A stretch of 64,000 bases of DNA, taken from NCBI GenBank assembly GCA_034434515.1, contig DAOTZA010000139.1, forward strand, positions 1,204 through 65,203. The letters run 5' to 3'. A program made the translations under genes and the position numbers. The notes under the pieces are model-generated. The model saw only the letters and a list, made by a program, of their open reading frames with translations, searched no databases and was not told the DNA's origin. This DNA comes from Anaerolineales bacterium (lineage in GTDB: Bacteria; Chloroflexota; Anaerolineae; Anaerolineales; UBA4823). The first letter of the stretch is position 1. Each line of letters starts with the position of its first letter. Below, piece after piece: positions 1 to 64,000 of this stretch.

Positions 1-152
1 TTTTGTTCCAGGATAACTTCCAGACTGGAGAGATCGTTCTTCGAAAGCGCCTGTCGTTCTTCTTTCGTCAATTGATGTAAGGACTGGCAAGCGCGAAATT
101 CCTGGACAAGCAGGTCTTCCAGAGTAGCGGCAAGGGTGAGCATGTCATTCAT
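1..152 (-). CDS. FlgN-like flagellar export chaperone, 5' part only (gene runs off the window start)
   Basis: The complement ATG at 150-152 opens MNDMLTLAATLEDLLVQEFRACQSLHQLTKEERQALSKNDLSSLEVILEQ..., and the frame stays open to position 1. The N-terminus is helical. The ORF lies 36 nt downstream of flgM, as in flgM-flgN operons. The family call rests on position and composition only. Confidence 0.4.
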   Translation of the reverse strand, partial: MNDMLTLAATLEDLLVQEFRACQSLHQLTKEERQALSKNDLSSLEVILEQ

Positions 153-188
153 CGGTCGTCAAGCCTTTCCTGTCAACAGGTTGAGGGA

Positions 189-488
189 TTAAGAGCCTAA
201 ACCTTTAAGAAAGATCGAAGCCAGTTGTTCGACCGGTACCTGGTATGTTCCGGTCTGGATTTGTTCCCGTAAGGCGGAAACGCGCTCGGTGCGCACATCG
301 GGTATCTCTTGCAGGCTGAGACGCGCCTTGGCAAGCAAACGGGCGCGCTCAGAGAGAGAAGCCTGGTCTTTGTTCGCAGCTCGTTCGGCGCGATCGTTTT
401 CTTGAGCCCGTTGCTGACGCTCGATGGCGGCTGCGTTTTCAGCTTGTTTCTGAACGATACGGTTGTTTTGAGAGTGCTCAACTTTCAT
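189..488 (-). CDS. flgM: Anti-sigma-28 factor FlgM
   Basis: 99 aa. The C-terminal segment RTERVSALREQIQTGTYQVPVEQLASIFL resembles the sigma-28-binding C-terminus of FlgM. An AAGGAG SD lies 7 nt upstream of the ATG. A sigma-28 promoter lies upstream, and fliA is in the same block. Confidence 0.8.
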   Translation of the reverse strand: MKVEHSQNNRIVQKQAENAAAIERQQRAQENDRAERAANKDQASLSERARLLAKARLSLQEIPDVRTERVSALREQIQTGTYQVPVEQLASIFLKGLGS

Positions 489-511
489 GATCTTTCTCCT
501 TTGCCGGTTTG

Positions 512-557
512 AACAGGTTAGGCTGACGACGTGAGGGTATTTTTACCCTAACCTGTT
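512..557 (-). repeat. Perfect 11-bp inverted repeat (AACAGGTTAGG / CCTAACCTGTT) with a 24-nt loop, between flgG and flgM
   Basis: Read directly: plus strand 512-522 aacaggttagg and 547-557 cctaacctgtt. The upstream arm (in minus sense) overlaps the last 2 nt of the sigma-28 -10 element. The full hairpin can therefore form only in read-through RNA coming from flgG. Confidence 0.6.
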
Positions 558-581
558 ATCGGCAAAATCTTTCAAAACTTA
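556..581 (-). promoter_or_regulatory. Sigma-28 (FliA)-type promoter for flgM
   Basis: The minus strand reads TAAGTTT-N11-GCCGATAA (-35 at 581-575, -10 at 563-556). The enterobacterial consensus is TAAAGTTT-N11-GCCGATAA. The -35 element overlaps the flgG stop codon (579-581). Confidence 0.7.
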
Positions 582-1319
582 AATCCTGCGCATTTGGATG
601 GCTTGTTCCAGCATGGCATCGGTTTGTTGAAAGGTGCGTTGGGAAAGGCTGAAAGAGCGCTGCAACAGGATCATCTGGGTCAGTTCATTGGCAATGTTTA
701 CATTCGACATCTCCAGGACATGATTGCGGATTTCCCCAAATCCCTCGTTGGTTGCTGTGCCAACCGTTACCGGCCCAGAGACTTCAGTTTCGAGCCACAG
801 ATTATTTCCATAACTCTCCAACCCGTTGGGATTGGGAAACCGAGCCAGAGGGATGGTGCCAACCTGATTCCACACGCCGTTTTGGAGCACCATCACGGAG
901 CCATCCGTTTCAACGTTAATCTCCTCGAATTCTTCGGGCAGGGAACCATCCCATACTAAGGGGAAGCCATTGCCGTTGACAATGCGGCGCTCGGCGTCAA
1001 GGGTGAATTCGCCATCGCGGGTATAGGCAGTGCGTCCGTCAGGTAGGGTTACGCTGAAGAACCCATTTCCGTTTATTGCGAGATCGAGTTCCCGGGAAGT
1101 GATTTTGAACGTGCCCTGATCCAGAAAGCGCTGGGTGGTGCGCAATTGAACACCGCTATACAGACGCTGCTGAAACATCTCCTGAAAGTTGGAGCGGCTG
1201 GCTTTGAATCCGTGCGTATTAATGTTTGCCAGGTTGTGACTAACCACATCCAGATCGAGCAAACGGGTCATCATACCGCTGCGGCTGATGTGTAAAATTT
1301 GATGGATCGAGAGGGTCAT
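579..1319 (-). CDS. flgG: Flagellar basal-body distal rod protein FlgG
   Basis: 246 aa. It has the N-terminal rod motif SHNLANINTHGFK and the C-terminal FlgEFG motif LEMSNVNIANELTQMILLQRSF. Confidence 0.9.
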   Translation of the reverse strand: MTLSIHQILHISRSGMMTRLLDLDVVSHNLANINTHGFKASRSNFQEMFQQRLYSGVQLRTTQRFLDQGTFKITSRELDLAINGNGFFSVTLPDGRTAYTRDGEFTLDAERRIVNGNGFPLVWDGSLPEEFEEINVETDGSVMVLQNGVWNQVGTIPLARFPNPNGLESYGNNLWLETEVSGPVTVGTATNEGFGEIRNHVLEMSNVNIANELTQMILLQRSFSLSQRTFQQTDAMLEQAIQMRRI

Positions 1320-1348
1320 GGGTCTCCTTTCATTTCAATCCGGATTTG

Positions 1349-2107
1349 TCAAAAGGTTCCTAGCGAATTGATGGCTTTGCCAAGCAACTCATCTTGAGCT
1401 TGCACAAGCTTTTGAGCGGCCTCATAAGCTCGCGCAACGGCGATCATCTGGGTCATTAATTGGGCTGGGTTGGCGTTTGACATCTCAAGGTAGCCTTGAA
1501 CAACGCTGCCGACGGCATCACTGGTTGGACCTCCTTCGGCTGCAAAATAATTCGAGCCATCGCGGGTCAGTTCGGCAGTTGGGTCTTCAAAAGCTGCTAA
1601 ACCTAAAGTGGCAACCGTCTGTCCATTGACCAGAATGACTCCTTCTGGGCTGACCGATAAATCTCCCTCGGGCAGGTTAATCGGTTGTCCGCCTTCATCC
1701 AGCACCTGATACCCATCCACCGTGACGAGATTGCCATCAATATCGCGGTAGAAACGTCCATCGCGGGTGTATCGTTCGCCATCTGGGGTCTGGATACGAA
1801 AGAAGCCTGCTCCTTGAATAGCAAGGTCGAAGGGATGGCCGCTATGACGAAGCCCGCCTTGTAAGAAATCGGTAACCTCTGTTGCGTTTTGGACTCCTAA
1901 ACCAAAATTACCGATCCAGCGCAGGTTCGCTAATCCGGCAGTTGGACCTGGTGGATAGATCATGGCAGTCTCTTTAAAATCCTCCAGACTGGTTAAGACT
2001 TGTTTGAAACCAGGTGTATCTACATTGGCGATGTTGTGGGCTAATAGCCCGTGGCGGTAGAGGTTGGCTAACATGGCTGAGGCTGCAGAATATAAACCTT
2101 TGATCAT
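1349..2107 (-). CDS. flgF: Flagellar basal-body rod protein FlgF/FlgG family (proximal rod)
   Basis: 252 aa. It has the N-terminal AHNIANVDTPGFK motif and the C-terminal LEMSNANPAQLMTQMIAVARAYEA motif. It sits immediately upstream of flgG. Confidence 0.8.
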   Translation of the reverse strand: MIKGLYSAASAMLANLYRHGLLAHNIANVDTPGFKQVLTSLEDFKETAMIYPPGPTAGLANLRWIGNFGLGVQNATEVTDFLQGGLRHSGHPFDLAIQGAGFFRIQTPDGERYTRDGRFYRDIDGNLVTVDGYQVLDEGGQPINLPEGDLSVSPEGVILVNGQTVATLGLAAFEDPTAELTRDGSNYFAAEGGPTSDAVGSVVQGYLEMSNANPAQLMTQMIAVARAYEAAQKLVQAQDELLGKAINSLGTF

Positions 2108-2571
2108 GCCGAGACCTCCTTTCGGTTTTCGGTGGACTTTTGATTCAGGCGAATGACCATATTCACTTCATCAATGGTCATCCCCATCTGACGGGCAATA
2201 TCCAGAGCGCTCATCCCACCACTTGCCATAGAGACAACTATTTGATTGCGCTCCAGGCTGCTGGTCGGACGCAATCCGGCCAGCAGGTTTGTGGGGGGTT
2301 GATTTTGGCTCTTCTGTACTGCGGATAGCAGCGTTTTGAAATCCTCCTGAGCCAGAATACCGCCGCTTGGGGGGAGGCTTTGAGCTGTAGTTTTCTGTGG
2401 AACGGCGGTTACTTTTGCTTGATTGGCTCCTTCCGCTAGACTTTTCAATTGCTCAACGACCGGTTTGAGCTTCTCTGCCTGTTCAGGTTGGCCTTGAACC
2501 CGCGCCGTTTCGCGGGCGAGTTGGATTAACTTCAGGGTATCACTCAATAAAACCGACGAAATGTTATTCAT
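2104..2571 (-). CDS. Uncharacterised flagellar-operon protein with a C-terminal HTH-like segment
   Basis: 155 aa. Its start overlaps the fliA stop (2568-2571) and its stop overlaps the flgF start (2104-2107), which implies translational coupling. The C-terminus ERNQIVVSMASGGMSALDIARQMGMTIDEVNMVIRL resembles a sigma region-4/LuxR-type helix-turn-helix. The N-terminal part is Q/A/K-rich and helical. Confidence 0.6.
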   Translation of the reverse strand: MNNISSVLLSDTLKLIQLARETARVQGQPEQAEKLKPVVEQLKSLAEGANQAKVTAVPQKTTAQSLPPSGGILAQEDFKTLLSAVQKSQNQPPTNLLAGLRPTSSLERNQIVVSMASGGMSALDIARQMGMTIDEVNMVIRLNQKSTENRKEVSA

Positions 2572-3422
2572 AGAGTCGTACCTCCCTGATCAGAGATGCT
2601 TCCGGAACGATGGATGGCGGCATGGCGTGGCAAACGCTCGGGTTGGGTGAGGTTTTCGGCTTGCATCATCGCTCGTTTAAGTTTTGACCGCAACGAAAGG
2701 ACGGCTTTGGTGTGCAATTGACACACCCGTGACTCCGATACATCCAAGACCATACCAATTTCCTTAAAGGTCAAATGTTCATAATAATATAATGAAAGAA
2801 CTAACTGCTCCCGTTCAGGCAGGGATTGAATGATCTGGATCAGGGTTTCTTTCAGTTCTTCGCTTTCGATTAAGGCATCTGGATTTTCTTGTTCCTCATC
2901 GGCAAGGATTTCGTGTAAGGAGATGGTTTCGTCTCCATCCGAAGTGACAACCGTGTCCAGAGATAGCAAGATATGACTGCTATCCAAGAAAGCCTGCCTC
3001 AGCCCTTCTACGTCCCATTGCAACAGTTCGGCTAGTTCTTCATCGCTTGGAGGACGGTGATATTGTTCCCAAAAACGATCGATTGCCCCTTGTAACTGGC
3101 GAGCCCGTTGACGCGCGCCGCGCGAGAGCCAATCGTGAGAGCGAAGCTGGTCGATGACTTTACCGCGAATGCGTAAAATGGCATAGGTGCTGAATTGGGT
3201 GCCATGGGAGGCATCGTAGCGGTCGACAGCCTCGATCAAGCCGAGAATGCCCTGGCTGGCAGCGTCTTCGTAATCGGCGCCGACTGCCTGAGAAATCCCT
3301 AACCTTCCTAAGACAAAATGCACGAGGGGGATGTAGCGTAAGATGATCTCCTCGCGCGTTTGAGGGTCACGGGTTTTCAAAAAGTGCTGAATTAATTCGG
3401 CGTCGTCTTTGCGTGTGTCCAT
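2568..3422 (-). CDS. fliA: Flagellar RNA polymerase sigma factor, FliA/WhiG (sigma-28) family
   Basis: 284 aa. Region 2 reads YEDAASQGILGLIEAVDRYD...FSTYAILRIRGKVID. Region 4 reads LPEREQLVLSLYYYEHLTFKEIGMVLDVSESRVCQLH. It lies within the flagellar block, and a sigma-28 promoter is present at flgM. Confidence 0.9.
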   Translation of the reverse strand: MDTRKDDAELIQHFLKTRDPQTREEIILRYIPLVHFVLGRLGISQAVGADYEDAASQGILGLIEAVDRYDASHGTQFSTYAILRIRGKVIDQLRSHDWLSRGARQRARQLQGAIDRFWEQYHRPPSDEELAELLQWDVEGLRQAFLDSSHILLSLDTVVTSDGDETISLHEILADEEQENPDALIESEELKETLIQIIQSLPEREQLVLSLYYYEHLTFKEIGMVLDVSESRVCQLHTKAVLSLRSKLKRAMMQAENLTQPERLPRHAAIHRSGSISDQGGTTL

Positions 3423-3435
3423 TGGCTAGCTCAAC

Positions 3436-3798
3436 CTATGCCTGAACTTCAAGCGTGCTCTCTCCTGTATCCAACTCGGATTGGGCGGCTTTCAAATCCT
3501 TTCTGGCTGTTTCGATGACTTGATGGGCGAGAAAATAATTCAGCAACCAAAAGATCGCCCCTAAGGTGAAAATGGCAACACAACCCCGCATGGCTGCCAT
3601 AACAACCGAAGCGCCCTTAAGCAATGATACTCCTACGGTGACCACGCCGGCCAATAGAATGATCAGGCTGGCGAGAGAAAACGAGATATCCAGCAAAGCA
3701 GGTAAGGGTGGATTGCGTCGAACGGATTCTTTCTCCTTGTTCTTGGGCTCTTGAGGCTTTTTTTGTTCCTTTGGTTTTGTTTCTTGCTTTTTTGCCAT
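3436..3798 (-). CDS. Small membrane protein with a K/E-rich N-terminus and 2 predicted TM helices; function unknown
   Basis: 120 aa, beginning MAKKQETKPKEQKKPQEPKNKEKE, followed by two hydrophobic spans. It is packed tightly between flhF (4-nt gap) and fliA (13-nt gap), the slot usually occupied by flhG/ylxH. Confidence 0.6.
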   Translation of the reverse strand: MAKKQETKPKEQKKPQEPKNKEKESVRRNPPLPALLDISFSLASLIILLAGVVTVGVSLLKGASVVMAAMRGCVAIFTLGAIFWLLNYFLAHQVIETARKDLKAAQSELDTGESTLEVQA

Positions 3799-3802
3799 CT
3801 TT

Positions 3803-5026
3803 TCATTCCTTCCTCAGAACGAGTTCGGATAACAACCTCGCTTGGGCAGGGCGAAGGTGATCCAAGATTTGGTTTCCATCGCTCAGGTATGCAATGGGGA
3901 TCTTGCTCTTCCACACGATGTTAAAGAGACTTCCATACTGACGGGTTTCATCCAGCTTGCTGAACACAAACGCGTTGACACCCAACGGACTAAACGCGGC
4001 TACCGCCTGTTGCAGGTCGGCTTCCTTAGCTGAAGCTGATAAGACCAGAAAGGTTACCTTTTGCGGAGCTACAGTTAGTAGTTCACTTAATTCGATGATC
4101 TCTTGAGCATTATAGGGATTTCGAGCTGGTGTGTCCACCAGAATCAGATCTTCTTTTTCTAGCTCGGCGAAGGTTTGCTGTAAGTCTGCGGTTGTATAGA
4201 CAAAGCGCGGTTCAATTCCGAAGGCTTTGGCGTACGCATGGGTTTGGGCAATCGCGCCGGTGCGGATCGTATCAGCGCAGACCCAGGCAATGCGGCGCGG
4301 ATCAGTTTGGTTTAGATGGGCGGTTAAACGAGCGCAGAAGCTGGTCTTGCCAGCTCCACTTGGCCCAATCACATATAGGATTCGTGCTGTGCGAGTCTTG
4401 CCGGCCTGCCAGCGTTCAATGCGTAGAATGCGGATATAGGTTTCTAGCTGTTTGCGCAGGATTTGACGCAAGCGTTCTTCGTCATTGAATATCTTGGGGT
4501 TGATGGTTTCTGCCACGCGGTGGAAAAGATCTTTGATGATTTCAGGATCAAGACCTTGCTCGGTCAGTTCTTGACGGGCGCGCACCAATGCTGGCGGAAT
4601 GGTGATGGCAGCTTTATCCTTAATAACCTTAGGAATAACTTTTGGTTGGGGCTCGGGTGGAAGGGCGGATTGTTCGACTTGTTGTCGGGCTAATTTCTCC
4701 GCCAGTTGGGCAAGATAGGTTTGCGGATCTACTTCTGTTCCAGAGTCGGCCGGTTTTTTGGAATTGGCCTGATTTATCACCGGGGTGAAAGCGCTTTTTT
4801 GAGCCTGCTCCAATGCAGGATTTGGACGGTTTTTGGGAGGCGGAACGGCAACGGTTGGGGTGCCCGGCATAGCCAGCACTTCCACCAGGGGTTGTTTCCA
4901 GACTTCCCAGGCCGGTCCGCCGGGTACTTGACGCACAGAAAGGATGACAGCTTCGGGTCCAAACTCGTTTTGCACGAGCTCCAGGGCTTCCTGAGTGGTA
5001 GGGGCGGTAAAGGTTTTGGGTTCCAT
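3803..5026 (-). CDS. flhF: Flagellar biosynthesis SRP-type GTPase FlhF
   Basis: 407 aa. G1 motif GPSGAGKTS, G3 motif LVDTPARN, and an SRP54-type NG domain. It lies immediately downstream of flhA. Confidence 0.9.
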   Translation of the reverse strand: MEPKTFTAPTTQEALELVQNEFGPEAVILSVRQVPGGPAWEVWKQPLVEVLAMPGTPTVAVPPPKNRPNPALEQAQKSAFTPVINQANSKKPADSGTEVDPQTYLAQLAEKLARQQVEQSALPPEPQPKVIPKVIKDKAAITIPPALVRARQELTEQGLDPEIIKDLFHRVAETINPKIFNDEERLRQILRKQLETYIRILRIERWQAGKTRTARILYVIGPSGAGKTSFCARLTAHLNQTDPRRIAWVCADTIRTGAIAQTHAYAKAFGIEPRFVYTTADLQQTFAELEKEDLILVDTPARNPYNAQEIIELSELLTVAPQKVTFLVLSASAKEADLQQAVAAFSPLGVNAFVFSKLDETRQYGSLFNIVWKSKIPIAYLSDGNQILDHLRPAQARLLSELVLRKE

Positions 5027-5027
5027 C

Positions 5028-7100
5028 TTATCCTTCCATCACCATACCGTGAGATTTTACTTTTGTACCTGGGCTGACCTCGGAGAATGCCAGCACAACC
5101 AGATTTGGCAGAGATTGCTCAATTAACTTGCGAAAAGCAAGCCGAATTTCGCGTGGGCAGAGCAGAATAGGAAAATGTCCTGCCTGAGCCAGCTTTTCCA
5201 TCTGCTCACCGGTGCGAATCAAAATTTGCTGTGCAGTTTGGGCGTCAATGTTAAGACCAATGCCGCTTTCATTCGAAACGAGATTGTCTCGCAACAGGCT
5301 TTCTAATTGAGGTGACAAGGTGAAGACATACAAGGTGCCATCCTCTTCCCGGTAAAGGTTGGTAATGGTGCGCGCCATGGACTGGCGTACAGCTTCTGCC
5401 AGGATGAAGGGGTTGCGAGTTACTGCGGCATTATCGGCGATGACTTCAAGGATGCCTCCCAAATCGCGAATCGGGATGCGTTCTTTCAGCAGGCAGCGTA
5501 AAACGGCTTGTAATTCCCCCAGGGTGATTTGTTCTGGGATAACACCTTCGACCATCGCCGGGGTGCGGGCTCGCAATTGATCGATCATCTCCTGCACCAT
5601 CTGGCGGTTGAGCAGATCGGCGGCATAGCTGCGGACCACTTCGGTCAGGTGGGTACTCAGGACAGAAAGCGGGGTGACGACAGTGTAGCCGAGCAGTTCG
5701 GCGCGGCCTTTCTCGGCATCTCCAATCCAGAGTGCAGGCAAGCCGAAGGCGGGTTCGGTGGTTGGGATGCCGTGGATTTTCTCTTCGGTGTCATTGCCTG
5801 GAATAGCAAGGTAACGGTCAATCAGCAATTCCCCGCGCACCACTTCCTCCCGCCGAATTTTGATGCGGTATTCCTGAGGAGAAAGACGCAGGTTATCGCG
5901 CACGCGAACAATGGGTAAGACGAAACCTAATTCGTTCATTAGTTGTCGGCGAATTCCGGTGATGCGCCGTAATAGATTGTCGGGCTGGCTATCGTCAATG
6001 AGCGGGATCAACCCATAGCCAATCTCGATCTCCAGGGGATCTGCCACCACCATTTCCAGCATGTCCTGGGGCGATTCGGGTTCAGTGGTCATCACCTCTT
6101 CGGCCGGTTCTTGAACTTGTTTTTGTTGCAAGTTCCAGACTGCGTACGCGGCTGCTCCGAAACCGGCCGCAACCAGAATGAAGGGAAGCTTTGGCAAACC
6201 AGGAATTAAACCGATGGTGGCAATAATCAGCGTTCCAATCCCCAGCGCACTAAAGTTGGAAAGCTGGCCGATCATATCCGAACCCAGGGATAGATCGCTT
6301 GTGGTGCGGGTAACGATTAAACCCGAAGCAGCGGAGACGATCAAAGCCGGAATTTGCACTGCCAGACCGGCACCCACGGTCAGCAGTGTGTAGGTTTGTA
6401 ACGCATCGAGTAAGGAGAGCTGGCGTTGGACAATGCCGATCACAAAACCACCGATGATGTTGACAATCATTACAATCACGGCTGCAATCGCATCACCGCG
6501 CACGAACTTACTGGCGCCATCCATAGCGCCGTAGAAATCAGCCTCGATTTCTATTTCGCGGCGGCGGATGCGAGCTTGATTTTCATCGATCAAACCAGCG
6601 TTCAGCTCGGCGTCAATCGAAAGCTGTTTGCCGGGCATGGCATCCAGGGTGAAACGGGCGGCCACTTCAGCAACTCGGCCGGCTCCATTGGTGATTACAA
6701 CAAACTGGATCACCATCAACATCAAGAAGACAACCACGCCCACAACATAGTTGCCACCGAGAATTAAGGAACCGAAGGTGCTGATGACTTTGCCGGCATT
6801 GCCTTGAATCAGGATCAGGCGGCTGGCGGCAATGTTCAGACCTAAGCGAAACAGCGTTACCAGTAAAAGCACTGAGGGAAAAACCGAAAAATCCATCGGT
6901 CGGGCAATATACATGGAAAGCAACATGACTCCGATCGACAAGGCAAGGTTAAACACGATGAGGAAGTCCATGGCAAGGGGTGGCAGTGGCACCAACATCA
7001 AACCGATAATCAGGATAACTGCCAGTGCTAAAACAATGTCTTTCGAACGCAACAGGTTGATCCATTGGCTGGTGGCAAGTGATTCTGTCCGAACAGTCAT
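5028..7100 (-). CDS. flhA: Flagellar type III export apparatus protein FlhA
   Basis: 690 aa. It has an N-terminal polytopic membrane domain, the conserved FHIPEP-type segment (AGRVAEVAARFTLDAMPGKQLSIDAELNAG) and a cytoplasmic C-terminal domain. Confidence 0.97.
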   Translation of the reverse strand: MTVRTESLATSQWINLLRSKDIVLALAVILIIGLMLVPLPPLAMDFLIVFNLALSIGVMLLSMYIARPMDFSVFPSVLLLVTLFRLGLNIAASRLILIQGNAGKVISTFGSLILGGNYVVGVVVFLMLMVIQFVVITNGAGRVAEVAARFTLDAMPGKQLSIDAELNAGLIDENQARIRRREIEIEADFYGAMDGASKFVRGDAIAAVIVMIVNIIGGFVIGIVQRQLSLLDALQTYTLLTVGAGLAVQIPALIVSAASGLIVTRTTSDLSLGSDMIGQLSNFSALGIGTLIIATIGLIPGLPKLPFILVAAGFGAAAYAVWNLQQKQVQEPAEEVMTTEPESPQDMLEMVVADPLEIEIGYGLIPLIDDSQPDNLLRRITGIRRQLMNELGFVLPIVRVRDNLRLSPQEYRIKIRREEVVRGELLIDRYLAIPGNDTEEKIHGIPTTEPAFGLPALWIGDAEKGRAELLGYTVVTPLSVLSTHLTEVVRSYAADLLNRQMVQEMIDQLRARTPAMVEGVIPEQITLGELQAVLRCLLKERIPIRDLGGILEVIADNAAVTRNPFILAEAVRQSMARTITNLYREEDGTLYVFTLSPQLESLLRDNLVSNESGIGLNIDAQTAQQILIRTGEQMEKLAQAGHFPILLCPREIRLAFRKLIEQSLPNLVVLAFSEVSPGTKVKSHGMVMEG

Positions 7101-7118
7101 CTTTTTTCCTTCTCCTGG

Positions 7119-8186
7119 TTAAGAAGCCACTGCTGCAGGCACCTTTTGGCGCAAGGCGTAAACGTGAGCTAAAACCTCGGCCATTGCCACATAGAGTTCG
7201 GGAGGAATTTCTTGATCGATGTCAACGGTCTTGTAAAGGGCTCGTGCCAGCGGGATATTTTGAATGACCGGGATATGATTGGCAATGGCAATTTGAACAA
7301 TTCGCTGGGCAATCAAATACGCCCCTTTGGCAACCACTACGGGAGCATTCATGGTTTCAGGGTCATAGCGGATGGCAACGGCAAGGTGGGTAGGGTTGGT
7401 GATAATCACATCGGCTTTGGGAACATTTGCCATCATGATCGAGCGTAGCATTCTACGCATTTGGCCGCGGATGCGGTTCTTGATCATTGGATCGCCTTCG
7501 CTGCGTTTCATTTCTTCCTTTACCTCTTCTTTCGACATCATTAAGGAGCGTCGGTATGTCCACCGTTGATAGGCATAATCAGCAAAAGCAAGGAGAAGAA
7601 AAGCTGCTCCTACCCGTAGAGCCAGTTTTATGGCAATGTCACTCCACACTGCAACCGCGCTGTTGAAGTCTAACTCGGTCAGATGAAGAAGAGGAGAGAT
7701 CTGGTCGCGCAGATAGGCATAGACCACCCAGCCGACCAATACCAGCTTGAGCAGGGCTTTGATCCATTCAACCAGACCTTGGAGCGAAAAGAGCCGTTTG
7801 AAGCCGTTAAGTGGATTGAGGCGACCAAGGTTGAACGCAATCCGTTTGCTCGACCAAAGGAAGTTGGTCTGTGCCAGTGTCACCGAAACCCCCACCATCC
7901 CCAGCGCTAAAATGATGATCAGCAGGTCTTGCCCAACTCGCAACAGGTCGGTAATCATCCGTTGGGAAAACCACTCACCGCTAACCTCACCGCTGGGCAA
8001 GGTGGTCATTGCCTCGACTAAGATAGCCTGAATCTCGGTAATCACCCGCCGCCCAGGTGAGCTGATCAACCATACACCGATCAACAGGGCGGCGGCTGCG
8101 TTCAGCTCCTGGCTCAGGGCTACCATGCCCTCTTTGCGGGCTTCTTGAATCTTACGACCGGTCGGGGGTTCAGTCTTCTCCGGCAT
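7119..8186 (-). CDS. flhB: Flagellar export switch protein FlhB
   Basis: 355 aa. It begins MPEKTEPPTGRKIQEARKEG and contains the NPTH autocleavage site (ITNPTHLAVAI). Confidence 0.95.
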   Translation of the reverse strand: MPEKTEPPTGRKIQEARKEGMVALSQELNAAAALLIGVWLISSPGRRVITEIQAILVEAMTTLPSGEVSGEWFSQRMITDLLRVGQDLLIIILALGMVGVSVTLAQTNFLWSSKRIAFNLGRLNPLNGFKRLFSLQGLVEWIKALLKLVLVGWVVYAYLRDQISPLLHLTELDFNSAVAVWSDIAIKLALRVGAAFLLLAFADYAYQRWTYRRSLMMSKEEVKEEMKRSEGDPMIKNRIRGQMRRMLRSIMMANVPKADVIITNPTHLAVAIRYDPETMNAPVVVAKGAYLIAQRIVQIAIANHIPVIQNIPLARALYKTVDIDQEIPPELYVAMAEVLAHVYALRQKVPAAVAS

Positions 8187-8187
8187 G

Positions 8188-8958
8188 TTACTTTCCTAGG
8201 AGCAATAACATTTGAGGGGCAATATTGCCAAACACGGTTCGGATGAGCGGTGACAAAGCCGGGATAGAAATGGCTAAGGCGAAGATGCCTAAACCAATCT
8301 TGAGCGGTATGCCCAGAAAGAAAACCTGAATCTGCGGAGCCACCCGCGCAAGGAGTCCCATCGCTAAATCAGTCAGCAAGAGCGTTGCCAGTAATGGAAA
8401 TGACATTTGTACACCGATTTTGATCAGGCTCGCCGTTAACCGCAGAACTGGCTCCTGGGCAACGGTGGGCAGGCTGGAATTAATCGGCAGCACCTCGAAG
8501 GATTGTTGTAGCCCGAGGAGAAAACTGTGATGGCCGTTAATGGCTAAAAAGATGAGAAATGAGGTCACAACCAGAATTTGATCGAGCGGCGTACCCTGTT
8601 CTTCTAGGGCAGGGTTGAGAATTTGGGCGGCCGCAAAACCGCTGCCCAGACCGATCAGATTACCGGCTATGCTCAAAGCGCCAAAAGCCAGATTGGCGGC
8701 ATAGCCGGCCAACGTGCCGATCAGGATTTCTTTCCCAATCGCTACCGAGAAGGATAACAAATCCATGCCCGCTCGACCAAAGGCGGTAAAGTTCAGCGGG
8801 GTCATGAAAATTGCCAGGATGAGCCCTAGTCCGATCTTAATGGGATTGGGGATCGAACGACCTGCCAGCACCGGAACATGGATGATGGTGGCCATGATCC
8901 TGGTAAACGTCAGGAAGAAAGCTTGAAATTGAGCAACGTTGACCAGTGTTTCGTTCAT
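8188..8958 (-). CDS. fliR: Flagellar export gate protein FliR
   Basis: 256 aa, polytopic. It lies 1 nt upstream of flhB and has FliR-like helices (FLTFTRIMATIIHVPVL). Confidence 0.9.
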   Translation of the reverse strand: MNETLVNVAQFQAFFLTFTRIMATIIHVPVLAGRSIPNPIKIGLGLILAIFMTPLNFTAFGRAGMDLLSFSVAIGKEILIGTLAGYAANLAFGALSIAGNLIGLGSGFAAAQILNPALEEQGTPLDQILVVTSFLIFLAINGHHSFLLGLQQSFEVLPINSSLPTVAQEPVLRLTASLIKIGVQMSFPLLATLLLTDLAMGLLARVAPQIQVFFLGIPLKIGLGIFALAISIPALSPLIRTVFGNIAPQMLLLLGK

Positions 8959-9109
8959 TGCTACCGTTTTTTCTCCACCCTAAGGATACCCAGACCTGTT
9001 CGATTTTGCAGTAAACGAGAGATGAAGGGTAACTAAATATCGCGTAAAAAATCCCGAAATAGCCTCAAGATTTCCATCGCATTGTCGATGGGATAAGAAT
9101 CGCCTGCAC

Positions 9110-9502
9110 TCAATGAACGAGAACCGCTTTGAGACGGGCAATCAGCGTTTCAGTGTCAAAGGGTTTGACCAGAAAATCATCTGCTCCACGGTCGACAGCT
9201 TGTTGCACCACCTCTCGCACTCCCAAAGCCGAGATGACCAGAATGCGCGGCCGATGACCATTCAGGGGATGATCGCGCAGGTGTTGCAGAATCTGTAAGC
9301 CGTTCATCTGAGGTAATAAGATGTCCAAGACGATCAGGCTTGGGGAGTGTTCCTTGATCATCTCGAGGGCTTTAGCTCCATCCGAAGCCAGTTGGATGTC
9401 GAACGGTGGAGAAAAATGTTGTCGCAAAGCAAGTTCCAGAAGGTCTCGCATCAGCGGGTCATCTTCGACAATCAAGAGAATGGGATTCCGGGATTGGGAC
9501 AT
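9110..9502 (-). CDS. Single-domain response regulator receiver (CheY-like)
   Basis: 130 aa. It has an acidic pocket (VEDDP), a phospho-acceptor context (LIVLDILLPQMNG), ISALG and VKPF. No output domain is present. Confidence 0.9.
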   Translation of the reverse strand: MSQSRNPILLIVEDDPLMRDLLELALRQHFSPPFDIQLASDGAKALEMIKEHSPSLIVLDILLPQMNGLQILQHLRDHPLNGHRPRILVISALGVREVVQQAVDRGADDFLVKPFDTETLIARLKAVLVH

Positions 9503-9510
9503 CGTTCTCC

Positions 9511-10389
9511 TTACAAAGGTAACTGTAGCCGATCCTGATAGGCGAATAAGCCTTCTTTCAGTCGCTCGGCAAGCGGAGCAATTTTTTCCGGAGTCAGTTT
9601 GAGGATTTCCATGGTGAGTGGATGGATGATTTTGCCTGCCAGTACCGGGTCTTCAATTTGATTTTCGGGAGCAAGGGCATTGGCAAGGTTGACCAGAGCC
9701 GCCAAGCGCTGATCGGGAACATCGACGTTGAAAGCGTGATGGTTGCGGATAGCTTCGGTTAATTCACTGGGGAATTGCCAGTGATTGGCAGCTAGTCCCC
9801 CCACGTTTGCGTGATCGATGCCAAACAATTGTTGTTCCACTTGCCACATGGGGAGACGCTGGGCGTGCATGATCTTCACAATTTGATGGTAGTCTGCCAT
9901 CACATACTGATCTAGAACCAGTTTGCCAATGTCATGTAATAAGCCGGCTACATACGCTTTCTCAGGGTCGGGGTAGTGCAAGGCAGTTGCCAACCAGTGA
10001 GCAGAACTCGCCACGACCACGCTGTGATACCAGAGACCTTGATCGCCCAGGCGATAACCACTGAGCCTGGCGCTCAGCGGCCCGGAAGCGATGGTGCTGT
10101 AGGTCAGTGAGCGAATTTGTTTAAAGCCTAAACGCACCACCGCTTCCTGGATGGATGCGCAGGGGATCAGGTAACCCATTGCAGCGGAATTGGCAACTTT
10201 GAGAACGTAGGCTGTTAACGCCTGATCCAGAGCAATCAGTTCGGCTACAGTGCGGGCGGTTGCATGAGGATCATCGAGTTCCTTGAGCAGGCGCGTTGCA
10301 CTAGCTGGCAGTGGGCGCAGACGATTCACACTGCGGATGATCTCATCTAAGCGGCGGCGGGCAGTAACACTTGCTGAACCTGATGGCAT
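9511..10389 (-). CDS. HDOD (HD-related output domain) signalling protein
   Basis: 292 aa. The N-terminus LPASATRLLKELDDPHATARTVAELIALDQALTAYVLKVANSAAMGY and the LLHDIGKLVL motif are typical of HDOD. It starts 15 nt after the fliQ stop and ends 8 nt before the REC gene. Confidence 0.85.
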   Translation of the reverse strand: MPSGSASVTARRRLDEIIRSVNRLRPLPASATRLLKELDDPHATARTVAELIALDQALTAYVLKVANSAAMGYLIPCASIQEAVVRLGFKQIRSLTYSTIASGPLSARLSGYRLGDQGLWYHSVVVASSAHWLATALHYPDPEKAYVAGLLHDIGKLVLDQYVMADYHQIVKIMHAQRLPMWQVEQQLFGIDHANVGGLAANHWQFPSELTEAIRNHHAFNVDVPDQRLAALVNLANALAPENQIEDPVLAGKIIHPLTMEILKLTPEKIAPLAERLKEGLFAYQDRLQLPL

Positions 10390-10404
10390 GGTACGCTCTT
10401 TATC

Positions 10405-10680
10405 TTACCGCGGCAGCTCTGCCAGACTGGTGAAGATCATGATCGTAAAGGAGAGCATTTTTTGTCCCATCCAGGAGCCAAGAATTGCCAGTACCAAACC
10501 AATGCCGACGATTTTCGGGACAAAGGTCAAAGTGGCTTCATGAATTTGGGTAGCAGCCTGGAACAGGCTGACCAGACTACCGACAACCAGACTTACTAAA
10601 AGAATTGGTCCTCCAACAATGAGAACGGTTACCAGAGCGTTTTGGGCAAAACCCATGATGTACGATTCGGTCATAGTCAC
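10405..10680 (-). CDS. fliQ: Flagellar export gate protein FliQ
   Basis: 91 aa with two TM helices. It lies 1 nt downstream of fliP. Confidence 0.9.
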   Translation of the reverse strand: MTMTESYIMGFAQNALVTVLIVGGPILLVSLVVGSLVSLFQAATQIHEATLTFVPKIVGIGLVLAILGSWMGQKMLSFTIMIFTSLAELPR

Positions 10681-10681
10681 C

Positions 10682-11464
10682 TCATTGGAAAAAACTCATC
10701 GAGAGCGAGCGGATAATTAAATACCAACCATCTACCATCACAAAAAGCAGAATTTTGAAGGGGAGAGAAATTAACGAGGGAGGAAGCATCATCATCCCCA
10801 TTGAAAGCAGAATGGATGAAATAACCATATCAATGATCAGGAAAGGAATATAGATGGCAAACCCCATAATAAATGCGGTGCGCAGCTCACTCAAGACAAA
10901 GGCTGGCAATAAGACGACCGTCGGAATGTCGTCAAGCGTGTTTGGCCGCCCTTGATGATTCATCTCCAGGAAGAGCTCAAGGTCTTTTTGGCGGGTTTGC
11001 TTGAACATGAACTCTCGCAGGGGTTGCATGGCATTCCTGAAGGCCGTGGATTGATCGATCTGACCGGCCATATAAGGTTTCAGGGCTTGTTGATCGATTT
11101 GCCCATAAACCGGCGACATGATAAAGAATGTCAAAATCAGTGCTAAACCAACTAAGACCTGGTTTGGTGGAATTTGAGGTGTGCCAATGGCATTTCGCAA
11201 GAGGGATAGCACGATGATGATGCGGGCAAAGGAAGTCGTCATCACCAGTAGAGACGGGGCAAGGGATAAGATGGTGATGAGGATGAGCAATTGTACCCCA
11301 GAACTAACCTGTTTGGGTTGTCCGGCTGGTTCAACCGTCAGGGTAAGTCCCGGCGCTGACCATTGCGACTCGGCTGAACACCCAGCCAGGAAGATTGAGG
11401 CAAGCGCTAAACCAATCAACAACATGAAGAGGGTTTTTGACTTTGAGCGAGCGGTCGTGTTCAT
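10682..11464 (-). CDS. fliP: Flagellar export gate protein FliP
   Basis: 260 aa. It has a signal-like N-terminus and conserved FliP segments (TSFARIIIVLSLLRNAIGT, GFAIYIPFLIIDMVISSILLSMGMMMLPP). Confidence 0.95.
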   Translation of the reverse strand: MNTTARSKSKTLFMLLIGLALASIFLAGCSAESQWSAPGLTLTVEPAGQPKQVSSGVQLLILITILSLAPSLLVMTTSFARIIIVLSLLRNAIGTPQIPPNQVLVGLALILTFFIMSPVYGQIDQQALKPYMAGQIDQSTAFRNAMQPLREFMFKQTRQKDLELFLEMNHQGRPNTLDDIPTVVLLPAFVLSELRTAFIMGFAIYIPFLIIDMVISSILLSMGMMMLPPSLISLPFKILLFVMVDGWYLIIRSLSMSFFQ

Positions 11465-11841
11465 GGCTTGGTTTTAACTTTGTTCAAACTTCGTAGGAAG
11501 AAGGTTGCAAAATCTGGCACGGGCAGAGACGGGGCGGGGAAGCCATCGCTTTTCTCAGGCAGGAAAACAGGGCTTTCCAACTGACTGAGCAATTGGATGT
11601 TGTGATCGGTTGCCCCAATCAGATAAGTTTGGTCGCCCACCTTGACCAGATGCAGGGCGCGATGCGGAGAAAGGTGGGTGGTCTCCAGGACTTGAATCTG
11701 TTTTTTGTAGAGAGGATGTCCGCTGTTCTGCCTGCGGCGCAGATAGATTGCCCCGCTGTAGATTAACAACAGCACCACCCCCAATTTCACAAATACATTC
11801 AACAATAAGGCAGAGGTAGAAACGGCCTCAGCGGTGATCAT
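11461..11841 (-). CDS. fliO: Flagellar biosynthesis protein FliO/FliZ
   Basis: 126 aa with a single N-terminal TM helix. Its stop overlaps the fliP start and its start overlaps the fliN stop, which is the canonical fliN-fliO-fliP position. Confidence 0.7.
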   Translation of the reverse strand: MITAEAVSTSALLLNVFVKLGVVLLLIYSGAIYLRRRQNSGHPLYKKQIQVLETTHLSPHRALHLVKVGDQTYLIGATDHNIQLLSQLESPVFLPEKSDGFPAPSLPVPDFATFFLRSLNKVKTKP

Positions 11842-12230
11842 AATGCTGCCTCAACGCTTTCGCGCATTGGTGAGACCAGTTCGGTGATGCGCACGCCAAA
11901 TTTATCGTCTACGACCACCACCTCACCTTTGGCGATCAAGTGATCATTAACAAACACATCCACCGCATCCCCGGCAATGCGGTCTAACTCGACCACTGAG
12001 CCTTTCTGCAGATCGAGGACTTGACGAACGGTTAGCTCTGTTCTGCCTAGCTCAACCGTTAGCTGGAGGATGACATCCATGAGCATATCCAACGAGGCTG
12101 CTTCGCCAGCTTTGGGACTCGGCGGTGGCTGAGGAGGACGCAGTCCTGTATGTGAAGGGGCTGGTTCTTGAAGCATTTCGCCAGAGGTAGGTTCTTGTTC
12201 CATTTCGATTTCTAAGGTTTCATCGCTCAT
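11838..12230 (-). CDS. fliN: Flagellar motor switch protein FliN
   Basis: 130 aa with a C-terminal SpoA/FliN domain (VRQVLDLQKGSVVELDRIAGDAVDVFVNDHLIAKGEVVVVDDKFGVRITE). Confidence 0.9.
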   Translation of the reverse strand: MSDETLEIEMEQEPTSGEMLQEPAPSHTGLRPPQPPPSPKAGEAASLDMLMDVILQLTVELGRTELTVRQVLDLQKGSVVELDRIAGDAVDVFVNDHLIAKGEVVVVDDKFGVRITELVSPMRESVEAAL

Positions 12231-12250
12231 CGTTCACCTCTTCTTTGCCA

Positions 12251-13279
12251 TTAGTAGTTGCCGTTGTTTAAAATCTTTTCGGTAATTTGGACCGCGTAAT
12301 TTTTCCCGGATTTGCCAATCTTTCCCAAGAAACATTTTTTGTTCGAAATCTGAATCACAACATCCTGATTGATAGAAGTATCCAGGGTGATGACATCCCC
12401 AACCTTGAGCTTCATCAGTTCGCCAAAAGTGCGCCTGGCGTTCCCCAGAAACACCCGGGTGGTCAGGCGCACGACAGTGAGATTTTCAATGTTCTTGCGC
12501 CGGGCGTCGGGGTCAACTTGTTTTTCCTTGCGCCCGGTGAACCAGATGTGCGGTTTGAGGATATTGGCAATTGGCTTGAGCATAGGGAAGGGAATATAAA
12601 TGTTCATCAAACCGCTGACGTTATTTAAGTTCAGCTCAAAAGCGACCAGCATCACGCGTTCGTTGCCCATCACCATTTGCACCCAATGCTGGTTGGTGGT
12701 GCTATCTTCGAGACTGGGTTCAATCGCCACCACCTTACTCCAGGCAGCCTTGATGTCGTTCAACATGTGTTCGATCAGCGCTCGCAGGAGAAACTGATCA
12801 ATTTCGGTCAGGACACGCACTTTCCCACCCCGTGAGCTTTGCCCCCCGAGGCGCTGTTCGAGGATGGTATAGCTGATTTCCGGGCTGATGGTCATCACCA
12901 TCTGTCCCGGCAAAGGTGCTAAGGTGATCATATGGAACAGCGATCCAGCCGGTAGATCTTTTAGAAAATCATGAAAGCGTCCTTGTTCCGTGTGGACCAC
13001 CCGCGGGCGCATGTTGCTGCGCACAAAAGTAGGCAGGGAACTGGTTAACCTCTCGGCTAAGTCTTCATGCACCAGTTCCACCGCCCGCATCTGGTCTTTC
13101 GAGAAATGGTCGGGAGACCAGAAGTTGTATGGACGCACCTGCTTTTCCGAGACGGCTTTTGCGGCTTTGCCAGTTTGCTGTTCCATCAATTCCGCAAGGT
13201 TAACGCTGCCCTCAGAGGCGGATTGCTCGATTTCAATAGCTCCGGCAAGTAAGGCGTCTATTTCGGCTTGCGATAACAT
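12251..13279 (-). CDS. fliM: Flagellar motor switch protein FliM
   Basis: 342 aa. The N-terminal MLSQAEIDALL corresponds to the CheY-P docking peptide (LSQAEIDALL in E. coli FliM, from memory). A C-terminal SpoA-like domain is present. Confidence 0.95.
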   Translation of the reverse strand: MLSQAEIDALLAGAIEIEQSASEGSVNLAELMEQQTGKAAKAVSEKQVRPYNFWSPDHFSKDQMRAVELVHEDLAERLTSSLPTFVRSNMRPRVVHTEQGRFHDFLKDLPAGSLFHMITLAPLPGQMVMTISPEISYTILEQRLGGQSSRGGKVRVLTEIDQFLLRALIEHMLNDIKAAWSKVVAIEPSLEDSTTNQHWVQMVMGNERVMLVAFELNLNNVSGLMNIYIPFPMLKPIANILKPHIWFTGRKEKQVDPDARRKNIENLTVVRLTTRVFLGNARRTFGELMKLKVGDVITLDTSINQDVVIQISNKKCFLGKIGKSGKNYAVQITEKILNNGNY

Positions 13280-13320
13280 CGTTCAGTCCCTATGATCGCA
13301 GAATGGTCATCAAATAGGAT

Positions 13321-13896
13321 TTATTGCACCACAAACTCGGTGAAATATACAGAAATGACATGGTATTCCGGTATTTGTTGATTGATCAGCTCTTTAATCT
13401 GTTGTCGCAGGTGCTCTTTGCCCTCGGCAGTATATACTTTTTCAAAGGTCTGACTGGCAAAGAGGGTAATCAAAATATCATTAATCACGGGCAGGCGACT
13501 TTCCATCTTCTTATTGAAGGTAGTGACGTAAGCTTTTTGTTCTTCCTCACTCATTTCAAAATACTTCGGGTCAGAGGGGGCGAATTCTAAAACAACTCCG
13601 ACGCGGAGATATTTCCGACCGGTTGGATCAACCAGGTTGACGATCTTGCTGCCTGTATCTACCATTAAACCTTGTCCTGGGGGTATATGGGATAAGTCAA
13701 CCTCCTCGCCTTCACCCTTGCCGGACTCTTCGGTTGCGGCTGACACTTCGCTGGGAACGGCGTAGAGGGGGTAGAAGGGTTTGGGCAGAGTATCAGGAGC
13801 AAAGAAAATGTAAGCGATCGCCAGGTTTGTGACCACGAGAATTGACAAAGCCAGACCGAGTAAAATTTTAGGTAATAAGCCGAGAATGTTTTTCAT
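13321..13896 (-). CDS. fliL: Flagellar basal-body-associated protein FliL
   Basis: 191 aa with a single N-terminal TM helix and a FliL-like C-terminal domain (NLVDPTGRKYLRVGVVLEF...RLPVINDILITLF...REQIKELIN). It lies between motB and fliM. Confidence 0.8.
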   Translation of the reverse strand: MKNILGLLPKILLGLALSILVVTNLAIAYIFFAPDTLPKPFYPLYAVPSEVSAATEESGKGEGEEVDLSHIPPGQGLMVDTGSKIVNLVDPTGRKYLRVGVVLEFAPSDPKYFEMSEEEQKAYVTTFNKKMESRLPVINDILITLFASQTFEKVYTAEGKEHLRQQIKELINQQIPEYHVISVYFTEFVVQ

Positions 13897-13908
13897 GCGC
13901 TTTCTCCC

Positions 13909-14670
13909 TTAGGGTTGTTCTGGAGCAATGCTCAGGTTGAGATTGATCACATCTTGACTGACCGAATACACTACGATGATTTCAGCCCGACTGTTGAGGG
14001 CGCGATGTTGGGGAGTGTCGTTGGGAAAGATGGGTTGGGTGTCCCCTCGCCCGGCGACCAGTATGCGCTTTGGATTGATGCCGCTTTTCTGCAGGTACTC
14101 TGCAATGACCAGCGCCCGCCCCAAAGAAAGCTCCCAGTTGTTTCGATAACGGGGATCTACTGGTGGCGTATTATCGGTGTGCCCGATAATGCGAATTTCG
14201 TTTTCGATGCCTTTGACCATGTCGATGATCGTGTCCAGGACAGGATAGGCGGCTGGATTCAGGTTGGCTGTGCCGGGTTCAAAGATGAGCTGCTCACTGA
14301 GCGAGATCAGCACGCCTTCGATGTTGTTCTGCACACTGACTACCCCTGCCAGATCAGCCGAAGATAACATCTGGGTTAACTGACCGGCAACTTCGGTGTT
14401 GGTAACCGGGGCTTTGGGGATACCGGGAATGACAATGGGGGCAGATTGTTTGTTTTCGTCCACGCCACCCGAACGGTCGATGCCCGGGTCAACAATTCGA
14501 CTGGGTCCGCCGCCAAATGCCACGCTTAAGCTCTCGGCTAATTGCTTATAGCGGATAATATCCAACTGGCTCATCGAATACAGGACGACAAACAGCACCA
14601 TCAAGAGGGTGATGAAGTCGGCGTAGCTCACTAGCCAACGCTCGGAACCGCCGCCACCATGTCCGCTCAT
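13909..14670 (-). CDS. motB: Flagellar stator protein MotB
   Basis: 253 aa. The N-terminal WLVSYADFITLLMVLF segment carries the conserved Asp. The C-terminus is OmpA-like (IIGHTDNTP...NWELSLGRA...NRRAEI-type). It overlaps motA by 4 nt. Confidence 0.9.
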   Translation of the reverse strand: MSGHGGGGSERWLVSYADFITLLMVLFVVLYSMSQLDIIRYKQLAESLSVAFGGGPSRIVDPGIDRSGGVDENKQSAPIVIPGIPKAPVTNTEVAGQLTQMLSSADLAGVVSVQNNIEGVLISLSEQLIFEPGTANLNPAAYPVLDTIIDMVKGIENEIRIIGHTDNTPPVDPRYRNNWELSLGRALVIAEYLQKSGINPKRILVAGRGDTQPIFPNDTPQHRALNSRAEIIVVYSVSQDVINLNLSIAPEQP

Positions 14671-15494
14671 GCTTCAGCCTCCGCTGGTTGTTGGGCGCCC
14701 GCAGGGGCTTTGCCTTTGCCTTTCTGCCCTTCGCCGGCACGTTCTTTGGGCGGTAAGAAGGCGCTCAGTTTTTCTCTGACAATGCGGGGATTTTCGCCGG
14801 CCTGCAAGGATAAAATGCCTTCCAGGATCATATGTCGATAGGCAACTTCCTCTTCACTGTTGGTTCGCAGCTTGCCGCTGATTGGCAACCAGAAGACGTT
14901 TGCCGAGAGAATCCCCCACAGGGTAGCCAGGAAGGCCGCCGCAATCGATTTGCCTAAGGAGCCGGGATCATCCAACTTCTGCAGCACCGAAATCAACCCC
15001 ATCACGGTACCGATAATGCCCATGGTCGGACCGTAACCTCCGGCAGCGCTGAAGAAGTTGATCCCTTGTGCATGGCGTTCCTGCATGTGATGAATCTCAA
15101 TCTCCATGATCGCCCGCACCTGGGAGGGGTCAACGCCATCAACGACCATTTGAACACCTTTACGTAAGAATTCATCCTTGATTTTTTTGGCTTCATCTTC
15201 CAAAGCCAGCAGGCCTTCGCGGCGGGCTTTATCTGCCATCTTGGCGAGCAGTTCGATGGCTTCGATAGGATTGCTCTTGTGTCCTCCTAAAAAGGCATTT
15301 TTGAACCACATTGGGATTGTTCCGAGGGCTTTCATCGGGTAGGAAATCAAGGTTGCCACAAAGGCGCCACCAACCGTTAACAAAATGGCTTGAGGGTGAG
15401 CAAATAATTCGGCGGGTGAACCACCGTCCATGATCATCACCACGGTGATGATGACCATTGCCAAGACCAGACCTAATATTGTTGCAAGATCCAT
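14667..15494 (-). CDS. motA: Flagellar stator protein MotA
   Basis: 275 aa of the MotA/TolQ/ExbB channel family (GTVMGLISVL...AAAFLATLWGILSANVFWLP). It has a G/K/A-rich C-terminal tail. Confidence 0.9.
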   Translation of the reverse strand: MDLATILGLVLAMVIITVVMIMDGGSPAELFAHPQAILLTVGGAFVATLISYPMKALGTIPMWFKNAFLGGHKSNPIEAIELLAKMADKARREGLLALEDEAKKIKDEFLRKGVQMVVDGVDPSQVRAIMEIEIHHMQERHAQGINFFSAAGGYGPTMGIIGTVMGLISVLQKLDDPGSLGKSIAAAFLATLWGILSANVFWLPISGKLRTNSEEEVAYRHMILEGILSLQAGENPRIVREKLSAFLPPKERAGEGQKGKGKAPAGAQQPAEAEA

Positions 15495-15495
15495 C

Positions 15496-15711
15496 TTATT
15501 CTTCTCCGTAGTAAGGTAACTCTAATGCTGGGTTGTGGATTAATCTCTGATACCGGATAAACTCTGAAATGATTTGCGGAACGCTTTCCTTGACAACGAC
15601 CTTTTCGTGGTTAACCAGAGTAATGACCGTGTCGGGCGTTGCCTCTACGGATTGAATCATCTCAGCATTGAGAAAATAGGTTGCACCATTAAGGCGTGTG
15701 ACTTGAATCAT
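15496..15711 (-). CDS. flbD: Flagellar protein FlbD
   Basis: 71 aa, beginning MIQVTRLNGATYFLNAEMIQSVEATPDTVITL, typical of FlbD. It lies 1 nt upstream of motA. Confidence 0.85.
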   Translation of the reverse strand: MIQVTRLNGATYFLNAEMIQSVEATPDTVITLVNHEKVVVKESVPQIISEFIRYQRLIHNPALELPYYGEE

Positions 15712-15847
15712 CGTTTGTGCTTGTGCTTTCTCTATATCTCGTCAATGTCTTCATTGCTCTGTGCTTGAATTTAGCATAGAGTGGCGGGGAAGTGCATAAA
15801 TTGGTCGTGAAGGGTGAGTAAAGAACGCCTAAAAAATGGGTTAGTGC

Positions 15848-17467
15848 TTATGGTGAGCTGGTTTCCCGGGAATTGATCGGCAAAGACACCGTGAAAATTG
15901 TCCCCACACCTACCTGACTGTCGACATGAATGCTACCGCCGTGTTGTTTGAGAATTCGATGAACCAACGATAGACCCAATCCCGTGCCTCTACCCGGCGC
16001 TTTGGTAGTGTAGAAGGGCTCGAAGATACGGTTGAGTTTTTCGGGTGGGATGCCCTTGCCGGTGTCACTCACGATCACCCGCACTTCACTGGATGTGGCG
16101 GAGGTGACAATGCGAATTTCGCGCTCTTCGCTTTGATCGAACGAGTCGATGGCGTTGGCAAGCAAATTCACCCAAACGCCCTGCAAGCGGTCTTGACTTG
16201 CCATAATTTGGGGCAGATTTTCAGCGGGTTCGTAGATCAGCGTGATGGAGCGCGAAACGAGTTCATGTTGCATGAGTGAGATGGCACGGTTTAAGGTTTG
16301 ATTTACGTCGGTGGGTTCAAAGAGATATTCTTCTTTGCGGGCAAGGTCGAGCAAGTTGCGTACTACCTGCGCAGCGCGTTGGCCAGCCCGGGCGATTAGA
16401 TCGACCAGTTCCAGTTTATCGGCATCCTCTTTCAGTTCACGTTGGAGCAATTGGGTATTGGCGATGATGGCGGTCAGCGGGTTGTTGATCTCGTGTGCCA
16501 AACCGGCTGCTAATTGTCCCACTGCGGCTAATTTTTCGGATTGTGCCAGGCTTGCCTCCAAGCGGCGTTTTTCGGTCACGTCCTGCTCGAAGAGGATCGC
16601 CTGGGTGACTTGATTGGCATCATCATAGATCGGATAAGTGCTGATCTCCCACTCCTGAACTTGATCGTCCTTTTGCCATTCGCGCTTGGTGCGCGTGGTG
16701 GTTTTGCCGCCAAAAAGCGATTCGATCACCTTACAATCAGGGCAGATGTCATCATAATTGTACAAAGCTTCGTAGCAACGTCTGCCTACCAGTTCATTTG
16801 GGGGGATGTTAATGCGTTTGGCGCGATCCATGTTGACGGCAATCAGGTTGTACTTCTTGTCAACGATATACATCGATACAGGGATGCTATCAAAAAGGGC
16901 GCGTAAAATATTGCGCGAGCGCAAGAGTTGCCACTGGTTGACCTCTAAGGTGGCGTTGTCGATTTTCAGTTGGTTGAGCTGGCGCTGCTGGGAAATGGAC
17001 TTGGCGAGAATCATCGCCAGCCTGCTAAGCTGTTCCTGATCTGGTTCGGTAAATTGCTCTTTGGGCACATTAAAGAGGGCAATTGCTCCAAGCAATTCCT
17101 CATCCCAGGTTAAGGGCTGGATGTATAAAGTGTCTAAGGGGAGTTCATCTGCCTGAAACCAACTCGGAAGTCGAGAGTGAGTAGGCGCAAAACCGGCCTC
17201 CTGGCTCAGAAGCTGTTTGGCGATGGGATAAGCCTGCCAGTTCGTCTCTGTCCAAAATCGCCAGGTTGGTTTAGCTTCGGGGGATGTTTTCAGTGTTTGT
17301 TCCAAACCGTTGGGACGAATCAGTAGAAGAGCACCTCCATCCGCCCGAAATGCCTGACAAAGGCTTTCGATAAAATCTTCCTGTAGCGAAGCAACTTCGA
17401 TGTTTTCCTGGCAAATATAGGTGAGCAGATTGAAGAGCGTAGCCTGGCGTTGAAGTTGCGGAGTCAT
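15848..17467 (-). CDS. Sensor histidine kinase (N-terminal GAF-like region, Cys-containing PAS, HisKA, intact HATPase)
   Basis: 539 aa. Motifs: H-box GLAHEINNPLT, N-box VNLLANAIDS, G1 DTGKGIPPE, G2 GRGTGLGLSL. The PAS region contains CYEALYNYDDICPDC. Confidence 0.9.
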   Translation of the reverse strand: MTPQLQRQATLFNLLTYICQENIEVASLQEDFIESLCQAFRADGGALLLIRPNGLEQTLKTSPEAKPTWRFWTETNWQAYPIAKQLLSQEAGFAPTHSRLPSWFQADELPLDTLYIQPLTWDEELLGAIALFNVPKEQFTEPDQEQLSRLAMILAKSISQQRQLNQLKIDNATLEVNQWQLLRSRNILRALFDSIPVSMYIVDKKYNLIAVNMDRAKRINIPPNELVGRRCYEALYNYDDICPDCKVIESLFGGKTTTRTKREWQKDDQVQEWEISTYPIYDDANQVTQAILFEQDVTEKRRLEASLAQSEKLAAVGQLAAGLAHEINNPLTAIIANTQLLQRELKEDADKLELVDLIARAGQRAAQVVRNLLDLARKEEYLFEPTDVNQTLNRAISLMQHELVSRSITLIYEPAENLPQIMASQDRLQGVWVNLLANAIDSFDQSEEREIRIVTSATSSEVRVIVSDTGKGIPPEKLNRIFEPFYTTKAPGRGTGLGLSLVHRILKQHGGSIHVDSQVGVGTIFTVSLPINSRETSSP

Positions 17468-18277
17468 CTAATTCTCGTCGCTTGGATTGATGGTGTAGCC
17501 GTAACCGGGCACTGTGCGGATAAATTTGGGTTGGGAAGGGTCTTCCTCAATCCGTTCGCGCAAGTTTTTGATATGCACGCGGACTAAGTCTGGACTGCCA
17601 GCATCGGAAGGATAATCCCACACTTCGTCGAGTAAACGGGCTGGCGAAAAGATTTGACCTGGATGGCTCATGAGATGATAGAGTAAGTCGTACTGAACTG
17701 GGGTCAGGCGCAGCCGACCTTTATGCGGCGTGTAGATTTCGTAAGAACGGGTGTCCAGCACATATTCACCCACGATCAGGCAATGTTCCGCTTCAATCGC
17801 TTTATTTTCAGCGCTGATCTTCTGCAGGATAGATTGAACGCTGGGGGGGAGAACCTCGTTTTTCTTGACCTGGTTATCGGGAGCAAGGATAGTGCGGGAG
17901 CGTTGGCTGCGGCGAAGAATGGCGCGGACGCGCAAGATCAACTCGTCGATATTAAAGGGCTTGCTCAGGTAGTCATCAGCGCCGGCATTGAAACCGGCGA
18001 TTTTATCTTCGTCCTTAATTTTGGCCGTCAGGAACAAAATCGGCACATCTTGCAAGGCGGGATCGGCGCGCATCTCGCGGCAGACCGTGTAACCGTCCAT
18101 GCCCGGCATGACGACGTCAAGGATCACAATGTCGGGAATGATTTTGCGGGCAATTTTCAGCCCCTCGATACCGCTGTTGGCAACGGTGATCTTAAATTCC
18201 TCCCCCCGTAGGCTGCGCTCAATGGTGCGGGCGACAATCTCATCGTCTTCGATAACCAGTACATTTTTTGCGCTCAT
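17468..18277 (-). CDS. OmpR/PhoB-type response regulator with an unusually long inter-domain linker
   Basis: 269 aa. The REC domain has VIEDDE, ILDVVMPGMDG and SKPF. The winged-helix output has LTPVQYDLLYHLMSHPGQIFSPARLLDEVW...VHIKNLRERIE. A linker of about 45 aa joins the two domains. Confidence 0.9.
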   Translation of the reverse strand: MSAKNVLVIEDDEIVARTIERSLRGEEFKITVANSGIEGLKIARKIIPDIVILDVVMPGMDGYTVCREMRADPALQDVPILFLTAKIKDEDKIAGFNAGADDYLSKPFNIDELILRVRAILRRSQRSRTILAPDNQVKKNEVLPPSVQSILQKISAENKAIEAEHCLIVGEYVLDTRSYEIYTPHKGRLRLTPVQYDLLYHLMSHPGQIFSPARLLDEVWDYPSDAGSPDLVRVHIKNLRERIEEDPSQPKFIRTVPGYGYTINPSDEN

Positions 18278-18283
18278 CCTTAT

Positions 18284-19771
18284 TTAACCTCCACTTAAGA
18301 ATGATACCCGAAAAATCGTTCCTTGTGAATAATCACTTGTGATCGTTATTTCGGCCGTGTGTTGACGAAGGATTTCAAGACAGATGTTGATCTCAATCCC
18401 ATTTCCCCTTCCCCCAAGAGTCTTGAAAAACGTGGTTGCGTTGATCTCTTGTAAATCCTGAGGAGGAATCACGCGACCGTTATCTTGAATGATGACCTGG
18501 GGGAATTCCTCCTGGGAGGTAACAATCCAGATGCGGCCATTCGGAACGCCAGCAACTCCATCTCGGGCAAGGATCAAAAGGTTGACCCAGAGAGCAGTGA
18601 GCTTTTGAGGATTGCCGTAAATGGAGGGCAGGTCTTTGGCAAACCGGGTCTCCAGGGCGATTCCTTCGGCTTTGATTTGTTCCCCGATCAGCGAGAGGGC
18701 TTTCTGCAGGCTTTCGTTGAGGTTGATTTTTTCCTGGACTTCTGTAGGGGAACGGCTGAAGTCGATCAGTTGTTGGACAGCTTTTTGTACCCGCCAGCCG
18801 GCCGCCTCGATTGCCAGGACGGATTCGCGCCCTGGTTGACCAGGGGGAATTTTATTGAGCAAGATTTGCGCTTCGGCGATAATCGTGGTCAAGGGGTTGT
18901 TGATATGGTGAGCAACTCCGGCAGCCAGGTCGCCGATCGCCGCCAGATGGGAGGATTGCTCCAGTTGGCGTTGAGCATTCTGGATGCGTTCTTCCATCTT
19001 CTTGCGCTGTGTCACATCGCGAATCACATCAATATAACCGATCAAGCGATTGTCAGCGCTCACATCGCGCAGGGGTGCCAGGCGGGAACTGACCCACCGT
19101 TCCTCCTTCCCGACCATCACTTTTCGCTCAACATCGCCGGGTAGCGTTTTATCTTCGAGCGGAAATGGAGGCAGAGGATTAAATAAGCGGCGATAGACTT
19201 CCTGAACGGACTTGCCAATGGCTAGATGGGCGGGGAAATTGAAGAGACGTTCTGCTTCGTGATTCCAGTAGGTGATTTTTCCTTCGGTGTCCCAAACGAC
19301 GACCGCGTCGCGCATGTTTTGTAATAAGAGCGCCTGATAGCGGATCTGCTCGTGTTGTTTTTGTAAGGCGCGCTTCAGGCGTTGAGTAGCAACCGCTTTC
19401 TCGATGCGGCGGGGTAAATCCTGCCAGTAGTTGCTCCCTTTGACCAGATAATCGCTGGCACCGCTCTGCAATGCTTGCACGGCAAGCTGTTCGTCCCCCT
19501 GTCCGGTGACCATCAGAACCGGCAGATTAATTTTCCGGTTTTGCAACTGCTCCAGGGCTTCCAGACCCGTCCCGTCCGGCAGGCGATAATCCATCAAGAT
19601 CACATCTGCTTTGCTTTCGGGGAGAATTTGCCAGAATTGGCTCAAGGTGCTGGCGGTGCAGATCTCGAATCCTTCCGCTAAGCGCAAGCGTTCGGCAACC
19701 AGTTGCGCTTGTTGCAGATCATCCTCAACCAGGAGGACGCGAATGGTTAGAGGTAGGGTAGGGTTAGCCAT
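18284..19771 (-). CDS. REC-PAS-HisKA protein with a degenerate ATPase (CA) domain
   Basis: 495 aa. It has an N-terminal receiver (LVEDD, ILMDYRLPDGTG), a PAS domain and the H-box GVAHHINNPLT. In the N-box the Asn is replaced (VNLLILARDG). G1 reads DNGRVI and G2 reads GGRGNGIEI. Confidence 0.85.
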   Translation of the reverse strand: MANPTLPLTIRVLLVEDDLQQAQLVAERLRLAEGFEICTASTLSQFWQILPESKADVILMDYRLPDGTGLEALEQLQNRKINLPVLMVTGQGDEQLAVQALQSGASDYLVKGSNYWQDLPRRIEKAVATQRLKRALQKQHEQIRYQALLLQNMRDAVVVWDTEGKITYWNHEAERLFNFPAHLAIGKSVQEVYRRLFNPLPPFPLEDKTLPGDVERKVMVGKEERWVSSRLAPLRDVSADNRLIGYIDVIRDVTQRKKMEERIQNAQRQLEQSSHLAAIGDLAAGVAHHINNPLTTIIAEAQILLNKIPPGQPGRESVLAIEAAGWRVQKAVQQLIDFSRSPTEVQEKINLNESLQKALSLIGEQIKAEGIALETRFAKDLPSIYGNPQKLTALWVNLLILARDGVAGVPNGRIWIVTSQEEFPQVIIQDNGRVIPPQDLQEINATTFFKTLGGRGNGIEINICLEILRQHTAEITITSDYSQGTIFRVSFLSGG

Positions 19772-19997
19772 GATGGTTTCATCTGTTGCAACTCGTGTGC
19801 AATTCTTATGGGGTTATAACTTTGACTTTATCAATAAACCATAAATTCTGCGTAAAGAAGGGCTTGCGATTTTGATAGGTAGGAACAAATAGAGTAGAGA
19901 AGGGCAATGCTTCTCTCTATATCGGTCGCGTAGCGACCTCTCTTCGATTGACGGTGGATAGAAATTGATGGTCTTGACGGGCTATGGGGATGGAACT

Positions 19998-20036
19998 AAA
20001 AAACAAACCTTGCGGGGCTTTGACGACCCCGCAAGG
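19998..20036 (-). terminator. Intrinsic terminator of thrS
   Basis: The minus strand reads CCTTGCGGGG-tcgtcaaag-CCCCGCAAGG followed by TTTGTTTTTT. It starts 44 nt after the thrS stop. Confidence 0.75.
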
Positions 20037-20080
20037 TCAGAGGAGAGAAACACAAGGGATTTCGCCGAAGGCGAAGGTTT

Positions 20081-21871
20081 TTATCGATGCGCAGCAATGT
20101 CTTGCTGAGCGAGTTCAATGAAGGCTTGCAGGCTCATCGGGCCGGGGTTTTCACCCGATCGCAGGCGCAAAGCAACCTGGCCACTCTCCTGTTCTTTATC
20201 TCCGACCACCAGCATGTAAGGGATTTTTTGAGTTTGGGCATCGCGGATTTTGGCGTTCATCCGTTCGCTGCGCTCATCGATTTGTACTCTTAAGCCGACA
20301 GCCTTAAGTTGTTCGGCTACCTGGTGAGCATAGGCAAGGTGCCGATCAGCGATGGGGATTAAGACTGCCTGGACTGGCGAGAGCCAGACCGGAAAAGCCC
20401 CGCCAAAATGTTCAATGAGGACACCCATGAAGCGCTCCATCGAACCCAATAAGGCGCGGTGAATCATATACGGGCGATAGGCTTTGCCATCTTCGCCGAT
20501 AAACGTGAGGTCGAAACGCTCGGGCAGATTAAAATCGAATTGAATCGTACTGAGTTGCCACTCTCGCCCCAGGGCATCGATCATCTTTAAGTCAATCTTT
20601 GGGCCATAAAAAGCTGCTCCACCTGCATCAACATCATATGACAAACCGGCTCGTTCGAGCGCCATCTTTAGGGCTTGGGTGGCATCTTCCCAGCGATCGG
20701 CTTCACCAGCCGATTTTTCTGGATCTCGCGTCGAGAGATAGGCGTGAAACTCATTCATCCCGAAGGCTTGTAAAATGTGGAGGCAGAAATTCAGGACGCG
20801 ATCGATCTCTTCGGGCATTTGATCCGGCCTGCAGAAGAGGTGGGCATCATCCTGGGTGAAGCCACGCACACGCATCAAGCCATGCAAGACGCCGCTGCGT
20901 TCATAGCGGTACACAGTACCCCATTCGGCGAGGCGCATGGGCAGATCGCGATAGCTGTGAATCTGGCTCTTGTAAATCATGATATGGAAGGGGCAATTCA
21001 TCGGTTTGAGAAAATACTCCTCCCCTTCGATGTCGATCGGTGCATACATATTTTCCTTATACCAGGCAAGATGACCGCTGGTCTCCCATAACGAAGCCCG
21101 TCCGATGTGAGGGGAATAGACCAGATCGTATCCGTTGGCGAGATGCTCCTGCTTACAATACTCTTCCGCCAGATGACGGATCAAGGCGCCTTTGGGATGC
21201 CAGAGGATCAACCCGCTGCCGACTTCTTGCGAGGTGCTGAACAAACCCAACTCTTTGCCAAGCCGGCGATGATCACGCTTTTTGGCTTCTTCTAAACGCC
21301 AGAGGTATTGATCCAGTTCTTCTTTGGTGCGCCAGGCGGTGCCGTAAATCCGTTGCAACATGGGATTTTTTTCATTCCCCCGCCAGTAAGCTCCAGCCAC
21401 GTTAATCAGCTTGATGGCTTCTGGGTTAATTTGTGAGGTGTTTTCAACGTGCGGGCCGCGGCAAAGATCCACAAAAGTATCATGGGTATAGATGGAAATC
21501 TCGGGTTTTTCGGTTAACGGGTTGCCGTGTTCGTCCGTACCGCCTTTTTCTAAATCGTTGATCAGTTCAAGTTTGTAGGGCTGGTCCTTGAAAATTTGGC
21601 GGGCTTCCTCGGCGGTGATCACCTTTTTCTTAAAAGCGTGATTTTGGCGAATGATCTCTTTCATGCGCTGTTCGATCTTTTCCAGATCTTCGGGAGTCAA
21701 GTTGCGCGGCAGGTCAAAGTCGTAGTAGAAACCGTCCTCGATAGCCGGGCCAATGGTATATTTTCCGTCAGGGAACAACTCTAAAACGGCTTGGGCCATG
21801 ACATGGGCGCTTGAGTGGCGGATACGAAAGAGGAGATCGTCATCGGATTTCATTTCGGTTTTTTTATTCAT
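20081..21871 (-). CDS. thrS: Threonyl-tRNA synthetase (lacks the N-terminal TGS domain)
   Basis: 596 aa. It has the editing-domain HSSAHVMAQA motif near residue 20, a class II catalytic core and a C-terminal anticodon-binding domain. A Thr-specific T-box lies upstream. Confidence 0.97.
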   Translation of the reverse strand: MNKKTEMKSDDDLLFRIRHSSAHVMAQAVLELFPDGKYTIGPAIEDGFYYDFDLPRNLTPEDLEKIEQRMKEIIRQNHAFKKKVITAEEARQIFKDQPYKLELINDLEKGGTDEHGNPLTEKPEISIYTHDTFVDLCRGPHVENTSQINPEAIKLINVAGAYWRGNEKNPMLQRIYGTAWRTKEELDQYLWRLEEAKKRDHRRLGKELGLFSTSQEVGSGLILWHPKGALIRHLAEEYCKQEHLANGYDLVYSPHIGRASLWETSGHLAWYKENMYAPIDIEGEEYFLKPMNCPFHIMIYKSQIHSYRDLPMRLAEWGTVYRYERSGVLHGLMRVRGFTQDDAHLFCRPDQMPEEIDRVLNFCLHILQAFGMNEFHAYLSTRDPEKSAGEADRWEDATQALKMALERAGLSYDVDAGGAAFYGPKIDLKMIDALGREWQLSTIQFDFNLPERFDLTFIGEDGKAYRPYMIHRALLGSMERFMGVLIEHFGGAFPVWLSPVQAVLIPIADRHLAYAHQVAEQLKAVGLRVQIDERSERMNAKIRDAQTQKIPYMLVVGDKEQESGQVALRLRSGENPGPMSLQAFIELAQQDIAAHR

Positions 21872-21944
21872 TCCATACCTCCAAATTCAGGTTCAGACAA
21901 TCCAGACTGTTTTCCAAAGGTGGCTAAAAGGTTGATGGAGTAAT

Positions 21945-22185
21945 GAAAAAAGCTCTCGCCCCTGGGGCGAGAGCTAACGCTCACACGGTTCCACCCAGAT
22001 TGAGCTGATCCGCAGCTCATCTCCTTGCACCGATAACGGGGTGTTCCGTTTCCCTTACTTTGAGCATTGTCGGTTCAGGGTCAGGCTCACGGGTGGTTTT
22101 CGCCCTGGCCTTGTGCAAAGACTTTCAGCCAGTGATCTTTGCTCTCTGGAGCAAGGTGAGCAGGGCTACTCGTCCCGATCTACGC
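21945..22185 (-). promoter_or_regulatory. T-box riboswitch leader with ACC (Thr) specifier, controlling thrS
   Basis: Minus-strand elements, in order:
- A stem I base with ACGAGUAG, the AG-bulge CCAGAGAGC and the distal loop GGCUGAAAG.
- A specifier loop GCGAAAACCACCC, with codon ACC followed by A.
- Stem III GAGCUG-cggau-CAGCUC.
- The T-box sequence AAUCUGGGUGGAACCGUGUGAGCG.
- A terminator AGCUCUCGCCCC-AG-GGGCGAGAGCU followed by UUUUUU (21945-21975). Confidence 0.85.
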
Positions 22186-22194
22186 CATTTTTAG

Positions 22195-22268
22195 TGGGCG
22201 GAACAGGGCTCGAACCTGCGACCTCTGCGATGTCAACGCAGTGCTCTAACCAACTGAGCTATCCGCCC
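22195..22268 (-). tRNA. tRNA-Val (anticodon GAC)
   Basis: The reverse complement GGGCGGATAGCTCAGTTGGTTAGAGCACTGCGTTGACATCGCAGAGGTCGCAGGTTCGAGCCCTGTTCCGCCCA folds as a cloverleaf. The anticodon loop is TTGACAT. No CCA is encoded. Confidence 0.95.
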
Positions 22269-22279
22269 GAATTGATCAA

Positions 22280-22308
22280 ATTATAACTCAGACTTGAAAT
22301 GTCTTCAA
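22280..22308 (-). promoter_or_regulatory. Sigma-70-type promoter upstream of tRNA-Val (and probably the thrS leader)
   Basis: The minus strand reads TTGAAG-N17-TATAAT. The -10 element ends 11 nt before the tRNA 5' end. Confidence 0.6.
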
Positions 22309-22418
22309 GGGAAAATCTGGTCTGTCGATGGAAGATGAATATTTTGTAAAGTTGCTAGGCGTGCGTTGCCACTCGGGAATGGGGGGTGACCTCTAACTTG
22401 TGGAGCGGGAGGCACGGG

Positions 22419-23174
22419 TCAGGTACAGAAATCCCACAGCCATTGAGCAATCCAATTGGGCTGTTCTAACACGACCATGTGCCCGCTGTTGGGGATGATT
22501 TCAAAGTGCGCATTCGCCAGCTTTTTCGCCAGCTCTTGGGCGCCAGGAATGGGTGTCATGCGGTCGAATTCACCAGTTAGAATCAGAGCGGGTTGCTTAA
22601 TTTTATCCAATTCTCCAGAGAGATCAAACCGGTTGCAAGCTGCCAGGTCTTGATATAGCGTGTGGGGATGATTGTCGAGCAACCTGCGGGCGGTGAGTTC
22701 TTTGAGTCGTTGGGATGTGCCAGGGGCAAAAGACCATTTGATGAGCAATTCAACCGCGCGGGGTAAGGTATCAGGCTGGGCGGCAAGTTCCAACAGCACA
22801 GGATTGACCGCTAAGCGCGCTGCGCTGCCAATCAAGACCACCTTGCGCACCCGCTGAGGCGCCTGAAGGGCAAGCAGTAAACTGATAGCTCCACCCATCG
22901 AATGGCCGCAGACATCGACTTGCTGCAACCTGAGACCATCCAACCAGTTCAGCAGGCTGTTAGCTACTTCCTCCAGGGTTTGAAATGCCAGGGCATCTGA
23001 TTTGCCATGATTGGGTAGGTCTGGAGCAAGCACGGTTTTATGCGCCAGACGGCGCACTTGTGGCGGCCAGGATAAACTCATTCCACCTGCGCCATGAATC
23101 AAGAGCAGGGGCGGGAAAGACGATGTCTGGCGTGGTTGAGAGAGAGTGTAGAAGATGCCTGAAAAGTTGGGCAA
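22419..23174 (-). CDS. Alpha/beta-fold hydrolase
   Basis: 251 aa. It has the HGAGG oxyanion region, the nucleophile elbow GHSMGG and a C-terminal SGH motif. Confidence 0.85.
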   Translation of the reverse strand: MPNFSGIFYTLSQPRQTSSFPPLLLIHGAGGMSLSWPPQVRRLAHKTVLAPDLPNHGKSDALAFQTLEEVANSLLNWLDGLRLQQVDVCGHSMGGAISLLLALQAPQRVRKVVLIGSAARLAVNPVLLELAAQPDTLPRAVELLIKWSFAPGTSQRLKELTARRLLDNHPHTLYQDLAACNRFDLSGELDKIKQPALILTGEFDRMTPIPGAQELAKKLANAHFEIIPNSGHMVVLEQPNWIAQWLWDFCT

Positions 23175-23189
23175 AGTGCTTCTCCTCCT

Positions 23190-24941
23190 TTAGCTGAACG
23201 TTCCTTTTTTCAGCCGGTCAGCGGCGTTCTCGGTGAGGGGTATCCATACCCGCACAGCCGTGCCCTGATTCGGTTTTGAGTCGATTTGAAACAATCCGTT
23301 GACCAGCTCGGTTCGTTCACGCATGTTGACCATGCCAAGACTGCCGCGCTGATCGTAGCCACTGGCAAGGTCAACTGGATCAAAACCAACTCCATCATCC
23401 ACAATTTCTAATATGAGAATGTCCTGAGCGGCGAAATGCAAGCGCACCCAAATATGATCGGCTTTGGCGTGTTTGCGGGCGTTATTGACGGCTTCTTCAG
23501 CGATGGCAAAAATGACGCTTTGTTTATTGATCTCCAGATCCTGGATGGTGGCGGGGTCGGCTTGCACGATGACTTTTTGATTATAGGTTTCCAGCATTTT
23601 TTCTGCCATGGCTTGTAAAGCAGCAATTAAGCCTTGCGATTCGAGCACCAGGGGACGCAATGTAAAAAGCATGTGTCGAATCTCTTTTGTCGTGCGGCGA
23701 GCTAGCTCTTCGATTTTGTATAATTCTTCGGCGGTTGCCCGCGGATCGCGCTCGAGCAAGCGTCGGGCAAAATTAACTCGCATGGCAAGGGCTGAGACCG
23801 ATTGCGTTGGTCCATCGTGTAAATCCCGGGCTAATTTTTTGCGGGCTTCTTCCTGAATCTCGAATATGCGCTCTTTCTCCTGCTCCAACTGTTGATAAAG
23901 CAAAGCGTTTTCAATGGCAACCATGGCCTGGTTGGCAATGACCTGCAAGATTTCACACCTTTCAGCGGTGAAATAATCCGCCTGAGGATGGGCATAAAGT
24001 AACAATCCATACACTTGCAAGCCTTTGCGTAATGGCAGCAGATAAACGACGTTACACTGACGGAGGGCAACCGCTCTGCTCAATTCCGGGTCGCGCATTG
24101 GCTGGTATTGCAGGGTAGGTTGATCGTTTTCGAGGGCGCTATGCAGAATCTTGCTGTTCAAAGAAAAGTTAATTCGCTGATCGGCAGGGGTGAAATGGCG
24201 GGCTGTGACAATGCGCAATTGCGCTTTACCATTCTTCTCCTCCTCGACCATCAACACCGCCGAGACTAAGCGGTTTTCTGAGCCGTCGTCGGATAGAAGC
24301 GCCTGCGTACTGGTATCCAGAGCTGTTTCGAGCACCTGTTGATAATTCAAGGTGGCGCTGAGGGTGTTGATCAGCCGATACAAGGCTTTGCGCCGTTCGG
24401 TTTCGATCTCATGGCGAGAAGCGTCGTTAGCTTTTGATGAGGGCGACTTCTGAACGAGGCGCTGCCGGATGCGGAACAACAGAAAGCCAATTGCTCCGCC
24501 AAGCAGCAGGTAAAGGATTGAGTAAGTCAGCATCAGAACCAGATAGGGGGAGACAACCGCCCGGTCAAATAACAACCATCCTGACAGGAGCAGGTTCAAG
24601 ATGACTATTCCAACCAGCCCGTAGAGCGGCAGGTTCAGCGCCGCGCTCAAGAAAGGCAGGATGGAAAACCAACCGAGGGCATAGAATTGATCTCCGCTGA
24701 GCCATAAAATTGCGGCACTGACGAGAAAATCCAGGGCAACGCTTCCAATTCGTCCGGCGCGGGTGAAGACGGAAGAAGTCAGCCAGAAGGGAAATCCCAA
24801 ATTCAGGAGACTGTAAGAGAATAAAATAAGTTTACCGGGAAGAGAGAGTTCACCGAGAAGAGTAAGCAACAAGAAAAACATCCAGCGCAAGCTGATGCTT
24901 AGCAGATCCCACAAGGTTAACGGAGTTCTAGAACGGTTCAT
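23190..24941 (-). CDS. Membrane sensor histidine kinase (multi-TM, GAF, HisKA_3, HATPase), NarL-partner type
   Basis: 583 aa with about 5 N-terminal TM helices and a central GAF-like region. The H-box is LARDLHDGPTQ (HisKA_3), with NNARKHA and DDGVGF motifs. No cognate regulator is adjacent. Confidence 0.85.
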   Translation of the reverse strand: MNRSRTPLTLWDLLSISLRWMFFLLLTLLGELSLPGKLILFSYSLLNLGFPFWLTSSVFTRAGRIGSVALDFLVSAAILWLSGDQFYALGWFSILPFLSAALNLPLYGLVGIVILNLLLSGWLLFDRAVVSPYLVLMLTYSILYLLLGGAIGFLLFRIRQRLVQKSPSSKANDASRHEIETERRKALYRLINTLSATLNYQQVLETALDTSTQALLSDDGSENRLVSAVLMVEEEKNGKAQLRIVTARHFTPADQRINFSLNSKILHSALENDQPTLQYQPMRDPELSRAVALRQCNVVYLLPLRKGLQVYGLLLYAHPQADYFTAERCEILQVIANQAMVAIENALLYQQLEQEKERIFEIQEEARKKLARDLHDGPTQSVSALAMRVNFARRLLERDPRATAEELYKIEELARRTTKEIRHMLFTLRPLVLESQGLIAALQAMAEKMLETYNQKVIVQADPATIQDLEINKQSVIFAIAEEAVNNARKHAKADHIWVRLHFAAQDILILEIVDDGVGFDPVDLASGYDQRGSLGMVNMRERTELVNGLFQIDSKPNQGTAVRVWIPLTENAADRLKKGTFS

Positions 24942-24980
24942 TTCGTCCTGATCCGCGTTGATTCAAACACACTTTTCGAT

Positions 24981-25598
24981 CTACTCGCTTAACAATCTGG
25001 TAAGGTAGGGCAGTAGAACCTGTAACGCGCGCCCACGATGGCTGAGGGCATTCTTTTCAGAGATGCTGAGCTCAGCCATGGTCTGGTTCAAAGCGGGTAG
25101 CAAGAAAATCGGGTCATAACCAAAGCCGCCTGCACCGCGCTCCTCCGGTATGATCTCACCTTCGCACACGCCTTCAAAGAAAGCCAATTCCTGTTGGGGG
25201 ATGGCAAGGGCGAGGATGCAGCGGAAGCGCGCCGTCCAGGGGCGCGGTTTATCCTTCAAGCGGGAAAGGAGATAAGCGCGGCGGTCTGCATCGGTGGCGT
25301 TTGGCAAGGGCGCATAGCGTGCCGAGCGGAGGCCGGGTTCTCCGTTTAGAGCGTCAACTTCCAGTCCAGAATCATCGGCTAAGGTTGGCAAGCCGCTTGC
25401 AGCGACGTACGCTGTAGCTTTCTTGGCGGCGTTTTCAGCGTAGGTTGCGCCATCTTCGTGAATATCCAGGTGCAGCGCAAGGTCGCGCAAATCTAGGATT
25501 TCAATCGGAAGGGCCGATAAGACGGCGCGCATTTCATGGACTTTGCCGATATTTGCCGTAGCCAGAAGTAACTTGTAGGGTTGGATCATACGCTCCAA
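24981..25598 (-). CDS. rdgB: Non-canonical purine NTP pyrophosphatase (RdgB/HAM1 family)
   Basis: 205 aa. It has LATANIGKVHE, DDSGLEVDALNGEPG, GFGYDPIF and SHR motifs. Confidence 0.9.
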   Translation of the reverse strand: MERMIQPYKLLLATANIGKVHEMRAVLSALPIEILDLRDLALHLDIHEDGATYAENAAKKATAYVAASGLPTLADDSGLEVDALNGEPGLRSARYAPLPNATDADRRAYLLSRLKDKPRPWTARFRCILALAIPQQELAFFEGVCEGEIIPEERGAGGFGYDPIFLLPALNQTMAELSISEKNALSHRGRALQVLLPYLTRLLSE

Positions 25599-25644
25599 TA
25601 AATTTTACATCAAAATTCTGCAAATACAAAATATATAGTAATTC

Positions 25645-25673
25645 TTGACAGATTGAAAGGGTTATGCTATAAT
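25645..25673 (+). promoter_or_regulatory. Consensus sigma-70 promoter for the DUF177 / sigma-factor genes
   Basis: TTGACA-N17-TATAAT is an exact consensus match. It ends 29 nt before the GTG start at 25703. Confidence 0.7.
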
Positions 25674-25702
25674 TTTTATAACTTTCCGGATGTGGATGAT
25701 CC

Positions 25703-26224
25703 GTGGTTGCTAAAGGTCCTCTTCGTCTCAATGCCGGCTTTATTGTTGGTCTTCCAGTAGGTGAGAGCCGTGACTTTGATGTTGACATCTCCCATATTGT
25801 CCTCGAGTCAGACTTAATCTTAGATGAGTTGAGCGGCAGTGTGCGCATCACCCGCACAGCTCAGGGACTGCTGCTCCATGCCATGATGCATGCAACGACC
25901 CCAAGCCAATGCGTGCGTTGTCTCAATGATTTTACCTTACCCCTGGAAGTTGATTTTACGGAATTATACGCTTTCTCCCGCAATGGGATGAGTGAAAGTG
26001 GCTTGCTTTTGCCCGAGGATGCCCAGATTGATCTTTCACCGCTGGTGCGCGAATATATGCTATTAGCCGTTCCAATTCAGCCACTGTGTATGCCAGACTG
26101 CAAAGGGCTTTGTCCGATTTGCGGCGCTAACCAAAATGAAAATGTCTGTAATCATCCTGAAGAAGAGATTGATCCAAGGCTATCTATCCTGAAAACGTGG
26201 TTAGATCACAACGAGATCGAATAG
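25703..26224 (+). CDS. DUF177 (YceD-like) protein
   Basis: 173 aa. It has two Cys pairs (CVRC..., CKGLCPICG) and an acidic C-terminus typical of YceD/DUF177. It uses a GTG start. Confidence 0.8.
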   Translation: MVAKGPLRLNAGFIVGLPVGESRDFDVDISHIVLESDLILDELSGSVRITRTAQGLLLHAMMHATTPSQCVRCLNDFTLPLEVDFTELYAFSRNGMSESGLLLPEDAQIDLSPLVREYMLLAVPIQPLCMPDCKGLCPICGANQNENVCNHPEEEIDPRLSILKTWLDHNEIE

Positions 26225-26263
26225 TTTTCGTCCTTGTTCGCCTGTTTTTATAGTTAAGGAGGG

Positions 26264-27289
26264 ATGCGCATGGTTTTATCAGGGGCAGACATTGTTGAGG
26301 AAATCAATCCTTTTCTTTTAACGTCTTTAAGTGAAATTGAGCTGGCAGAGACGGAAGAGTATGACGAAAATTCGGATCATTTTTCCGATGACACCTTAGA
26401 TATCTATCTTCGTGAAATGGCGGCCGTGCCTCTTCTGAGCCATCAAGAAGAGATCGATCTGGCACGCCGTTTTGAACGCGGCAAACAAGCTCAGCTCGAA
26501 CTTGCCAACACGAAAGGTAGAATCAGCAAAAGAAGATTAGCCGAACTCAAGGCTCTGATCAGCGATGGCCTGGCTGCCCGTGAACATCTGATTAAAGCCA
26601 ATACTCGCCTAGTGATCTCGATTGCGCGACGCTATATCGGCTGCGGTGTGCCATTGAGCGACCTGATCCAGGAGGGTAATTTGGGTCTGATCCGCGCGGT
26701 CGAAAAGTTCGAGTACCAGCGCGGATTTCGTTTTTCAACCTATGCCACCTGGTGGATCCGTCAGGCAGTCATGCGGGCGATTGCCATGCAGAGCCGCACC
26801 ATCCGTTTACCAGTCTATCTTGGCGATCGCGTGCGCCAGTTTCAACAGGTTGCGCATGCGCTCGAACAAGAGTTGGGCAGACCACCCACCTTGCAGGAAT
26901 TAGCCCAGGAGTTGAATGTAACCCCTGAGAAGGTGCACTGGGTCATGCAGATGTCTCAGACACCGCTCTCTCTCGAAGACCCTTACGGAGACGAGGAGGA
27001 TTCGGAATTTGGGGCTTTTGTAGAAGATGAAACGGCGGAGCAACCGTATGATGCTGTGCAACAAATGATGCTTCAGGAGCAAGTGGAACAAGCCCTGGCT
27101 ACCCTTACCCCGCGCGAAGCCCGCGTGCTCCGCTTAAGGTATGGCTTAGGATATCAAAGGCAGTTGACGTTGGAGGAGGTTGGGGATAAATTCGGTTTAA
27201 CCCGCGAACGAATCCGCCAAATTGAACTGCAAGCATTGCGCCGCTTGCGTCATCCCAGTCGAGCGCGTATCTTGCGCGAATATCTCTAG
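26264..27289 (+). CDS. RNA polymerase sigma-70 family factor, RpoD/SigA-like (group 1/2)
   Basis: 341 aa. Region 1.2 reads DTLDIYLREM. Region 2 reads LIKANTRLVISIARRY...DLIQEGNLGLIRAVEKFEYQRGFRFSTYATWWIRQA. Region 3 reads TIRLPVY. Region 4 reads LTPREARVLRLRYGL...TLEEVGDKFGLTRERIRQIE. Confidence 0.9.
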   Translation: MRMVLSGADIVEEINPFLLTSLSEIELAETEEYDENSDHFSDDTLDIYLREMAAVPLLSHQEEIDLARRFERGKQAQLELANTKGRISKRRLAELKALISDGLAAREHLIKANTRLVISIARRYIGCGVPLSDLIQEGNLGLIRAVEKFEYQRGFRFSTYATWWIRQAVMRAIAMQSRTIRLPVYLGDRVRQFQQVAHALEQELGRPPTLQELAQELNVTPEKVHWVMQMSQTPLSLEDPYGDEEDSEFGAFVEDETAEQPYDAVQQMMLQEQVEQALATLTPREARVLRLRYGLGYQRQLTLEEVGDKFGLTRERIRQIELQALRRLRHPSRARILREYL

Positions 27290-27309
27290 CCAACAATGCA
27301 AAGTAGAGG

Positions 27310-27338
27310 TTGACAAAATCTATTTGTGCGGATAAACT
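27310..27338 (+). promoter_or_regulatory. Candidate sigma-70 promoter of the metG leader
   Basis: TTGACA (27310-27315), a 17-nt spacer, then TAAACT (27333-27338). The leader ATG lies 9 nt downstream of the -10 element. Confidence 0.55.
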
Positions 27339-27347
27339 CACCCCGAT

Positions 27348-27455
27348 ATGAATGGTTGGATGATGTCACCAAACCCAATGATGCGCCTTTTGATGGCGGC
27401 AATGCCCAAGTCGCCAAGCAGACGGACAGCCCGGTTGCCTTCCCAATCGGGTTGA
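27348..27455 (+). CDS. Candidate Met-rich leader peptide of metG (35 codons)
   Basis: Translation is MNGWMMSPNPMMRLLMAAMPKSPSRRTARLPSQSG*. AUG occupies codons 1, 5, 6, 11, 12, 16 and 19. There is no SD, so the mRNA would be near-leaderless relative to the predicted promoter. The ORF contains the 5' antiterminator arm. Confidence 0.45.
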   Translation: MNGWMMSPNPMMRLLMAAMPKSPSRRTARLPSQSG

Positions 27456-27476
27456 GATGGAAAACATCGATAGAAT

Positions 27477-27510
27477 GGGCTGTCCAAAAAGGACAGCCTT
27501 TTTAATTTTT
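27477..27510 (+). terminator. Intrinsic terminator inside the metG 5' leader (attenuator)
   Basis: GGGCTGTCC-AAAAA-GGACAGCC followed by TTTTTAATTTTT. It ends 6 nt before the metG SD GGAGGAGG. A second copy of GGACAGCC(C) at 27424-27432 can pair with the 5' arm instead, forming an antiterminator. Confidence 0.8.
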
Positions 27511-27529
27511 GCTCTGGAGGAGGAATGCC

Positions 27530-29314
27530 ATGACTCAAAATATCCTGGTTGCGGTTGCCTGGCCATACGCAAATTCTGAAATTCATGTTGGCAATCTTAC
27601 CGGCTCTTACTTGCCAGCCGACATCTTTGCCCGTTTTCAGCGCCTAAGGGGGAACCGGGTGGCGATGGTTTCGGGGTCGGATTCGCATGGGACGCCGGTG
27701 ACCGTGCGCGCTGATGCTGAAGGCACCACCCCCTATCAGGTTTATCAAAGGTACCATCAAGGCTTTCTCGAATTATTCCAGAAAGCCGGTTTGACCTACG
27801 ATCTGTTCACTAGCACTCATACTACCAATCACTTCAAGGTCTCGCAGGCAATTTTCCTGGCTTTGAATCACAATGGTTACCTCTATACCCAGAGCGAGCA
27901 ACAATGGTTTTCACCCACTCAGAATCGATTTTTGCCCGATCGCTATGTCGAAGGCACCTGTTATCTATGTGGTTATGAAGGCGCTCGGGGAGATCAATGC
28001 GATGGCTGCGGTAATCTCCTCGATGCCACCCAACTGATCAACCCTCGATCAAAGATCGATGGCTCGACGCCCGAATTGCGCGAGACAGCCCATTTTTATC
28101 TCGATCTCGCCGCGTTACAGCCTGAGATCGTGCGCTTTTTGGAAGAACGTCAATCCTATTGGCGGCCAAATGTCTTGCGCCAATCCTTAGGACAAATCCA
28201 GGCCGAAAATTTGCGCGGGCGGCCGATCACCCGTGATCTGGATTGGGGAATCCCGGTGCCAATCGAGGGTTGGGAGGGAAAATGTCTCTATGTCTGGTTT
28301 GAAGCGGTGATCGGTTATCTTTCGGCAACGATCGAGTGGGCACAAATACAGGGGCAAGCAGATGCCTGGCAGGATTGGTGGTTCAACCCTGAAGCGCGGG
28401 CTTATTATTTTATCGGTAAAGACAACATTCCTTTTCATGCCATCATCTGGCCAGGTCAATTAATTGGCTCTGGCGAATGGTTTGGAAAACTCTTTGCCAA
28501 CGTTGGAGGGAAGCGATTGACCTTGCCGTATGATGTGCCGGCCAATGAGTTTATGAATCTGGAAGGCAAGAAGATCTCGGGCAGTCGGAACTGGGCGGTT
28601 TGGGGAAATGATTTCCTTAGCCGCTACGATCCTGACCCGTTGCGCTATTACCTCACCGCCAACATGCCTGAAACGCGCGATACCGATTGGGATTGGCAAG
28701 ATTTCTATCAGCGCAACAATAGTGAGTTGGTGGCGACTTGGGGTAATCTTGCCAATCGAGTGTTGTCCTTTGCTTTCAAACATTGGGACGGGCACGTTCC
28801 CGATGCGGGAGAATTACGCGCCGTTGATCAGGAATTGTTGGAAAAAGTTCGCCAGGGTTTCCAAACCGTTAGCGAACATCTGGAAGCTGTGCGCCTGCGA
28901 GCAGCCCTTTTGGAAACAATGAACCTTGCCAGCGAGGTGAATAAATACCTGGATTTGACCGGTCCATGGTTTGAGATCAAGACCGACAAAGATGCTGCTG
29001 CCAAGTCGATCTTCACTGCCTTGCGCGCAATCGATACGTTGAAAGTCCTTTTTGCTCCGTTTCTGCCGTTTAGTACGGAGAAAATCCATCGCTATCTTGG
29101 CTATTACCAACCATTCTTTGGCGAACAAAAAACTGAGCTGCTCACCGATGAATTGGGCGAACATCGGGTCTTGCTCTATGATGGTTCACGGGCAAGTGGA
29201 GAATGGAAGCTCAGTGAATTGCCGCCTGGTCAAGCGCTTACCCAGCCTGCGCCGCTGTTCAAAAAATTAGAAGAAAAAATTGTCGCCGAGGAGCGGGCTC
29301 GCCTGGGAGCTTGA
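27530..29314 (+). CDS. metG: Methionyl-tRNA synthetase
   Basis: The start is set at ATG 27530, 6 nt after the SD GGAGGAGG; the ORF-track start at 27509 lies inside the terminator T-tract. It has the HIGH-type motif SEIHVGN, the zinc knuckle CYLCGYEGARGDQCDGCG and the KMSKS-type motif GKKISGSR. Confidence 0.95.
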   Translation: MTQNILVAVAWPYANSEIHVGNLTGSYLPADIFARFQRLRGNRVAMVSGSDSHGTPVTVRADAEGTTPYQVYQRYHQGFLELFQKAGLTYDLFTSTHTTNHFKVSQAIFLALNHNGYLYTQSEQQWFSPTQNRFLPDRYVEGTCYLCGYEGARGDQCDGCGNLLDATQLINPRSKIDGSTPELRETAHFYLDLAALQPEIVRFLEERQSYWRPNVLRQSLGQIQAENLRGRPITRDLDWGIPVPIEGWEGKCLYVWFEAVIGYLSATIEWAQIQGQADAWQDWWFNPEARAYYFIGKDNIPFHAIIWPGQLIGSGEWFGKLFANVGGKRLTLPYDVPANEFMNLEGKKISGSRNWAVWGNDFLSRYDPDPLRYYLTANMPETRDTDWDWQDFYQRNNSELVATWGNLANRVLSFAFKHWDGHVPDAGELRAVDQELLEKVRQGFQTVSEHLEAVRLRAALLETMNLASEVNKYLDLTGPWFEIKTDKDAAAKSIFTALRAIDTLKVLFAPFLPFSTEKIHRYLGYYQPFFGEQKTELLTDELGEHRVLLYDGSRASGEWKLSELPPGQALTQPAPLFKKLEEKIVAEERARLGA

Positions 29315-29319
29315 GTGAG

Positions 29320-30069
29320 TCAAGCCTGATGCAGGCTTTCCCTAGGCGAACGGAGATACCAGCATCCGTCCGCTTTAACCATCACCTCATAAACTTTTCC
29401 CTGATAGCTTAGGGTCAAAAAGTGACTGCCCGAAGCATCTTGCCAGCGGCGTCCAATCGATTCAATGGGAATCCAATTCTCTTGCCAGTAGATGGCGCGG
29501 ATGCGCAGGGAAGCAAAGTCTGTACCGCTGAACTCAACCGCAATGGGTTGGGTCGCTCTGAGACGGCGTTGCAGGGCTGGCTGGTTCCCGTGGTGGGCAA
29601 TCCGCTCAGCCAGCCACCAGAGGGCAGCTTCTGCGCTTTGCTGTTTGATTTGTTCCCGTGTGCCAAAAAAACGATAGAGGTGAGCATGGATTTGATCGAG
29701 GACTGCCAGCCCAATCCACACTGTGCCAACCGGCTTTTGAGGCGAACCACCGCCTGGTCCGGCGATGCCGCTGACGGAGATGGCCGTCTGGACCTGAAAG
29801 AGATGCTTAACCCCCTGAGCCATTTCTTTCACCGTTTGTTCGCTAACCGCTCCGAAGCGATCTAGCGTATCCTGGCTTACCCCAAGCAGATGTTGCTTGG
29901 CTGCGTTTGAATAGGCGACGACGCCGCCCAGGTAAACTTCAGAAGCGCCGGCTACATTGGTTATGCGATGACTGATCAACCCCCCTGTGCACGATTCGGC
30001 AAGGGCAAGTGTCCAACCCAGAGCAGTGAGTTGTTCGGTAAGCACAAATTCGATCGGATGAGTGTCCAT
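29320..30069 (-). CDS. CinA C-terminal (PncC-like nicotinamide-nucleotide amidase) domain protein with an extra ~85-aa C-terminal domain
   Basis: 249 aa. Residues 1-160 match the CinA-C domain (LALAESCTGGLISHRITNVAGASEVYLGGVVAYSN...SGIAGPGGG). Residues ~165-249 are an unassigned, beta-rich extension. Confidence 0.8.
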   Translation of the reverse strand: MDTHPIEFVLTEQLTALGWTLALAESCTGGLISHRITNVAGASEVYLGGVVAYSNAAKQHLLGVSQDTLDRFGAVSEQTVKEMAQGVKHLFQVQTAISVSGIAGPGGGSPQKPVGTVWIGLAVLDQIHAHLYRFFGTREQIKQQSAEAALWWLAERIAHHGNQPALQRRLRATQPIAVEFSGTDFASLRIRAIYWQENWIPIESIGRRWQDASGSHFLTLSYQGKVYEVMVKADGCWYLRSPRESLHQA

Positions 30070-30136
30070 GGCAGGAATTATACTTGCGATTCCAGAATGC
30101 TTGCTGGATAGAACTCTTGGTAAAATTTAGCTGAAG

Positions 30137-32011
30137 ATGGAGAAGAATAGCGGACTTCCAGATAGTATTGTGGCATTGCTGCCAAATTTGCCTGCTCGCC
30201 CTGGTTGTTACCTAATGAAGGATGGCGAGGGGAAGGTCATTTATGTCGGCAAAGCGGTGAATCTCCGCAATCGGGTGCGTTCATACTTCCACGCTCCTCA
30301 ACAACTCAATCCACGCATCCGCCGCATGGTGGAGAAAATTGCCGACATCGAGTGGATTATCGTCGATTCAGAACTCGAGGCGCTGATCCTCGAGATGAAT
30401 TTGATCAAGAAGTATCGCCCGCATTACAATGTGCGTCTTAAGGATGATAAGCGGTATCCTTATATCAAAGTGCATTGGGCGGATGATTTTCCGAAAGTTA
30501 CCGTTACTCGCCAGATGATCCAGGATGGGTCACGCTATTTTGGCCCTTATACCAGTGTTTGGGCGGTTCACCAAACCCTGGATTTGCTGCGACGTATTTT
30601 TCCTTACCTGACCTGCGATCGGGTGATCACCGGCAAGGATGAACGCGCGTGCTTGTATTACGATATTAAGTTGTGTCGCGCGCCATGTATCGGAGCAATT
30701 GATCGAGAGAGCTATCGCCAGATGATCGCCGATCTATGTCATTTTTTAGAAGGACATACCGAAGAAATTGTCGCTCGGCTCAGGGTTAAAATGGAAAAAG
30801 CCGCCGAGAACTTGCAGTTTGAACAGGCAGCGGTGATCCGCGATCAAATCCGCGCCATTGAGAACGTGGTCGAAAAGCAAAAGGTGATCTCAAGTGAGAT
30901 GACCGACTCGGATGTGATTGCCCTCGCCCGTGATAATGGCGATGCCTGCGTGCAGATCTTCTTCATCCGCAGCGGTAAATTAATCGGCCGCGAATATTTT
31001 TTGTTAGAGGGCGCGGAAGAAACACCCGATGCAACTGTGATGGCTGAATTTATCAAACATTTTTACGATCGGGCAGCATCTGTTCCGGATCAAGTGTTAT
31101 TGCCCGAGGAAGTCGAAGAAGCCCAAATTATCCGCCAATGGTTAAGTCAAAAGAAGGGTTCTCAAAAGGTGGAAATTAGCGTGCCACGGATCGGCATCCA
31201 GCAAGCGTTGATCCAGATGGCAGCCGAAAACGCAGCTCAGACTTTAGCTACTTTGAAAGCGCAATGGGAGGTGGACACTCATCGGCAAGAGCAAGCCTTG
31301 CTGGAACTGCAAGAGTCTTTGGGCATCGAAAAGCCGCTCAACCGAATTGAATGCTACGATATTTCCAATACCCAGGGCGTGGCTGCGATTGGTAGCATGG
31401 TGGTGTTTGAAAAAGGAACGCCGCGCAAAAGCTATTATCGCCGCTTTAACATCCGCTCGGTTAGCGGGCAAGATGACTTTGCCAGCCTAGAAGAAACGCT
31501 CGAACGTCGCTTTCGGCGCTGGCAAGCAGCCCAAGAGCAGGAAGACAGCCCGGGCAAGAAACCTGACGCCGCTTTTGCCATTTTGCCCGATCTGATAATT
31601 GTTGATGGCGGCAAAGGACAACTGAGCCGGGCGGTCAAAGTGTTAGAACGTTTTGGTTTATTTGAGCGGGTCAGTGTGATTAGTTTGGCAAAGCAGCAGG
31701 AAGAAGTCTTTTTACCCCACCGCTCGGAGAGTATCTTGTTGCCGAGGCATTCGCAAGGCTTTTATCTGTTGCAACGTATCCGTGATGAAGCGCACCGTTT
31801 CGCCATCACTGCTCATCGCAAATTGCGCACCAAACAGGGGCTGGCTTCGCGTCTGGAACTAATTCCTGGCATTGGCCCGGTCAAACGCAAACGTCTATTG
31901 CAGCATTTCGGTGACGTGGATGCCATTCGCAACGCCAGCCTGGAAGAGCTGACTGCGGTCGAAGGCATTACCCCACACTTAGCGCTCCAGATTAAATCTA
32001 CTCTAGAATGA
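30137..32011 (+). CDS. uvrC: Excinuclease ABC subunit C
   Basis: 624 aa. It has the GIY-YIG motif (GCYLMKDGEGKVIYVGKA...NLRNRVRSY), a UVR domain, the endonuclease domain and a C-terminal (HhH)2 motif. Confidence 0.97.
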   Translation: MEKNSGLPDSIVALLPNLPARPGCYLMKDGEGKVIYVGKAVNLRNRVRSYFHAPQQLNPRIRRMVEKIADIEWIIVDSELEALILEMNLIKKYRPHYNVRLKDDKRYPYIKVHWADDFPKVTVTRQMIQDGSRYFGPYTSVWAVHQTLDLLRRIFPYLTCDRVITGKDERACLYYDIKLCRAPCIGAIDRESYRQMIADLCHFLEGHTEEIVARLRVKMEKAAENLQFEQAAVIRDQIRAIENVVEKQKVISSEMTDSDVIALARDNGDACVQIFFIRSGKLIGREYFLLEGAEETPDATVMAEFIKHFYDRAASVPDQVLLPEEVEEAQIIRQWLSQKKGSQKVEISVPRIGIQQALIQMAAENAAQTLATLKAQWEVDTHRQEQALLELQESLGIEKPLNRIECYDISNTQGVAAIGSMVVFEKGTPRKSYYRRFNIRSVSGQDDFASLEETLERRFRRWQAAQEQEDSPGKKPDAAFAILPDLIIVDGGKGQLSRAVKVLERFGLFERVSVISLAKQQEEVFLPHRSESILLPRHSQGFYLLQRIRDEAHRFAITAHRKLRTKQGLASRLELIPGIGPVKRKRLLQHFGDVDAIRNASLEELTAVEGITPHLALQIKSTLE

Positions 32012-32021
32012 GAGGCAGGAG

Positions 32022-32138
32022 ATGAGCAAAAGACAGATCTCTCGCCGAGAGATGCGCCAAATCCGCATTCGCCAAATCCTGTTCGTTGTCGTTGCCATCC
32101 TGATCATTTTGGCGATGGTGATCGGATCACTGCGTTAG
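32022..32138 (+). CDS. Possible 38-aa single-TM micro-protein
   Basis: Translation is MSKRQISRREMRQIRIRQILFVVVAILIILAMVIGSLR*. An AGGCAGGAG SD lies 2-10 nt upstream, and the ORF starts 10 nt after the uvrC stop. It is below the size cutoff of the ORF track. Support comes from the sequence only. Confidence 0.35.
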   Translation: MSKRQISRREMRQIRIRQILFVVVAILIILAMVIGSLR

Positions 32139-32151
32139 ACAAGCGCCGCAG

Positions 32152-35100
32152 CTAGAGAGTTGGTTCGTACAAAGTCAGGATAGCCTGGTTAAATTCAGGG
32201 ATCGAAAAGGGTTTTTGTAACCAATGCACTTTGCCCCCCTCCAGGGCGGCGCGATATTCATCGTTGAGAGGATGCCCGGTAATGAGGAGCATTTTCAGAT
32301 CGGGTTGTTTCCCTTTTAGAGCTTGATAGAGTTCGATACCGCCCATTTGTGGCATAACAATGTCGCTGACCAACAACTCGATTTTGTTTTCCTGGCTTTC
32401 CCATATCTCAAGCGCTTCTTTGCCATTTGCAGCGGTCAGGGTTTGAAATTGTTGCGCTTCGAGCAAGTCCTTTAGGGCATTGCGGGTGGCTACGTCATCC
32501 TCTACGACCAGGGCAATCTTTCCATTGCCGTTCAGCCTGAGGGAAGGCTGTTCTTCGATAACGCCTCTGGTGGATTGTAACAAGGCAGGCAGATAGACCG
32601 TGAACGTTGATCCCAAAGAGGGCTGGCTCTGGACATCAATATAGCCGCCGTGCTGTTTGACGATTCCATAAACCTGCGCTAATCCCAAGCCAGTGCCCAA
32701 CCCTACCGGTTTGGTGGTAAAGAAGGGTTCAAAAATGTGAGGCAGATGTTCCGGAGAGATGCCAGAGCCTGTGTCCTGGACTTCAATGACAATCCATTCG
32801 CCAGCCTGGATGTAAAGGTTGGGTCTGTCATCGTTTTCCTTGAGGCTGAGGCGGGTAAGGGAAATCCGCAACACGCCTCCATGGGGCATTGCATCGCGGG
32901 CATTCACCACGAGATTGAGCAGCATTTGTTGCAGACGGGTGGGATCAGCCAGAACAAAATAGGTTTCAGGCTGATAGCGTAGCTCGACTCGAATCGTCTC
33001 CGGTAAGACCCGAGATAGCATTTTCTCGAACTCTTTGATAAAGGGTAAGAGATCAAGCGTGGTTTGTTCGATAACCGAACGGCGACTGAAATCCAGAATT
33101 TGGCGGATTAAACTGGCAGCGCGATGGACTTGTTGCTGGATAATAGCTAAACGGTCTTGCGCAGTAGGGCTTAAGGAAGTATCGTTGCGCAATAAGTCGG
33201 CGTAGACCAGGATAGCTGCCATAATGTTGTTGAAATCATGCGCAATGCCGGCTGCCAATTGCCCGACTGTGGCGAGCCGTTCTTGCATCTGAACCCGCGT
33301 TTGGATTTCTCTCTCGAGGGTCACTTCCCGTAACGTCACCACCCATTGGGTGGGAGGTTGGCCGATGGGATTGGCTTGAGCTTCGAAAATTCGTCGCGAG
33401 GGTGCTTCGACAATCAATTCGCAGGGAAGGGAGGATGATGAGTGAGTGAGCAATTCACCAACGGGTTTCGCACCGAGCGAAATGAGCGTATTGCCTTCGA
33501 TCTTCGCTTGTAAGAGATCGAGGTATTGGCTGGCAATGGGATTCAAGACAAGGATGTGGTGATTGCTATCGAGCAATAAAATCCCGATAGAGAGATTTTC
33601 GACCAGATTGCTCATCCGTTTCTTTTCGGCTTGGCGAACGCTTTCAAGCCGTTGGAGAGCGATGGAAGCCTGATTGGCGAATGTCTGCAATAAGCGCAGT
33701 TGTTCCTGGCTATAGGTTTCAACCAGCTCGTCCCCGATTCCGACCAGACCAACGATTTGATCGTTGAAGAGAATGGGAAAGCGGGGAATCGAGTGAAAAG
33801 CCTGAATAGGAGACTGGGATTGATAATGCTCAGCCAGGTTGACCTCGACAGCCGCCAGCTTATTCTCTTGACCAAGAATCTGGCTGAGTTCGTTTCGGCA
33901 ATGTTCCTTTAAGGCTGCAAGCGTTGCCTCGGTAAATGGTCGTTGAGCGTCAACGTACAGGGTTGGTTGGTTGGAAGAAAAAAGACAACCGAGGGCAAAA
34001 TCGCACTTGACGGCTGTGCGCAGGTGACTCAGCAGGACGCGCAATAAGTCCTCATAGGTCAAAACATATCCGATCTCCTGGCTGAGTTCATAAAGCTCGG
34101 AGAGTTCGGCTGTGCGCCGAATCACGGCCTCCTCAAGTTCGTCAGCATAGCGACGCATATTCTCATACAGCGTGGCGTTTTCCAGGGCGATGGCAATCTG
34201 GTCGGCGAGCAGTTGGAAGAAATCTACATCGCTTTGGGACAGGGCGACATTTTGGTCGGTTTCAATATTGAGAATCCCGACAACTTCGCCGTGCAAGAGA
34301 ATCGGCATGACAAATTCAGAGACGGTTTGTGGATTGTCCGGCAGATAGTCGGGGTCTTGGGAAACATCGAGAATGACTTGCGCCTGACCGGTGCACACCG
34401 CTCTGCCAATCACGCCGCGGTTGAGGGGGATTTGGGAGATAATGACGCTATTACCATGATAAGCCCGCAAACGTAAATGGTCAGCCTCGCGTAGGAATAT
34501 CTCAATAATCGGATAGTGAAAATTGGCCGCCAGTTCATCGACTACGGTTTGAAGTAATTCCTGCAGGTCGAGATGACGGGAAAAGTTTTCGGTAAATTTT
34601 TGAAGTAAAGTCACCTGGCGCAAACGATGTTGGGCTTCCTGGTAGCGCTCAGCATTGCTTAACGCCAGGCTTAATTCCTGGCAGATGGCTGTGACTAAGT
34701 TGAGGTCAGCCTGGTCAAAAGCATTCAGCTCTGAATGCATGATGGCAAGGATGCCATACAACTGATCTTCAAAGAGGATCGGGGCTGCAATGGCGGAACA
34801 GACATTTTCGTCATAACCATCATGATGCCACCAGCGTGCATCTTGCCGAACATCGGGGATCAGATCGGCTTCTCGGTTCTTCATCACCCACCCCAGAAAA
34901 CCGCGGTCACCGCTCCAATGGGTCGAACGATTATACGCTTCCACAGAGGTAGGAAATTCGCCCCATACAGCCCGTAATGAAAGGGTATCTTTATCGGGTA
35001 AATAGCGCAATGCCAGACCAAAATGCCCATCCAGAGATTGTGTTGCCAGTTGGATGGCGCGTTGAAGAATTTCATCCGGTTCCAAACTCGAAGTAAGCTG

Positions 35101-36771
35101 GTGACCAATGGCATAGATCACGCTAAGTTTGCGTTTTTCGCTTTCTGCTTTCTGGTAAAGGCTGGCATTTTCAATCGCGATGGCAGCCTGGTCGCCTAAG
35201 AACTCCATTAAGTTTAGTTCCCACGAGGTGAACTGGCGCGGGGTGGGAAAGGAGACATTCATTACCCCAACCACGCGCTCGCCGATTTTGAGGGGAATCC
35301 CAACAATAGCTCCATTCCAATTCGTTTCCATGCCCTGAAAAAGCGGGTGGTTGGTCATGTCGTTAACCACGATCATTTGTCCACTGTGAACGACCTGGAA
35401 GGTTAGACCGTTCGGCCTGGGTTTGATGTAATGATTCCCCGGCTGATCCTCCCGCCAGAGTTCTGCTCCGAAACGTAACCTATTCTCGCTTTCCGGTGCG
35501 TATAAAAAGATATAGGCATTGCGGAAGTCGCTGAAAAAGTGGGGTAGGGCGTGCAAAATCGTGTGTAGTACGGTATCTAAGTCTAACTCGCTGGTGAGAC
35601 TCAGGCTGGTTTGGCGCAGAGTTTCCAGGGTACTGGCTTGTTGGACTTTTTCCTGAAACAGGCGGGCATGTTCAATGGCAAGGGCTGCATGTTGGGCAAA
35701 GGTGGTCGCCCAATCGGCGTGATATTTCTGAAAGGCATCGGGTTGAGAACTTTCAAAGGTAAGAAACCCAACTACTTCGCCGCGGACAAGCAAAGGTACC
35801 CCCATCCAGGCTCTGGTTTTGATTGTGCCGTTCCAGCAGTTTAATAAGCGTTGATCGAGATGGGTATCCTGGATGATGACCACCCGTTTCTGATCGGTAA
35901 TTTCTTGCAGCAGGGCATGGAGCTGCGAGTTTTTCTTTTCCACCCAATTCATGTCGCACAAAAGTCCGCGTTGGGCTGCCAGTCTGAGCTCTCCGGCCTC
36001 GTTGAGAAGGATACCAGCCTGATCATACGGAATGGCTTGGGCAAGTTGTTCCAGGATCGTTGCGAACAGGGTTTGCAGATCGAGGGTCGAAGCCAAAGCC
36101 TGGACCGCATCGGTAAGTTTTTCTGCCAACATTCTTTGCCGGCGCTCGCTTTCCAGCAAGGTTATACTCCGCAGGACGATACTGGCTTGATTGGCAAACA
36201 GACAGAGCAATTGAAGATCCTCTTCGGTAAATCGATTGGGAACCTGCAGATCAAAAACTTGCAATACCCCTTCGAGACGGTTTTCCAAAAACAGAGGCGC
36301 CGAGAGTACGGATCGATATGGATAAGGCGGCCCAAATTTGTTGGAGCGGAATTGCCACGTGGCATAATCGTCAATTAAGAGGGGTTTCCCTTCTTTTGCT
36401 ACCCAACCGGCCGCTCCTTCCCCATAAGCCAAGCGCACCCCTCGATATTGATCGGCAAAAGGGCTGAATTCGATGTAGATTTCTAAGGCTTGTTGTTGCG
36501 GGTAGGCAAGGTAGAGACAACCCCCTTCTACTTCGAGGAGTTCCATCGCCGCTTGGACAATCTGTTCAAGGAAAGAATATCTGTCCTGATGTTCCCCCGC
36601 GTTCATTGCCAGGGTTTGGATTTTAGTTATCTGATTGATGAGCAAGGGGGTTTTTTCTCTCGGTGTACCTGCGACCCCATTTCTTTCTTTCTGCACGGTT
36701 CCATCCCGTCCACTTTCATCCATGACGAAGTGATCTAAAGGGCATCCTTTCCCGACAAAAATAGCTGACAA
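32152..36771 (-). CDS. Giant hybrid sensor histidine kinase: six tandem GAF domains, PAS, HisKA, HATPase, C-terminal receiver
   Basis: 1539 aa. Six repeats of about 150 aa each end in GAF-like G(V/I/F)L.(V/I/F) strands. The H-box is GIAHDFNNIMAAI, with LNLVVNARDAM, DTGSGI and GLGTGLGL motifs. The C-terminal REC has VVEDD, VSDIVMPQMGG and QKPF. The true start could instead be the Met at 36723. Confidence 0.9.
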   Translation of the reverse strand: MSAIFVGKGCPLDHFVMDESGRDGTVQKERNGVAGTPREKTPLLINQITKIQTLAMNAGEHQDRYSFLEQIVQAAMELLEVEGGCLYLAYPQQQALEIYIEFSPFADQYRGVRLAYGEGAAGWVAKEGKPLLIDDYATWQFRSNKFGPPYPYRSVLSAPLFLENRLEGVLQVFDLQVPNRFTEEDLQLLCLFANQASIVLRSITLLESERRQRMLAEKLTDAVQALASTLDLQTLFATILEQLAQAIPYDQAGILLNEAGELRLAAQRGLLCDMNWVEKKNSQLHALLQEITDQKRVVIIQDTHLDQRLLNCWNGTIKTRAWMGVPLLVRGEVVGFLTFESSQPDAFQKYHADWATTFAQHAALAIEHARLFQEKVQQASTLETLRQTSLSLTSELDLDTVLHTILHALPHFFSDFRNAYIFLYAPESENRLRFGAELWREDQPGNHYIKPRPNGLTFQVVHSGQMIVVNDMTNHPLFQGMETNWNGAIVGIPLKIGERVVGVMNVSFPTPRQFTSWELNLMEFLGDQAAIAIENASLYQKAESEKRKLSVIYAIGHQLTSSLEPDEILQRAIQLATQSLDGHFGLALRYLPDKDTLSLRAVWGEFPTSVEAYNRSTHWSGDRGFLGWVMKNREADLIPDVRQDARWWHHDGYDENVCSAIAAPILFEDQLYGILAIMHSELNAFDQADLNLVTAICQELSLALSNAERYQEAQHRLRQVTLLQKFTENFSRHLDLQELLQTVVDELAANFHYPIIEIFLREADHLRLRAYHGNSVIISQIPLNRGVIGRAVCTGQAQVILDVSQDPDYLPDNPQTVSEFVMPILLHGEVVGILNIETDQNVALSQSDVDFFQLLADQIAIALENATLYENMRRYADELEEAVIRRTAELSELYELSQEIGYVLTYEDLLRVLLSHLRTAVKCDFALGCLFSSNQPTLYVDAQRPFTEATLAALKEHCRNELSQILGQENKLAAVEVNLAEHYQSQSPIQAFHSIPRFPILFNDQIVGLVGIGDELVETYSQEQLRLLQTFANQASIALQRLESVRQAEKKRMSNLVENLSIGILLLDSNHHILVLNPIASQYLDLLQAKIEGNTLISLGAKPVGELLTHSSSSLPCELIVEAPSRRIFEAQANPIGQPPTQWVVTLREVTLEREIQTRVQMQERLATVGQLAAGIAHDFNNIMAAILVYADLLRNDTSLSPTAQDRLAIIQQQVHRAASLIRQILDFSRRSVIEQTTLDLLPFIKEFEKMLSRVLPETIRVELRYQPETYFVLADPTRLQQMLLNLVVNARDAMPHGGVLRISLTRLSLKENDDRPNLYIQAGEWIVIEVQDTGSGISPEHLPHIFEPFFTTKPVGLGTGLGLAQVYGIVKQHGGYIDVQSQPSLGSTFTVYLPALLQSTRGVIEEQPSLRLNGNGKIALVVEDDVATRNALKDLLEAQQFQTLTAANGKEALEIWESQENKIELLVSDIVMPQMGGIELYQALKGKQPDLKMLLITGHPLNDEYRAALEGGKVHWLQKPFSIPEFNQAILTLYEPTL

Positions 36772-36873
36772 GGTTCATTATACCTTGCCTGTGGGTACAC
36801 TAGCCAGTATTTTTATTTTAGACCTAAAACAGCAGATGCGACCTTACAGATTTATTAGGCAAAAAGCAACGAT

Positions 36874-36903
36874 AAAAAAGCCCCTCTCCTTTTTGGAGAG
36901 GGG
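36874..36903 (-). terminator. Intrinsic terminator of fhs
   Basis: The minus strand reads CCCCTCTCC-AAAAA-GGAGAGGGG followed by CTTTTTT. It lies about 58 nt after the fhs stop. Confidence 0.75.
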
Positions 36904-36961
36904 GAAGGAGTGAGGAAGCAATTTTTCCTTTGCGAGAGATGTAGAGGGGGATGGAACGATT

Positions 36962-38887
<1,926 letters not shown>

Positions 38888-39143
38888 AACTTATTCCCTT
38901 TCCTTTGGTAGTAATTCGGTCGAGACTCAGGTTCGGTATATTTTGACAGGGAAACGCTTAAAAAGCAAGGGATTCCTTTCCTTATTCAAATATGCTTTGT
39001 GTCATCAGATAAAACAGGTAAGAATTATTGCAATAGTCTAAATTGATCGCTTGCCATAAACCGTTAAAGCTCCCCGAAGGTTTACGGGGCAGGTAAATCT
39101 TCTGCAATGTTGCTTTAAAGATAAACCTTGCCCTACTTCTGAG

Positions 39144-40028
39144 CTAAGAACTGTGGCATCTGGCGGCCAGGGCAAGAGCCCCAAAACTGCCGGCAAAATC
39201 GCCCAAGTGGGGGGTGGTGATTAAGCTTTCAATCTCATCTTCCAGATCGGGCAAATAGCCGGCGCAATATTGCAACGTTTTCTGGCGGATGGTTTCGAGC
39301 AAACCGGGATGTTTCATCACCCCTCCGCCAAGCAGAATACGTTGTGGGCTCAGGGTGAAGATAAAATTGGCAAGCGATAAGGCCAGGTACTCGGCCTCCA
39401 GCTCCCAGGCGGGATGCCCTGCGGGCAGGTGTTGGGCTTTTACCCCCCAGCGTTGGGTTATCGCTTCACCGCTTGCCAGGCCCTCCAGACAATCGCCATG
39501 GTAAGGGCAGCACCCAGGAAACGGATCGCGTTGCCAATCGTGTGGAAGGCGGATATGCCCCATCTCTGGGTGAAAGCGGCCGTGCAGGAGGTCACCGTTC
39601 ACCATGCCGCCCCCACCGATACCGGTGCCAACGGTGAGGTAAAGAAAGGTGTCCAGATTTTGCGCTGCCCCCCAGGTCCATTCGCCCAGAGCTGCACCGT
39701 TGACATCGGTGTCCACCCAAACGGGAATTGAAAAAGCCTCTTGTAGCGCATGTACCCAATTGAAGCCCTGCCAAGCCAATTTGGGAGTCAGACCGACTTG
39801 CCCATAGCTCGATGAGTCAGGGTTCACCTCCACCGGCCCGAAGGCGGCCACACCGATGGCTTCAATCGGTTCAAAGCGTTGCTGGTTTTCTCTGAAAAAT
39901 GCAATGATAGCGGCGATCGTCTCGGAAGGGGTTGTGGTTGGGAGGGTTGTTTGGGAGAAGAACTGGTTGGGGTCAAAACCGACCACACAAACCATTTTGG
40001 TTCCGCCTGCCTCAATGCCGCCCAACAT
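39144..40028 (-). CDS. ROK-family sugar kinase (fructokinase/glucokinase-like)
   Basis: The start is set at Met48 of the ORF-track protein (ATG 40026-40028), 2 nt after the elp3 stop. It has the N-terminal MLGGIEAGGTKMV motif, GTGIGGG, and a ROK zinc motif variant (H...CCPYHGDCLE). Confidence 0.85.
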   Translation of the reverse strand: MLGGIEAGGTKMVCVVGFDPNQFFSQTTLPTTTPSETIAAIIAFFRENQQRFEPIEAIGVAAFGPVEVNPDSSSYGQVGLTPKLAWQGFNWVHALQEAFSIPVWVDTDVNGAALGEWTWGAAQNLDTFLYLTVGTGIGGGGMVNGDLLHGRFHPEMGHIRLPHDWQRDPFPGCCPYHGDCLEGLASGEAITQRWGVKAQHLPAGHPAWELEAEYLALSLANFIFTLSPQRILLGGGVMKHPGLLETIRQKTLQYCAGYLPDLEDEIESLITTPHLGDFAGSFGALALAARCHSS

Positions 40029-40030
40029 TT

Positions 40031-41638
40031 CTAGCTTATCTGAAGATCTTTGATGAGGTAAAGCTCGCCACGCCGAAAACCGCGTTGCAGGTAATACTGT
40101 CGCGTGCCCACAGCAGAGATAACCGCTAGTTTTGGGTAGCCGCGCTGGCGAGCGATCCGTTCTGCCCAATGAATGAGACGCGTGCCCAAGCCGCTGTGTT
40201 GGGCAGCGCCTGGCTGTTCTTTGCCTAATTCGACCGATTGGCCATAGACATGGACTTCGCGGATCAGGGCGGCTTCTTTGAGCTCGGCAATGAAGGCGTC
40301 TTTACCGCTCTCATGGGGTAAAGAGAGGCGCAAAAAGCCGGCCAGGTGATCGTCTTCCGTGACAAAGCTCAGAAAATTCTCCTCGGAGACATCGGTGGAA
40401 TAGACGATTGACTCGCTGCGCAAACGACGTTGATCGATGGGGCGTTGCCCGATCTCGCGGCAACGAATGCACTGGCAGCGAGTGCCGCGCCGCTTCAGCT
40501 CGCGCTGAACGTCCTGGCGTAAACTGGTGACTTTGTTGCCTTCCACCACGTAAGTCGAAGGGATATCGCGAATCACGCGATTGACGCGGCAATAACGGGG
40601 AATGGATGGTTTGACATCGGCGATTAGTTCAATGAGCTCTTGTGTCGAATATGGTCGGTAGCCACCTGCTTGCCAGATGGAGTGCAATTCCGTCCTTTCC
40701 AGCAATTGCGTGGGGTAAATTTTGATCTCATCTGGGCAAAACCCATCCCACATGCGTTGGAAATCCTGCCGATCCGATTCCGGGGTAGCCCCCAGCAAAT
40801 TGGGCATCCAGTGCAGCACGATCTTAAAACCAGCCATGCGTAACAGGTTAACTGCTTGGCGGGTTTGCGCAACGGTGTGGCCACGGCGGTTCAAGGCTAA
40901 GATTTCGTCATCGAAGCTTTGAGCCCCCATTTGAACTTTGGTGACGCCCAGTTGGCGCAGCCAGACGATCTCTTGAGGTGTAATTTCGTCGGGGCGGGTT
41001 TCGATAACCAGGCCAACATTGCGATGGGAAGCGGTCTCATTGATTGCGAAGGCCTCTTCTAATGTTGCGGTGGGGATGCCATTCATGGCATCAAAACAAC
41101 GCTGTATGAACCACTGCTGATAATCGCGGCGATAGGCGCTCCACGTGCCGCCTAATATGAGCAGTTCAATTTTGTCGGTTGGGTGACCAACTTCAGCAAG
41201 GGCTTGCATGCGCGAAGCGACTTGATCAAAGGGGTCAAAGTGATGTTCCACGGCCCGCCTGGCGCCAGGCTCGTCAGCAATATAGCTTTTAGGCATATTT
41301 TCTTCCGTTGGGCAAAAGATGCACTTCGCCGGGCAGGGATAGGGTTTGGTTAATACGGTTACGGTTGTCACCCCCGAACTGGTGCGCACCGGCTTTAGAC
41401 GCAGACGAGCAAGGAGCTGCGGATCGGGCGACAATCGCCCTTCAGCAACCATTTGATGGTAAGCTGCTACCAGGGCGTTTTTGCCTAAGTATCCTCCGCC
41501 TGGTAATGGATTGCGGCGCAAAGCCTCGGTGACCTCAACACCCTGGCGGATTTGCTCAACAGCCGTTTGGGCTAATTCCTTATATCGGGATAGAGACTGT
41601 CGCTTTTCTTTCCAAAGTTCTCTTTCCATTGCATCCAT
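40031..41638 (-). CDS. elp3: Bacterial Elp3-like radical SAM / GNAT acetyltransferase (tRNA U34 modification family)
   Basis: 535 aa. It has a radical-SAM cluster region (PCPAKCIFCP) in an N-terminal TIM-like domain. The C-terminal GNAT region reads QHSGLGTRLIHWAERIARQRGYPKLAVISAVGTRQYYLQRGF. Confidence 0.85.
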   Translation of the reverse strand: MDAMERELWKEKRQSLSRYKELAQTAVEQIRQGVEVTEALRRNPLPGGGYLGKNALVAAYHQMVAEGRLSPDPQLLARLRLKPVRTSSGVTTVTVLTKPYPCPAKCIFCPTEENMPKSYIADEPGARRAVEHHFDPFDQVASRMQALAEVGHPTDKIELLILGGTWSAYRRDYQQWFIQRCFDAMNGIPTATLEEAFAINETASHRNVGLVIETRPDEITPQEIVWLRQLGVTKVQMGAQSFDDEILALNRRGHTVAQTRQAVNLLRMAGFKIVLHWMPNLLGATPESDRQDFQRMWDGFCPDEIKIYPTQLLERTELHSIWQAGGYRPYSTQELIELIADVKPSIPRYCRVNRVIRDIPSTYVVEGNKVTSLRQDVQRELKRRGTRCQCIRCREIGQRPIDQRRLRSESIVYSTDVSEENFLSFVTEDDHLAGFLRLSLPHESGKDAFIAELKEAALIREVHVYGQSVELGKEQPGAAQHSGLGTRLIHWAERIARQRGYPKLAVISAVGTRQYYLQRGFRRGELYLIKDLQIS

Positions 41639-41867
41639 ACCTGTAATATCTACCCAATCTGTACCGCTTTATCGCCATAACCTGGCTTGCCATTTTGGAG
41701 TTCCCTCGTACTTTTGGGTTAAGCTTGCTGCCTGTCCTTCGTCCTTTCGACCGGGATTGGATTCGCATCTAATTTTACCAGAGCTTCGAATGAGCGAGGT
41801 TGCAGCCGGCAACCATTTTTGACGAAATTGGGTATAATATCCATAAATTCCAATTAATTTTTCTCTC

Positions 41868-42596
41868 ATGCGCGTCCTCGTTTTTTCTGATGTCCATGCC
41901 AATTTAACTGCGTTAGAGCGGATTCTCGCAGATGCCGGCGAATGCGATGCCGTTTGGTGTTTGGGCGATGTGGTCGGCTATGGACCAGACCCGAATGAAT
42001 GTGTTGAACGCATCCGTCGCCTTCCCAATCTAACCTGTATCCTGGGCAATCACGATGCAGCCGTTCTTGGTTTGATTGAGGCAGAGGCGTTTAATCATGA
42101 AGCCAGGCGGGTGATCCATTGGACGCAGCAGCAGTTGACCGAGGCAAACCTTTCCTTCCTGAAAAGTTTACCAGAGCGGCTGGTCATTGGGGATGTCACC
42201 CTTGTCCATGGCAGCCCCCGCCAGCCGGTTTGGGAATATCTGCTGGATACGCAGACCGCCCGACACAATTTTGATTTCTTCGATACCCCTTTCTGCTTTG
42301 TCGGTCATACACATTTGCCCATCCTCTTTCACCTTAATGAGATAGAGGCATATCCAATTGGTGGTTATCTACCTCCGAACCAGGTCGTTCAACTGACGCC
42401 GCGTGAAATCGTCAATCCTGGTTCGGTTGGGCAACCCCGTGACCGGGATCCACGGGCGGCTTATGCGATTTATGATACCGAAACGCATTGCTTTGAACAT
42501 CGCCGCGTCGAATATGAAGTGTCGTCGGTGCAAAATCGCATGCGTTTAGCCGGATTACCTATGCGTCACATTGAACGCCTTTCGGTAGGCTGGTAA
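41868..42596 (+). CDS. Metallophosphoesterase (YfcE/MJ0936-like)
   Basis: 242 aa. It has SDVHAN, GDVVGYGPDP, GNHD, GSP and GHTH motifs. Confidence 0.85.
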   Translation: MRVLVFSDVHANLTALERILADAGECDAVWCLGDVVGYGPDPNECVERIRRLPNLTCILGNHDAAVLGLIEAEAFNHEARRVIHWTQQQLTEANLSFLKSLPERLVIGDVTLVHGSPRQPVWEYLLDTQTARHNFDFFDTPFCFVGHTHLPILFHLNEIEAYPIGGYLPPNQVVQLTPREIVNPGSVGQPRDRDPRAAYAIYDTETHCFEHRRVEYEVSSVQNRMRLAGLPMRHIERLSVGW

Positions 42597-42681
42597 GAGA
42601 CGGAACGTTTTGCTCCTTTGGGACGTCTCTTAACTGCAAACGCTATCGTTTTCCCCAGGACACGTCGGTTTGAGGAGATGG

Positions 42682-43665
42682 ATGATGAAATCAAACATTT
42701 TTTCTGTGATGAAATTGATCGGACTCATGGTCATTGCAATGGTGTTGCTTTCCGCTTGCGCAGCCAGAGCACCCTCCCCGCCACAAAGCTCTGAGATGGC
42801 GATTTCGGGTCAAGACAGTTTTGCGCCGAACTACAAATCAGCTCCCACCTATGCACCTGCTCAACCGCAAGCTGGCGAGGGCGGTTTTGCCAGCACTGCG
42901 CCGAGTTCGGTTGAGCGGATGGTGATCAAAAATGCAAAACTCTCCCTCATCGTCAAGGAGCCTCCCACAGCAATGACGGCCATTGCCGAGATGGCAGAAC
43001 GAATGGGTGGCTATGTGGTCTCTGCCGACCTCTATCAAACGACTACCAGCAGCGGCAAGGAAGTGCCGCGGGCTTCCATCACCATCCGTGTTCCGGCCGA
43101 AAAACTCAATCAAGCGCTGGATGAGATCAAGTCGCTCTCGGATGAACCGCCGCAAAGCGAAAACATCACCAGCCAGGATATCACTGCTGAATATACAGAC
43201 CTAGAATCGCGATTGCGGAACTTAAAGCGGGCGGAAGAGCAATTGCAGGAAATCCTGGATCAGGCTTACTCAACCGAGGATGTCTTGAATGTCTACCAGC
43301 AGTTGACCCAGGTGCGCGAGCAGATTGAGGTCATTGAAGGGCAGATGAAATACTACCGCGAATCTGTTGCGCTTTCGGCAATCAGTGTGGAGTTAATCGC
43401 CGCTGAAGAGGTCGAACCGTTGACGGTTGGCAACTGGAGGCCAGTTGGGGTAGCGCGCGATGCCTTGCAAGCCTTGATTAATACGGTTCAGTTCTTGATC
43501 AATGCTGCTATCTGGGTGATTATCTTTGTCTTACCCGTTCTGCTCTTGATCTACGTGATCTTTGTTCTCCCCTTGCGAGTTGTGTGGCGTTTGGTGCGGC
43601 GCCGTAAAAAGACCCAGGCGCCTGCTACCACCCAACCAACCGATTCATCTGTTTCGTCCGCGTAA
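42682..43665 (+). CDS. DUF4349-like lipoprotein with a coiled-coil and a C-terminal TM anchor
   Basis: The start is set at ATG 42682, after the SD GAGGAG; the ORF-track TTG at 42670 is unlikely. It has a lipobox (LLSAC), a central coiled-coil (DLESRLRNLKRAEEQLQEIL) and a C-terminal hydrophobic helix followed by RRRKK. Confidence 0.7.
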   Translation: MMKSNIFSVMKLIGLMVIAMVLLSACAARAPSPPQSSEMAISGQDSFAPNYKSAPTYAPAQPQAGEGGFASTAPSSVERMVIKNAKLSLIVKEPPTAMTAIAEMAERMGGYVVSADLYQTTTSSGKEVPRASITIRVPAEKLNQALDEIKSLSDEPPQSENITSQDITAEYTDLESRLRNLKRAEEQLQEILDQAYSTEDVLNVYQQLTQVREQIEVIEGQMKYYRESVALSAISVELIAAEEVEPLTVGNWRPVGVARDALQALINTVQFLINAAIWVIIFVLPVLLLIYVIFVLPLRVVWRLVRRRKKTQAPATTQPTDSSVSSA

Positions 43666-43676
43666 AAATCAAAGCC

Positions 43677-44045
43677 TCACTCACCCCAAGCCACAGCTAC
43701 CGCAATGGCAAGCTCCCGGGTGTGTGTGAGGCTTATTGACCAAGCCTGGAGGCCTAACTTTTGCGCTTCCTGGAGCGCCTGGCGATAGAGGATCAGGTAG
43801 GGTTGATGCGCAGTGTCGTGAATAATTTCAATATCCAGCCAGCTTACTGCTCCAATTCCACAGCCCAAGGCTTTGGAAACAGCTTCTTTGGCTGCGAAGC
43901 GCGCCGCTAAGGATTGAGGCTGAGAACGATAAAGCTGAATCTCTTGAGGGGTGAATACCCTTTGCAGGAATCGCTCCCCATGCCGTTGGAGAACATCCTC
44001 CAGGCGTTGAATTTCAATAGCATCAATTCCCGAACGAATGATCAT
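43677..44045 (-). CDS. acpS: Holo-[acyl-carrier-protein] synthase
   Basis: 122 aa. It has GIDAIEIQR, AARFAAKEAVSKALG and SLTHT motifs. Confidence 0.9.
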   Translation of the reverse strand: MIIRSGIDAIEIQRLEDVLQRHGERFLQRVFTPQEIQLYRSQPQSLAARFAAKEAVSKALGCGIGAVSWLDIEIIHDTAHQPYLILYRQALQEAQKLGLQAWSISLTHTRELAIAVAVAWGE

Positions 44046-44057
44046 GCATTGACCGAA

Positions 44058-45359
44058 TTACGCTAAACTGCCAGCGATGGCAATGGCGAGGCGATCGGGG
44101 TCAAGATATTTTCGCGCCGTTTCCAGGATCTGTTCACGGGTGACCGAACGCACCAAATCGGCATATTGACGGTAATAGTTCAAGCCGAGTCCGTAGCGTT
44201 CCAGATTGCCAAGAGCATAAGCGACGCCCATATTGGACTCCAGCGAGAGGGGCAAACGACCGATGAAGTTTGTCTGGCTGTCGCTGAGCTCCTCTTCGCT
44301 GACTTTCTCTTGTACAAAGCGCTGAATTTCCTGGCGGATGATGGCAATTGCCCGTTCGACATTCTCCGGGGCGACGCCGGCGGCAATTGTCCAACTGCCA
44401 GGACCAATCCCCGAGCTGAGCCTGGAATAGGCGTAATAAGCCAGGCCGGCCCGTTCGCGCACGGCATCCCCAATCCGACCCATTAATCCAAACTGGCCGA
44501 GGATATTGTTGCCAATTGCGGCGCTCATGTACTCCGGAGCATTGCGTTGCGGTCCAACCGAGCCGACCAGTAGATCGACTTGGGATTTTCCTGGGATAAA
44601 AACCTTTTTTTGCACGGTTTCGGTGAGTGGTTGCAGGGGGGGCAATTCGGGAGGCAAAGGTTGTTCGGGATTCTGCCATTCGGCAAGGTGTTCGGAGATG
44701 ATCGCTATGGCATTCGACGGTTCAATAGCGCCAACGACTACGATGACCATGCCGCGCGGTCCGTAATGATGTTGGTGGAAGTTTACCAAATCTTCCAATG
44801 TGATTTGCTGAACGGTTTCAGTGGTACCTTCTTCTGGAAAACGATAGGGGTGATGGGCGTAGACAATCTCGTCGAAGGTAAGAGAAGCCATCTCTGCAGT
44901 GTCCTGGGAACGCAAGATCAAACCGGTCAGCAATTGGGCGCGTTTACGTTCCACGTGTTCAGGGGGAAAGGTGGGTTCTTTGATGGCAGCAGCAAATAGC
45001 TTACACAACATGTCGAAATCTTCGACCAGGGAGCGTCCTCCAAAGCTGGTAATGTGTGTACCCCCCTCAAAGCTCAAACTGGCGGCTGCCGATTCCAGCA
45101 AATCGTAAATCGTGTTGTAGTCAAAGGTTTTGGTTCCTAAAAGAAGGGAGCTTGCCGTAAAAGAGGCTAAACCGAGCTTTTCGGGAGGATCGAACAAACT
45201 CCCCACTTGAATATATCCGTTCAAGACGATCGAAGGACTGTTGAAGTTCGAGCGTACCAGAACGACGATGCCATTGGGCAGTTCAACCCGCGTGATGTCA
45301 TCTTCGCCGGGCAAGGAGTTTTGATGAGAGGGAGAGAAGGGTCGCAATTGACTCATCAT
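44058..45359 (-). CDS. M16-family peptidase subunit lacking the HxxEH zinc motif (probably the non-catalytic partner)
   Basis: 433 aa with an insulinase-like two-domain layout. No HxxEH motif is present. Its start overlaps the stop of the upstream M16 gene. Confidence 0.85.
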   Translation of the reverse strand: MMSQLRPFSPSHQNSLPGEDDITRVELPNGIVVLVRSNFNSPSIVLNGYIQVGSLFDPPEKLGLASFTASSLLLGTKTFDYNTIYDLLESAAASLSFEGGTHITSFGGRSLVEDFDMLCKLFAAAIKEPTFPPEHVERKRAQLLTGLILRSQDTAEMASLTFDEIVYAHHPYRFPEEGTTETVQQITLEDLVNFHQHHYGPRGMVIVVVGAIEPSNAIAIISEHLAEWQNPEQPLPPELPPLQPLTETVQKKVFIPGKSQVDLLVGSVGPQRNAPEYMSAAIGNNILGQFGLMGRIGDAVRERAGLAYYAYSRLSSGIGPGSWTIAAGVAPENVERAIAIIRQEIQRFVQEKVSEEELSDSQTNFIGRLPLSLESNMGVAYALGNLERYGLGLNYYRQYADLVRSVTREQILETARKYLDPDRLAIAIAGSLA

Positions 45360-46666
45360 TCAGAATCGCTTTCTTCGTCTTGGGGTGTGGCTGACGCTTC
45401 AGGTAGATAAACCCCGACCACTCGATTGCGGGTCTGCAGGTAGGTTTGGGCAACGCGTTGGACATCCTCAGGAGTAACCTGAGCCAACTTGTCGATGAAT
45501 TCTAAGTACCATTCATACGTGGCAAACATTTCCGAAAAGCCCATCCAAAATGCCTGATTGCTGATGCTCTCGCTGCCATAAGCAAACAAAGCGCGTGCCT
45601 GTTTGCTGGCGCGTTGAATTTCTTCGACAGGAGGTGGCGAATCTTGCAAGCGTTTGATTTCATCTTCAATGCGTTGTAACACTTGTTCGGCGGTTTTGTC
45701 GGGGCGGACGATGCAAGTGATGAGGTATAGGAAGGGGTCAATGGTTGCCCCAACTCCACCCTGGACACTGACGGCTAAATCGCCCTCGACCAGGGCGCGA
45801 TACAGCCGCGAGGTTTTATTCGAAATGCCTCCGCCAAAGATGTTCAGATTACTCGGTCCGGTCAGCAGGCTATCGAGAATGGTGAGGGGAATAAAGTCGG
45901 GATGGGTTGAATTGGGCACATGATGGGCGAGCATTAAGTAGGTAGTATCGTCCGGCCCTTGTACCGTAACGCGACGTTCCCCTTGTTGGGGGGGTTCAGT
46001 GCGACATAAGCGCGGCGGATCGATCCCGCGCGGGATGGGTTCGTAAAGCTCTCGCACGCGTTTCAGCATCTCCTCGGTGTCAAAATCGCCGGCGATGGCT
46101 AACACAGCGTTGTTAGGCACATAGTACGTGCGATAGTGCTGAACGAGGTCATCCCGCGTCATTGTCTGGAGATCAACCAAATCGCCAATGACCTCGTGAT
46201 GGTAGGGATGAACGCGAAAGGCGGCCGCTTGAACCTCTTCGCCCAGACGAAAGAGCGGTTCGTTTTCGTTACCCTGCCGTTCGGAAATGATAACCGTTCT
46301 TTCCGATTCCACTTCTTGGGGGTCGAAAAGACAATTAACCATGCGATCAGCTTCCAGGCTAAGGGCAAGATCGATTTTATCAGCCGGCATGGTCTCGAAG
46401 CAAGTTGTCCAATCGAGATAGGTCATTGCGTTCCACGAGCCGCCCTCCCGCGAGATGGCTTTATCGAGCACAGAGGCTGGAAAGCGGGGCGTCCCTTTGA
46501 AAAGCATGTGTTCGATCCAATGTGCGATACCGGTTTTTCCGCAAGGCTCGTCCCGCGATCCGACTCGATACCAGATCCAATGGCTGATTATTGGGGCGGT
46601 GTGAATCTCTTTGAGAAGCACCAATAAACCGTTAGATAGGGTCAGTTTTGTGATTGAATCCGACAT
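45356..46666 (-). CDS. M16-family zinc peptidase (catalytic, HxxEH)
   Basis: The start is set at ATG 46664-46666 (MSDSITKLTLSNGL), with GGAG 5 nt upstream. It has the zinc motif GIAHWIEHMLFKG. Confidence 0.85.
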   Translation of the reverse strand: MSDSITKLTLSNGLLVLLKEIHTAPIISHWIWYRVGSRDEPCGKTGIAHWIEHMLFKGTPRFPASVLDKAISREGGSWNAMTYLDWTTCFETMPADKIDLALSLEADRMVNCLFDPQEVESERTVIISERQGNENEPLFRLGEEVQAAAFRVHPYHHEVIGDLVDLQTMTRDDLVQHYRTYYVPNNAVLAIAGDFDTEEMLKRVRELYEPIPRGIDPPRLCRTEPPQQGERRVTVQGPDDTTYLMLAHHVPNSTHPDFIPLTILDSLLTGPSNLNIFGGGISNKTSRLYRALVEGDLAVSVQGGVGATIDPFLYLITCIVRPDKTAEQVLQRIEDEIKRLQDSPPPVEEIQRASKQARALFAYGSESISNQAFWMGFSEMFATYEWYLEFIDKLAQVTPEDVQRVAQTYLQTRNRVVGVYLPEASATPQDEESDSE

Positions 46667-46958
46667 ACAGGCTCCACTTGTACGAAATGACACTGAATAA
46701 TACCATGAGAGGAGTTTTATCAGCAATAATTAAGAGCTTTCCACTTGTGATTTGTTTCACGTCTGTATATAATCACAGAAGGTATAATTGTTTGGACTTG
46801 AGCGTAAGAGAGAAGGCAGCCTTGAAGCATCGATCTCAAAAGTCAAAACAAGGTTCCCACAATGGGTATTCCCTTGACCGTTTATTCCAGATGAGTTGCA
46901 ATATCCTTACCCAAAAGGAAAAATCGGCAAATTGTTGTGAGCATCATTTCAATAGCCA

Positions 46959-48335
46959 ATGGAGGAGCTCGTGGAAGGACAATCTCTTGAACAATATACG
47001 ATAGCTGTGGTTGGAGCTGGCCCGGCGGGGTTATTTGCCAGTCGTCAGTTTGCTGAAAGCGGGGCGAAAGTGCTCTTGTTTAATCGAGATATTAAGCCAG
47101 GTGGTTTGGCAGAGTATGGGATTTACCCTGACAAAGTAAAAATGAAAGAGGGTTTGCGCAAGCAGTTTCAGCAAATTCTGGAAATGCCCACCGTCCACTA
47201 CTTTGGCAATGTGGTTATTGGAAGAAAAGGCGATCTGACCCTGGATGAAATACAGGCGCTGGGGGTTGATGCAATTGTGGTCACCGCCGGAGCGCAAGGG
47301 ACGAAGTGGTTAGGTATTCCTGGTGAGACAATCCCCAAAGGGGTTTATCACGCCAAAGACATTGTTTACCATTACAATAAATTACCGCCTTACAGTCAGA
47401 AAGAGATCTTTATCGGGCGGCGGGTAGCCATTGTCGGGGTTGGAAATGTCATGATGGACATTGCCCGCTATTGCATTCGCGAGAAGAAGGTCGATGAGGT
47501 CATTGCAGTGGCTCGGCGTGGCCCGGCGGAAGTGAAATTCGATAAGAAAGAGATGGAATATGTCATTGCCAATTTGGATTTGGATGCCCTGGATGAGGAG
47601 ATCCGCCGCGCTAAGCCGATTATGCTGGCGATTGGACAGGATCCGGAAGAGGCAAAAGCGAACATTTTAGCCGCTTTACCCAAAGCAGTACCCCCGGTCT
47701 CGCGCACCCGTTTCCGCTTTGATTTCTTGGCTGCCCCGACCCGCATTCTCGGTGAGGACAAAGGGTATGTAACTGGACTCGAGATCGAAGATACGACTCT
47801 GGTGCGCGTCAAGGATGATACGCGGGCAAAGCTGTTGGGTTCCAGGCGTAATCTCTATGTGGATACAGTGATTTTCTGCATTGGGGATAAAGTTGATGAC
47901 GATTTTGGATTACCGGTGCAATGGAATGAGTTTGTCAAGAGCCCTAACCCACAATTCCCGGTTGATGAAATTTCTTATGAGGCCTATGACCCCGAAGCAG
48001 GCAAGTCTATCCAGGGGGTATTTGTCGCCGGTTGGTCACGCGAAGCGAGTAGTGGTCTGGTGGGGGTGGCACGTAAGGATGGAGAGCGCTGCGCGCGAGC
48101 GGTGATGCAATATCTTCAGACCGTTAAACCGAAAGCCCAAGCGGATGAGATTCTGCGCCTGATCCGAGAACGCCTGAGTGAGCTTCCGAAACCGGTGGTT
48201 ACTCAGGAACACCTTCCGCTGCTAATTGCTGCTGAGCGGGCGAAAGCAGCCGAGCTGGGTGTAGAAGATTTCAAGTTTGCTACCAATGAAGAAATGTTGC
48301 AGGTGATGGGCTTGCTGGAGGCAGCCGCAACCTAA
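46959..48335 (+). CDS. FAD-dependent NAD(P)H oxidoreductase, adrenodoxin-reductase / FprA-like
   Basis: 458 aa. It has the dinucleotide fold VVGAGPAGLFASRQ and a second Rossmann motif VAIVGVGNVMMDIAR. The length and layout resemble ferredoxin-NADP reductase FprA. Confidence 0.8.
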   Translation: MEELVEGQSLEQYTIAVVGAGPAGLFASRQFAESGAKVLLFNRDIKPGGLAEYGIYPDKVKMKEGLRKQFQQILEMPTVHYFGNVVIGRKGDLTLDEIQALGVDAIVVTAGAQGTKWLGIPGETIPKGVYHAKDIVYHYNKLPPYSQKEIFIGRRVAIVGVGNVMMDIARYCIREKKVDEVIAVARRGPAEVKFDKKEMEYVIANLDLDALDEEIRRAKPIMLAIGQDPEEAKANILAALPKAVPPVSRTRFRFDFLAAPTRILGEDKGYVTGLEIEDTTLVRVKDDTRAKLLGSRRNLYVDTVIFCIGDKVDDDFGLPVQWNEFVKSPNPQFPVDEISYEAYDPEAGKSIQGVFVAGWSREASSGLVGVARKDGERCARAVMQYLQTVKPKAQADEILRLIRERLSELPKPVVTQEHLPLLIAAERAKAAELGVEDFKFATNEEMLQVMGLLEAAAT

Positions 48336-48823
48336 TCACCCTTGCTGTCTTGAGAAGCGTTTTGCGGCTTTACCAGCGCCTTGGGATGACGATAGGGAAG
48401 CGGTATCGTCATCAAAAACCCTAGGACGATAAGCAGTTGGCCGCTGATAACGCCGATGGCTTGCACTGCGCCAAAGTAAGGCACTTTGGGAAAGCGGTGT
48501 GAACCGATGCCAAAAACATCGGCCATGCCGCTCATGGCCGCAATTAGATACCCGGTGCTCACCAGTCGGAAGCCAATATCGGCAAGGATACTCTTCTCTC
48601 TGCCGTTCCAAAGAGCGTTCAGAGCCAGATACCCTCCGCCGCACATCACGGCTAGGCCGATCAAGAAAACCGCAATTTGCACAAAACCGATTACCGGGCT
48701 GCGATCCAGCCCAAAGGTTGCCGGCCGAATTCCGATGATAAAGAGCAGAAACCCCAGGAACAGTACTCCCAATCCACTTTTCAGACGATTTTTAACGCTT
48801 TGATTTCTCTCATCTGTCATCAA
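48332..48823 (-). CDS. Hypothetical integral membrane protein (4 TM helices)
   Basis: 163 aa with four hydrophobic spans. It lies 12 nt downstream of the dipeptidase gene on the same strand. Confidence 0.55.
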   Translation of the reverse strand: MMTDERNQSVKNRLKSGLGVLFLGFLLFIIGIRPATFGLDRSPVIGFVQIAVFLIGLAVMCGGGYLALNALWNGREKSILADIGFRLVSTGYLIAAMSGMADVFGIGSHRFPKVPYFGAVQAIGVISGQLLIVLGFLMTIPLPYRHPKALVKPQNASQDSKGD

Positions 48824-48835
48824 GGAATAACCTCT

Positions 48836-49912
48836 CTAAGGTAGAAAACGATTGCAGCAGCGCAGCCAGTTGCCCTGGAAGATGTTGTTAATGTCTTGGG
48901 TTGAATAACCGCGCTCAGATAGAAGAGGGGCTAACTGTTGTAGGTCGGCGATGGTGTTGATCTCAACGGGAACTGATTGCCAGCCAAAACCGCCATCAAA
49001 GTCACTGCCAATCCCAACGTGCAGCGAATCGCCGGCTAATTGACAGATGTGGTCAATGTGGGCAACCAAATTGAGCAGGGTAACCTCCTCCCGCCGATCA
49101 CCCTCGCGCCAGCCTGCTTTTAGGAAGGCATTATACGGGATCACGCCGATGACCCCATCGCGCTCGATCAGCCTGCGGATGATTCGATCGGAGAGATGGC
49201 GATTGCTTTCTACCCCTCTCAGCAGGGCTTTGGCATTGGCGTGAGTGGCTAGGACAACACCATCGTACTGATCGAGCGCCTGTAGAGCTGCCGGCTCGTC
49301 CATGTGACTCAAGTCAAGCGCAAAGCCGACGTTTGCCATTGTCTCCAATAGTTGCTCGCCAAGCCTGGTCAGCCGACCCGGCTCATTCGTCCCACCGCAA
49401 AAGGGATTGCCTGCCCAGGCTGGACCGAGGATGCGTACCCCTAAATCCCACCAGGTTTCGACCTCGCGGGGATGCTCAATGGCTTCAGCGCCTTCCATCA
49501 GGATCAACAAGCCGACCGGATAAGAGTCTTTTGCCTGTTGCCATTCGGTTTGTAACTTTTCCAGGTCGTTTTTGTTTTGGATCAAGGTAAACTTTTGGGG
49601 GTTTTGTTCGACCAACTTAAAATAAGCGTCGAGCTGGGCGCGGTAGACCTTTTTCGCCTGGCGGCTGTCGGCATAACATTGCGTATCCCAATCGCCCAGT
49701 TTTTTGCGCATTGGCGCGGCGAAGAGGGTGGCAAAAATCAGCATAACTTGCCCGCGCTGATACTCTTCCCACCCCAGCAGGGTATCACCGTTCCATTGCC
49801 AGATCGAGCTGCCAGCTTCTGATTGGCGAATTTCAAGCGCAGAACGGCTGTAATCGCGTTGAAATGTCAGGATATTCCAGGCTAAATCTTCATGGGCATC
49901 GATCAGGATCAT
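48836..49912 (-). CDS. Peptidase M19 (renal-dipeptidase-like) family protein
   Basis: 358 aa. It has the N-terminal IDAHEDLAWN motif, SHMDE, ATHANA and GIGSDFDG motifs. It overlaps the mutY stop by 4 nt. Confidence 0.8.
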   Translation of the reverse strand: MILIDAHEDLAWNILTFQRDYSRSALEIRQSEAGSSIWQWNGDTLLGWEEYQRGQVMLIFATLFAAPMRKKLGDWDTQCYADSRQAKKVYRAQLDAYFKLVEQNPQKFTLIQNKNDLEKLQTEWQQAKDSYPVGLLILMEGAEAIEHPREVETWWDLGVRILGPAWAGNPFCGGTNEPGRLTRLGEQLLETMANVGFALDLSHMDEPAALQALDQYDGVVLATHANAKALLRGVESNRHLSDRIIRRLIERDGVIGVIPYNAFLKAGWREGDRREEVTLLNLVAHIDHICQLAGDSLHVGIGSDFDGGFGWQSVPVEINTIADLQQLAPLLSERGYSTQDINNIFQGNWLRCCNRFLP

Positions 49913-50985
49913 GGGTCGACCTCCTCGTTGAGGAGCTGGCGGGCGATTTGGCGATCAATTTTCCCCATTGGGAAAAGCGGCAGTTGTTGCCGCTCTACCC
50001 ATAGAAACGCTTGACCTTGCCGCGGATTGGGTTGATTGCCATCAGGAATCATACAGCGGAAGGCATGGAGGGTGACACGATAATGCGTGTAGGCGTGACG
50101 ATAGACACCGAGGGATGAGCCGACCTCAATCTCCAGAGCAAGCTCTTCCTGAATTTCGCGTTTCAGGCAGGATTCCAGGCTCTCGCCCTCCTGGCATTTG
50201 CCACCGGGAAATTCCCACATTCCACCCAACAGGCCTTCCCGAGGACGTTGGGCGATGAGATATTTGCCATTTTGGATGATCACCGCCGCGGTGACGAGAA
50301 CATGGGGAAGATTGTTTTTGGCTTTTTTAACCGGGATTTCGGATTGAAGCCCTGTTTGGAAAGTTTTACAGTGAGCGGATAACGGACAGAGGTCACAGCG
50401 GGGCTGACGCGCTGTGCAAATCATTGCCCCGAGGTCCATCAGAGCCTGATTATACGCTCCAGCCTTGCCGGAAGGGAGATGAAATCGAGCAAATTGGAGC
50501 AGTTCCCGGTCGCTTTGAGAAGTGCGCAAAGGAAGGCGATGGGCTGTTAATCTGGCAAGGACACGGCGGATATTGCCGTCTAAGGTGGGTTCATCCTGCT
50601 CGAAAGCAATGGAAGCAATCGCTGCGGCAGTGTAATCCCCGATGCCTGGCAACTTGCGCAGGGCTTTGATATTCTGCGGTAAAGCGCCTTGAAATTGCTC
50701 CTGAAGCAAGCGCGCTGCGCGATACAAATTTCTGGCGCGGGCGTAGTATCCTAATCCCTCCCAGTAGCGGAGCACTTCCTCTTCGGTGGCATTTGCCAGG
50801 CTCAGCGGGTCGGGAAAGCGTTCCATCCAGCGGATATAGTAGGGAATGACGGTTTCCACCCGGGTTTGCTGGAGCATGATTTCTGAGACCCAAACCGCAT
50901 AAGGGGAAGAACGCCCGCGCCAAGGGAGGGGGCGGGCGTTTTTGGTATACCAGTCGAGGATTGCAATTGCAATCGAGGATTCCAT
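49909..50985 (-). CDS. mutY: A/G-specific adenine DNA glycosylase MutY
   Basis: 358 aa. It has the HhH-GPD motif (LPGIGDYTAAAIASIAF), an Fe-S cluster loop (C..PRCDLCPLSAHC) and a C-terminal NUDIX-like domain (GGMWEFPGGK). Confidence 0.92.
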   Translation of the reverse strand: MESSIAIAILDWYTKNARPLPWRGRSSPYAVWVSEIMLQQTRVETVIPYYIRWMERFPDPLSLANATEEEVLRYWEGLGYYARARNLYRAARLLQEQFQGALPQNIKALRKLPGIGDYTAAAIASIAFEQDEPTLDGNIRRVLARLTAHRLPLRTSQSDRELLQFARFHLPSGKAGAYNQALMDLGAMICTARQPRCDLCPLSAHCKTFQTGLQSEIPVKKAKNNLPHVLVTAAVIIQNGKYLIAQRPREGLLGGMWEFPGGKCQEGESLESCLKREIQEELALEIEVGSSLGVYRHAYTHYRVTLHAFRCMIPDGNQPNPRQGQAFLWVERQQLPLFPMGKIDRQIARQLLNEEVDP

Positions 50986-50999
50986 GATCTCTTGGGTTC

Positions 51000-51302
51000 C
51001 TACAATTGGAAACCCGGTCGATCCTCCACAACTTTCAATTTTAGTTCTTCGACGTAATCCAACAGTTGTTCTGTCAGGCGTTGCCAGTCGGTGGAATTCA
51101 GCACTTGTTGTAAACGACTGAGGGTGGAACTGCGGATGGCAGTCATGATCTGGGGTTGGTCACCATAGACGGTGAACCACGCATCGGATGGTTCCAGGCC
51201 CAGCTTTTCGATACTGGGGATGAATTCGCGCACCATAAACTCGAAGTATTCTTGCTCTTTTGCGGGAAGGATATCCCAGGTCATTAAGAGTTTTACCGCC
51301 AT
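51000..51302 (-). CDS. Hypothetical small protein
   Basis: 100 aa with compact alpha/beta-like composition. It is packed tightly between the MBL-fold gene and mutY on the same strand. No recognisable motif was found. Confidence 0.5.
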   Translation of the reverse strand: MAVKLLMTWDILPAKEQEYFEFMVREFIPSIEKLGLEPSDAWFTVYGDQPQIMTAIRSSTLSRLQQVLNSTDWQRLTEQLLDYVEELKLKVVEDRPGFQL

Positions 51303-51306
51303 GCCT

Positions 51307-51963
51307 TTATCCTTTTTGTGACTGTTGAACCTTTAGGGCAATTACTTTCGTTTCTTCAGGTATCGCGGAGGGATTGACCTTGAGCAAGTCGGTTTCCTCT
51401 AAATCATTGATACCCATTTCCTTCAGGAATTTACTCAACGGCGCCAGCTTTAGCTGACAACCCGGCGTGTGATAATGCATGGGGATTACAATGCCGGGTT
51501 CCAGCAAGCTGACGATTTCGGCAGCTTTGGCGGCGCTCAGACCGCCTCCACCCCCAACCGGTACGAGGGCGATGTGGACATTCCCCAGCGCCTCTACCTC
51601 CGTTTGACTCGGCACGCGGCGGATATCGCCGAGATGCGCCACTGTGACTCCATTATAATCAAAAACATAGAGTGTGTTGCGGGGTTCATTTGAATCCAGT
51701 TTTCCTTGCCCGTTCGTTTGAACGCCGGTAATAAAGACGCCGCCGATTTCGTATTCACCCGGACCGCGCAAGACATGGGTGCGCCCTTTAACGGCGTTGA
51801 AATTGGCGTGACCTGGCGCTTCGTGGCTGATGGTGACGATATCCGCTTTAAGTCTTAAGGGTTCGTAACCGACCACTTGATGGTCATACGGGTCGGTGAC
51901 GACACTTGCCATGCCACGCTCGGATAAACGAAAACAAGATAAACCAAACCAAACAATTTCCAT
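51307..51963 (-). CDS. MBL-fold metal-dependent hydrolase (UPF0173-like)
   Basis: 218 aa. It has the N-terminal W.G.SCF pattern (IVWFGLSCFRL), a VTDPY motif, and TISHEAPGH and PMHY motifs. Confidence 0.8.
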   Translation of the reverse strand: MEIVWFGLSCFRLSERGMASVVTDPYDHQVVGYEPLRLKADIVTISHEAPGHANFNAVKGRTHVLRGPGEYEIGGVFITGVQTNGQGKLDSNEPRNTLYVFDYNGVTVAHLGDIRRVPSQTEVEALGNVHIALVPVGGGGGLSAAKAAEIVSLLEPGIVIPMHYHTPGCQLKLAPLSKFLKEMGINDLEETDLLKVNPSAIPEETKVIALKVQQSQKG

Positions 51964-52026
51964 GCAGCGTTCTCCGTTGAGATGGATTATACATCATTTG
52001 AAAGCGGGATGGTTTAGAAAAATACC

Positions 52027-52055
52027 CTAGACAATCCCCAAAACCCTGAGTAAAA
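52027..52055 (+). promoter_or_regulatory. Candidate promoter of the tRNA-Phe/Gly/Cys cluster
   Basis: TAGACA-N17-TAAAAT. It ends 29 nt before tRNA-Phe. Confidence 0.55.
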
Positions 52056-52084
52056 TATAGGTACACAATGACAGACACTGGTCG

Positions 52085-52157
52085 GCCGAGATAGCTCAGT
52101 TGGTAGAGCACATGACTGAAAATCATGGTGTCGCCAGTTCGATTCTGGCTCTCGGCA
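52085..52157 (+). tRNA. tRNA-Phe (anticodon GAA)
   Basis: GCCGAGATAGCTCAGTTGGTAGAGCACATGACTGAAAATCATGGTGTCGCCAGTTCGATTCTGGCTCTCGGCA forms a cloverleaf with anticodon loop CTGAAAA. Confidence 0.95.
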
Positions 52158-52181
52158 TTCTCGGCCTTGGCGGTCGAAGCT

Positions 52182-52254
<73 letters not shown>

Positions 52255-52268
52255 CTTTTTATCCAAGT

Positions 52269-52339
52269 GGCGACGTGGCCAAGTGGTAAGGCAAGGGTCT
52301 GCAAAACCCTGATCACGGGTTCAAATCCCGTCGTCGCCT
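52269..52339 (+). tRNA. tRNA-Cys (anticodon GCA)
   Basis: GGCGACGTGGCCAAGTGGTAAGGCAAGGGTCTGCAAAACCCTGATCACGGGTTCAAATCCCGTCGTCGCCT forms a cloverleaf with anticodon loop CTGCAAA. Confidence 0.95.
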
Positions 52340-52543
52340 TTTGTCTTCTTCTTCACACGGCGGGTGGGTGTCTATGCCAGACAGAAAGCCTTCCGCTTGT
52401 TCAATGGGCGGAACAATCACCATGCGCAGAGTCTTTTTGTGAGGGGTACAGACAACTTTTTGGCCGGGTCGCAAATCGAATTGTTCCCGTACCTCTCGAG
52501 GGATTACAACCTGATATTTTGTGGAGATGGTCGAGATAAACAA
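52313..52543 (-). CDS. AbrB/MazE/SpoVT-type antitoxin-like DNA-binding protein (no toxin partner)
   Basis: 76 aa. The N-terminal STKYQVVIPREVREQFDLRPGQKV is a swapped-hairpin AbrB-type motif, and the tail is acidic/basic. The last 27 nt overlap the 3' end of tRNA-Cys on the opposite strand. Confidence 0.7.
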   Translation of the reverse strand: MFISTISTKYQVVIPREVREQFDLRPGQKVVCTPHKKTLRMVIVPPIEQAEGFLSGIDTHPPCEEEDKRRRRDLNP

Positions 52544-52689
52544 TACTTACACTCTACTGGTTGAATAGTTTTGGTAATACGATAAAATTATAGCTCACTT
52601 ATTTTTGCTGCTATTCCGGGGGAGTGGATTGGGATAATCGAGCTTGCTCTTGACGAAAAACGAAGCCAGGATACAATATATTCAAACCG

Positions 52690-53040
52690 ATGAATGACAT
52701 GAAGCTGGATGTTTACGAAGAGGAAGCCCGCTACTATAAAGTCTTGATGCACCCATTGCGCCTGGCAATCCTGGATCTGCTGCGAGACGGGGAGCATTGT
52801 GTCTGTCACATGGAAGCCGTGTTTGGTCTTCGCCAGGCCTATATCTCTCAGCAGTTAATGGTGCTGCGCTCAGCCGGGGTGGTTGAAGTGCGCCGGGAGG
52901 GGTTAAATATCTATTATCGCGTTACTCAACCAAAAATCTATGCGGTGATTGACGCCATGCGCCAACTGACCCAGACCCAGCCTGCCTTCCCGTTACAGCC
53001 AGTTGTTGCCTGCAACTGTCCGAGTTGCGAGCTGATCTAG
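52690..53040 (+). CDS. ArsR/SmtB-family metalloregulator
   Basis: 116 aa. It has the winged-helix segment LRLAILDLLRDGEHCVCHMEAVFGLRQAYISQQLMVLRSAGVVEVRREGLNIYYRV. There is a CVC site in helix 3 and a C-terminal CNCPSC cluster. Confidence 0.85.
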   Translation: MNDMKLDVYEEEARYYKVLMHPLRLAILDLLRDGEHCVCHMEAVFGLRQAYISQQLMVLRSAGVVEVRREGLNIYYRVTQPKIYAVIDAMRQLTQTQPAFPLQPVVACNCPSCELI

Positions 53041-53043
53041 CTT

Positions 53044-54054
53044 TCACTCTTCGCAACCCAGACCATCTCCATCCATGTCAAATCCGTGCGGGTCGGGTGG
53101 GAGAACGCGAAAGTTACGGAAGCTGATCTCAGGACAGCTTAAGTCGGGAGGTGGGGAAGGAATGCATACGTCTGGATAAGCGGGATCGCAGTTGGGAGGA
53201 GGGGAGGGAGTTGCAGATGCCCACAAACCTTTGCCAAGCTCACGGGCAGTACGTTCGGCATATTGAAAGATGGTTGCACAGGCTACGTCTGGGGGATAGG
53301 TCACAGCCTTCGCATAGCCTTCTTCAATCAGTTTCAGGTTGACGAAAATGGAATTGGTGACCACATAGCGCAAGAGACGGCCGTAGCGGTCGGTTTCGGA
53401 GACATCGCGGTACAACTCGACAATCTGGTCGCGCACCAGTTGGGCATTGTGCTTGGTTGCCTCTTTCCCAAAGGCTTCCTGGGTTGTGGTGCTTTCGGGG
53501 GCGTCGATGCCGATGTAGCGCACTTTCTCTTCCTTGCCATCGAGCAGGACGCGAATGGTGTCTCCATCAACAACTTTGGTGACCAGGCCGAGTTGCGGCG
53601 TCTGAGGTGGAATACAGAGGTAGGAAAGGGGCATGGCGGTGATGGTGGCATAGCCGGTTGGGATCAAAGTCGGCGTGACGGTCGAGGTTGGGACGGGGCT
53701 GGCTGGCGTTTGGGTCGGTTTGGGAGTGGGAGAGAAGGAAAAGCCCTTGGCTTCTACGGTTGCGCCGCCGCCGGAGAGCAGGGGGAGATATTGCAAGTAT
53801 GGTGAGTTTTCTGCTATTGGCGTGACGGTTGTTGCTTCGAAAGGGGTGATGGTTTCGCGGCTGCTCTCGGCGTTAAGCGGAGCTGCTGTTTCGGTTGGCA
53901 AAGGCTCGGAAGAAGACGGAAGAAATTGGGTGAGATCACACGCCAGGGCAAGCACGCCCAACAGCAGGAGGGTCGTTGAGAAGCGAATCTGCCCCTGGTT
54001 GTGATTGGGTTGGGGGTGATCAAAGCGAGGGCGTTTGTGGTTCTGGTTTTTCAT
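53044..54054 (-). CDS. Secreted/anchored thermonuclease (SNase) with a T/P-rich linker and a C-terminal excalibur Ca-binding motif
   Basis: 336 aa with an N-terminal TM/signal segment. The SNase core reads VVDGDTIRVLLDGKEEKVRYIGIDAPES...DRYGRLLRYV. The C-terminus DMDGDGLGCE matches the excalibur DxDxDGxxCE pattern. Confidence 0.85.
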   Translation of the reverse strand: MKNQNHKRPRFDHPQPNHNQGQIRFSTTLLLLGVLALACDLTQFLPSSSEPLPTETAAPLNAESSRETITPFEATTVTPIAENSPYLQYLPLLSGGGATVEAKGFSFSPTPKPTQTPASPVPTSTVTPTLIPTGYATITAMPLSYLCIPPQTPQLGLVTKVVDGDTIRVLLDGKEEKVRYIGIDAPESTTTQEAFGKEATKHNAQLVRDQIVELYRDVSETDRYGRLLRYVVTNSIFVNLKLIEEGYAKAVTYPPDVACATIFQYAERTARELGKGLWASATPSPPPNCDPAYPDVCIPSPPPDLSCPEISFRNFRVLPPDPHGFDMDGDGLGCEE

Positions 54055-54084
54055 CGCACTCCTTCAGGTGACATGCTGTGTTTT

Positions 54085-55266
54085 TCAACGCCGATTCAGC
54101 CCCTCAAAGCTGAGCTGGCGGTTTGGGCGACGCCCGTTCAACAAAAGATAAGGAGCGGCGCGCTGGGTTTCGATGCCCAGCTTTTTTAGCTGGGATAGAT
54201 CGGTCAGACGAGTATGTTGGCGAGCGTGTAGAATGCGCCGAACCCCTTGCAAACCAATGCCCGGCACGCGCAGCAATTGATGCGGTGAAGCTCGATTGAC
54301 CTCAAGAGGTGCTTCGCGCAAATGACGTTCAGCATACGCCTTTTTGGGATCGACTTCCAGCGGCAAATTTGAGTCTTTGCCAAAGGTCAGGTCGCTCAGG
54401 CGGAAGCCATAATCGCGCAGCAGGAACGATGCCTGATAAAGCCGGCGTTGACGCAACAAATTGGCAGGGGGATGATTTTCTAAAGGTGTATCCGGCACGG
54501 GCCGGAAGGGCGAATAATAAGTGCGGGCAAGTTTTAAGGAGCGAAAGAGCCAATCGCTGGTTTGCAAGATTTCCAGGTCGCTCTCACCAGCCGCCCCTAA
54601 GACCAGTTGAGTGACGGTCGAAGGCCAACGTCCTTGCCAGCCCTGATGCGCAGGCAGTGTGCGCCGAATTTGCTCCACCCATTGCAGGGGTTGGACGATT
54701 TCGTTGAAGAATCCTTTATGCGGTGCAAGCTGCGACAATCGTTCAGCGTTGGGCGCTTCGAGATTGATGGAGACCCGATCGGCAAGTTGCATCGCCCGCA
54801 AAACCTGTTCTTTTTCTGCGCCGGGCATCAATTTGAGATGTAAGTAGCCACGAAAGCCCAATTTGTTTCTCAAGATTTCTGCTGCAACCAGGAGCTTATC
54901 TTGCGTACGGATTCCACCTCCGCCTAAACCGCTGGACAGAAACAATCCATCGGCAATACCGGCTTGATAAAGCTGAATAAATACACGAGCAAATTCTTCG
55001 GGGTGGAAGGTGACACGTCTTTTATCTCGACCAGCACGAAAGGGACAATAAAAGCAATCGCGTTCGCAGGCAGAGGAAAGGAGGGTTTTTAACAGCCGAA
55101 TAGACTTGCCCTGGGGGGTTTTGGCTTGATACAGGATAAGATGCTTTTCTTTTGAGAAAGTTTGTCTGGCTGGGTAGGCGTTGAGTTCCTCGTCAGCTTC
55201 CCAATCCATCTCGTTGGAGAGAAGACAGATGTGCTCAAAGGCATCCATGCTTAGATTATAGAACAA
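54085..55266 (-). CDS. Radical SAM protein of the putative DNA modification/repair type with a C-terminal helix-hairpin-helix
   Basis: 393 aa. It has the CxxxCxxC cluster (ACERDCFYCPF) and a C-terminal HhH motif (LLRVPGIGLQGVRRIL). The layout resembles the family annotated as 'putative DNA modification/repair radical SAM protein' (from memory). Confidence 0.75.
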   Translation of the reverse strand: MFYNLSMDAFEHICLLSNEMDWEADEELNAYPARQTFSKEKHLILYQAKTPQGKSIRLLKTLLSSACERDCFYCPFRAGRDKRRVTFHPEEFARVFIQLYQAGIADGLFLSSGLGGGGIRTQDKLLVAAEILRNKLGFRGYLHLKLMPGAEKEQVLRAMQLADRVSINLEAPNAERLSQLAPHKGFFNEIVQPLQWVEQIRRTLPAHQGWQGRWPSTVTQLVLGAAGESDLEILQTSDWLFRSLKLARTYYSPFRPVPDTPLENHPPANLLRQRRLYQASFLLRDYGFRLSDLTFGKDSNLPLEVDPKKAYAERHLREAPLEVNRASPHQLLRVPGIGLQGVRRILHARQHTRLTDLSQLKKLGIETQRAAPYLLLNGRRPNRQLSFEGLNRR

Positions 55267-55352
55267 ATTTTCTTGGTGTCAAGGAGACGAAAGCTAATGT
55301 AACGAGGAGAGAAGAAATTGCATCCAATCAAAAAAAGGTCAGGAGTTGTCCG

Positions 55353-55565
55353 GTGCCCAGAAAAGCTGTCCTGTTGAATTACCAGAACTGCGATCCCCGG
55401 CAATGTGAAGATGGGATTTGTCGAGCGGTAACTGTTTGTAAAAGACAAGTGCTGATTCAGCTTCAACCCTTTGAAGTGCCACAGTTGAGATCTGAGCTCT
55501 GCCTGGGGTGTGCGGTGTGTACAACGGTTTGCTCACCGAGAGCATTACAGGTGCCCCAATGGTGA
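55353..55565 (+). CDS. Small Cys-rich ferredoxin-like protein
   Basis: 70 aa. It has CDPRQCEDGIC...C plus CLGCAVCTTVCSP (a 4Fe-4S CxxCxxCxxxCP-like motif). Confidence 0.55.
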   Translation: MPRKAVLLNYQNCDPRQCEDGICRAVTVCKRQVLIQLQPFEVPQLRSELCLGCAVCTTVCSPRALQVPQW

Positions 55566-55762
55566 AGCTAGAGCAGATGTCTCCTTCATCTGAAGATCGG
55601 GTAGCCGAACTTCAGCGCCAGCTTGAAGATTTGAAGCGCCGTTTCCCCGCCCACTCGCTAACACCGGCGCTGATGCGGCAAGTGGATGAGCTGGAAGATG
55701 CGCTGGAGGATGCCCTTGCCCGCCGAGAGCTGGGTGAAACGAATCCCTCAGGAAATGGTTAG
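55559..55762 (+). CDS. Small helical protein with an FPAHS motif (conserved hypothetical)
   Basis: 67 aa starting at ATG 55559, which overlaps the stop of the ferredoxin-like ORF (ATGGTGA). It contains ELQRQLEDLKRRFPAHSLTPALMRQVDELEDALE. Similar small proteins exist in Chloroflexota and Firmicutes, from memory. Confidence 0.45.
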   Translation: MVKLEQMSPSSEDRVAELQRQLEDLKRRFPAHSLTPALMRQVDELEDALEDALARRELGETNPSGNG

Positions 55763-55769
55763 AGGTTGC

Positions 55770-56240
55770 TCACAGGCTGGCGAGAGGGAGTGGGGTGAGC
55801 GGCTGGGTGCGCTGAAATTTCTTTGCCAGTGATCGAATGCGCCGGGTAGAACTGCCCACAGGGTACTGGCGGATGATTTCGGCCAGGGGAACCGCCAGGT
55901 GGGCATAGCGGAAGACGTCTTCATCCAGGATTTGTCCATCCCAGGCAATGATATCCAGATCGATGGTACGAGGTGCGAATTTGTCCTCCGTGCGCTGTCG
56001 ACCGAGGGCGATTTCAAGGGGACGCAGGACTTCTTCCTTTAGCTGTTGGGGAGGATACGGGCTTTTGGCAACAACAACTGCGTTGAGAAAGTTACCGCCA
56101 CTGGTGCCAACCGGCGGAGTATCGTATACTGAAGAGAATGCCAGCAACCTTACCCGTTGTCCTAATAACTCGATGGCTTTTGGCAGGTGGAAATGGGGCA
56201 AGATGTTTGAGCCAATTGAAATGTACGCAATGTGATCCAT
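55770..56240 (-). CDS. folK: 2-amino-4-hydroxy-6-hydroxymethyldihydropteridine pyrophosphokinase
   Basis: The start is set at MDHIAYISIGSNI (ATG 56238-56240), downstream of the folB stop. It has YDTPPVG, R.IDLDI and a further conserved motif. Confidence 0.88.
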   Translation of the reverse strand: MDHIAYISIGSNILPHFHLPKAIELLGQRVRLLAFSSVYDTPPVGTSGGNFLNAVVVAKSPYPPQQLKEEVLRPLEIALGRQRTEDKFAPRTIDLDIIAWDGQILDEDVFRYAHLAVPLAEIIRQYPVGSSTRRIRSLAKKFQRTQPLTPLPLASL

Positions 56241-56250
56241 CGCGTTTCTC

Positions 56251-56604
56251 CTAAGAGCGACTGCGCTCGATTTCCACTCCGACTGACCTAGCAAAGCGCA
56301 CTGCGCCAGGCTTTTCGACCCGCACCATCACCTTTTGCACGTTTGGTTCATCGAGACAGAAACGAGCGATATCCTCAGCTAGAGCCTCAACGGTGAATCT
56401 GGCTGCCGTTTCGGCGTGAGCCTGGGCTTTTTTGGCAATTGTCCGGTAGTTCACGCTGTGTTCAATGGCGTCTTGCTCGCCTGCCTTGCGAGTGTCGCAA
56501 TAGAGAGTGATATTGATGAGAATTTCTTGAGAGTTTTCCCGTTCCCAATCGTTGATGCCAATAATGCCACGGGCTACCAGGTCTTTAATAAAGATTTTGT
56601 CCAT
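56251..56604 (-). CDS. folB: Dihydroneopterin aldolase
   Basis: The start is set at MDKIFIKDL (ATG 56602-56604), with AAGGAGAGAGG immediately upstream; an alternative start lies at 56628. It has GIIGINDWERENSQEILINI and VNYRTI motifs. Confidence 0.88.
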   Translation of the reverse strand: MDKIFIKDLVARGIIGINDWERENSQEILINITLYCDTRKAGEQDAIEHSVNYRTIAKKAQAHAETAARFTVEALAEDIARFCLDEPNVQKVMVRVEKPGAVRFARSVGVEIERSRS

Positions 56605-56628
56605 CCTCTCTCCTTGTATAGAATTCAA

Positions 56629-57360
56629 TTACACCAGATGTCGCCCGCCGTCAATGTGCAAGATTTCTCCGGTGATATAAGCCGGTCCATATAAAAGGAA
56701 AACAAACGCGGCGGTGACTTCGTCCATATTTGCCCAGCGAGCCGCGGGAACATTTGCCAGGAAATGCGACAGATTCTTGGTCGAGTTTTGGTCGGCCGGA
56801 GGCAGGATAGCTCCTAAGGCAAGACCGTTCACGGTGATGTGCGGCGCCAGGGCTTGGGCGAGCGAACGAGTCAGGGCGGCCAGGGCGGCTTTGCTGATGG
56901 TGTAAGGGAGATGGTCTGCGCCGGGACGCAAAGCACGCCAATCTAGAATATTGATAATGCGCCCGCTTGCGGAGGGTGGCAAACGGCGGGCAAAAGCCTG
57001 GCTGAGAATAAAGGGAGCGGTGAGATTAACCCGCAGATGTCGCTCCCAGTCGCCCAGGGTGGTGGTTTCCCAATCCAGGGGGTCAAAGATCGAGGCGTTA
57101 TTGACCAAGGCGCTGAGGTGACCCAGTTCTCTCTCTGCTGTTTCAACCAGAAAGGGGAGGTGCTCGACATGAGCGAGGTCGGCGCAGAGGGTCACGGCTT
57201 TTCTGCCCAATGAGCGAATTTCTTGTGCGGTTTGTTCAGCGCTCTCGGCAGAGGTGTGGTAGTGAATGGCCACATTTGCCCCTGCCTGGGCGGCTGCCAG
57301 GGCTAATTCGCGACCAATCCGCCGACCTGCTCCAGTGATCAGGATATTCTGGGATTGCAT
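56629..57360 (-). CDS. Short-chain dehydrogenase/reductase, FolM / pteridine-reductase-like
   Basis: 243 aa. It has ILITGAGRRIGRELA, NNAS and Y..SKAAL motifs. It is embedded between folE and folB. Confidence 0.8.
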   Translation of the reverse strand: MQSQNILITGAGRRIGRELALAAAQAGANVAIHYHTSAESAEQTAQEIRSLGRKAVTLCADLAHVEHLPFLVETAERELGHLSALVNNASIFDPLDWETTTLGDWERHLRVNLTAPFILSQAFARRLPPSASGRIINILDWRALRPGADHLPYTISKAALAALTRSLAQALAPHITVNGLALGAILPPADQNSTKNLSHFLANVPAARWANMDEVTAAFVFLLYGPAYITGEILHIDGGRHLV

Positions 57361-57375
57361 AACTTCCGTTTCGGG

Positions 57376-58023
57376 TTATTCGTCATAGCGACGGCGGGTG
57401 AGCTGGGCGTAAAATTCGCGGCGTAGCTCTTTATCGGTCTTGAAGACACCGCGCATGGTACTGGTGGTCATCATTGCTTCGGCTTTTTTGACACCACGCA
57501 TCATGGCGCACATGTGAGCCCCTTCAACCACAACAGCAATCCCCTGGGGGTGGAGTTTTTCTTCCAGTAAATCGGCGATTTGGGTGGTCATCCGCTCCTG
57601 GACTTGCAAGCGACGCGCAAACATCTCAACAATGCGGGGAATTTTGCTTAAACCAATCACCTTTTTATCCGGAATATAGGCTACGTGCGCCTTACCAAAA
57701 AATGGCAACAGGTGATGTTCGCAGAGAGAGTAAAACTCAATATCGCGCACGAGCACCATATCACCATATTCTACATCGAATAGAGCACCGTTGATCAGTT
57801 GATCGGGGTCGGTTTGATAGCCGCTGGTTATTTCGCGGTACATGCGGGCAACCCGTTCCGGGGTTTTGAGCAACCCGTCACGGCTGGGATCTTCACCGAT
57901 CTCAAGCAGGATTTGATGAACGGCTTGTTGGATGCTCTCAGCCGGCTTGATCTCACCTTCCAGCAAGATGAAGGGTTGCGGATGGGTTAGCAGTTGGGGT
58001 ATTTCGACAGTTGGGTTATTCAT
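57376..58023 (-). CDS. folE: GTP cyclohydrolase I
   Basis: 215 aa. It has [34 protein letters not shown] and HMCM.MRGV motifs. Confidence 0.95.
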
Positions 58024-58065
58024 AGCATTCTCCTCAGGTCAAGCCAATAAGATAATTCTGGTCAT

Positions 58066-58093
58066 ATTATACAGCAAATAAAATAAATGTCAA
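58066..58093 (-). promoter_or_regulatory. Near-consensus sigma-70 promoter of the folE operon
   Basis: The minus strand reads TTGACA-N16-TATAAT, about 40 nt upstream of the folE ATG. Confidence 0.65.
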
Positions 58094-58338
58094 GGTTTTG
58101 CACAGGAATTATTTGGGGTTTTTCGCGATGGTTTATCCTGATGACTGATGGATCAAGCCTAGGCAAGACAATGGATGCAAGCCGTCGGTCAAACTCAATT
58201 GCCGCACAATTGCCCTGATGCGAGGATAGACAGCGTGTTTTTAGGCGGTTCTAAGCTCAACGTTTCAGGTCAGGGATTTGTGTGTGAGGGCTACGACTCG
58301 TGGCAACCTATGCGTACACCCGCGTGATTCATTTCCCG

Positions 58339-58367
58339 TTGACGTTTTGGCGTTTCTTTGGTATTAT
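58339..58367 (+). promoter_or_regulatory. Candidate promoter of infC-rpmI-rplT
   Basis: TTGACG-N17-TATTAT. A second extended -10 element, TGCTATAAT, follows at 58371-58379. Confidence 0.6.
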
Positions 58368-58423
58368 GCGTGCTATAATTTCTACCGTATCAAGAGATTT
58401 TGGTTGATAGAAAGGAGTAGCTT

Positions 58424-58996
58424 ATCAGCGCGGTCAATTATAGAGTAAACGAAGCCATCAAAGTCCCTCAAGTCCGCTTGATTGGCCCTCAGGGCGAAAA
58501 TATCGGGGTTGTCTCAATTGAAGAGGCGCATCGGATCGCCCATGAAGCGGATTTAGACCTGGTGGAGGTGGCGCCCAATGCCGATCCACCGGTCTGTCGG
58601 GTGATGGATTTCGGGAAGTTTATTTACGAACGGACAAAAAAAGAACGCGAAGCCCGCAAAGCACAGACAAAAATTGAAATCAAAGAGATTCGCTTGCGCC
58701 CAAAGACCAACGAACACCATCGCGCCCTCAAAGTAAGAGATGCGCGTCGCTGGCTCGAAGATGGGATGAAGGTAAAGGTGCGCATTCGCTTTCGAGGTCG
58801 GGAAATCACTTATCCGGAAATCGCTCTTGAAGACCTCAAGGCGGTGGCAGAAGACTTAGCCGATATTGCGGTGGTCGAGCAAGCGCCAGCTCTCGAAGGA
58901 CGAACGATGTTAATGGTGCTGGCGCCTGGCAAGCAAGCGAAAAAGAAAGAGAAAGAGAAAGAGAAAGAAACAGAAAAAGAATCCGTTTCGCGCTGA
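58424..58996 (+). CDS. infC: Translation initiation factor IF-3 (non-canonical AUC start)
   Basis: The conserved N-terminus YRVNEAIKVPQVRLIGPQGENIGVV extends upstream of the first canonical start (TTG 58478). An in-frame TAG lies at 58418. ATC at 58424 lies 6 nt after the SD AAAGGAG. The C-terminus has a K/E-rich tail. Confidence 0.9.
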   Translation: MSAVNYRVNEAIKVPQVRLIGPQGENIGVVSIEEAHRIAHEADLDLVEVAPNADPPVCRVMDFGKFIYERTKKEREARKAQTKIEIKEIRLRPKTNEHHRALKVRDARRWLEDGMKVKVRIRFRGREITYPEIALEDLKAVAEDLADIAVVEQAPALEGRTMLMVLAPGKQAKKKEKEKEKETEKESVSR

Positions 58997-59031
58997 TGAA
59001 AAACCTGCTCCCTGAAAACATCTGATCTCGC

Positions 59032-59061
59032 CCGCGCCCGACCTGGAGCGCGGTGTTTTCT
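59032..59061 (+). promoter_or_regulatory. Hairpin plus U-rich tract between infC and rpmI (possible attenuator or L20 operator)
   Basis: CCGCGC-N10-GCGCGG followed by TGTTTTCTG. It ends just before the rpmI SD AAAGGAG. Confidence 0.4.
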
Positions 59062-59078
59062 GTGAAAGGAGAAAGACT

Positions 59079-59306
59079 GTGCCACGAAAAATGCCTGAAG
59101 GAAAATATAAGTTAAAAACCCACAAAGCAACCGCCAAGCGCTTTCGTTTGACAGGAACGGGGATGCTGGTGCGCACCAAAGGCGGTAAAAGTCACCTGCG
59201 TCGGCGTACCTCTAAACGCACCAAACGCCTGTTCCAGGAAATGCTGCCGGTGCGGGGAAGAGGCATCATCAAGCGTGTCCATCGTCTGGCGCCGAATTTG
59301 AAATAG
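59079..59306 (+). CDS. rpmI: 50S ribosomal protein L35
   Basis: 75 aa containing KLKTHKATAKRFRLTGTGMLVRTKGGKSHLRRRTSKR. A GTG start lies 8 nt after AAAGGAG; an alternative ATG lies at 59091. Confidence 0.9.
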   Translation: MPRKMPEGKYKLKTHKATAKRFRLTGTGMLVRTKGGKSHLRRRTSKRTKRLFQEMLPVRGRGIIKRVHRLAPNLK

Positions 59307-59412
59307 AACCAATGGTATTTGGTTTTAATCCCTTTTGGTTTGCCGACCGCTGGGTGCATTGAACTGGTGAGCAACGTTCACCGGCGTCCAGGGGAAGGCA
59401 GGAGAGTGTAAC

Positions 59413-59760
59413 ATGAGAGTAAAGACCGGACCTTATCGCAGGCAGCACCACAAAAAGGTGCTCAAGATGACCAAAGGCCAGTTTGGCACCCGTTCGCGGC
59501 TTTTCCGCCGCGCCAACGAAGCCATGTTGAAAAGCCTTTGGTATGCCTACCGCGATCGCCGCACGCGTAAACGCGACCTGCGCCGCTTGTGGATCGCCCG
59601 CATTAACGCGGCCGCTCGGGCAAACGGCACGACCTACAGCCGTCTGATGGATGCGATGAAAAAGTCCCAGATCGCCATCAATCGCAAGATGCTGGCCGAT
59701 TTGGCGGTGCGTCAGCCTGAGGCGTTTGCGGCGGTGGTTGCAGCAACAAAATCTGCATAG
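59413..59760 (+). CDS. rplT: 50S ribosomal protein L20
   Basis: 115 aa containing MRVKTGPYRRQHHKKVLKMTKGQFG...YAYRDRRTRKRDLRRLWIARINAAAR. Confidence 0.95.
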   Translation: MRVKTGPYRRQHHKKVLKMTKGQFGTRSRLFRRANEAMLKSLWYAYRDRRTRKRDLRRLWIARINAAARANGTTYSRLMDAMKKSQIAINRKMLADLAVRQPEAFAAVVAATKSA

Positions 59761-59781
59761 GCGAACGCATCTTTCGGTCGA

Positions 59782-59815
59782 AACGAGGCGATTTTGCTCG
59801 CCTCGTTTTTTTATT
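59782..59815 (+). terminator. Intrinsic terminator of the infC-rpmI-rplT operon
   Basis: AACGAGGCG-attttgct-CGCCTCGTT followed by TTTTTTATTT. Confidence 0.8.
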
Positions 59816-59858
59816 TCCTGCGTAAGGTATAATAAACCTGGTATCTGCGGAGGTTGAA

Positions 59859-60230
59859 ATGAACGCAAATCCGAATCGAAAAATTCAGCCGGCTCCAACG
59901 GGCGGTTTCTTTGGGGAACTTTCGACCCGCCTCAAACTGATTTTGCGCTTACTTGCCGATGGGCGCGTCAATCCACTGATCAAGATATTGCCCATTGCTT
60001 CGTTGGTGTACTTAATTGCCCCCGATTTGGCTCCGGGCCCGCTGGACGATGCTATGATTATCTGGTTAGGCGCCTATTTGTTCGTCGAACTTTGCCCTCC
60101 CGATGTCGTTGAAGAACATCTCAAAAAGATTCGTTCGTCAGTGGTTAGCCAGATTTCCGAAGAGAAAAAGACGGAATTTCGACCTGAGGACATTGAAGAC
60201 GCCGAGTACTGGGAGGAGCCAAAACCGTGA
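59859..60230 (+). CDS. DUF1232 (YkvA-like) membrane protein
   Basis: 123 aa. The segment ASLVYLIAPDLAPGPLDDAMIIWLGAYLF resembles the DUF1232 Y..SP.DLIPD...G..DD core. Confidence 0.6.
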   Translation: MNANPNRKIQPAPTGGFFGELSTRLKLILRLLADGRVNPLIKILPIASLVYLIAPDLAPGPLDDAMIIWLGAYLFVELCPPDVVEEHLKKIRSSVVSQISEEKKTEFRPEDIEDAEYWEEPKP

Positions 60231-61543
60231 GGGTAATGTTTCACCGTTACTGCTGGTCAATATTCATTATCTTGCTGGTTGCGTGTGAACCCAACACGCC
60301 GCAGGCATTGTCAACCCAATTTATACCGCAGAAGACAAACGCCGCAAGACCAGACGTAATCGTTATCCCTTCAACCCCTAATAAGGTGGTTGTTCCGTTG
60401 ATTACGCCGGATGCCGAATCGATAACGCCTGCCCCAGTTTCCCCAAACGAATCTGTAACCGTGGTGCAGACTTTTCCAGACCCGGCTGCCTATCGATGGG
60501 TAGAAGTGGCAAGCCGATTGAAAGCACCGGTGGGGATGGGCGTTGCCGGCGATGGTTCGGGGAGACTCTTCATCCTGGAACAGGAAGGCACGATCCGCGT
60601 CTGGCAAAATGGACAACTGGAGAAAACGCCCTTTTTAGATATCCGTGCTCGGGTAGGCAGCCGCGGTAGCGAACAGGGCTTGCTGGGCATTGCCTTTCAC
60701 CCGCAATATGCAAAAAATGGGTATTTCTATGTCAATTATACGGACCAGGCTGGGGATACCGTAATTGCTCGCTTTCAAGCCGATCCACCTTCTGCCAGTA
60801 CGGCTGATCCAGCAAGTGAGCAAGTTCTCTTGCGAGTTGCGCAGCCGTATGCCAATCACAACGGTGGCGCAGTGGTTTTTGGGCCTGATGGTTATCTCTA
60901 TCTGGGTTTGGGTGATGGCGGTTCGGCCGGCGACCCTCAAAATAACGCCCAGTCTTTGAATACGCATTTGGGCAAAATCTTGCGCCTGGATGTCGATTCG
61001 GGATCGCCCTACGCTATCCCTCCAAACAATCCCTTTGCTGCAGGCGGCGGTTTGGCTGAGATTTGGGCGTATGGCCTGCGTAATCCCTGGCGGATTGCCT
61101 TTGATCGAAAAACCGGCGAGCTTTACATCGGCGATGTTGGTCAGAATCAATGGGAAGAGATCGATTATCTGCCCGCCAATGCCGCTGGGGATTTGAACTT
61201 CGGCTGGAAATATCTGGAAGGAACCCATCCATACGAAGGAACAGTCCCGGTTGGAAAGACCCTGATTCCACCTTTCTATGAGTATGGACATGATCGAGGT
61301 TGTTCCGTAACCGGTGGGGTCGTCTATCGCGGCCGGCAATTGCCTGACTGGGAGGGGATTTATCTCTTCGGCGACTATTGCGCCGGCTGGGTAGATGGCT
61401 TGCGCCGCTTCCCGGATGGTAGCTGGGCTTACCAAAGCCTCTTCAACGACTTGGGACGCATCTCCTCCTTTGGCGAAGATGAGCAGGGTGAAGTCTATGT
61501 CATTGACCATTCAGGGAAAATCTATCGGTTGGAACAGCGATGA
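60227..61543 (+). CDS. PQQ-dependent (soluble glucose/sorbosone dehydrogenase-like) beta-propeller lipoprotein
   Basis: 438 aa. It has a lipobox (LLVAC) and the family motifs SEQGLLGIAFHP, HNGG, GDGG and GLRNPWR. It overlaps the neighbouring genes by 4 nt on both sides. Confidence 0.85.
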   Translation: MRVMFHRYCWSIFIILLVACEPNTPQALSTQFIPQKTNAARPDVIVIPSTPNKVVVPLITPDAESITPAPVSPNESVTVVQTFPDPAAYRWVEVASRLKAPVGMGVAGDGSGRLFILEQEGTIRVWQNGQLEKTPFLDIRARVGSRGSEQGLLGIAFHPQYAKNGYFYVNYTDQAGDTVIARFQADPPSASTADPASEQVLLRVAQPYANHNGGAVVFGPDGYLYLGLGDGGSAGDPQNNAQSLNTHLGKILRLDVDSGSPYAIPPNNPFAAGGGLAEIWAYGLRNPWRIAFDRKTGELYIGDVGQNQWEEIDYLPANAAGDLNFGWKYLEGTHPYEGTVPVGKTLIPPFYEYGHDRGCSVTGGVVYRGRQLPDWEGIYLFGDYCAGWVDGLRRFPDGSWAYQSLFNDLGRISSFGEDEQGEVYVIDHSGKIYRLEQR

Positions 61544-62544
61544 GAAAGGCTTTTGAGACCCGCCTCTGGCTAAGCAACCTGGCAATGGCTGCAGTGATCT
61601 GGGCATGTTCTTTGCGCACGACTCTGCCAACGCCCGCTGCTACGCCAAATAACGCGGCAACGATGCCGCCAACGACAACGCTCCCTGCGCCTACCTTCAC
61701 CCAGGCTGAGCTCCTCCTCACCGAAACCCTTTCGCCAACCCCGACCGTGCAAGCCCCTATCCGCTTTGCTGTCATCGGTGATTATGGCTCAGGGAATGAG
61801 AATGCCCACCAGGTGGCAGAGCTGGTTAAATCCTGGCAGCCCGATTTCATTCTCACCACCGGCGACAACAATTATCCGGATGGCTCTCGTGAGACCATTG
61901 ATCACCGCATTGGGCAGTTTTACCATGAGTATATCCATCCCTACCGCGGCAGTTACGGCAAGGGTGCTGAGCAGAATCGCTTTTTCCCAACCCTGGGTAA
62001 CCATGACTGGATGAGCGAGTCCGCTCAACCTTACTTTGATTACTTTGAGCTGCCCAACAACGAACGCTATTACGACTTCACCTGGGGAGCCGGGCATTTC
62101 TTTGCTTTAGATAGCGACTCAAACGAACCGGATGGAGTCGGGCGCAGTTCCCGTCAGGCGCAATGGTTGCAGGAGCAATTGCTTGCTTCCACCCTGCCGT
62201 GGCAAATCGTTTATATGCATCATCCACCATACTCGTCGGGAAAACGCGGCGCAGTGGATTGGATGCGCTGGCCGTTTCGCGAATGGGGTGTAGATGCGGT
62301 TTTGTGTGGGCACGATCATTATTACGAACGTTTGGTTGTGGATGGCCTGGTTTATCTGATTAATGGCGCCGGCGGTGGTGGTTTATATGATTTTGGCGAA
62401 ATTGCCGAGGGTAGTCAAAAGCGGTTCAATGGTGCCTATGGCGCCTTGTTGGGCATCCTGGATGACGATTATTTGATCTTTGAATTTTATACCGTAGGGG
62501 GCGTCTTGATCGATCGCTATGAAATGACCCGCACGACCCAATGA
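61540..62544 (+). CDS. Secreted calcineurin-like metallophosphoesterase
   Basis: 334 aa with an N-terminal TM helix and a T/P-rich linker. Motifs: GDYGSG, GDNNY, GNHD, HHPPYSSG and GHDHYYER. Confidence 0.8.
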   Translation: MRKAFETRLWLSNLAMAAVIWACSLRTTLPTPAATPNNAATMPPTTTLPAPTFTQAELLLTETLSPTPTVQAPIRFAVIGDYGSGNENAHQVAELVKSWQPDFILTTGDNNYPDGSRETIDHRIGQFYHEYIHPYRGSYGKGAEQNRFFPTLGNHDWMSESAQPYFDYFELPNNERYYDFTWGAGHFFALDSDSNEPDGVGRSSRQAQWLQEQLLASTLPWQIVYMHHPPYSSGKRGAVDWMRWPFREWGVDAVLCGHDHYYERLVVDGLVYLINGAGGGGLYDFGEIAEGSQKRFNGAYGALLGILDDDYLIFEFYTVGGVLIDRYEMTRTTQ

Positions 62545-62657
62545 ACCTGGCGATTTTTTCACCCGAAGAGTACTTCAGCATAGTTAACAACCTGTCATTC
62601 CAAATTGTGCCGATACATGGAACAACCTGCCATCACAAGTCGTGTGGATAATTTGCT

Positions 62658-62737
62658 GAGAAAACCGTCCACGAATTGACCACGAATAAACGAATGGAAG
62701 CGCTATTCGTGCATTCGTGAAAACTTCATGGACGGTC
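62658..62737 (-). terminator. Long imperfect hairpin with ACGAAT/ATTCGT repeats, followed on the minus strand by TTTTCT; likely terminator of the transporter gene
   Basis: The outer arms ACCGTCCACGAA (62664-62675) and TTCATGGACGGT (62725-62736) match at 11 of 12 positions. The inner arms are CACGAAT..ACGAAT and ATTCGT..ATTCGTG. The minus-sense sequence continues GGACGGTTTTCTCAGC. Confidence 0.5.
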
Positions 62738-62782
62738 TGCCCTGCTAAGAAAGCCTTTGGTAGGTAATTCCGCAAACGGTAT

Positions 62783-64000
62783 TTACAAGCGTGAATCAGA
62801 AACGGCGGTGGCTGAGACGGGCTTTTGCCGAGCGTCCAGGGCGGCGCGGATTTGTTCGTATTGCTGGCGAGTCAGCGGATAAAACCACGCCACCATGATC
62901 GCTGCCAGCACCAGCAAGGCGCTAAAGGGCCCCGTCATCCAGCGAATGGCCGTCAGGGCGGAAGGAGCTTGCTGCCAGACAGTTACCCCTTGCGGAGGCG
63001 CTTGATAACCGAAAAGGTTCAAGGCTTGCAAAGCGAAGAATCCAGCCAGTGCCCCACTCAGCTTGCGAAAGAGGGTGATAGCGCCGAAATAAAGCCCCTC
63101 GTTGCGTTCCCCGGTTTGATATTCATCCCAATCGACTGCGTCCGGCAACATAGATTCTGGCAAGATGCTGGCGGTTGCAACACTCAAGCCGGCCAGCGCC
63201 GACAGCGCCAGCGTCAGGGAAACTTGTCCTGGCTGGACAAGCATCAGCGCGCTGAGAACCAGAATCCAAAAGATCATCCCGATGATGTAGGTGACCTTTT
63301 TGCCAAATCTGGCGGAGAGGCCGGTCCACAGAGGGATGGAAACCAACGAGACGAGCATCAGGCTACCCATGGCAAGCGACTCCAGTGCAAAGTCCTGCCC
63401 AAAGAGCGGGCGGCTGATCAGTGAATCGCCTTTGCCAACCCAATAAACGGCGAAAAAGGGTAACATGCGCGAGACCAGATCAAAGGCAATCCAGGTCAAG
63501 GAGTATAAACCGGTCACGTACAGAAACGGTTTGTTGCGCAGGATCACCCCCCACATCTTGCGCAGGTCAACCCTTTCGGGTTCTTCTAAATCGGTCTTGG
63601 TTTCTTTGATAACGAGCGGGATGATCAGGAAGGGAAGGATTGCCAGGCCGCCGAATAATCCAGCCACCAGCAGGTATCCCTGTTGAGGGGTAGCGCCACT
63701 GCGCACCACCTCGTCCACGATGGTTGGCGCGGCAACAGCGGTGACCAGCGTAGCAAGCAGATTGAACAGCACCCGAAAGCCCGAAAGAGAGGTGCGCTCG
63801 TCGTAGTCGCGGCTGATGTCGGGCACCAGGGCTAAATAGGGCACGTTGACCAGCGTGTGCAAGGTGTCGGTGATCATGAAAGCCAGTGTGACGTAGATCA
63901 TCTTGAGAAGCTGGCTGTCGGTTGGCGGTACCCACCAAAGGATTAGAAATCCCACACCAAAAGGGATGGCGAAGAGCAACAGGAAAGGCCGCCGCCGTCC
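62783..64000 (-). CDS. GPH-family (MelB/glycoside-pentoside-hexuronide) MFS transporter, N-terminus outside the window
   Basis: The frame stays open to position 64000 (GRRRPFLLLFAIPFG...), so the ORF-track TTG 'start' at 63979 is internal. It has more than 10 TM helices and a GPH-like D..ERTSL.G.R motif (DYDERTSLSGFRV). Confidence 0.85.
   Translation of the reverse strand, partial: GRRRPFLLLFAIPFGVGFLILWWVPPTDSQLLKMIYVTLAFMITDTLHTLVNVPYLALVPDISRDYDERTSLSGFRVLFNLLATLVTAVAAPTIVDEVVRSGATPQQGYLLVAGLFGGLAILPFLIIPLVIKETKTDLEEPERVDLRKMWGVILRNKPFLYVTGLYSLTWIAFDLVSRMLPFFAVYWVGKGDSLISRPLFGQDFALESLAMGSLMLVSLVSIPLWTGLSARFGKKVTYIIGMIFWILVLSALMLVQPGQVSLTLALSALAGLSVATASILPESMLPDAVDWDEYQTGERNEGLYFGAITLFRKLSGALAGFFALQALNLFGYQAPPQGVTVWQQAPSALTAIRWMTGPFSALLVLAAIMVAWFYPLTRQQYEQIRAALDARQKPVSATAVSDSRL

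Follow-up and report, generated by a model that had tools for sequence, protein, structure and literature searches.

The closest described systems are the leader-peptide attenuators of Proteobacteria, E. coli pheST (pheM) and the trp, his, thr, leu and ilv attenuators, in which a leader ORF carries codons for the cognate amino acid (Vitreschak 2004, as cited in PMC1262725). Among synthetase genes, leader-peptide control has been predicted for trpS, leuS, hisS, cysS, alaS and thrS (PMC1262725, PMC2965389, PMC4007540, PMC8079986), a wider circle than pheST, the one case that a first-pass annotation of the present locus had named. Leaderless leader peptides have been described in Actinobacteria and Deinococcus, including those of Streptomyces leuS, trpS, alaS and thrS and of Deinococcus deserti cysS and 13 others (PMC8079986, PMC1262725, PMC4007540), and in mycobacteria stalling on leaderless polycysteine sORFs (the 'Cys ribulon') remodels downstream RNA structure (bioRxiv 10.1101/834739). 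In Bacilli, a histidine leader peptide lies 5' of hisS paralogues and hisZ (PMC2965389). For methionine, S. lividans 'metL' upstream of metNIQ is a proposed methionine-dependent leader (PMC8079986). metG is not named in the article texts on the Actinobacteria and Deinococcus leaderless leaders, and a full-text literature search found no leader peptide for metG or MetRS, in line with the first-pass annotation, which knew of none; a mention in D. deserti Table S9 (PMC4007540) or in Lopatovskaya et al. 2010 (Mol Biol 44:128) is possible.

Here, we describe a Met-codon leader ORF, embedded in a predicted terminator/antiterminator switch, that precedes metG within a 64-kb stretch of Anaerolineales DNA (64,000 nucleotides; hereafter, the window). 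To our knowledge, ribosome-mediated attenuation has not been studied in Chloroflexota. Firmicutes metS and metG have Met-specific T-box leaders, which share with the window leader the gene, the signal (uncharged versus charged tRNA-Met) and the terminator/antiterminator output; a T-box, however, binds tRNA directly via its specifier codon and T-box sequence, while the metG leader has neither and would sense through the translating ribosome. The metG leader is best placed within the leader-peptide attenuator class, to which it brings a new amino acid, a new target gene and a new phylum.

With the pheST and trp-type attenuators, the metG leader has in common a short ORF rich in cognate codons, a terminator just 5' of the structural gene and a mutually exclusive antiterminator; as with pheST, the gene under control would encode the very enzyme that charges the tRNA being sensed, which gives an autoregulatory loop. 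It differs from them in that no sequence homology is present (no Rfam leader family matches), the amino acid is methionine, its codon doubling as the start codon, the ORF appears leaderless in many species rather than Shine-Dalgarno-led, the stop codon lies 3' of the antiterminator arm rather than 5' of region 2, and the phylum is Chloroflexota. The Actinobacteria and Deinococcus leaders resemble it in their cognate-rich short ORF and pre-synthetase hairpin, sometimes with a U-tract, and their 5'-terminal AUG at the transcription start site (TSS) matches the position predicted for the metG leader (PMC8079986, PMC1262725, PMC4007540). In S. lividans metL, just two Met codons are internal, the gene that follows is a transporter gene and a clear terminator is lacking, in contrast to the metG leader with its 4-6 AUG per 10 codons, strong conserved terminator and conserved antiterminator. 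The Cys ribulon consists of leaderless sensory sORFs with a single-codon run, as predicted for the metG leader, but the latter would act on an intrinsic terminator, with another amino acid and a synthetase target. The Bacilli hisS/hisZ leader is also a synthetase-gene attenuator in a lineage that otherwise uses T-boxes (PMC2965389), although amino acid, gene and phylum differ and the sequences are unrelated.

A promoter and a Met-codon leader ORF precede metG

All elements listed in the first-pass annotation were present when the sequence was re-read, with two small corrections (Table 1). metG is monocistronic, since the next gene lies on the opposite strand. A terminator scan showed that the interval between rpoD and the leader is without a terminator, the first one after the rpoD stop codon being the leader's own; sigma C-termini are encoded 5' of metG in several relatives too.

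Table 1. Features of the metG leader region, in positions of the window.
Feature	Positions	Strand	Basis and remarks
RpoD-type sigma-70 factor gene	26264..27289	+	NCBIfam RpoD models, E = 1e-116; upstream of leader
Promoter TTGACA (27310-27315), 17-nt spacer, TAAACT (27333-27338)	27310..27338	+	10/12 consensus positions
Leader ORF, 35 codons and TGA	27348..27455	+	Encodes MNGWMMSPNPMMRLLMAAMPKSPSRRTARLPSQSG; TGA at 27453-27455
Hairpin P1	27386..27425	+	MFE fold; conserved in L001-L003
Antiterminator 5' arm (arm A) GGACAGCCCG	27424..27433	+	Pairs with 27476-27485; copies terminator 3' arm
Hairpin P2, 27427-27437 with 27444-27454	27427..27454	+	MFE fold; changes in L001-L003 keep pairing
Small 4-bp hairpin, spacer between arm A and terminator	27456..27468	+	MFE fold only; sequence not conserved
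Intrinsic terminator GGGCTGTCC (27477-27485), AAAAA, GGACAGCCT, T-tract	27477..27510	+	Terminator scan; 9-bp stem
metG Shine-Dalgarno GGAGGAGG	27516-27523	+	Read from sequence; kept in window-clade alignment
metG, methionine--tRNA ligase (regulated gene)	27530..29314	+	TIGR00398, 485.7 bits against a cut-off of 336; ORF list

The promoter proposed earlier proved to be the best promoter-like site in 26000-30500 by scan, and TTGACA-17-TA[ACG]ACT is kept in 37 related metG upstream regions, in 34 of which the first ATG past the -10 hexamer is in frame with, and open to, the Met run. This leader ATG lies 7-11 nt past the -10 hexamer in 18 regions, a spacing that predicts a 5' UTR of 0-3 nt, whereas in 13 other regions the ORF starts 24-34 nt past the promoter, mostly behind AAGG, GGAAGG or AGGAA. 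In the window, the ATG at 27348 is found 9 nt past the -10 hexamer, which makes a 5' UTR of 2-3 nt likely. Because transcription is predicted to begin at this ATG, which no Shine-Dalgarno sequence precedes, the window ORF is predicted to be leaderless or nearly so.

Translation from 27348 bore out the Met-rich ORF, with AUG codons at 27348, 27360, 27363, 27378, 27381, 27393 and 27402, that is, seven Met in codons 1-19. For comparison, in-frame ATG codons were counted in stop-free 10-codon windows of 80 species-level metG upstream regions (the window's relatives being Anaerolineae), with dinucleotide shuffles and the reverse strand as controls. At least four ATG per 10 codons were observed in 31/80 regions compared to 0.4% of shuffles, and at least three in 51/80 compared to 6%, while none of the 80 reverse strands reached the level of four. 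ATG was by far the top enriched codon (mean maximum 3.04, vs 2.08 for the next codons), and the runs reach 4-6 AUG in 10 codons across tens of species. Met-codon runs thus recur 5' of metG in dozens of Anaerolineae species, as do their start signal, the position of the stop codon, the terminator and the antiterminator arm, and this conservation across species is the decisive support over chance. Elsewhere in the window, two other candidate leader peptides, one rich in Trp (near 15426, -) and one rich in His (near 61671, -), were rejected as chance occurrences, both lying inside long ORFs.

A conserved terminator and an antiterminator arm

The terminator was identified as the strongest terminator-like site in 26000-30500 by scan. 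Its 3' side reads GGACAGCC(T) at 27491-27499 and then TTTTAATTTTT to 27510, and it is present as first annotated except that the T-tract ends 5 nt, not 6, before the metG Shine-Dalgarno. A scan detected no metG promoter 3' of the terminator, and transcription of metG must therefore traverse it. Across the comparison set, the terminator accompanies the Met run, being present in 41/51 regions with a run and 6/30 without (Fisher p = 1e-7), and in the 27 species aligned its helix is 100% paired. A stem of the form GGCTGTCC...GGRCRGCC is kept in 25 loci, in one copy per locus and always 5' of metG; in the 64-kb window, the octamer GGCTGTCC occurs three times, all within the metG leader.

As the first-pass annotation had noticed, the terminator 3' arm is repeated inside the leader ORF (GGACAGCCC at 27424-27432). 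The proposed pairing with the terminator was confirmed and extended to 27424-33 with 27476-85 (-20 kcal/mol, z = -4.5), and arm A is invariant in the window clade. Among relatives, arm A is complementary to the terminator 5' arm in 25/41 loci (p ≤ 0.05 vs shuffles). Pairing in the A:C helix amounts to 89% over 27 species, compared to 25-44% with a slid partner; the 89% is inflated because arm A was picked as the best complement. One pair of this helix exchanges among AU (11), GU (11) and GC (5), and another changes from CG to UA; P2 shows pairing-keeping changes in L001-L003.

The main subfamily of 27 loci has a characteristic geometry: an 8-9 nt arm, GGRCAGCC, starts mostly 12-30 nt past the last Met codon (15 and 21 nt being the commonest distances), and the A-to-C spacer measures 32-48 nt. 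The stop codon of the Met frame falls 0-22 nt past arm A in 26/27 loci, versus 4 and 5 of 27 for the other two frames. In many relatives this distance is at most 12 nt, which places the arm under a ribosome terminating there; the window has 20 nt. Two divergent subgroups (L057/L059/L063/L070 and the Brevefilum-like L030/L032/L038/L046/L077) yielded no convincing antiterminator, and nothing more than a conserved hairpin across the stop codon, its loop containing GCCAG or CCAG, was seen in them.

P1, P2 and the antiterminator in folding models

RNAfold gave a leader fold of -59 kcal/mol (z = -3.4) and recovered the third helix of the first-pass annotation as P2, spanning the TGA. Met codons 16 and 19 fall within the 5' arm of P1, a hairpin whose 3' end extends 2 nt into arm A. 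In the models, P2 sequesters arm A, spans the leader stop codon and competes with the antiterminator. The first-pass annotation had not given P2 this role.

As equilibrium folding with the full terminator always yields the terminator, truncated transcripts are the informative models. Without the terminator 3' arm, the modelled antiterminator probability climbs from ~0.5 to 0.9-0.99 for a ribosome on Met codon 11, 12, 16 or 19, positions at which it disrupts P1 and shifts the equilibrium to the antiterminator, and falls to 0 with a ribosome on arm A. The ribosome-free default is ~50:50 in the window, and the antiterminator is favoured in most relatives. In the window clade, the antiterminator is only about 2.5 kcal/mol more stable than P2, and the barrier from P2 to the antiterminator is 6 kcal/mol with a stalled ribosome compared to 9 kcal/mol without. 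Built from arm A and a segment downstream of it, P2 would form ahead of transcription of the terminator 5' arm, also while a ribosome is stalled, and the antiterminator would have to invade it, a point against the attenuation model set out below. P2 is a candidate anti-antiterminator of the window clade, an element that appears to differ between lineages.

The trp/his/pheST architecture originally assigned to the leader holds for leader ORF, terminator and antiterminator but is not supported for the upstream 1:2 pairing, in which the leader seems to differ further from those attenuators: pairing of arm A with a trp-like region 1 upstream of the Met run was not significant against shuffles in any systematic test. 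Such pairings seen in MFE folds (L051, L052, L064, L073, L015, L011) were rejected as no better than shuffles.

A model for attenuation by charged tRNA-Met

The comparative data support a Met-codon leader ORF within a terminator/antiterminator switch controlling metG, as first proposed, and because the arrangement is conserved across dozens of Anaerolineae species the leader is very probably a real sensor of charged tRNA-Met. We consider it likely that it acts as a ribosome-mediated (leader-peptide) transcription attenuator, setting metG expression by the supply of charged tRNA-Met. From the observed elements, their conservation and their geometry, we infer how it would work, that is, the transcription start, ORF translation, stalling, folding order and direction of the response. 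Transcription would start ~7 nt past TAAACT, either on the AUG at 27348 or 2-3 nt ahead of it, and the ORF would therefore be translated as a leaderless or near-leaderless message. When Met-tRNA(Met) is scarce (methionine or MetRS limiting), a ribosome would stall on the AUG run at 27378-27404 and melt P1, exposing arm A. Arm A would then pair with the terminator 5' arm once this is transcribed, in the window clade after displacing P2, and with the terminator hairpin blocked RNA polymerase would read into metG. When Met-tRNA is plentiful, the ribosome would cross arm A and reach the stop codon at 27453, where it would fill the spacer between the antiterminator arms; after its release P2 would re-form, the terminator would fold and transcription would end 20 nt before metG.

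The last part of this model modifies the steric block first suggested for a ribosome at the stop codon. With a standard footprint (27438-27465), such a ribosome leaves arm A uncovered, and equilibrium models favour the antiterminator; termination under plentiful Met therefore depends on steric or kinetic arguments, and a block by filling of the spacer between the arms is plausible. MetRS charges the initiator tRNA as well, so that a severe MetRS shortage would lower leader translation too, a point that counts against the model. Because the ORF is predicted to be leaderless, its body is an AUG run, and the antiterminator is the default in most relatives with no ribosome on arm A, we tentatively raise a dual-input sensor, which is possible but doubtful: failed initiation (fMet-tRNA(fMet)) and elongation stalling (Met-tRNA(Met)) would both give read-through. 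If so, the leader would have no 'superattenuation' state as in trp-type leaders, and a single device would register the charging state of the two methionine tRNAs.

The direction of the response could also be the reverse, with a ribosome at the stop codon melting P2 and freeing arm A for read-through, and a stall on the AUG run leaving P2 and the terminator in place. We regard this as improbable. Although P2 of the window clade is found 3' of arm A and across the stop codon, and stop-spanning hairpins recur in three subgroups, a switch of this sign would lower MetRS synthesis at the very time of a Met-tRNA shortage, a failure through positive feedback. In the equilibrium models, the antiterminator has a probability of 1.0 if the ribosome is at a stop codon at least 15 nt from the arm, but 0 in the many relatives whose stop lies within 12 nt of it, and on steric grounds the two arms are unlikely to pair around a ribosome occupying the 32-48 nt spacer. 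Moreover, the arm always lies just beyond what a ribosome stalled on the last Met codon would reach, as classical attenuation predicts.

Whether the leader is translated bears on a second alternative, an untranslated RNA element whose AUGs and stems are bound directly by tRNA-Met (T-box-like), MetRS or another factor. AUG could pair with the CAU anticodon, sequence conservation in the stems is unusually high, and thrS of the same genome (20081-21871, -) bears a T-box, as the first-pass annotation had recognised (102 bits, Rfam covariance-model scan). The metG leader itself, again as first annotated, is without one: a cmscan of 27200-27650 at E ≤ 10 gave no T-box, and no stem I, specifier loop or T-box sequence is present there. 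Nor does another Rfam model match even at this threshold, apart from sub-threshold chance matches to MicX and OxyS (E at least 0.6), and no Rfam family was found 5' of metG in 35 related loci, the sole match being an unrelated tRNA in L007. With no curated covariance model matching, a T-box, a riboswitch and an Rfam amino-acid leader family were rejected; Rfam, NCBIfam and Pfam have no family for the metG leader element. In addition, the AUGs share one stop-free frame with freely varying codons between them, this frame opens with an AUG that either keeps the predicted TSS position or follows a Shine-Dalgarno-like motif, and only its stop codon is positioned relative to arm A. One frame, a fixed start and a positioned stop are properties of a translated ORF, and we consider an untranslated element highly improbable.

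That the translated product itself is what matters, as a functional Met-rich small protein with the hairpin merely its terminator or that of rpoD, is scarcely credible. Such a protein would fit the conserved ORF and start signal and the lack of a separate rpoD terminator, yet the leader peptides are unrelated outside the Met run, their intervening codons vary freely, and besides the run only the residues encoded by arm A (R/W-T/A-A) are kept. Their length ranges from 13 to about 60 aa among relatives, and they match no Pfam or NCBIfam model; furthermore, metG transcription must pass the terminator, with no promoter after it, and the antiterminator complementarity would be left unexplained. Finally, a chance ORF beside an ordinary terminator with no regulation is effectively refuted: while windows of at least four ATG in 10 stop-free codons occur at just four places on both strands of the 64-kb window, so that the run alone is not extraordinarily rare, it recurs in 31-51 of 80 species compared to 0.4-6% of shuffles, start, stop, arm and terminator are conserved in linkage, and in the close relative L004 the ATG start, Met codons and T-tract are all lost together.

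Implications and wider occurrence

A methionine attenuator of this kind would enlarge the small set of leader-peptide attenuation signals by methionine and MetRS and would extend leader-peptide attenuation to Chloroflexota. Chloroflexota genomes also use T-boxes, and two sensors of tRNA charge would thus coexist, providing another example of a sensor swap before one gene. With a regulatory codon that is also the start codon and ORFs that are often predicted to be leaderless, the leader would offer a natural test of how initiation and elongation inputs combine, and it could serve as a ready-made reporter of Met-tRNA charging. The combination of promoter, AUG run, GGRCAGCC arm and terminator would also supply an annotation rule for an unannotated sORF and RNA switch in many Anaerolineae MAGs. 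Other target genes were sought in a metagenome scan, which was uninformative on this point, with the pattern CAGCC, a 28-55 nt gap, GGCTGYCC, a 3-9 nt gap and GGRCRGCC; among the 120 matches listed, 109 were without a T-tract, and at least two more metG loci (L086, L199) were identified.

Elements of the metG leader

A first-pass annotation, made by reading the sequence, had described a promoter, a Met-rich ORF, a terminator-arm copy and an intrinsic terminator upstream of metG, and all four were found within 26900-27800 exactly where it had placed them (see table below). The promoter was also the best promoter-like site in a scan of 26000-30500. The metG product scores 486 bits against TIGR00398, and the gene upstream of the leader encodes an RpoD-type sigma factor. 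Folding of 27345-27512 with RNAfold, as that annotation had proposed, gave a strong fold (-59 kcal/mol, z = -3.4) made up of two hairpins, P1 and P2, a small hairpin and the terminator; P2 spans the TGA and corresponds to the third helix predicted to lie over the leader stop codon. Three copies of the terminator stem motif GGCTGTCC are present in the 64-kb window, every one inside the metG leader. No Rfam family was detected in 27200-27650, even at E <= 10, in agreement with the claim that the metG leader lacks a T-box, and the metG upstream regions of 35 related loci gave none either. The leader peptides likewise matched no Pfam or NCBIfam family.

Positions of the metG leader elements and of other RNA features in the window
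Feature	Position	Strand	Basis or detail
Promoter, TTGACA / 17 nt / TAAACT	27310-15, 27333-38	+	sequence reading and promoter scan
Leader ORF, 35 codons, MNGWMMSPNPMMRLLMAAMPKSPSRRTARLPSQSG	ATG 27348, TGA 27453	+	translation; 7 Met within codons 1-19
Hairpin P1	27386-27425		RNAfold
Arm copy GGACAGCCC	27424-32	+	sequence reading
Hairpin P2	27427-37 with 27444-54		RNAfold
Intrinsic terminator, GGGCTGTCC, AAAAA, GGACAGCCT, then T-tract	27477-27510	+	terminator scan
metG Shine-Dalgarno GGAGGAGG	27516-23	+	sequence reading
metG start ATG	27530	+	sequence reading
thrS T-box leader	21960-22191	-	102 bits
tRNA-Val(GAC)	22194-22268	-	tRNA gene
tRNA cluster Phe(GAA), Gly(GCC), Cys(GCA)	52085-52339	+	three tRNA genes

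A Met-codon run precedes metG in related genomes

A MetG protein search yielded 80 species-representative loci, all Chloroflexota, with MetG identities of 61%-94%; almost all are labeled Anaerolineae, Anaerolineales or Anaerolineaceae, and one as Ca. Aquidulcis, class Limnocylindria. In most of them a short Met-rich ORF begins to the 5' side of metG, at a distance of 80-300 nt (for example, MKTCPKSQNLMMCMWMAAMPK..., MAMMCTMAMFMRA, MNSRSSLSLMRMMMAMAMSRRAWAAAREA and MKTRTYFPHMQVAMPMMRVMMCRAS...), and these leader peptides have little in common except the Met run. Comparison of the 80 upstream regions with shuffled sequences and with the reverse strand showed this run to be enriched: stop-free 10-codon windows with at least four in-frame ATG codons were observed in 31/80 regions, compared to 0.4% of dinucleotide shuffles and 0/80 on the reverse strand, and those with at least three in 51/80, compared to 6% and 9/80, respectively. 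Among the 61 sense codons, ATG was by far the most strongly enriched in the 80 regions. Within the 64-kb window, counting both strands, such four-ATG stretches occur in only four places. The three outside the leader lie on the minus strand at 7460 (MRRMLRSIMM), 10801 (MGMMMLPPSL) and 34823 (MMVMTKMSVP).

The TTGACA-17-TA[ACG]ACT promoter is conserved in 37 metG upstream regions, and in 34 of these the first ATG past the -10 hexamer shares the frame of the Met run, with no stop codon in between. This ATG lies 7-11 nt past the -10, where transcription is expected to start, in 18 regions, among them the window and its relatives L001-L003; the ORF would there be leaderless. The ORF starts 24-34 nt past the -10 in 13 regions, most of which have AAGG, GGAAGG or AGGAA a few bases upstream, while a Brevefilum-like group has TTGAAA-17-TATAAT with an ATG 8-9 nt further on. 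The Met-frame stop falls 0-22 nt past the arm copy in 26 of the 27 loci of the main subfamily, which share this arm and a sequence-conserved terminator, whereas the first stops of the other two frames fall in that range in only 4/27 and 5/27 loci. Such placement of start and stop is the mark of a translated ORF rather than of a protein- or tRNA-binding RNA and, judged from sequence, the leader ORF appears to be translated.

The terminator and antiterminator are conserved

A terminator was present in 41 of the 51 regions with a Met run but in only 6 of the 30 without one (p = 1e-7). Its stem (GGCTGTCC, 3-9 nt, GGRCRGCC) was found in 25 loci, once per locus and always just upstream of metG, a degree of sequence conservation that is unusual for a terminator. 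A copy of its 3' arm, termed arm A (GGRCAGCC; 27424-27433 in the window), is located upstream within the ORF and shows significant complementarity to the terminator 5' arm (C) in 25/41 loci. In the main subfamily, arm A mostly starts 12-30 nt past the last Met codon (most commonly 15 or 21), and the spacer to the terminator is 32-48 nt, approximately one ribosome footprint.

Aligned across 27 species, the A:C helix, which in the window is the pairing that the annotation had assigned to 27424-32, was 89% paired compared to 25-44% with the partner slid, a percentage biased upward because arm A was located by complementarity. Covariation had been proposed as a check on three helices. The A:C helix showed exchanges (AU 11, GU 11 and GC 5 at one pair; CG-to-UA at another) and the terminator helix was 100% paired. 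P2 was conserved in L001-L003, and the candidate anti-antiterminator differed between lineages.

Folding models and the probable mechanism

The leader was modeled with the terminator 3' arm left out, as if still untranscribed, and with the ribosome A site placed on chosen codons. Without a ribosome, P1 plus P2 and the antiterminator (A:C) each had a probability of ~0.5 in the window leader, with the P2 state 0.5 kcal/mol more stable and a barrier of 9 kcal/mol. With the A site on Met codon 11, 12, 16 or 19, the modeled antiterminator probability was 0.9-0.99; the stalled ribosome favored the antiterminator state over the P2 state by ~2.5 kcal/mol, with a refolding barrier of ~6 kcal/mol. A ribosome on arm A reduced the probability to 0. 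Across the 27 loci, the antiterminator was the usual default fold and never formed once a ribosome was placed on arm A. A region 1 like that of trp was not significant.

The models for the window and the 27 loci thus best support the classical mechanism, in which scarce Met-tRNA would stall the ribosome on the AUG run, leaving arm A free to capture the terminator 5' arm and metG to be transcribed; with ample Met-tRNA, the ribosome would translate through arm A, reach the stop codon and fill the A-to-C spacer, and the terminator would form. Since the product of metG charges the very tRNA that is sensed, the loop would be autoregulatory, like that of E. coli pheST, an established case of leader-peptide attenuation of a synthetase gene. 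A switch of opposite sign is improbable, as it makes no regulatory sense and, in the models, arm A of many relatives would lie under a ribosome at the stop codon.

The annotation had proposed that a ribosome at the stop codon sterically blocks the antiterminator. In the window such a ribosome would cover 27438-27465 and not arm A, and termination at Met sufficiency would depend either on a steric obstacle or on P2 forming again. P2 takes up arm A together with a segment further downstream, so the antiterminator of the window clade must displace it. The core proposal, a Met-codon leader ORF within a terminator/antiterminator switch of metG, is supported by conservation and geometry in relatives, and these sequence comparisons mark it as a real, conserved feature.

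Decayed and divergent relatives

L004:2760-3003 comes from a close relative whose MetG is 88% identical to that of the window. Its promoter persists, as do both GGACAGCC/GGGCTGTCC stems, but ACG replaces the leader start ATG, Met codons are absent and the T-tract is degenerate. This locus looks like a decayed attenuator, a natural control in which the ORF and terminator degenerated together. Two divergent subgroups (L057/L059/L063/L070, ~140-50 nt upstream of metG, and L030/L032/L038/L046/L077) retain a leaderless Met-run ORF, such as MNAIVMMMPRLRMQFNAR, and a terminator (CTGCTGGC...GCCGGCAG or GCTGGC...GCCAGC) with different stems, and no clear antiterminator was found in either. They do contain a conserved hairpin with the stop codon in its 3' arm and a loop, GCCAG or CCAG, complementary to the terminator 5' arm, which may act as a loop-mediated antiterminator. 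In four other leader ORFs (L051, L052, L064 and L073), CCGCG...CGCGG flanks arm A and, by eye, could close a small stem, a possible miniature anti-antiterminator whose 5' half a ribosome stalling on the last Met codon could reach.

Comparison with known leader peptides

Leader-peptide attenuation has been predicted for Streptomyces trpS and leuS (PMC1262725), Bacillus hisS paralogues (PMC2965389), S. lividans alaS, thrS, leuS and trpS (PMC8079986) and, via leaderless leader peptides, Deinococcus deserti cysS and other genes (PMC4007540). A leaderless 'metL', which contains two internal Met codons and lacks a clear terminator, was proposed upstream of S. lividans metNIQ (PMC8079986), and the leaderless polycysteine sORFs of mycobacteria act through translational attenuation (bioRxiv 10.1101/834739). 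In some Chloroflexi, ~5% of genes are predicted to be leaderless (PMC3160421). No description of a Met-codon leader of metG/MetRS turned up in full-text searches, which leave aside Lopatovskaya et al. 2010 and table S9 of PMC4007540. The amino acid, gene and phylum are new for this class of attenuator and the ORF is frequently leaderless, while the mechanism itself is not new.

Neighboring rpoD and the thrS T-box

No terminator separates the rpoD stop at 27289 from the leader promoter at 27310 in the window and, from the sequence and the promoter and terminator scans, the attenuator hairpin probably serves to end rpoD transcripts as well. Transcripts that run in from rpoD would not be leaderless and should terminate at this hairpin. 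The rpoD-metG synteny is widespread (L030, L038, L041, L060, L069, L074, L075 and L077).

Elsewhere in the window, thrS is preceded by a T-box, as the annotation had noted. This T-box begins 2-3 nt past tRNA-Val(GAC) on the same strand (region 21951-22268), so it may be co-transcribed with, or processed from, the tRNA precursor.
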